From contig OZ037768.1 of the NCBI GenBank assembly GCA_964035545.1, positions 23,097,319 to 23,161,318 of the forward strand: a DNA stretch of 64,000 bases, read 5' to 3'. A model generated the notes under the pieces. It was not told the DNA's origin and ran no database searches. It saw only the letters and a list, made by a program, of their open reading frames with translations. Origin of the DNA: Bugula neritina. Its lineage: Eukaryota > Animalia > Bryozoa. Each line of letters begins with the position of its first letter. Within the stretch, counting starts at the first letter, position 1. The position numbers and the translations under genes were made by a program. Of the stretch, positions 1 through 64,000 are shown in pieces.

Positions 1-170
1 AAAACTTATATCACAAAAAATAAGCATTAAATTCACATTAATAAATAAATAAAATACTTATACTGAATCGTCACATAATAAAGGCCAACAAATTAGAGTT
101 TGTTAGACTAAATTCTTTGACTTTCCTATTCCACGCTACTAATTGCATTACTCAGTGGACACAGTGTAAA

Positions 171-19755
<19,585 letters not shown>

Positions 19756-20406
19756 TCCGTCTGCGACTAGCATGTGATTATAAGTCTGTAAGATTTTATA
19801 GAGCCATCAAGTACCAAAAAAGTATCAATCAAGGCAACAGATGTATTGAAAAGGTACTCAACATGTAAAACTTGCAGTAAAGAGAAACAGGTGGCAAAGT
19901 GACGGAATATGTGCATTGATTGCTTGAGACAATTTAGCCTTATTACAGTTATTGATATTTGTTAGTGTGCTCTGGGTAGAGCATGGTAGAGACATTAGAA
20001 GACTGTCTATTGAGAGACTTCTCCTTTGCATGCATATCACTTTCAGTTTTGTAAAATGTTGTTTTAAGCATTCTTAATCATGCTTCTAATTTAATATTTG
20101 TGGTTTGTTAATTCTAGATGCCGGAAGCACAACAATATTTTTTCATTTTACAGAAAGTTTATTTTATTAAAAAATGTAGACTCTAAATCTGATCTACCCT
20201 CTTCTGTCTAAAGCACCTCAGTAAAATACATATAAAGTTTTCATAGCCAGTAAACAAATAACCGATAACTTGTTACTTGTATAATAGAAGGTTTTGGTTA
20301 TAAAACAGAATGCAAATATGCATTGGATATTAACTCTTGTCATGGAATGAAATAGTCAAATGGTTTTCTCTACACAGAGCTCTTTAATGATATAGTGTCT
20401 CATTGG

Positions 20407-21983
20407 CTAAGTGCATTTCATCACCATTTGCAACTTTGATTTCTGTTTCACAGCGTAGTCAGACAACTCCAAGGAATCTCTCAGCTTTTCATTGAGCAAG
20501 AACAACTCAAAGTCTTGTGGGGAAACACCTGGAAAGTGTAATAAGATGACCTAATTGCACATAAAGTAACTAGAATTTGCAACAAGTTAAATTTCTAATG
20601 TAAACTTATAAAATGTAAGTATTTATGTTGGCATATTTATATACAAAAATAATTATGATGTCGCAGGTGCATATTATAATTCTAGCAAAAACTCTTTTTT
20701 TTATGATAAAAAAATTAATTATTGTGTCAAATTTTTATTTGCTTTGTATCCAAGCTTTAATTATTTCCAGCTATAAATAAATTAATAAACTCCAATTCAT
20801 TTTTGAAAACAATTATAAACTATTGAAACTATGGAAGAAAACTGCAAAAAAAGTTTATCAACTGTGAAGACCTGAAAATTCTGGCGGGGCCCACCTGTCA
20901 TCGCCTCAACAATTTGCTTTAAATGCCATATTGAGATTGAAGGCTCGACGTCCACTAAGTAGTGTTTATTACTTTCAGTGACAACCCAGACTTGGCGTTG
21001 CTCTATGAGCACGTCCACTTTGGCGCCATCCTGTATCCCGTAATCTCGCAACTGGAAGTAATCCTCCAAGTGTTTGCCCTTGTACGTTACCACCATAGTG
21101 TCATGGTGGAAGCCTGCAATATAACATAGCAAAGGTGTGACTGCAAACACATAACATATCAGTTACTTTAGCAAACGCTGTTGGTATAGGATAACTCCAT
21201 TGCATTTCATACATCAAAGTATATGGAAATATTCTACCACAATACACTCTGTATTATGTTGAACTGGGGAATATACTTACTAGATAAACTTAGAGCAATT
21301 GACTAAATGCACATACAATTAATAGTATGACTGATAACCAAGATTTACAGGCCAAGATTCCTTACCAGGATTAAAAAACTTGGCCTATAAAACTTTCTCC
21401 AGCACTGCACTTCAATAAATATAATGTTTAGTGTCTAGTTTTGTTCATTTATCTTGAAAATGCATATAAAAATACAACACCTATGGCTTAACTAATAACT
21501 ACACACTACATATACATACTAAGCTACACACTACATACTACATCATAGTACATACACATACTAAACTACATCATAGTACATACACATAGTAAACTACATA
21601 CTACATCATAGTACATACACATGTTAAGCTACATATTAATTATTAAACACACTTCGTAAGCTAGACTCACTGGCATGTTCCTCCTGTGAGATGACATCTT
21701 TGATTGCTCGAACTTGTTGTGACGGTGAAAGACATATATCCAATGGCTCAAAGCCATCAAATTGAACACAGTGAATCTGAACAGTGATCTCTAATTTATG
21801 CTCTAAAAGACTTTCTAAAAGAAAATTTTCGTAAAATAATTTCGAAGACGCCTTAATTCCAGCCATGCCTCTGCACTTTCGAAGTTTGTTGTGATTGAAA
21901 ACGGAGTGAGAATTTCTCTTTCTGAGAGTAGGAATGCTTGCATGTACTTTGGAATAGCTACTGGCTACAGAAGTACAAGCCAT
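20407..21983 (-). CDS. Tandem (two-domain) ubiquitin-like protein, ~217 aa, no C-terminal diglycine; 3 coding exons
   Basis: Exons 21671-21983, 20895-21113 and 20407-20528 join in phase 1 with GT/AG sites (654 nt). UBL-type motifs: YKGKHLEDYFQLRDYGIQDGAKVDVLI and VDVEPSISIWHLKQIVEAMTGVSPQDFELFLLNEKLRDSLELSDYAVKQKSKLQMVMKCT*. The start codon is uncertain. Confidence 0.75.
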
Positions 21984-23705
21984 GGTAGACAGAAGAAAGC
22001 AAGCTGAACTGTATAGAAGCTTTTATTTCTGGTGTTGCTATCACTAGCGACTAGGCCATGGTCAAGCTGAAACTGTTTATCACTTTGGATGAGAAGTGAA
22101 AACTGCATTGTGACTTCTAACAAAGCAGTCTGATTATTCTTATGCCAACAATGCCATAAGGAGATAAGTTAATAGTAGAAATTATGTAACCAGCTTTGTT
22201 TTCATTGTTGAAAGTGGGCCCACATATATGAGCTTTTAGTAGTTGGGTTTCCATATAATCATATAACACCATATAATCATATAACACCATATAATCATAT
22301 ATAATCATCAACACCAATGGTTTGAATGCAACTGCTGCAAGTGATAAATATGGGTCTCCTTTTTAGGCAATTTATATGAATTTCTACCAAATTATTGCAT
22401 GGCTCATGAAGATGGTTCAATGAGATGTAGAAATTCGAATGGCAGTACATAAATTGCAAGTAACTTGGAACGTTTGCAGTACCAAATCTGAATTCACAAC
22501 TTTGGTATGCGAAACTTTGAAGCAATTGGTTGACAATCGTCAACTCAGCAGTAAAGTGAGAAGTTATCCGTTCTTATAAGCAGTTTAGGCTAAGTCAAGA
22601 CACTGCACATAACACTACTCTACAGTTTGGTGATCATTTTTTTTATAAAAGATATGCTCTGTGTTGGTCAAAACTTCAGACAGTGGAATTTACTATAGCA
22701 ACAAAGGAAAACTTTCAGTGCCATATTGTTTATGCACAAACACACTTAGCATAAGCAATGAAGGATGCTGGTTTCATATTTTTCCGTAAAACTCAGAACT
22801 TAAAATTTATTTGAATGCTGCGTTTTTATTGGATAGAATTATGTTGAGGCTTCGAGCCTACCTTTTTACCAACAGGTTAATTGAATTAAAGGGAAATTCA
22901 AAGAACCTTCCACCTGATTGTGCAGGGCAGCAGTAACTAACTTAGCAAATTTTATTTGTCGGGGAGATTTTTCTTCTTATTAGTGTTTATGTAACAAGTG
23001 CTTATAAGAATTAGCATGTTCTTAAATTTTATACTATATAGCTTTTCATGTTTTTCAAAAATATTAATAGACATGAGTAGATAACTCTTCTAGAATAATA
23101 TTAAAAATTTAGCACAGCTGCTCTCAATTTATACTTTAAAAAACTGAACATCAGTAATAAAAAATACTGAAATTTGAATTTGTCTTTTTTTTTTCCAAAA
23201 GCTTTATTTACCTTATAGTGCTTGTAGAACTGAGGCTATATAGCAACAATAACCCTCACACCACCTGTTAGCTAGCAGATAGAGAGATAGAACTAAGCTA
23301 CCAATTCCCATGCAATTCCCTCAACAAAGTAAGAATATTTTCACTCATGCAAACAGTCAAAGTAGATAGAAGTATTCAGTGTATTTGAGATAGTCAGAGT
23401 ACCAAGTTAACTTTTACCTGCAACAGTCCGCAGGTTCAATAACTAAACATTTACTTGGCTGTAACACAAAAAAAGGCTTATAAATAAATAAAAATATATA
23501 AATTCATAAGCACAAAACAAGCAAGAACATTAACTATGTTCAAATATTTATAAAATGAGATCACCAAAAGTTTTGAAAAACTAGAATTTAAAAATCATAA
23601 AGGTCACAGAAATATTAAAATACACTAAAAATATATTCATTATCTAAAAATATTTTGATGCAAGAACTTAAATCACAGAAATAATGGGCGGAGGAAATGG
23701 AGGAA

Positions 23706-26700
23706 TTAAATCCCAAAGTGTTTGTAAGACGAAGCCAGCCACTGCTCAACATGACTGACTGAGAGAGTTGCAACTGAAGGAGTACCTAAGGCTGCTGTCT
23801 TGGGACGCCCTCTGCTGTGTTGGTTGCCATCACAGGATCTCTGGCTATGCGCAGGACGGGCACTTTGAGCTCTCCGCTGACTAGCAGGTTTGTCAAGTAT
23901 CTCTTCACCCTTGAGCTCATGAGGAGGCTGATCACCAGTCTCTGCGGCAGACGTATCGCTGACTAGAGCGAGGGTGGTCGCTGCCGACCCAGTGGCCACC
24001 AGAGCGCCAGAAGGATGGAACCCGCAGTGAGACGCCGTGTCTGTCTGTGCGTCCATAGTCTTGAGACAGGAGCCTGTGTGCACATTCCACACCTTCACCA
24101 TCTCGTCGTCTGCGTTGGTTACCAACAGATAGCCGTCTGCTGAGAAACACAACGCCTGCACCCAGCCCTCGTGACCTGCCAACAAATCACGTACGAGGAT
24201 ACATGAAACCAGCCAATAGACGGAGCCCTACATAGTGAATAGGTCACTAGACTATATACTCAGATACAATAAATAAAAGCCCCATAGTTCAATGACAAAT
24301 TCGTTACTGCAATCATCAGTAGTCCAAGAATATAATATCTTCTCCAAGCAATGGCTAATACTAAAACCCAGACTACAATTTGTAAACTATCCAAATATGC
24401 TATAATGTTACACCAGCTGGTGGTAGATGAGTCATAGATGTATCTAATAACTAGTGAAAACTTCTGCAAGTACATGATATGCAGACGCCACTTAACATCA
24501 TATAGAATAGGTTTAATTCAGTTTAGTTTAGTTCTATCTGTGTATTAATAGAAAATAATCTAGATGTGAATGTGCACTGGTAAAGGCATACCTATCAGAG
24601 TATATAATATCTCTCCTTTATAGGGATTCCATAGTATCACTTTTTTATCCCAACTTCCTGTAGCTAGAATATTATGACGGGAGAATGCGACAGCATGCAC
24701 ATTGCTCTTGTGGGCAGACAACTCATGTAAATGCTCACCTGGAGAGGAATTAGAACAGTATCTAAATGTATGTATGCAGCCTAATATTAAAATCAGCAAT
24801 GTGTATCTAAAAGCATCGAATAATCTCAAAAATTCAACAAAATTACAAGATCATTGGCAATACATTTCAAATGAAGTTCCAAATTTACTGTTAATGTGAA
24901 TTTTTCTAGTTAATAATACTAGTAATTGTTGACAAAGAAAAATCAAAGAGCCAATGACTGGGGAAGTTACACTCCAATCAACTAACTTAAAATGCATGTC
25001 AACTACAGCAAGTGTTTTGTATCTTAGGTTAAACTTCAACACTGCCAGCTTAGATAAACAGTAAATGTTATTTATATAACTGATAATATAAAAAACTTCA
25101 CTGTACATTATGTATTACTAGATTATGAGTAACAAATCAGTTACCCCCAGCGGTGCGTTTCAGGGACCACACTCGCACTGTATGGTCCCAGGATCCAGTA
25201 GCCACCATACGCTGACAAGGTGAGAAGGCAGCACATTGCACCAGACTTGTGTGACCTTGAAATAACCTCAGCATGTACCCAGTTTCCACTTGCCACAGTA
25301 TACCTGAGAGAGAAAAATGATATATTAAGTAGTGTCAGAGGTCGGCATATAAACCTTACTCTCTATGATACATTGCTATACGTCTGCTGCTGGTAAACAT
25401 TACTATACATCTTCATAAATTTGAACGCTGACAAACCTTAAAACAGCTGGTAAAGTTTTTCAATTACATATTCAATATGTCTTTCCTCATCCATAAAATT
25501 CTGTAAGCTGTTACTCAAGTAAGTTTAATAATAAGTTTAGCCATAAGTGTGAGTCAAGTAGAAGACTATGAAAATCAATTTGTGTGGACTACTTTCATGC
25601 ATGGAGTAAAATAACCAACAGCTATGAATGAGAGCTGTATGATGAATCAGTGAGTCTATTCTAGAACATTCTAATAGGTATGTCCAATAGAAAGGACAAC
25701 TCTAAACATAAGTACATGCAGCTGCTTTATCAAGCTATATTCTTATGAAAGGGCAGACGTTACATTCACAGGTAATAGCTTACCAGTTCTATCCCAGGAA
25801 GTGCTGCAAAGTAGAGTAGAGCAGGGGGAGAACGTTACAGATTCTACACTCTTGAGATGAGAGGTCAGTTTGTGTATCGTCTCTGCATTGCAGGTCCGAT
25901 ATATCATAACACTTTTATCATAACTACCACTAGCAATATACCTGCAAAAGGAGAGTTTACTTGATGCTAATTAGATGACTTCTCCAAATAGATAGAATTG
26001 ACGTCAAGGCAGCGCTTCTGAAATAAACCCGACAAAACAACGATTATGTAGTAAGTTATTCAAAGAGTATATCAGAATTGAATATATTCAACATACTGGC
26101 TATCAGGTGAAACGTCCACACATCTAATAGCACCTTCCTGACCTTTCAGCCGAACCACCATTGTACCAGTTCGTGTGTTGAATACTCGAGTCCGCTCATC
26201 ATCTGAACCTGTGAGGATTCAACTTAATATACTATACTATGTTACTACACTATACTATATTATGTTACTAACTTATATTATACTATATTACTAACTTATA
26301 CTATACTGTGTTGCTAACTTATACTATACTATGTTACTAAATTATACTATACTGTGTTACTAACTTATACTATACTATGTTACTAACTTATACTATACTA
26401 TGTTACTAAATTATACTATACTGTGTTACTAACTTATACTATACTATATTACCAACTTATACTATTTTACTAACTTATACTATACTATGTCACTAACTTA
26501 TACTATACTATGTCACTAACTTATACTATACTATATTACTAACTTATACTATTTTACTAACTTATACTATTTTACTAACTTATACTATACTATTTTACTA
26601 ACTTATATTATACTATGTTACTAACTTATACTATACTATGTCACTAACTTATACTATACTATATTACTAACTTATACTATACTATGTCACTAACTTATAC

Positions 26701-27270
26701 TATACTATATTACTAACTTATACTATACTATGTTACTAAATTATACTATACTGTGTTACTAACTTATACTATACTATATTACTAACTTATACTATTTTAC
26801 TAACTTATACTATACTATGTCACTAACTTATACTATACTATGTCACTAACTTATACTATACTATATTACTAACTTATACTATGTCACTAACTTATACTAT
26901 TTTACTAACTTATACTATACTATTTTACTAACTTATATTATACTATGTTACTAACTTATACTATATTACTAACTTATACTATATTACTAACTTATACTAT
27001 ACTATATTACTAACTTATACTATATTACTAACTTATACTATACTATATAACTAACTTATACTATACTATGTTACTAACTTATACTATACTATGTCACTAA
27101 CTTATACAGTACTAACTACTTATTCTACCAACTATTCTGAAATAGCCCAACTAACCTGTAACAAGGATTTCAAAATCAGGTGAAAATGCAACACAGTTGA
27201 CTTCATCTTTGTGCCCATAAAATTTTTTGACATCAATGTGAGTGTAGAAATCAGTGTTGAACACAGCCAT
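23706..27270 (-). CDS. WD40-repeat protein (~386 aa, 7-bladed propeller plus low-complexity tail), WDR38-like
   Basis: Six phase-consistent exons: 27156-27270, 26097-26208, 25784-25941, 25145-25303, 24592-24738, 23706-24175 (1161 nt). Repeats include GHKDEVNCVAFSPD, ATGSWDHTVRVW, ATGSWDKKVILW and GHEGWVQALCFS. The WDR38 resemblance is from recalled sequence and has not been tested. Confidence 0.85.
26228..27110. repeat. 18-23-bp AT-rich minisatellite (TTACTAACTTATACTATACTATG-like)
   Basis: About 880 bp tandem array filling WD40 intron 1. Confidence 0.95.
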
Positions 27271-27398
27271 GTTTGAACATTACTGGTCGCCAGCCAGAAG
27301 CATCATGCCAAATCTAAAAATTTTAAAAACATGCTTGCTGATTGACACAAAAATTAAAGTAAATATTCATTCCTTGTTTTCATTTAGCTTCAAATCTT

Positions 27399-27561
27399 AA
27401 ATGGTTCTCTAAGCAGCTCTAAGTTGACGGCGAAAGAGTGTAGTAGCTCGGGGGGGGGGGGGTGGTCTAACGTTTGAAGCTATATCCCAACTCTAAACTC
27501 GAAACCCCCAAAACTACTGCACTCATTCACAGCCAATTTGATGCTGCGTATAGAACCATTT
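27399..27561. mobile_element. MITE copy 1 (palindromic, ~160 bp)
   Basis: The left end AAATGGTTCTCTAAGCAGC...GAGTGTAGTAG is an imperfect inverted repeat of the right end CTACTGCACTC...GCTGCGTATAGAACCATTT. Homologous to 28735-28891. Confidence 0.7.
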
Positions 27562-28110
27562 CTAAATTTTAGACCACAGAAACTTGCATACAAGCTACTT
27601 CAAGCAGCTAAATTGTACGATGGCATTATAACTATCAGTATCTACAGTCTTCAGCCCTTTTCAATAATTGAGACAACCAAGGATACTTGTAAATCAATGT
27701 AAGGAAGGATTCAAATTGATGAGATTGAATTTTAGGATTTAAATTTTACAATTTAAAACATGCATAAGGAGACCATTGAAGGACAACCACAGTGAAGCTA
27801 CATACTCATAGTGATACTAAATCTTTTGTTTATCAACATTAGTATCAGTATCAGATAGTGTTACTAAATCTAATAATAATAATTAAGTGCAGTGCTTCAA
27901 TATGAGTCAGAGTATCATTAGGATTATTGTTGTGGGGCTATGGTCTATCAGTATCACTATCACTATCATTACGAATATGACAGGAAGTAGTATCACTATC
28001 ACCTTACCTACACTAGGAGGTTGAACTACACATAATGTTATACTTATAGTTATACTTGCATATTTATACTTGTAATAATTCATTAAATTTAATGAACATT
28101 GTAAAATAAT

Positions 28111-28184
28111 TGTTCCCCACTGGGATTCGAACCACAGACCTTTGGCTTGCTAGCAGGCGCACTAAACCATTGCACCACAGAAGC
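28111..28184 (-). pseudogene. tRNA-derived pseudogene or SINE head
   Basis: Reverse complement GCTTCTGTGGTGCAATGGTTTAGTGCGCCTGCTAGCAAGCCAAAGGTCTGTGGTTCGAATCCCAGTGGGGAACA has A-box and B-box (GGTTCGAATCC) at tRNA spacing, but the acceptor, anticodon and T stems pair poorly. Confidence 0.7.
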
Positions 28185-28734
28185 TGCTGGGTTACCTCAA
28201 CACTACAAATATCAATATGAGGATTACTTTAGACTTACTCTTAATCTTAGCGACTGAGTCTAAGTGAGCCAATATGAGTATCAGTATGACTATAACTATA
28301 AGTATAAGTATGAGTATCGGTTAAAGTCAAGACAACATTGGCAAATTAATCCTGCAGCTGCTCATACTCTTAAAGTTAATCTTATAGTTATTAGACTTAG
28401 TCTAACTCCATCACTATGACTATGACCATGACGATGCTGATACTCGTGCTGATACTGACAGTCATAGTCATAGTGATAATCATAATGATAATGTAAATGA
28501 TGTTTTAATTTAATTTGACAATTTAAATTTAAAACCAACGAGTTATACCCCGCTGGAGTACAGTATAAGTAGTCAGTGTGTATATTACTTGGTCTCACTA
28601 TAGTTATACTTATAAGCATTGAAATTTGCTTTCCATTTCATCCAAAGAGTTGAACTTAAAAGTTAAAGGGCATATTCATATTGGTATTCATAAAATATTT
28701 CATATTGATATCTCACCCTCACTCCGCATTTCAG

Positions 28735-28891
28735 GAATAGTTCTATAAGCAGCTCCAAATGGGGGGTCACTGAGTGCAGTAGCTTGCGGTTCTCGAGTTT
28801 AAAGTTGGAGTTTATTAAAGGTCCAAACTTGAAAACCGCAAACTGCTGCACTCAGTTATTTTCTAACTTGGGGCTGCTTATATAATCATTC
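28735..28891. mobile_element. MITE copy 2 with perfect 9-bp TSD (Mutator-like)
   Basis: Long imperfect TIRs (GAATAGTTCTATAAGCAGCTCCAA... / ...TTGGGGCTGCTTATATAATCATTC) flanked by GCATTTCAG at 28726-28734 and 28892-28900. Confidence 0.8.
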
Positions 28892-29015
28892 GCATTTCAG
28901 TGGTTGTTAGCAACTGTACCAAAACAACAGTTTGGTAGAGATCTTTACTGAATGTTGGAGTTGTCTAACTATCAACTAACTCTGGCCATGATGTGTGCAA
29001 AACGGTTGCAATGGG

Positions 29016-29148
29016 GAAATCGTTTGAAACAACAGCAAGTTAGTGGTCACTGAGTTGAGTGATTCGCGAGTCTCAAGTTCGACAACAATTTGCTTGCACC
29101 AACTCTGCACTCAGTCACTCTTAATTCAGTACTGTTTCTAACGATTTC
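29016..29148. mobile_element. Degenerate MITE copy 3, related family
   Basis: Inverted ends GAAATCGTTTGAAACA... / ...TGTTTCTAACGATTTC and shared internal CACTGAG / CTGCACTCAG motifs. Confidence 0.5.
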
Positions 29149-30055
29149 GTTATAAACGGTGGTCAGCTATCAAGTTGTAGAGTTGCCTTGCCTTGATTTT
29201 ATATTTTAGTAAACGAATAGGTATAATTATTGCATTGTTAGTAGCTTGTGCTTGGGGTCTTTCGTATGTCCTTAAACAAAATGTATGCTCAAATATTATA
29301 ATATAGTTATGCTTGCGCAAAATGATATCAATATTCTCATAAAAATTCACCTGAGTCCGACTCTTATGGTGATGAGTGGGCTAAGGGGGAGAAAGCCAGA
29401 ACCAATAAATTATAGATAAATTAATATATCTGAGGAGCTCTTACATGATACATCTAAACTCTAAAGGGAGGCATAGTATTATAAGTAACATTTAGATTTC
29501 CAAGAGAGGTCATATCCTGTGGCATAGCATATAAATGATATATTTTATTGTTCCAGTTGCTCATAGATGCACTAAAACGTAAGCCTAATCTAAAGACCGT
29601 TTCATAAGCGATAATGCTCAATATTATTGTTGCACTAGCCCCCCTACATGAAAAAAACCCTCGTTTACATGCTTATACAAGAAAGCAATAAATTTGAGCT
29701 CCCATGAACAGCACAGTAATCAAATAATTTTAGTAGCATAATTTTAGAGTTCTCGAATTTGCAAATTACACATCATAGCCAAATTTCAAGTTCAATTATG
29801 TGTTCCCAATTGAAAATTAATTAGTGCAGATATGTGCCACTATATAACCAGTGATCAATTGTACAGCTATGCTTTCATAAAAAAATGAGGATTTTAATGC
29901 AGGAAATTTTTATTCAAAGCAGAAACATATTACAATTGAAAATTGCTTATTACGAGAAAAAAAAATAGAAAGTTTGTGTGTGGATAACTTAATAACTACA
30001 ATAATTATTTGACTGAAGTACTAATGTTAACAAAAATGTTTAGTTGTTTAATAAA

Positions 30056-31830
<1,775 letters not shown>

Positions 31831-32093
31831 TTAAATTTCAATTTGACACTGAAAGATAAACTACAAATACATGATTACTACATCAATCAAGATGAAGATA
31901 TTGAATAATTATAAAAACCATCGACAAATTAATGTTACTCGTTCTCATCTGTAATATAATTAATCTATACGAGCATTACTTGAGCTGAATCTGTTTTAGT
32001 TTAGTACATCACCCACCTTGTAGTTAGAGAAAGAGAATAAAGTTTTCGAACTGTTGACTTCTGTTGTATTGATGGATGCGCAGAGGCCACGGG

Positions 32094-32154
32094 TTTTTAT
32101 ATATCTCGGAACATTCTAGTGCGTTGTTCGTCCCTGATTGGCTCATATCATTGG
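32094..32154 (-). promoter_or_regulatory. Polyubiquitin core promoter: TATA box, HSE-like element, two CCAAT boxes
   Basis: Minus-strand TATATAAAAA at 32094-32103, CTCGGAACATTCTAG (GAAnnTTC) at 32105-32119, and ATTGG at ~32137 and ~32150, all just upstream of the short non-coding first exon. Confidence 0.65.
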
Positions 32155-35100
32155 TTGCTTGAATCATAATCACGACCTACTTCTGCGAACAATCAATTTT
32201 CCTTGTATTAATGCGCTGTCATCACGACGTAAAACTTGACTAATAATTACGAAACATCACGTGACACTGAAATTACGTATAGGGTTGAAAATAATTATTA
32301 TCATTACGATAAACAATGCAAAGTATTAGAATAATATGAGCAAAATAAGTATAGTATCATAATTAAGTTTAATTTTTGTTGGAGTACAACAAAATAAAAT
32401 TAACTTGGTGATGTTCTTACAATAGTACAAGTTTTGCAGTACCCAGGAAGCTAAATTAGACTAAGTGCCACACCAAGATAATATATCATCAAGTGGATGA
32501 AAACAAAATGGACTTTCAAAGTTCAGTTTGGGGCTGTAAATAATTACTAAGGATTATGTTCAGTATTACACTTTGTTATAAAAAATCCACAGATTCTTAA
32601 AAAAAACTATTCGAAAGCTGTCAATATGGCTCTTCCATTTTGAAAAAGTTTTTGTTTATGTAAAACATCGTATAATAATTGTTTCACATTGTACTTGTAT
32701 TGCATGGTTTTCCTGGTACTAAAATCCCCTGAACTGCTAGACACTAAGCCACATAATAAAGTGAAAGAATGGTTTTTATATGGTGTTATAATAAAATATT
32801 ATTAAATGCCTTTTCCATTAATATTGTACATTCCAATTTCCTCTTCAGTTTCTTTTATTAGAAAATTTATATTAATAAAATTATAAAAGCCTGTCCATAT
32901 ATCAACCTAACGTATATATCTGTAAAGATTTAAGGTTTTTGGCTTGAGCAAAACTTCTGAATGTTTTACTTTTAAGGACCTGTGCAAAAGCAATATATCA
33001 AAATAATTGTCATGAAAAGTTCATTTCATTAGTACTCTATTACTTTCTATTTTGGGTTCAAACAAAGCTAGTTGTTAGTTAGATTTCAACTTTTTCTAGT
33101 TAGCACCAATGTAACTCTATGATGATGAATCATAATAATGAGACTGAAATCGATTCATTTGATTGCATTAGTCATTACCTGATATGTTTACATGTTAAGA
33201 ATCAACATTACATAACATTATTCGAACTTTGGCAACAGAACGTGTTTTACTAAACATCTAGAGTAGCTTCACAAGATAAGTACCATGCAATAGCTAGCTG
33301 TAGCTTTATAGCCTGTTGGCTGTTATGGCTTGGGAAAGCTTTTCTAAAGACTTAAGCAGCCCCCCCCCCCCCCACAGGCCTTCAAGTATACTGTTGATTT
33401 ACTTTTTACCAATGTTATACATTATCCTACATTACTGGTTGCATATGGATACAGCATGTAGTTTGTTCAAACCTTCATCTAACACCACAACAGTGTATAT
33501 TTATATCAAGTGGGGTTAGATATGCATACACAATGACCACATCATTATTCTCCTGGTAGTAGTTCATCATACTACTAATCATCTTTATATCTGATCATAC
33601 ATGCAAAGCTACCCATATGTGGTTGGTACACCTTCATGTTTCATTACTAATGCTATGCTAATATGAGGTTCATCTTGATAAATGAATTCATAATCTAACC
33701 CAGTTCACAAAGCTATCCCAGATAGCTGGGGTAATGTTGTGTTGTGCTGTATACTTGGTAAATAATATACTGTATATGTGAGTAACATCTCTACACTAAG
33801 TATTGCTTTTAAATATGAAAGAAAATAAACGTTATACACACAGTAGTTTCATATATCTATTCACCTCTTCTAATCTGTACACTGATAAAAAACTGTTGAT
33901 AGAATAAAGGTTGTTGATCTTTGTTTCATGTAGATACTAGTAAAAGTGAGTGACCATACAATGGAGATGCTGTGTAACTTAGTCTTTACAGGATACGTCC
34001 ATCATTTCTACATCATCGCTGGCAGGTCGCATCCTGATAAATACAAGACCACTGTTCACACAAAAGCTTTATTACAGCTTTTATTACAAGGAAGCTAACC
34101 AAGCCTCTATCTTCCAAACTATGACTATCACTGGCTGTTGAAATGTAGTTTCAAAACAACTGTGAAATCATTACACTCAATATGGCGTCAACAATTTTAT
34201 TGTTGGAAGAAAAGCTTTGTCACAAACAAAGCTTTTCTTTCAGACAAGCTATCAGAATGAGTAGATTCAATAGCAGCTATTGTGCCTTTGTTACTTTGAA
34301 CTTTCAGATATCCCCTTGTTTATAAGAGCAAAGTTCCTATAGTGATGCTAATTTCGGACTACACGTAACCGGCATTTGAAAACTGCCCCTGCTTGAAATT
34401 CCCCAACAAACATGATGCAATTCGCTGCTTACTTTAATCTCAAAAACAAATAATATGTATATGGAATAAGAGAGGCATTTGCTGCTAGGAACTTCAGCTA
34501 TTTATAGCCCCAACTTTTCAGTATAGCCGTACACAGTAAATTGTAGCTAAAACAGACTTAAGTTGAGGCTATTGAGTTGAATAATTATTTATGTAGCTCG
34601 GGAGAACACTGGAGGTTCTGGCTATTCAGGTAAAGTAATGGGTGTTACTGGAAGAGCTGGAAGCCCTGGTGTGCTAGGCAACTCCCTGGAACAGCTAATA
34701 AATACCATTTGGTGTGCTTACAGCTGCTGAGAAAATCACACCAATAGACAACACCACCTATGGTTACCTCCAGGAAAGCTGAAATATCACTAACTTTCTC
34801 CATGACAGCTTCAGTTCATCCTTCATCCTGATGACTAACAAGGAAAAGGAAAGAATACATCATTCAAAGAGCCATGCTAGCTTTAGTCTCAGACATTTTA
34901 TATTTTCTCATTAAAAAGAGCAACTTATACCTCATTTTATCACATTTACGTTTATAATACATTGCCACCTATGTAGCACGTAGGTTTCTTTCTTTCCCAT
35001 GGTTGTAGGCTTGTAGCATTACTAACCTACACCCTGAGCTAGAATTCGAATTATAAACATAATGGCACCAGCATTATGCAATTAGTACAAGCTACAACAA

Positions 35101-35764
35101 AGAACTTGGAATATTTAGTTCAAGCCAAGCTGTCAAAGTAGCTGATTCATGTTAACAACGCTATTAATCGGCCAACCCCCTAGTTGAAGCGAAGCTACTA
35201 CAAAGAATAAACTAAGCTTATAAGTGAATGCCTTGCTTAATTCACTTGAGTTTAATGCAGTTTCTCTTTAGCTGGTCCCAATCAATATTTCAGCATTATT
35301 AGATAAATTCTTACAGTTATACCCACAGGCCACCATTATGAGTTTATTTCTGTACCAGCTCAAATAGCAATCAATTAAACAGTATGTTTATACATCGCGT
35401 TTCACTTGCTGATATCAGCTTGTTTGGATTAACCAGTGATTAGTTATACCCAAAGTATTTAAACCCTTTCTAGTTTGAACCCAGCTTATATAAATTACTA
35501 ATTTTAAAAGCCATGGTCCTTTAGCTGTTTTCTCAATTCATAAATTAGTTGATTGGTATATGACTTTGTCCTGCCAACAAAATCAAAAAATATTTAAATA
35601 GCTATGTACTTTGTACCCTGAATTGTTTTGATGCCAAAACAGTATCATGTCCAATTATAATTTATCGGTCAAGTCTTACACATGTCTTGAAGCTTTGAGC
35701 TCTGAGTACATGCATCTAGAAAAATCCTCAACATAAAATTTGTTCACTTATATGATAATTTACT

Positions 35765-35784
35765 AGAATATTCCTGAATATTCC
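35765..35784. promoter_or_regulatory. Perfect four-pentamer heat shock element
   Basis: aGAAt aTTCc tGAAt aTTCc, in the intergenic region between the divergently oriented polyubiquitin and Hv1 genes. Confidence 0.5.
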
Positions 35785-36710
35785 GTTACAAATATCACGT
35801 CATGGTGACATGGTTATAAGAAGATATTGAGTGAGTCATGAAAACATTGTATTGCATCACAGCATGTTCGGCAATATCTAATATCACAAATATTATCACT
35901 TTGAGTGCCTGATCCCTTCTGAACTCTTGTTACCTTCAGACACTTAAAAATATTTATCACATTATCTGTACCAATCACGTGATGACTGAAAACTAAAAAC
36001 AAAGCTTCAACTCAATGTCAACTATCATCACTTCCCAATATGGGAGATCACTTTGTTACAGATATATAGGCAGATGTTTGATGTAGCTGCTCACACAAAA
36101 CATATGTGCTATCTTATATCTTAATCTGTGTTCAATATTCTTCAGTGGTCACTAAAACAGCACTGATAACCCCCCCCCCCCCCCCCAGTTAAGAGGTATA
36201 CATTAAATAAAAAATAAGGCAATGCTAGAATAGTGTATATTAGGAAGCAGATGGTAAAGTTACGAGATAAAACCCTGGAATTCTCTGGAACATTTAGTCA
36301 CCCTTCCTTACTATCAGCTAATCATGTTACCCAGCAACTATCAGTCTGAATTTAGGTATGTATTGTATAAACATAACAGCCTAGATGTCAATACAGGGAG
36401 ACCTTATAACAATCTCTATAGTACAGCTAGTGTAAATAGTGATTACTGGGGTTATAGCAGTATAGCTAGTGTTTACAAAACATGGTGCATACAGAGTGAA
36501 GGTTTAATATATTCCACTACAAGTACTTATAGAATGAGTTAGGTATTTGTATTCATCAATATTATAGGACAGGTAAAAGTTACTGGAAAAGAAGTAGCCA
36601 TGCTTTGAGATGTAACATCATTATGATAGCTTCAATAACTTTAAACCTCAACTTATTAATCTATTTATAACTGGAAGGGTAATTTAGCTGAAGAATAGTT
36701 CACAACTGTA

Positions 36711-36820
36711 AGCTCCAGTAGACACATGAGTTTATATCATTGCAACTGTGGGCCACTATATTGCATCGCTTTATCCCATTGAGGGGACAAATCCCAAAAC
36801 AGTTTTTGTACACTGATTAA
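36711..36820 (+). mobile_element. Decayed second copy of the hammerhead-bearing repeat
   Basis: AGTAGACACATGAGTTT...TGTGGGCCA...TTGAGGGGACAAATCCCAAAACAG aligns with 16531-16640; the catalytic core is mutated. Confidence 0.65.
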
Positions 36821-38771
36821 GTTGCATAGTATATAATAATGTAAATTTAGAATAAACAAATGGAACAAATAGAAATAAAAGTTACAAGACATTATTTCAA
36901 ACATTATATAACTGTAAATATTTCTTTGAAGTTGTTAAAAGTGGTTCTATTGGTGTATTATATGTATTATGGACACATGACACAATGATGGTATGGCGTC
37001 ACCAGTAAAATAATAAAGTTGCTTGCTCATGCTTCCTACAATTTTAGAATGCGAACACTTTTCAGTAATAATATTTTAAATGTTAGTGAAACGTATTTTC
37101 AATCAATAGTTTAGAATGTTGCACACTGATACTTATGATACATCAATAAACTTACGCCGTATTAGCGTCAAGTAAAAATAAAAAGTGGCACTTCAACATC
37201 ATTATAAACATGTGAAAGAATATGAATATTATCTCAAAATTTGGAAACTCTAAAGAGTTTTTGCATCCCGATCTTTTGTCAACAGTGTTCCAGAAATCGA
37301 ATTATTTTTCGAAAGAGCTCCTTGCTCTCTACAAAGCCTAGCGCTGGAAGACTGTTTCCCTTTTAATATTTCGGAATATTTTATTACAATATAACGAATG
37401 GAAGCCTTCTCGCCTATTATCGTAGACGTTGTAATAACAACAAACTCCCACCCCTGAATTTTCTTCCCAAAAACAAAATAATAAATATAATACTGACAGT
37501 GTATTAAAATAACTACTAAATAATCTACTAAACCCCCTTTTTAAACTGTTGTGTAACTTTTGAAATTGGCTGTGGTGCGAAAAACTTGAAAAAATTGAGC
37601 TTTTTATCGCTCTAAAGCACGTCAATGTTTTATTGTGTCTAAACTCTAAAGTAATTACTATTAGTATTAGTATTAGTATTGGTATTACTATGTCTATTAG
37701 TATTACTATTACTATTACTATTAGTAACTACTAAAATTTTTGAGTAAAATAGTAATAATAATACTTATAGTTATACTAATAGTAATAGTAATATTTGGCA
37801 TCATTATGATAGTCATATGATTACATGAGTATGATTATATTTGAATTTATTATTAATAATAATATTGAATTTGATAATTAGTATAAAATTGAGTATTACT
37901 ATTACTGTAATAGCCATACATCTATATTAGTATTAGTATTACTATAATTAGCAATTATTTTTATCAATTCAATATTGATTTATTATACTTATACTGCTAG
38001 TTATAGTAAATAAATAATATGAACACTTATACAGTCTCACTCAAAGTCTTAGATTTAGTGTTGCACTTACTGGTACTGTTATTCTAACTACGTCATGCTT
38101 ATAGTTATGCTAATGCTGTAAAATTGTAACGTTGAAGAGACAAAGTAAAAGTGAAAGTAAGTCTAAAAGTTGAGTAACTGTAAGAGTAAGTTTATACTAA
38201 TACTTTAAGTAAAAGTTTATAGATATTACGTCTATAGTTACTGTTGATCATAATCATTATTAACACATCAACTGTTAACAATAGCGTCATAGTAATGTTA
38301 TTGTTAACAATAACATTAAACATCACAACAAGTCAAGTCAATGGTTAACCTATCAAGTCAAGGTGATAGTTGAGACAAAAAGTTTTAACTCAAGTTTAAA
38401 TTAAATTAGTCAATGACTTGAGTTTTATCACTATAAATTGAGTTGCAAGTTTTTGATCAAGTTTGTATATACATAAAACACGTAACGTACGAAAATGTAC
38501 ATATTATGTGCACACACATACAGACATTATATATGCATAAATGATAAATAAATACGTACAAATGAATAATTATATTTTCGGTGTTTCGTTTCCTGTATAA
38601 ATTTTGCATAACCATGGCAGGTGGTGCTGAATAGCAGCTCAAACTTTTTGTTATAGAATAGGCAGCATTTGACCCCCCCCCCTCGTACATGTAGGTGTTT
38701 GCCTGTAGAACTGAGGCTAGATTTTTATTTTTCAGGGATTGACTCATATTGGCACGCCAAGACAGGTGACT

Positions 38772-39921
38772 ATGAAAAGCAGCGTAGCATTCCGGAAGAG
38801 TGTGTCAGATGACACGGAGCGAGTGGTGGAAAAGTCTGATACTAACAGCTCAATAGTATCTGATGATATCACGAAGCCGCCACAGACTGTTAGAGAGTAT
38901 GTGGCTCACGCCATTCACTCTCGCAAGTTCCAGATTGTAGTTATCTGTTTGGTTGTACTAGACTGTATGCTGGTTATCTCTGAGTTGCTCATCGACTTGA
39001 AGGCATTCGAACAGGAAGCTGAAGTTGGGCACAGTCTCTCCGAGTCCTCCACCTCGAGTCACACTCTAGTAACAAATGACGAGCCCAGTGCTGGCGATGA
39101 CGTCAAGCAAGCCCTTGAGGCGGCTGAGCAGCGGAAAGCAGCCACGATTTTAGCGGCCGAAGTGCTGCACTACTGCAGTATCGTCATACTTAGCATATTC
39201 TTGCTAGAAATATGCGCCAAACTCTTTGCAATGGGAAAAGAATTCTTCTATCACAAAATGGAGATTATTGATGCTGTGATTGTAATTATATCATTTGCTC
39301 TTGACATTGCTTTCATAGATGCAGAAGGCCTGGCGTCTGCGTTTGGCCTGCTTGTGCTTCTGCGGTTGTGGCGAATTGGAAGAGTTGTCAATGGTTTGTA
39401 GCCGTTTATCTTCGCTATTGTCTCCCCATTCTCCATACAATACTGACAGAAAAAATGGACAATATGCATTAGTTACTGTTACTTTGTAAAAAAGTTTTAA
39501 AAAAATATTTTCATTGATGTAATGATTTAATAATATGTGATTCAGTCACAAGACTTTCTTGTCAGTTTTGATACATTTTTCTTGTTTTTTGCAATAATCA
39601 TAAATAATGTTTCACTTATTGAATTGTGTCTGTTTTTTAGGAATTGTCCTCTCTATGAATACTAAAGCCGAAAAGAAAATAGCCAAGGAAAAGGGATTGA
39701 GGGAAGCAGCAGAGGCTGAGCTAGTTAAATACAGAGAGTATTGCAGTGCTCAGGAGAGAGAGATAGAGGCACTTCAGTTGCTGCTCACTCAGCATGATAT
39801 TAAGTTTACTAAGATGGCCAAACCCATGCCCCCAGTCAGTACCATCAACGTAGTGGCCGAGGTTAACCAGTATATAGAAGCAATTCGAGTTGCTGACTCT
39901 ACTGATGACTCAACTACTTAA
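38772..39921 (+). CDS. HVCN1: Voltage-gated proton channel Hv1 (~300 aa), 2 coding exons
   Basis: Exons 38772-39393 and 39641-39921 join in phase 1 (903 nt). S1 VICLVVLDCMLVISELLID carries the selectivity Asp, S2 LHYCSIVILSIFLLEI, S3 MEIIDAVIVIISFALDI, S4 LRLWRIGRVVNG (RxWRxxR), then a C-terminal coiled coil. No pore domain. Confidence 0.93.
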
Positions 39922-39939
39922 GCATGATGACTCTGTACC

Positions 39940-40208
39940 TGTCTACAGCTCATTCTATGTCTACAGTTCATTCTATGTCTACAGTTTATTCTATGTCTAC
40001 AGTTCATTCTATGTCTACAGTTCATTCTATACTGTCTACAGTTAATTCTATACTGTCTACAGTTAATTCTATAGCTGACTACAGTTCTCTCTACAGTTCA
40101 TTCTATACTGTCTACAGTTAATTCTATAGCTGACTACAGTTCTCTCTACAGTTCATTCTATACTGTCTACAGTTAATTCTATAGCTGTCTACAGTTCCCT
40201 CTACAGTT
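39940..40208. repeat. 18-21-bp tandem repeat (TCTACAGTTCATTCTATG-like) in the Hv1 3' UTR region
   Basis: Imperfect tandem array starting ~20 bp after the stop codon. Confidence 0.85.
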
Positions 40209-41413
40209 GCCTCATGGCCTCACACGCTCAAACATTTTGTTCACTCTGTGTTGATCATTATAAATACTTTTTGTATTTTCACGCTTGAAAAAGTGTTATC
40301 GATTATATTTATTAACTATCAATGCATAGTTGAGTTCCAATCTTGTGTACTACATTGATAATTGACATTTTTTGTCATTGTATGTTTATTATTTAGTAAA
40401 ATCGTATTTCATCACTTGTATCAAGTCATTGACATTTTACTATGTTGTTTTTTACTTTTTAAATATTTTGTCATCTTTAATCCAGTTTGTGCTGATATTC
40501 TAGAACTAGTCAAATAAATGTTGAAGATAATGTTGAGTTGTGAGGACATTGATGGGAAGGGCGAGTAATTGTAATTTGGTGACAAGGGATTATTTAGAAT
40601 AGATGCTTGCGATAATTAAACTGACTATTAAAATAAAAATCCCTTTTAGACTTGGATTTGGAAATTCTAAGCTTAATGAAAATAAATATTTTTGTCCCCC
40701 ATAGCATGATCATGCAATCATTACAGTTAATTACTCCTAAATAATTGTATGCATTGATAGTGCTGCGTTTTATAAAACGAGTGTGCATGTAGACTACAGT
40801 TGAAATAAAATGGTGAAATAAAACTGTATTGAGCAACATTTTTATTCGACCTAATTAATTGTTATTAATTTAGAGCTGCATGCTGTTACTTGAAAAGCCT
40901 ATACTCTATAGTCTATAGCATAGGCAATTTCCAAGATACGAACACGTTTTGAAATGGAGTTATCATCTCCCAACAAACTTTCCGTTCCTTTTTCTTTACC
41001 ATGTGTGTTTCTACGCGATATAGTTGGTGTTATAACTGTTGTTTATAATTGTTTACTATAAGCTGTAAATCTTTGTTTGTGCATTTTCTCTTTTTGTTTG
41101 CTATTTTTTTTATACAATATAGATTTATTTGACAGTGTTTGTTGTTTCACAAAGTCCTGAATTCTTTAAATGATGGAGTTTTCATCTAATTAGAATTTCA
41201 GAAAATGAATTACATGACACGATAAATTATCGACGCGTAATATTACCACCAATTATGAGTTCATGTGGCTGGCCATTGACAACCAAGCAATCAGCTGGAT
41301 GAAAATTTCATCACTGGGTGGTTGCCTTTAAAACGTTGCAGAATTGTTTTAGCCAGCATAGTATCATTAAATCTGCTTTGGCAAAGAATTGTACCTTCAG
41401 CTTACAAACCTAA

Positions 41414-42469
41414 ATGTCTACTGTGGACTTGGTAAGTTTAATATAAATGAAGTGCGTCCCTTTGGGTAATAAATAATATTAATATTATTAATAATTAAAT
41501 CAAAGTTTAATATTATTAATTATAAAATTGAACTTGCGAATACCAAATCAAAATGAAAGTCAAAGGATATATCCATACTGATGCTGATAGTGATAGTAAT
41601 ACTAATACTAATAGTAGTAGTGTCTAGTCATGGCCTGATACTGATAGTGATACTTTCGTGATTATGATCATGATGTAAGTGATACTGATAGTGCTTGCGA
41701 CTCACGTCTCGCAATTACCATTCTGATTCTCATTCTATTACTATTAGTATTACTATTTCTACTTCTAGTTTCACTGTCAATTTAACTTGCTTTTAGTTTA
41801 AGTTTTGTTCCTAACTTTTTGTCGCATTCAATTTAGTTTAAACTTTGTTGAGTTGCAACTTTACATACTTAGAGTTGGTACCGACTGTTGACTAATCAAA
41901 TCGACTTATCGAGATATAATTGTAAAAAAATTTAATATTGTTTAAATTTCAAGCTATATTTATCATATCTTCATTGTGATGATGTTTGTTATAGCTGTTG
42001 ATTAGAAATTCGAACTGAGAATGTGAATTAATTCATGTTTTCATTTGAGCTAGTTTCTAAAATATGTTATTATAAGCTTTAAAATTGTCATGAAAACCCG
42101 AGAAAAAACAATAAACAGTTTTTATATATACAAACTTATAGTGGATCAATTCAAATTAAAATTGCGCGAATACATTACTGGTTCAAGTCTTTTAATTGAT
42201 GCAGTTATTTAAATCGTTACCAGTAATGTTCCCAATGGCATAAACTTTTTAGTTTATAATCCAATTTGAAAGGTTTTCTTGTAAAATTATTAAGAAAATA
42301 ACATTAACTCTAACTGTAACTGGCTAAACACTCTTGGAAGTTAATTAAATGTTCCCTGTGTTGTTTGTAGGATCTAAACTGCTTTTGCTTCTCAGCACAT
42401 ATGTTCGTTGGACGATTCGGAAGCAGCGACTTCTGCCTAGCGCAACACGCCTCCTGCTGCTGCTGCTAG
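41414..42469 (+). CDS. Spliced upstream ORF (38 aa) in the PRL 5' leader
   Basis: ATG at 41414, donor TTG|GTAAGT after 41431, acceptor TTTGTAG|GAT at 42371, TAG at 42467-42469. Peptide MSTVDLDLNCFCFSAHMFVGRFGSSDFCLAQHASCCCC. Confidence 0.65.
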
Positions 42470-42735
42470 CGACCTAATCACTTGGCCGACTGAATTTCGT
42501 AGAAAGTTGTTCTTTCTTGTTGTTTATGTAACGAGGTTTCCACATTATCCCTCGACTTCCACAGATGGGTTAATTAGTCTACAGCATAAAAATTTAGTGC
42601 AATACAAAATTTACTAACATAAATTGATCTTCCAAAATTGTAAACTCAGCCGAGCTGGTGGTTATTGCTTGGTAGTGGTAAATAGCAAATGTACAAATGT
42701 TTGACAAAAAACTAAGCACAAAGAAGGCATTCAAC

Positions 42736-45700
42736 ATGGCCGCCACTGCTCCTCGTCTCACCGTCAATGGTAGCGACGGTGGAGTGTCCGAGATAAAGTT
42801 CAAGCAGATGAAGTTCCTCATTACTGACAGACCAACTGAGGCCACTCTCGACCGCTACATCGAGGTAGTTGTTAATATCACTGCTGTTTTTTTAAAACTA
42901 AAAAACTGATGCATCTAGTGCAAGCAACTGTTAGGTTAGTTTTTCAGGGGGTTGTTATTTTCCTTTTATTTTGTCTGCAGCCTGGCAGATATGTGATTCA
43001 TGCTTATCTCTGTGAGTTGTTTTGATTAGAAAACCTCAACAGCTACTGTAACAGTTTTACTTAGCCTGTAGCTGCCTTGTCTATACTCTAGGAGGCTGTA
43101 GCATTCTATAGTGTTGTCTGATTGTAGGAGCTAAACAAGAACAATGTAAAAGAAGTGGTTCGAGTCTGTAAACCAACTTATGACGCCCACAAACTGTCGG
43201 ATGTCGGCATTCAAGTCATCGTAAGTTATCAAGTTGGGCGGCATCGACCATATCTTATCTGGCAGTCATTTTTGGCATTCATTAAATTCCAATGGAATAC
43301 CTCCTGGTGCTCCATAGTGCTTTGTACATACACTTATCTATCTTGTACCCCCCCCCCCCCCTGATAGGGGGTATAGCACTGTGTGGTATAGCACTGTGTA
43401 GTATAGCACTGTGTAGTATAGCACTGTGTAGTATAGCACTGTGTAGTATAGCACTGTGTAGTATAGCACTGTGTAGTATAGCACTGTGTAGTATAGCACT
43501 GTGTAGTATAGCACTGTATAGTATAGCACTGTGTAGTATAGCACTGTGTAGTATAGCACTGTATGGTATAGCACTTCGTAGTATAGCACTGAAGAGTGAA
43601 TCATCAAAGCTGTTGTCACTCACACCATATCCTGTTCTCCTTTCTATGCAATCAACTGTTTACACAAGTTTGTATGTCTTTTGTATAACAAACAACTCTC
43701 TGGCTTTATGGTCATTGTCTACTTGCCTACTGCAGTGTGTGTTTACCTGCTTACTGCAGTGTGTGTCTACCTGCGGGGTGTATATTTACCTGCTGTCTAT
43801 GTTACAGGACTGGTCCTATGCCGACGGACAGTCTCCACCTGTAGATGTTCTCAACAAGTGGCTGAACCTGGTGAAGGCCAGATACCAGAAGAGCTCTGAC
43901 AGCTGCATTGCTGTCCACTGCGTGGCAGGTTTAGGCAGGTGAGTTGAGCGCTGCTGGGTGCTGACTCTGTAGACTGCTGACTCTGTAGACTGCTGACTCT
44001 GTGTAGACTGCTGACTCTGTAGACTGCTGACTCTGTAGACTGGTGACTCTGTGTAGACTGCTGACTCTGTGTAGACTGCTGACTCTGTAGACTGCTGACT
44101 CTGTGTAGACTGCTGACTCTGTAGACTGCTGACTCTGTAGACTGGTGACTCTGTGTAGACTGCTGACTCTGTGTAGACTGCTGACTCTGTAGACTGCTGA
44201 CTCTGTAGACTGCTGACTCTGTGTAGACTGCTGACTCTGTGTAGACTGCTGACTCTGTAGACTGCTGACTCTGTGTAGACTGCTGACTCTGTGTAGACTG
44301 CTGACTCTGTGTAGACTGCTGACTCTGTGTAGACTGCTGACTCTGTAGACTGCTGACTCTGTGTAGACTGCTGACTCTGTGTAGACTGCTGACTCTGTAG
44401 ACTGCTGACTCTGTGTAGACTGCTGACTCTGTGTAGACTGGGGCAGCAGTTGCTCACTTGAGTAGTTGAGTAGTATATAATGCCTGCCAGCTCATTGTCT
44501 GGCTGCTATTAATGCATCAATCAATAAGTATATTACCATCCTAGCTGTCAATAGATGAACTTGCTCATGATATGTATTCAGTATTGTGGTTGCTAGACTC
44601 TGTTATACACTCTTAACTCCACAGCCTACTGCCTCGTGGCATAGCATACGTGACCCTCACTTGTGTGGGATAAGAAGGTCGTTAGCCTCCTTAGCTGGCA
44701 CATGCCCTGTCTTTATTAGCCAGCCATTGCACCATCACCCTGTGTCCAGTAGTATAACTAACTGTATAGTATAACTAACTGTATAGTATAACTAACTGTA
44801 TAGTATAACTAACTGTAGAGTATAACTAACTGTATAGTATAACTAACTGTATAGTATAACTAACTGTAGAGTGTAACTAACTGTATAGTATAACTAGCTG
44901 TAGAGTATAACTAACTGTATAGTATAACTAACTGTAGAGTATAACTAGCTGTATAGTATAACTAACTGTAGAGTACAACTAGCTACTGTTGCAGGGCCCC
45001 AGTGCTGGTAGCCATTGCCCTCATGGAGCTGGGGATGAAGTACGAAGACGCAGTGTCTCTCATCAGAACGTAAGCTGACCCTCTATTCACCCCTTTAGAC
45101 CTCGTAGTTACATGAACATATGTTGATATTCAAGTGGCCACCCACTTGTTTGTTACAATCTGTTCACTGCACTAACATAGCTGCACTAACATAGCTGCAC
45201 TAACATAGTGACTATATTGTTGAGCTGCTGCCTGGTATGCTGTTTCTGTTTATATTACCTGCCCTCCTGAGTGCAGTTCACTTATGTAACGACTTTACTT
45301 ACATTAACAAAATACCCAGTATTATTCACTTAAATACCCACTATTCTTCACTAAAATACCCAGTATTCTTGCTGATGGTGTCGTTTGGGAGTGGAATTTT
45401 ACAAACCTTCAGTCCAGGATGTATTGCATCATAATTGGAAATTACTTGTTTATTGCAGTTTATTGCGCAGTTAGTCTTATCAATACACTCTATAGAGTCA
45501 TCATTGTGAAAACATAAATATTTTTCCTAAATTTGCGTATCAAAAACCTGTTGTGTGTTTAGTCGTAGTTGAAACCAGATTTGCTGTGTGTGTCAAAACC
45601 CAAGCAATGGGAATAATATTGATAGGGTTTAACTTGCAATGCCTTTGTCTGGAGATATTCACTTGTTGTTACCTAGCAACTACTTAACATCTTGTGGTGT

Positions 45701-46486
45701 CGCAGACCTTTTGAAACGTGGATATAAATCAGGTCTCTAGCACGTCTTTCACCACGTGACCTCACTTATCTCAGCATAATGTTTGTTCAGTTACTGGGCT
45801 GTTGCTGGGTGGTTACTGGGCAATGTGGCAAATCTCCCCCAAACTCTCCTTCCTTTCACAGTTGGTGTCTCTCCATCACCTCCATTGTTGTTGATAGCTT
45901 CATATGAATATGCAGACATTCTCAAACTGATTACCATTATTCATGTGTATTAATTGTGTTGATTGATTGAATGTAGTTGATTCATCATAGAAACTATGTA
46001 GGTTGTTGCTAGCCTAGATGAATGTATGCCAATGAATGTACACTAGTATTACATATATACTCCGTAGCTACAAACATTCAATGGCCACGTGCGCTAATCA
46101 AAGAAGTAGGTGCAGTAATGGAGAAATTGAGAAGAGATTAGGAATGTAGCAACAAAGTCGGGTTCTCATAATTATTTCAACCAGCGCCCCAAACTAAAAT
46201 TTATTAAAAATATTAAAGAACTTATGCTATATGCATTTCTCTACTACTGAACCACCACTTTAAAACGCAACTGCTTGGGTTGATACTAGTACAAGTGTTG
46301 ATAAACTGTTGATACTAGCACAAGTGTTGATAAACTGTTGATAATGTGCCGTCTGTTGGTTGTAGAAAGAGAAGAGGTGCCATCAACCAAAACCAGCTAA
46401 ACTTCCTGGAGCACTACCGAGCCAAGTCTAGGCTGACAGACAGCAAGGGCAAGGACAAGGATGCTGCCGTGTGCTCCATCCAGTAG
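42736..46486 (+). CDS. PRL-1: Phosphatase of regenerating liver (PRL / PTP4A family), ~182 aa, 5 coding exons
   Basis: Exons 42736-42864, 43128-43220, 43808-43938, 44995-45069 and 46366-46486 (549 nt). Motifs: MKFLITDRP, VVRVC, active site HCVAGLGRAP, KRRGAIN, and C-terminal CaaX box CSIQ. An alternative in-frame ATG lies at 42697. Confidence 0.95.
43370..43590. repeat. 15-bp minisatellite (GTATAGCACTGTGTA)n
   Basis: About 15 copies in a PRL intron. Confidence 0.95.
43958..44440. repeat. 16/18-bp minisatellite (CTGCTGACTCTGT[GT]AGA)n
   Basis: About 28 copies of two length variants in a PRL intron. Confidence 0.95.
44750..44985. repeat. 17-bp minisatellite (TAGTATAACTAACTGTA)n
   Basis: About 13 copies ending at the acceptor of PRL exon 4. 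Confidence 0.9.
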
Positions 46487-49400
46487 CTTCTCTCGCTGCC
46501 TTCCTGCATCTGATAGTTGAAATCTCACCAACCCACCCCCTTTACTCTTATCTTTTCAAGTCTGAAATTTTTTGTATTCCTTATTGAAAACTCAAAATAT
46601 CAATAGCCCAGCAAGAAATTAGCCTATTATGTTTGTAGTTTAAGGCAGCAGAAAGTGAGTTGGTTGGGGCCGTACTTGGTACCGCCCCATCTTCTTGCTT
46701 TCTTGTACCTTGTGCTGCATATCTATTCGTGGATATATTGTCTTCACTATTACTAAATATCATTATTCACCACGTGCAGTGGTTTAACTATTTAGTCAAT
46801 TTTATGATGATAAATTATAATGAAAGTTTTTCTGGAGAGGTGCTAATATCAACTATCTATTTGTGTAACCAGCTTAGCAATTCTCTCACCCTTTATAATA
46901 ACATATAGTTTGCTTTATTATTGTTCAATGAATTTTAACTGTAAGAAATTCTCAAGTTTTAAGCTAAATAAAATGTAAGTGACATTGGCCAATAAGATGG
47001 CTTGTTTTGTGGAGTTATAATTTTTATGTGATTATAGAATTATATATTCAGATTATACTTATACAGTTAGTGTACTGTTTCAGTGTGTATAAATGATGTG
47101 CAAATGTTTTTGCAACTTGATCCTAACTTTTTTCTTTATAAGAAACTGTAGCAAGTGGGTTGTCTGCCATTGTATCTCAAGAAGCTATCTTTTCATTACT
47201 CTCAACTCTGTATAACCAGTCTAGCCTAACTATAGTGTAGTGTGTTCATGTAAACTCTTGAATAAAACAAGGTGGCAGCAATTTTGTCAGAGATTTATTC
47301 CTCCGGTTCAATCTGGCAGAGTTACATAATTTAGTAATGCTGTACATTCCATCACTACTTCAATGAGAGACTTTATTATATACAAACATCTGTTTCAAGG
47401 AGCATTCCATGCAGTTGGAATTTCAAAGATACGAATTTTTAGCCTGTGGACTCGTCATGGGTGCAAAGGCTAACATGGTTCACTTTTAGTTGAGTAATTA
47501 CATTTCTTCCCCTTTCCAGATACATGGTGCAGATATTCCAGCTGAGACTCTAATTCTGCCAAGCTGTCTAGTATATTAGCACATTTGATAACTGCATCAC
47601 CAGTGTTTGCACTGTGGTTATCGCACTTTATTTTGTCCAGTAAGGAGACCTACAATTAACCTAGACAATGTACTCATTTTGATGGCGATGACTGCAAACA
47701 ATAGCAATGATCTACCTACAGGCTCTTATGAATGTAGATTTCAAACTTGGCTTGGCTTCACATATATAATATATTCGGTTAGACTGGGGCCCTAGAAAGA
47801 GAGGTCAACAAAGACAGGTTAGTTGCCTCTATGAAAGTGGGTTAGGATAAAATAGCTAATAAAATCTGCAACTTTAAACTCTTGGTGATCCTTTTATCTG
47901 GAAACTTCTAAACCATATATATAATCGGAAATAAAAATAAGCCAGTTTGTAACCATAACAATTTTAAGGTTGTTATTCAGAGATTTAGATTGCATGAAAC
48001 CAGCAATATACGTGAACATTCAAAGAGTGCTGACTACAAGTTTGGAAGGAGGTATGATTTGAATCAAACAACACAAAGTTGAGGCAATTTATCAACACTC
48101 ATTGATCTATAAGGTGGTGGTCGGTCATCAATCAAGCCAATCAAAAACTGTGTTGGTGAAATAACAAGATTTTTACATCAAAACAAAAAGCGGCACACAA
48201 TAGTCTCTTGATGTAAAACGTGGGGTGATGAAACAACCAGTTAATAACAGAATGACTATGGAAATTCAATACAATTTAAAGGTCCGCAATAACTAGAGGA
48301 AATGGCGCAACTGGGTATTATATTACATCATTGGGTTACACAAATTTCCTGTTGCAACTGGTTACACTGTCTTCTGATATATTAGAATATCACCTGTTCA
48401 AACGTGAGGTAAGATAACAAGGCTTGTTTCTGCATCAACATCTTCTTGGGAAGCAGACAGCCACGAGCACACCTAAAATTCATCATAAATTAGAAACTTT
48501 GTTAATGTGCCAGATTATCGTGAAGGTTTTTTCCTCCATCATTTCCTAAAAGGATAGTGTTATGTCTTTCTTTCTGCTTATCTAGAAAATTCAGCAATAA
48601 TTAGATGTTATCTTTCTATGAACGCCCATGCATTCCTCTCTATACTATAAGCTGAGACAGGATTTATATTATACTCAACAAGGGAGTTTATAAATGCTAA
48701 AACTATCAACACTGTCAATACTTTAGTTATAAAAGATGTATCCATGAAGTCTATACAATGCATAGATGAACTTAGGACTGGAGTAAATCATACAATATCA
48801 CTCATTGGTCAGTTGTTAACATCTGTTTGCCAATAACTGTAAACATCTTGCTCCCAGTTGAAATTCTAACAGACAGTGACATTATCATGTTTTTAAATGA
48901 GAGCAGCTTATATTGCCAAAAACATGAGTGATTTAAACAGGTGAAACCTACGTAAATGCTGTGATAATGTAGGACAAGGAAGAAAGTCTAATGTTACATA
49001 AATGCTGTTGTTAGATCTTCTAAGCAAATTTACATTGTCTCTGCCAACATTCCATGGAACGCAGTGGGTAAACTAAAACTACTACATTAGTAGAAATAGT
49101 AGAAATACTATATTATGCCAACACCCATCTACAGGCACACATTCAAGGGAATTTGTTTTTTACATCAGAGCTTGAGCTGCAAAGTATAAAAGTCTTCTAT
49201 TTTTAGAGACGGATCTTTCGATTTAACCAGTTATTGGTTATGCAACGCAGGTTAAGGCAAGAAATTGCCTGTTATATAGTAATTACAGCAGGATGTAAAC
49301 AACTTTCCTAATGAAAAACTGCAACTAAACAATTATAAAACTAATTGTTTTGGCTCATTACCAACAGTGGGGAGAATCATGCACAACACTCACTCTGATC

Positions 49401-50297
49401 TAACAGCTAGATTCACTATGTAATCAAAGCTGGCGTGACTGGGGAAGAAATGGTGAATACACATGGCCTGGGGGTTCCAGAAATCAATCTGACTCAGCTG
49501 TGTCAGTGTCTTTCACTATCAACTACACTCTATAGTCAAGTGATACTGAGCAAATCCACAGCACAACAATCCCATTAACCTCGTGATTCAGTGTGGACAG
49601 ACAGACATACAGACAGACTGGTACTGAACTGGTACTATATAGACATTGTTGCTGGTGCAACCTTGTCTTAGATATAGCTGATCACAACAAAAATCTTTCT
49701 TAATGAAGAGATATCTAATTATGCTACAGTCATTAATACTGTTAACAATAGTTATAATGAGAGTAGAGGCTGAGCATGAATGTAGCGCATGTGTGATTTA
49801 CACAACATCATCGGTCTATAATAATTATTATATATGCATCATAATTGTAACAGCAATAAAAACAACAATAATGATGATTAATAATCATTATAACATCTTA
49901 ACCTAATAATAGTTGCTATTATGATATAATACATCCAGCCAAGAGTCGCATTAACCTTTACAGGGGCTCATAACTCCAACTTATCCCAACTGTGAAGTAA
50001 CCACTATATTATTGAAAGGGCTGATGTTTCGGCGCACAGAAAAGACTGTGATCTTACCACCTCCTTCTTGCCAAAATATAAAACTAGGGAGCTAAACATA
50101 AGATATTTTAAGAGTAAAATCAGTATCTATTAGTTATTCAGCAGAAATGCTTTTAATAGCTTTTGCCTTGAAAGCTTGTAATACAATACAAACATAACAC
50201 AAGTGTTAGACAAGTGCGGAGTGGTGGTAGAGATATAGAGGGGCACTTGATTGAATGTATTGCATCATATTTCTAGTAATACATCCACTGGCATTAC

Positions 50298-53200
50298 CTG
50301 GTAAAGAATTTGACAGCTTCAGTCACTTGAATATATTTGAAACCATTCATCACGATGTAGGGAATGAGATGAGACTGAAACTTGAGGTAGCCTCTGTTCT
50401 CCAACACTGGCCCGCATAGACTCAGGTTCCCATCAACAACTGGCTGATATCTACAGTCACAGGCTACTAGTTGAGCAAAGCGGCAATCACACATGCAGTC
50501 AACAGTAAAGTATAAATCACTAAATAAAAAATGCAATATTCAGAACCGCCTTACATTTCACCAAATTAAAAATTCCAATGCATGCTAATTATTCCGAGGA
50601 AAGTTAAACATGCCACATCCTGGAATAATTACAGTGATGGGTGTTGAACAGAAAGGAGCATGAAAACAAGGTGTATGCGTTACAAGTGATTACCTTTTCA
50701 CATCTCAACTATTTATATTGTATAATAATGACAAAAATACTATGGAATCCATCAAACAAAATGGACTTCCAAAACACATGCAGAGCTTGTTTGATGTAGA
50801 AATGCACAAAGGACTTTGTAAAACTTCATTTAGGGAGATGAGAGACAACAAATGGTTTAGTATCAGCAGCACGAGAAGTTGTCTTTTCTTAAGTTTGAAT
50901 CCACACAAACAGGATACTTTTACTAACTTTATTACATGCATTATTTTTATTATCTATTTAATAATATTTATTACATTTACGGTACACTAATGGTTGCAAA
51001 TAGTGAGTTTAGCTAACCTGTACTCTATGCCATTAGCGTGTCCTATAATAGGGTCAGGTATCACATTAGTAACTTTCTCCTCTACGTTTGCTATACCCGA
51101 CACTCTCCTTGTCACTAGACTATTTCCATCAGAGTCGGAGTTGTCTTCTGACGAGGAGACAGGCAAGGTACTCAGTGTGGAAGACAGGGTGGTGTAGGAT
51201 ACTGAGTCTACGGTGCTGTGGTTAGTACAGTCACCCGTCAGCTTCTCCAAACCGTCTCCCGCTCCACCACTGGAAATAGGGGTGGACACACTACAAAAGG
51301 TGATATCCACAGCAGAATGTTAAATAGAACTATTAAAAGAGGTGATATCTACAGCAGAATGGGGAGCATAATTACTCCAAAAGGAGATATCTACAGCAAA
51401 ACATGAAATAGATCTATTAAAAAATGTGATATCCACAGCAAATTCACTAAAATCGGATATATTCTTCAGATATGCAGGGTAAGACAACTCTTGCTGCCAT
51501 ACCTGTTTTGGTGCCACTTCCAGTCCCCACCAGCTGACACTGTTTGCGAACTATTCTGTCTTTTATCTAAAGTGATATTCAAAATTGAACTATTTATTAT
51601 AATTATCAATAATATGAAACATTTTAGTTATATATAACATGGTTATAGTATAACATATTAGTAAAAGTCCGGCTTGTGAAATTGTGTTGCTCGAGTTAAT
51701 TAGAACAATTAATAAATTCATTTTCTATGTAATAAACAGAAACTAGTATATAACCTGAGCCATGAGACTATAAATAGAAAATTAGCCTATGGGCTATAGT
51801 ATGTCTCTTACATTAAATAATTCTTATCTGTAGATCTAAGGTATATATGTGTGTGTAAAATAAATAATAGGTTACATGATATTATTGTTGGTGTTCATAC
51901 AAATGAGAACAGAGAACACTATAAAGGAGCACGATAAAACAACAGAAAATGAAACTACAATTTATGTAGTCTATCAACATAATATAGCTCACCGGCAAGA
52001 TGGGGCGACTCCTCTCTAACAAATAATCTCACACTTTAAGCAATTACATTTACCAGTAGCTGGCAAGTATAATTGACTTGGGAGTTGTATTCTCAATGTA
52101 AGAGAACACACCCCAATACACTGAGTACAATATAACTATACAACCTGACTTATATTACTCATACAACCAGCTCTCTACTCAGTTCTACCTTTCAGATGCT
52201 GCCGAAGTGACCTCCTCTGTGCTAAGCAGCAGCTGATGTCTCATGCTCTTTATAGCATTAACCTTTGACCTTCTCTCAAACATTGATGCCAACTCAGCGT
52301 TGTGTAAGTGAGTCATAGGCAGCGCGTTGGAGGAAGTCAGCAGAGTGTGAACTCGCTCCAACTCTCGGACTCGCTTGCTTCGAGATCCTTCCGGAAGACA
52401 CGCAGTACGCGGTGAGCGCTTCTTTCTCACTTTGGTCACTTTGCTTCTGCCCAGTCGACGAGAGATTCCCTCGCACACGTTCTCTGAGCTCTGAGCACTT
52501 GCTGCCGAGTTGTAACCCTGAACGGCAGCGTCCCCGGCAGAGCTGGAGTTGTTGCTTTTATTTCTAAAGCTACCAACTTTTGGTGAGTTCTTCCTAGCTG
52601 ACAAGCCTTCTTTGTACGAACTATGGTGTCTAGAGTGAGGGTGGGGGCGGCGGGCAGACGCAGAAGATTCATTGCTACTGCTTGAAGAACTAACAACTAT
52701 TTTGGAACGAAGAGGAATACTTAGTTTGGCTTTTGAAGATCTTGAAGTGCATTTCTTTCTGTTAGAAGAGCCGAGGCTGTCACCTGAAGAAGTAGGATGT
52801 GCCGTGAGGTGTACAGGTGGTGGAGGGTTACTTGCACCTTTCTTCTTTCTCTTGCTCCTACCTCCACTCTTCTTACCCTAAACAACGAAGAGTTATCTTC
52901 CTTAAATATACAAACACCTGAGAGAAACAACTCCTTAATACATTATGAAATGTTGGACAGTTTGACACTGGTGTACTCAGTGTAAACTGCTGAGTGATTA
53001 AGTTACTTCCTCTTTCATCAAACCTTCACCAAATAGATGTCAAAGCATCATAAATTAATGACCTTAATTGTGTTTCCCCGAAAAAGGCACTCAACTGCAA
53101 CCAGCAAGATAACTAGAGATTATCTGCAGCTGTGGAGCTGCTCAAAACTTGTTTGTAACTCTACTAGTTTGAATATTAGTAAATATGTATGATGGTGATC

Positions 53201-56200
53201 AGTATTTGATAAATATCTGCTTGTAGATACTATGACTAACTGCTAGCAGATACTATGACTCACTGTTAGTAGATACTATGACTCGCTGTTAGTAGATACT
53301 ATGACTAACTGTTAGTAGATACTATGACTAACTGCTAGTAGATACTATGACTAACTGCTAGTAGATACTATGACTCACTCCTAATGGGGAAGACATCCAA
53401 ATGCTTGTAGAGTTTTTGTGAAGTCTGTATGGACGCTTTAACCACGGAATAACAGTTTTGCCAGAAGTTACTGCCGAGGGTAGAGAAACGCTGGGACTTC
53501 TCTTATAGGAGCAGCTCGCAGCAGGCAGGGACTCCAAACCACCCGACTTCTTCTGAGAAATGCGACAAGGGCTCGGTGACTTGTCCTTCACAGCCAACTT
53601 CCGACCTTTCTTGTAGTCTAAAAGACTGCCTTGCAAAAGAAATTTTGGTTTTGCATCAACTTCCTCGACTTCTGCGGGAACTGAAACAGGAAGTGAAAGT
53701 TTCGAGACACGAGACGAGTCAGCAGAGAGCTGACAGCTAGAAGGTTTGGTTGAGATGTGTGAGTCAGCAGGGAGCTGGCAGCTAGAAGGTTTGGTTGAGA
53801 TGTGTGAGTGAGTAGAGAGTGGGCAGCTACTAGAAGGTTCCGCCTCTTCACCACTACCACCATGGTGGAGGTTGTAATCCTCGTCATCAGTATCATCAAC
53901 AAACCCCCAGAGCTCCTGCAAATTGTCACACTTAACGTCATCCAACTTGGGAAATATCAGCGTTGAGAAAGTGAAGATAGAGTTAGAATTTAAGAACACT
54001 TAATGTCTAACGTTGACAGGAGTAAAAGCTTATTATGATAAATTACATTCGATAAGTATATTAGTATTTTAAATAGTCTATCTGTTTCCTATATTAAAAA
54101 AAATGTTTGATAAAAAATTACATCAAACACCCACTTCCACTTTTCGAGATCCAGCAGCCAAGCTAAACCAAGAGATGCGAATAAAGCTTAAGAAATAAAG
54201 CAGCACAAGATTAGATTAGAGTTTAATCAGTGGCAGCATACAAAGCCTGCAAAAAATCTGTAATGTAGAGAAAAAGTTAGGAAATTATTTTTTCCAAACT
54301 CTATTGGGGGGGGGGGGGGGGGGCTTATCAAAGCAAATTAGCAAAACTGGAGCTTTAATTTTGATCATTTATCACTTATGCAGCTTCACAACATTAGCTA
54401 CCTGTTTTTTCAATACATCATAGTTGAAAACAATTGAATTTTGTTATATTTTGATTAAATGTTGTTATAGGCAGGTTATAAAATGCCGTCAAAAACAATC
54501 AAACACTCATGTGTGATACACAGCAATGCATGCAATGGATTTTTAGATCGATGTCAAGACAATCGAGGCATAATGGGTGCATACACGGCCATTTCACACT
54601 CCAATATTGATTTTCTAGATCCGACTGCAGGTGAAAAGCTCTAACAATTAAGAGAAATTTTCACACCAAAATGAGATTAAAAATATTCAAACTATTGAAA
54701 TAGTTTTTGGTCTCTTTAGAAATACAGTTTTTCTTAAAGAATGGGTTTGATCCAGTAGCAAGCAAATGAGAAGAAAAAGGGGAACCACACTCTATGCTGA
54801 TCAAGTAGATGATAAGTTCGAATAAATTAAGTACGACTCACAATATGAAGTATTCTTATATAATTATTATTCCAACTCTTGTCAAAAAACCAATTTATGG
54901 CTGATGGCGACAAAGGTTAAGTTGAGAACTAAATTATGCATAATTTTGATGATGATTTATTTCGTTAGTCATGATGATATGCACTAATAGTACTGATGTT
55001 GTCTGTAACTATCACTATGATCTCATAAATTAACTTTCATCTCCTGTAATGTATATTTTCTATAGCATCAGACGGAGAGAAAGTATAATCTACAGGTGAA
55101 ACTGCTATTCATAGACTGTAGGCAGAGTGACGTGGATAGCAAACTATTAACAGGAAGTGTAAACATAGCAAATCAAATTTCAATCGGAATAAAAGCACGG
55201 CCAATAACCGTTTTTCAGGGGAGTCAATTTAAAATTTGATTTTTCTGACAATAAACCTTTTACGTCTGAATAGTTTGACTTCCTGTACCTGAGAAGTTGA
55301 GCTGTCGCTGTCACTAGAAAGAGAGCTGGGGTAAATGTACTCCTCACACGCTGCTGCCGTTACGGCAGAGTCAGCTGGAACCACCGCCTCTTCTTTACAC
55401 TCACCAGTCAGCAAGCTTTCTGACAGCACTGGAATATGGGGTGTGGGAAAGGAGTCCCGCCCTTCAATCTATAATAGTGATAGAAACACGGCAGTGTTTT
55501 AGGGAGTTGAATTTGTTTCCCTTTATAAGGGTAACCTTGAGGTGTCAATTTTGGCAAGAGTATATCTGCAGCAGAATACATATGCAGCAGGAGAGTATAT
55601 GCAACAGAGTACGTCTGCAGCAGGAGAATATATGCAACAGAGTACGTCTGCAGCAACAGAGTACGTCTGCAAGCCCACATGACTGCACTGGAATAGCAAT
55701 TACCAGGAGCTGGTAACAGCCAGGGAGTGTACAATTACTATACAACAGAAACTAGTCACCAAGAATAGTAGTTTAAGATTTGGTTAGCAACAAGCAAAGG
55801 ACTTGCTTTTGGCTTATTCAACCATATATTGGCATAATTATTTGCACTGGCTACAATGTTGTAAATAATATGAAAAGAAAACATAATAAGAGAAGGCAGT
55901 TATGTTTAATAATAGAAAAAGCATTATATTCGTGTTATTTCTACCTTAGTTGAGTGATTGACTCCTTTGAGCCACAAATTTACAGCTATGTCACTTAGAT
56001 TTACACGGCATTCAGTCAAAAGGTTCAAACATTTCATTTCAATACTGGCTGCTTTGCACACAATTGAATTAAAAGCCTTTCGGCTGCTTCTAGCAACAAC
56101 CTAAAAAAGAAATGAACAAAAAGCAATTTAAAGAGTAAATACAACACTAATTTGACAATTGAATAACTATGTTTTCTGTTGTTTATATAAATATAAAAAT

Positions 56201-56523
56201 TTAGTACTGGTTGAAAGGATGGAGGGCCATTGAGTAGCAACAAAGAGGTATAATACTAGTTACCTGAAAGGTTTAAACCACAATGCCTTATAAATGAGAT
56301 GAATAGTGTAGAGTTGGCTGTATTTGCCAGTAACTAATCTAGTGCATACAGTGCATAAAAAGCTACACAAAGCTTGCCTACCAGCTTTTCACTTCATTCA
56401 TTGCTTGAACAATGATATGGGAGAAGTTGAATAGACCTTAAGAATTCGCTTAAGCAAATAAAGTTAAAAATGAAATACTGGATTCCCTTACCGCAGGTGA
56501 ATTGGCTGCGTTTTTGTGCACCA
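50298..56523 (-). CDS. Uncharacterised multi-exon gene for a Ser/Lys/Arg-rich, largely low-complexity protein; both ends unresolved
   Basis: Phase-compatible exons 55289-55428, 53379-53945, 52188-52877, 51018-51290 and 50298-50450 have GT/AG sites. Candidate upstream exons lie at ~55946-56100 and ~56491-56523, but their phase link to 55428 is unresolved. Basic NLS-like tracts (KKSGGRSKRKKK, KVRKKRSPR). No family recognised. Confidence 0.55.
53223..53378. repeat. 23-bp minisatellite containing a splice-donor sequence
   Basis: About 7 copies of GTAGATACTATGACTMACTGYTA; the last copy supplies the real donor GGA|GTGAGT on the minus strand. Confidence 0.85.
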
Positions 56524-56652
56524 TCCTCTACGGTAGCTGCGATGATGAAGCACTGCGTAAACTACAAGAATAGTACAAACAGGGATGCAAAGTCATTTTA
56601 CCAACACCTCCCGTCTATTAGCAGAAGTGGTGTACAATTAGCCGGCCTGTTG

Positions 56653-58216
56653 GTGACCAAACTTCTAGTCATGTCTCTATAGCCAAGCATTCACTAAAAG
56701 ATTGATCACGAATATGCCGGCTGTCACCCCCCCCCTGTCCACCCCTTCCTGTCCACCCCCTCCTGTCCACCCCTAGTCTTGTAGAGTGAGCAGCTATGTA
56801 CAAGTGCTGTGCAGAATGGTGACTAACCTTCTAGTCATTGGCCAGACATCAGAACAACTGAGAGAGATAATCACCATTCTACTGCACGCCTCAGTTCCTA
56901 CTGGAGTATAGCCCTAGCTTCCAACAATAGGCTGTCTCCGTGAACCCAACTTATCTCTTTCACAAGGTCTATTAGCAGCAGACAAGGAGAGCTGGAGGAA
57001 AGTGTGGCCAACATGGCGCAGTGACAATTATTCTAGTCATGTCCTACGCACAAGCATGGCTAGGACAATAGCCACTGCACCACACTACCACGTGTCAGCA
57101 GCTGTAGTATCGGCAGCAACAGCAGCCATAGTAGGCTAGTAGATGGCCAGTCAATAAGTGGGGTAGATTTACAAACCCAACTATGCACAACATAAACACA
57201 CGCCAGTGATTGACACTGCAGAAAGAAGTGAACTCAAGCATGCTCAGTCACAACAAATTGGAACCCCCTTAGTTAGTATTTCAACTTCATTATTGAGACA
57301 TTAATCATGAATTATAATCATATTATACGATGTGTTAGACTTCTCTATACTCCAGTGTACAGAGGAAGTAGAAGGTCCTACAGCACTGTGTACATACCAC
57401 AGATAACTTACACCAGATAACTTACACGTACATCTACGCAGTTGAAATACTAAGTCAATACTAGAGAAGATATGCAGTAGATGTATCTGTGTGCATGTAT
57501 ACTTTTTTACCTGCAATCTACCCTCCTAGGTCTACAGTGCTCAACAAGCAATACTGGCCTAACTATCAACACCTCAGCAAATACTGAAACACATCTAATA
57601 TGTATTTGACACATCACATGGCCATCTGTACACTACAGCTGAAAAACTATACTGTTTAGTGAATAGAAATATTAATTACCTAGGATGTGCCTCTAGTTAA
57701 AGGGAACAACACAGCAGGTAGGCTCCTCTCTAACAATAGTACTACACATACTTTATAACATACTTTACATGATATAATACTCTGGACTTGCACACAAAAC
57801 ATACCTACCTAGTGTTACCATACAAATCTTATGTAATCTGAATATAATATAATGAATTATAATAACTTGCACGGCAGAACTAGCGTTTATGTAAGTGGAG
57901 CAAGTTCACAAAACCAAGTGCACTGGTATAAGTTTTTAGCAGTATAAGTATATAGTATAAGAATTTACATATCTTACCTATGTGTTAATATATATAAATC
58001 ATAAACATAAAATAAAAAAGGATAATAGAAAATATACTTACTACGAAATGCAGTAGTAGGTGTGAATCAACAGAAAACAGACAGAAAAACAAACAGACAG
58101 ACAGTAGAAATTCCCATGCTGACTACATAACTCTACGCTGACTATAAGTACACATGCTGACACCTGGCTTTGGCGGAGCGCTGCCTCAAAGCCGCGGTGA
58201 CTGATTGTCTAGTCAT
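56653..58216. promoter_or_regulatory. Cluster of four fixed-spacing motifs GTGAC-N6-TCTAGTCAT, function unknown
   Basis: Copies at 56653-56672, 56819-56838, 57021-57040 and 58197-58216; spacers differ (CAAACT, TAACCT, AATTAT, TGATTG). Confidence 0.6.
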
Positions 58217-61200
58217 GAAGAGAGAAACCATGACTGGAACAGTCAGCCACCACCGTCTTGATCACTGCATGCATCTACCTACATCGGCAGCACCTCTGGC
58301 TGATCCCTGGCAGCACCCACCACCTTCTAGAACGTTCTCTACTAATATACAGCACTGGGTATGGTATAAATCCTCCACCACTTACTACTCAGCTATACCC
58401 AACCTAAAACATTACAGTTCAGTGTACATTCAAGGCATCTCGAAATACAATCCACACTTGTAGAAAATTGGCCCCCAGGCATAACTGAACTCAAAGACGG
58501 CAGTTAATATAAGTCTAGGCTTACCTGAACATCCCAATGTTTTCATAACAAGTAAAGAAATCTACTAAAATTCCAAGATATTGAGTATATCCATTAAACT
58601 AATCCTTTCTCAAACTCTTGAACTTGGGGAGGTACAGAATTAATGTTATATAAGCAAGCAAACTACTAGGAGTGAGTGAAACTGATGCTAGCAGACAAGT
58701 TGTAGTGCGGCAGCTCTGAGTAGATATAACACGCTGCCCTCTCACCTCAGCACACCTGTCTTAGCTTAAACTCAGGTATATCTGTACACTAAATACTGTA
58801 GTACACACAGCACACTCTGTAATGCATATGTATAATATGCTCAATTGCAGCGATAGTATGATTTCAATCATCGTAGCCGCTAACCTTCAACCACCTATCA
58901 AAACTTCAAGAGAGCCACCCAACCGTATAGACAATTAAGTGAATCGAATTCTTTCACTAGGGCTATTATATATCACGATTACCTTTTTACTAACTGCTAA
59001 GTAGTACTAAAGTAATACAAACTCCAAGATTGGTTAGAAAGAGAGATAAGCTACTAACCTACTCTGGGGTCACAAGTAGACCAGCAATTGAAATTTCAAA
59101 AAAGAGCTGCTGAATACCACAGCTCACACACAGCCTCGTCCTTCACACTGCCCTGTTGGGAGCCAATTGTAAGGGTAATTGGTGTGCAGCCAATCCATCC
59201 ACTGCTTGCAAATAACACAAACCCAAAGCAATTATTCCGGCATTGAAAAAACCTGATGAATATATTCCCAACAATTTATAACAAAACATTTCTGACAAAA
59301 CCTTTTGTGGCCAGTTTTGAAAGAAGAATAAAAAGAGGTTTGTGTCTGAATTGATGGCATAGAAAGTGGCTGTGAATAGGTCCATATAACTCATGTAGTA
59401 TGAAGGGCTTTTGGTGAGCGTTTCAATGGGCTAAAAATCATTAACCAGAACCGAGTTTGAACCCAGTGAGGTGAAAGATGAGAGAAGAGAATACTTTCTA
59501 TGATTGTTATATTACTAGTGTAGTGCCCTTCTTTTGGTCTAAATGGCCATATAAACTCTAAAATAAGTGCCGCCTTGCTATTTTTAGAATAAAATGTAGA
59601 CATAGAGTATCCTATTTTATGAGAGTGTAGCAGCAGCATTAAGGTCGTATTTATTATCACTACAGCTGTTTTATAGTCAATGCTACAACAAGTTTATAAT
59701 ATGATTTCATATATAACCTACGTTCAGCTATTCCCATGTAGCTCCCATATTAGAGTTGACATTATATTTCCTTTATAACTTTTTGGAAAAATTGTAATTT
59801 TGCAAAATGAAGCACCCATGCCAATTTTATTGATAACAGTAATATTACGTGAATATATACAGCTGTTGTGATAACTACAATACTATGTGAACAGATACAG
59901 TTGTCCTAACTAAAATATTTGGAGTCTTAATATGTGAAAAATGAGATGCTTACATATGCTAGGCCATCTTCTAAGTTGCACTACAACTTGCGCTATACAG
60001 TGTAAGTACTGGTAGAATGTAACAGCAAGTACTTGCTAAGTCATGGGTATTTTCACTAAGAGTGTGTAATTATTTTATAACTGACAATAAATATGCTTAT
60101 CACCAATGTGGAAACATGAATGATTATCTACTAGTCACATCCAAGCTCTTGTGGGTCTCACAATGTTCACCACTAGCCCCTAGGAATTACTTTCACAGCT
60201 AGCCCGTTTGAATTAGCTTGAAGATTTCACTGCTAGTTATACATCAATCTAGTTAATTACTAAAATTACATTAATCTTATTGCTAAGAAAATTAAATTCC
60301 TAGACTAGAAGAGGTAATAACTGGAACTTTTAGCAACAACTCAAGACACCAACTGTGATGAGTGGTTTCGTGTGTCCCATTTCCTATGAATGGCCCGTCC
60401 TGGAGTGTTTTACTTGACTCGAAAGTTTTATGTGTATATTCTTAATTAATCGCAAACCAATTAGCATTTCTATAACCTCATGTTGACCAATATTAATTGA
60501 AGCTTTGTTAGGGAAACAAAAATCACTTCTGAAATCAGCTTCTTGAGACTGGGGCACATTTGGTTGCACTATAGCCATTGTTTCAGTACAGCAATCAGTG
60601 TGCACTATGGACTAACTAGATAAACTCTTAACAACTATTGAAATGTAAGGGAAGGTTTATTCAATAAAGTGAATTTAATAGAACGACTGGCTCATTGTAG
60701 TAGAAACATAACTTTGGAATGTCATATCAATCATCTACACAATAAATTTAAGAGCAAGTAGATGATGCAAGTCTTAGGGCATTATTTTATGACTACTTTG
60801 TAAATCATTCCCATATTCTTGTTGAAATTTATCAATTCACCCGGTATCATGTTACTCTATGTGAAGAGAATTATTATGCCTAGCAGCAAAGACTATATTG
60901 CACAACTACATTGTAAAACCAAAGCAATTTCAAAGAGTATTTTCCTTAATTTCAACTAAATTTGACACACATCAAGTGTATTGGGCAAATCTACAGTATA
61001 AGCAAGCTGTATAGTACTTTAATAGTTTCAGTACTACAGAAACTGAAATATGAATATTCAAATTTGATTCAACTCTACAAAATTAAGCTGATGGGCTTAT
61101 AATAACAAGATATATGTAGTGCAGGGAACAGTGTTGAAGCTATGCTGTGAAATAAGTAGCCGTTGTATGCACTACTCACATCCAGTTCACAAATCAAACA

Positions 61201-64000
61201 CTTCTCTCCAATAGTTATTAGATATTGAACAAATATCAGTAAGCATTAGGCAAAGTTTTTCAGAAACTGTGTTTATCCTTGATACTAAGTATGCATATGG
61301 CAGCTTATATAGTATAACTAAGGAGTAGATTTGAACAACGCAAGTAATACTAACTAGCTCTAAGAGTGTAGCCTTTTAACCAGAACTGTTTTCACCCAAC
61401 AAATATTGCCAATTTTCACCACTGAGCTTCTATTTACTGCTCCTGCCCATTAATAACATTAGCATACACACAGTGGTGTGGTTTTATGATAAAAATTGTT
61501 ATCAGCGATCAACTGAGACCGTTTTATGTAAATTTTACAACACTGCAGTGAATAACTAAGATATTTGAATTCAAATAAACAAAAACTATAAGCTGTCGGG
61601 ATAGGTTTGTAATAACATTATAGGCAACTTGGCAAGTGTAATATACTGCAGCAACACTTTTCATGAGCAAATCTATGGTGTACACAACTCCAAATTTTAA
61701 AATCATCTCAAGAAACTAAATGATACAGCTGATATATTAAATGTTGGAGGAGCTGGTTACAATAATAGAATTAAGGACGAGAGATTTCAAACACTAAACA
61801 AAGAAAATATAGTCATGTACGAAGAATTATGTAAATTTCCCAAAAAAACATCTGGAATAAAGAGCAAAGCCAACTACTATACAGTAAGAAATTTAACATT
61901 TTCAAGCTCTACATTAGCATTATACTAAATCTGCAAGGTAAAAGCAATCTGAACTAATGCTTAAAACTACAGAAGTAATTGAAAAATTAAAGAGTTAGTT
62001 AAGAATCAACTTTGAACAGGTATCGAAAGCTGTATCTTCCAACACGTTGAAAGAAATATCAACTAAATAACCAAAACTCATCTACAGAGAGACTAGAAGA
62101 GCAACAACAGCAACAACAACTAAAGCTATATTGTCTGACTTGGCTTGTACAAATCAACACACAGGAAAAGTAAAATGAGTATCTATGATTATGACATTCA
62201 ATTGTAGCAGCCAAAGTAAACACAAAGAAAGTTTAAAGTAAGTCTAAAACTATATTATAAAGATGAAGTATGCATAAGAAATAAAATACTGGGTGAAGGA
62301 CAAAGTAAACCACCCAACATGTTTAACTATACATTTTTTGACTCTAGACAGTTTGGTAAAAGTTAACTTGACCTTGTAATAAACTAACCAGTGACTTAAC
62401 ATTACCTGTCATGTATTACTGTTACTTGTAAGACGTCTTGGAAATTTAAAGGTAATAAAAAGTATTTCAAAGTAGAAAATTGAAAAATTAATATTGTTCA
62501 ATATCAAGTTTTGCTATAAAAGTATTATAAAAATAAATAAAATATTGATAGTAAGAGGTCAAACTAAAATTTCATTGGAATTGTTTTATTTAGATCAGTA
62601 TGAAAGAATTGTCAGCTTTTTAAAAGCAACTAATGAAACAAAGTGCAGTCTCATTAAAATTTTGTGTTTTGCCCATTTTAAATTCAACAACTTACATGTA
62701 TACGAATAAATCAAACAGCATTGTCAAACTCAAAATGCACATTACCAGCAGATTGTGTGAAAATTTTGTCATACTTTAATTGTAAGGTTTTAACATGCTA
62801 TGCAAAAAGATATGGTGCCCTGAGCTGGGCTGTAGTAAGACATGTGTTGAAGAGAGAGACTAGTAAGTGGTTGGCAGAATCAGGTGTCATAACATGTAAA
62901 ATATTGACAGCTTAAGACAGCATTTTTTATAAGCATCAAGTAAATATTCAAATTCATAAAATTCTTTCTTTTGGACAACTTGCATTGGCACATAAAACTA
63001 TTGGAATCGCAAAGAGCATTAAACTGACCCTTACAAAGCACACTTTGGTGTCTTTAAAAGTGTTCTCTTAATCTTTTGGCAGCTTTCCAAATTTTTTTCC
63101 AAAACTCTTTCACTTTTACATTTCATAATTGTAGTCTTGGCTTTGCTTTTAGTTTTTAAGACAGTTATAAAATCTATTCAATGAAGAAGCTGTTTTTAGC
63201 TTTCTAGTAAGCTTTAGCTTGTAAACTCACTCGGTATAAAAACTTGCCATTCAAGTTAATTTTTGCATAGCCCAGTTTCAAAAGATCAGCAGTCTATTAT
63301 CAGCAGGTTGAGTATGAATTACACATTTATTTTGATTTATCTATACCGACATATGCTATTTGAATTTTTAAATCCTAAGGCCAATTTATCAATTTACTAC
63401 ACATTTATCAATTGAATTGAACATTGATACTATCATTTATAATTATTGTATTAGTATTATAATGCATTTTGGGTTAACTTGTTTTGGCTTTCACAATTTC
63501 TAGAGTATAAAATGAGGCGAGTTTCCAGTGTAGAATCAGTTTGCTACTGGAGATTGCAGAGGACAGACCTAGGACAAAGACTACTATCATATACTCTCTA
63601 CGCAATAAAGAATTATACATCTGGGAAAAACACTCTCTGTTATTTCTTCTCACTTCAAGGAGTTATGTTCTCCAATAAATTACTTTCAACCCACAAAACT
63701 GTCTTAGTATTGATATTTTATACAGTAAATGATGGAAATAACTATCGCTAGGCGTACGATAAAAATCACTATCACAATGAGAATGTTGGTGGTAAATTCT
63801 AATTTAAATAATTTTTATCCATAATTCAAAATAATTAGTATAAGTATAACTATAAGTAATACAAATATTAATTATTAAATTGTTGATGCAAATATATATA
63901 ATTTATTAACTGCAAAATATTATTATACATTCAGTCTTTAAGTTAAAGGAAAGTAATTTACTTTTGGTAGTTGCTAATTAAAATTTTAAACTTAAAATTA

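Follow-up and report, generated by a model that had tools for sequence, protein, structure and literature searches.

The leader of the PRL/PTP4A phosphatase gene in the window (the whole stretch of 64,000 nucleotides analysed here) contains a spliced upstream open reading frame (uORF) of 38 codons. We read it, with a probability of about 0.7, as an orthologue of an ancient conserved-peptide uORF of bilaterian PRL/PTP4A leaders, with a putative repressive role in cis. The uORF is transcribed and spliced, it is conserved in related species and it is orthologous to uORFs in the PRL leaders of other phyla; its effect on PRL translation is judged by analogy with vertebrates.

All features described here lie on the forward strand. 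The uORF starts with the ATG at 41414-41416, in the context TAAATGT with an A at position -3, and ends with the TAG at 42467-42469. Its first part (41414-41431), consisting of the ATG and five further codons (MSTVDL), is separated by a phase-0 GT..AG intron of 939 nt (41432-42370), inserted after codon 6, from a second part (42371-42469) of 32 codons plus the TAG, which encodes the motif GSSDFCLAQH and a tail specified by a (TGC)4 run. The intron begins with the donor GTAAGT at 41432 and ends with a polypyrimidine tract followed by TAG, the last base of which is 42370. A split 38-codon ORF with a 939-bp phase-0 intron had been proposed in the initial annotation, and its coordinates and peptide agree exactly with ours. 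The same annotation placed the end of the uORF some 230-270 nt before the PRL start, which compares with measured distances of 227 nt to the in-frame ATG at 42697 and 266 nt to the ATG at 42736. In the 216-Mb genome the uORF was found once, in a search for which the two exon parts were queried separately and in which the match was to the exon-2 part.

The predicted 41431/42371 junction is present in RNA. Contigs from four public runs were placed on 40000-45999, and the exact 939-nt skip (41431|42371, GT..AG) was found in those of three runs (X4, X2 and X12), which come from different studies, X4 being an oligo-dT run; coverage of the fourth (X1) begins only at 42441. One X4 contig of 1441 nt comprises 41269-41431, 42371-42864, 43128-43220, 43808-43938 and 44995-45069 and then runs into the last PRL exon, with uORF and PRL coding exons joined in one contig. 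Furthermore, L021, a natural transcript of this species or of a closely related strain, encodes the identical 38-aa uORF at its positions 112-228, with one synonymous difference. This transcript, used as the spliced reference throughout, was reached via the database protein P0001, which is identical to the window PRL over the 44 residues searched (coding exon 3).

Leader exon 1 extends from about 41269, where the longest RNA contig begins, to 41431. In two relatives, the transcripts start at a conserved ATTGACAAC, corresponding to 41275-41283 in the window, and a TA-rich box is located about 30 nt upstream of this conserved start, so that transcription probably starts near 41270. The idea that 42370 is a trans-splice acceptor, as with the spliced leaders of a tunicate, was ruled out because the contigs join 41431 in cis and the closest named PRLs are lophotrochozoan. 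The uORF intron harbors a dispersed AT-rich repeat (GATACTGATAGTGATA-like) at about 41570-41693, with at least 58 matches across the chromosomes; it is the sole repeated part of the region and draws many chimeric contig joints in run X12. In the same run, a lower-depth contig extends unbroken from 40790 to the exon-1 donor (41432), and a minor GT..AG joint connects 41921 to 42371. These two observations may reflect an upstream or alternative first exon, or carry-over of DNA or pre-mRNA.

The gene 3' of the uORF had been named PRL in the initial annotation, and this identity holds: its five coding exons encode a P-loop (CVAGLGR) and a CAAX box (CSIQ), and the closest proteins are PTP4A. The exons are located at 42697-42864, 43128-43220, 43808-43938 (encoding a WPD-like loop and the P-loop), 44995-45069 and 46366-46486 (ending with the CAAX box and the stop codon; RNA end matches are loose here), and PRL is single-copy in the 216-Mb genome. 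A protein search with coding exon 3, and then with P0001, returned the PRLs of four close relatives at 73-78% identity. Below these there is a gap to 64%, where the named proteins are from lophotrochozoans (Lingula and many molluscs) and arthropods. By this ranking the window animal is an invertebrate and probably belongs to the lophotrochozoans.

Coding exon 1 contains, in addition to the ATG at 42697, a second ATG in strong context at 42736. The N-terminal extension of 13 codons that starts at 42697 (42697-42738) is in frame in all six species of the clade formed by the window animal and its relatives, where its length varies from 13 to 22 codons, and it follows the peptide pattern M-[FIL]-[DE]-x-[KR]-x-[SN]-x-x-K. 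Since this in-frame extension is conserved as a peptide, PRL translation probably starts at 42697 and not at 42736; for annotation this means that the PRL protein of the clade probably begins 13 codons 5' of the obvious ATG. Use of both initiation sites, giving two isoforms, is possible. Zebrafish ptp4a1 likewise has an in-frame N-terminal extension, which comprises 11 codons and is Ser/Lys-rich. In the PRL introns we found three minisatellite arrays (43370-43600, 43960-44440 and 44755-44985) with units of about 16-19 nt, which account for long but spurious entries of 216, 213 and 113 aa among the six-frame ORFs.

The leader holds several smaller elements besides the 38-codon uORF. A 10-codon uORF at 41299-41331 is specific to the window and missing from the relatives' leaders. 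Downstream, a two-codon uORF (ATG-GGT-TAA, 42565-42573) is found about 95 nt past the main uORF; it occurs as ATG-GGN-TAA in all six clade leaders, and the leader of Pomacea has ATG-GGG-TGA (L032:389-397). The ATG TAA at 42526-42531 is polymorphic: an A-to-C change at 42531, seen in the RNA runs and in L021, extends it to a uORF of 15 codons, which ends at the stop of the two-codon uORF. An out-of-frame uORF of 8 codons (42689-42715), present in three of the six clade species, overlaps the PRL start. The additional AUGs of the window leader (41299, 42526, 42565 and 42689) could be the source of much of any repression. Two leader blocks stand out as well. One of them, GTGCAATA at 42597-42604, is invariant in all six clade leaders and was also found in the PRL leader of Riptortus (L035:456). 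The other, AGCCGAGCTGGTG at 42648-42660, has its first 12 bases invariant in the window and five relatives, with an A as last base in L020 and one further change in the L021 allele. Both could be binding sites for proteins or miRNAs. The stretch from the uORF to the PRL start yielded no conserved RNA structure (RNAalifold -3.4 kcal/mol, no real covariation).

Conservation within the clade was analysed with transcripts and genomic contigs of relatives (L009-L020 and L024-L027), all of which carry the uORF. It comprises 34-38 codons and starts with MSTV in the window and in L010, L020, L013 and L024, while the copy in L019 is partial. According to the codon alignment, its start, stop region and frame are kept across five related species, with indels that are all in-frame, and its AUG is the 5'-most one in every relative transcript that extends upstream of the uORF. 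In genomic contig L024 a GTAAGT...AG intron interrupts the uORF behind codon 6, as in the window, and this uORF entered the analysis as two codon blocks; an unspliced form from another relative (L018) displays the same acceptor, with the evidence here confined to the acceptor. Within the clade, 12 of 38 alignment columns show no variation, and synonymous codon changes occur at the conserved residues Leu8, Ala15, Ala30 and Gln31. The within-clade dN/dS ratio (Nei-Gojobori) is 0.3-1.1. Taken together, the alignment indicates a reading frame that is clearly maintained, with only moderate constraint on the peptide. The leader just 3' of the uORF stop is unalignable in the clade except for short blocks. 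Polymorphism within the species amounts to one (synonymous) change in the 117 nt of the uORF versus nine in 226 nt downstream, a suggestive direction with numbers too small to carry weight.

Outside the clade, a mammalian PTP4A1-like protein (P0008) was used as protein query, and the vertebrate leaders compared are those of PTP4A1. For a shark, the PTP4A1 gene model (P0187) includes ...GSGDYCQAQH... within an N-terminal extension; in zebrafish ptp4a1 transcripts (L028 and L029) the shark-type extension is a separate uORF of 37 codons (L028:178-291), whose end precedes the coding region by about 105 nt. Almost unchanged, this uORF, termed canonical here, also occurs ahead of PRL in the gastropod Pomacea (L032:101-196), the brachiopod Lingula (L039), the insect Riptortus (L035:57-203) and a further animal (L038:328-423). 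In zebrafish (L028:157-291) and Riptortus (L035:15-203), extra in-frame ATGs upstream provide for versions of 44 and 62 codons, respectively. The canonical copies evolve with a dN/dS ratio of 0.04-0.12 (dS being saturated), from which we conclude that the PRL uORF family is a true conserved-peptide uORF.

The window uORF shares 7 of 11 residues with the zebrafish uORF over G-S-x-D-[YF]-C-x-A-Q-H (BLASTP E = 8e-5 in a single comparison), and the position of this C-terminal motif, counted from the Met, differs by one residue between the two. In the window the motif reads S-S-D-F-C-L-A-Q-H, in the clade [SE]-[GD]-[YF]-C-[LVP]-A-Q-H and in the canonical copies S-G-[DE]-Y-C-Q-A-Q-H. Comparison by hhalign of the clade profile with a profile of the zebrafish, shark, gastropod and insect sequences gave E = 1.6e-5. 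The peptide alignment that the initial annotation had suggested bears out a relationship; the dN/dS analysis, suggested there as well, gave the canonical and clade ratios stated above. The strongest evidence for homology is the gene structure. A phase-0 intron after uORF codon 6 was located with both splice sites in Pomacea (transcript versus genome) and in the shark PTP4A1 gene; in Lingula an exon begins behind an AG at the same point of the uORF, which documents the acceptor only. The window uORF shares with the family its position in a PRL leader, the phase-0 intron after codon 6 and an open frame of about 31-38 codons. As length, position and intron are shared, and the motif in large part, orthology is the only reasonable reading, and the homology to the vertebrate PTP4A1 uORF claimed at the outset is upheld. 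We would assign the window uORF to the family by this orthology, a conserved TFMEF block being regarded as a trait and not as a defining feature. Judging from its conservation, the fish and shark uORF is presumably the published Mg-sensitive uORF of vertebrates. A full-text literature search for the motif YCQAQH gave no match, and PRL/PTP4A is absent from the Drosophila CPuORF list of Hayden & Bosco and from Mackowiak 2015.

How far the window copy has diverged becomes evident from the block G-x-T-F-M-E-F, defined in the present analysis from six canonical sequences. TFMEF is invariant in zebrafish, shark, gastropod, brachiopod and L038 and appears as LMEF in the insect; an in-frame ATG inside it, in good context, is kept in all canonical copies. 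The block is absent from the clade, where [ST]-A-[HY]-x-[LF]-[VI]-G stands in its place. In addition, CQAQH has lost its Gln in the clade, with Leu (as in the window), Val or Pro at that position, and the window has Phe for the Tyr. Comparison with the vertebrate PTP4A1 uORF reveals likeness in the leader of an orthologous gene, in length (37 versus 38 codons), in the Met-Ser start, in the codon-6 phase-0 intron, in the C-terminal G-S-x-D-[YF]-C-x-A-Q-H followed by 6 codons and in a stop 100-270 nt before the main start. On the other hand, the FCG..G.TFMEF block is unrecognisable in the window, the Gln of CQAQH is Leu, and a Cys-rich tail takes the place of a GVYAEK-like one. The uORFs of Pomacea, Lingula, Riptortus and L038 resemble that of the window in gene, leader place, YC.AQH end and intron (Pomacea; acceptor in Lingula), yet they have 31 codons (at least 48 in the insect), are nearly identical to the vertebrate form and stop one codon past AQH. 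Among these PRL uORFs, the window clade is the outlier.

The initial annotation further suggested that seven Cys residues, including a CCCC tail, may add sensitivity to metal, redox state or lipidation. This idea found no comparative support, because the CCCC tail is a (TGC)4 run specific to the window: in the relatives the peptide ends with one or two Cys, the invariant Cys of the clade are limited to Cys28 and Cys35, and the canonical uORFs of other phyla have no Cys at their end. The distance from the motif to the stop is one codon in the canonical protostome copies, three in most clade members and six in the window and in vertebrates. With a range of 1-6 codons, any arrest is unlikely to be strictly coupled to termination.

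PRL phosphatases govern Mg2+ transport by CNNM and TRPM7. Hardy et al. (2019) reportedly defined the Mg2+-sensitive uORF switch of vertebrate PTP4A1/PTP4A2. In the leaders of vertebrate PRL-1/2, the uORF represses translation at normal Mg2+, with a dependence on both its coding sequence and AMPK/mTORC2, and repression is relieved when intracellular Mg2+ falls (PMC11855589, a review; PMC10083557). When the human PTP4A1 CPuORF is frameshifted, a reporter is derepressed, which reveals a sequence-dependent action in cis in human cells (PMC7530721). Mg2+-responsive uORFs exist for TRPM7 as well (cited in PMC11855589). The uORF described here is unrelated in sequence to the TRPM7 uORFs, as it is to the fungal arginine attenuator peptide, the AdoMetDC MAGDIS peptide and the plant sucrose and polyamine CPuORFs.

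By analogy to the vertebrate system, scanning ribosomes would translate the window uORF, whose start has an A at -3. Mainly through its C-terminal G-S-x-[DG]-[FY]-C-x-A-Q-H, the growing peptide would then slow or block the ribosome or hamper re-initiation, and few ribosomes would get to the PRL start 227 nt downstream. Relief of the block would allow more PRL to be made, the relieving signal in vertebrates being low intracellular Mg2+. On this basis the window uORF probably represses PRL in cis, be it generically or through its peptide. Responsiveness to Mg2+ is a more tentative proposal, to which we give somewhat less than even odds, and cis-repression is more likely than retention of Mg2+ sensing: as the core has diverged, the latter is uncertain. 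With TFMEF missing and constraint relaxed, retention of the vertebrate function can only be inferred.

One alternative is that the uORF is orthologous but decayed or simplified. It would then hinder scanning in a generic way, whatever its sequence, as one of several upstream AUGs, with peptide arrest and Mg2+ sensing lost. The TFMEF core is gone, the clade dN/dS of 0.3-1.1 contrasts with 0.04-0.12 elsewhere, the C-terminal length is variable, the (TGC)n tail is microsatellite-like, and the same leader contains further conserved uORFs. Constraint within the clade is far weaker than in the other lineages, for which reason a peptide-specific action may be altered or lost. A pure barrier, however, requires just an AUG and neither a conserved peptide nor a conserved length, whereas all five species whose uORF is complete retain the C-terminal motif along with Leu8, Ala15, Gly20 and the terminal Cys; synonymous changes occur at several of these positions, and indels are all in-frame. 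We regard simple decay as unlikely, and give no more credit to a different outcome of the same divergence, namely that the otherwise near-invariant bilaterian PRL uORF was rebuilt in this lineage (TFMEF replaced, the Gln lost and a conserved C-terminal Cys gained), such that sensing or arrest may differ. If true, the rebuilt uORF would be a natural "specificity-swap" variant of a nascent-peptide sensor.

Two further explanations are less likely. Very deep conservation of the peptide in other phyla is compatible with any peptide function, including that of a stand-alone micropeptide acting in trans and placed 5' of PRL for co-expression. We consider this quite improbable, since the human PTP4A1 CPuORF acts in cis and sequence-dependently on a reporter (PMC7530721) and the peptide has neither a signal sequence nor a recognisable domain. 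A search of the clade uORF profile against 1.84 billion proteins yielded one marginal repetitive match only and hence no relatives, which says little, as uORF peptides are rarely called as proteins. Still less probable, and largely refuted, is a chance ORF, or a conservation confined to the nucleotide sequence (splice signals, promoter-proximal or RNA elements). Within the clade, the nucleotides of codons 1-4 are near-invariant, which the initiation context or the 5' splice site could explain. Against a non-coding origin, the indels leave the frame intact, synonymous changes are seen at conserved residues, other phyla encode the peptide motif with different codons and the search for a conserved leader RNA structure was negative; the clade codon alignment, the hhalign comparison, the intron position in Pomacea and shark and the canonical dN/dS all point in the same direction. 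With start and frame kept in five relatives, the intron position documented in two of these (in one by the acceptor only) and the canonical form present in other phyla, the uORF is beyond chance.

An orthologous uORF with a probable repressive role in cis thus is our preferred reading, and at the level of sequence the locus is best described as a strongly diverged orthologue of a known regulatory uORF. The Mg2+-sensitive uORF of PTP4A is already known and has been termed "evolutionarily conserved"; its pan-bilaterian conservation together with the internal phase-0 intron may not have been described before. The occurrence of the uORF in molluscs, a brachiopod, an insect and the window animal, with its internal intron also in the gastropod and, by the acceptor, in the brachiopod, dates this leader element to the bilaterian ancestor, and the question of whether translational Mg2+ feedback on PRL is ancestral becomes testable in invertebrates. 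The diverged uORF of the clade represents a natural mutant that keeps only the C-terminal motif, and as such it can show which residues the mechanism needs.
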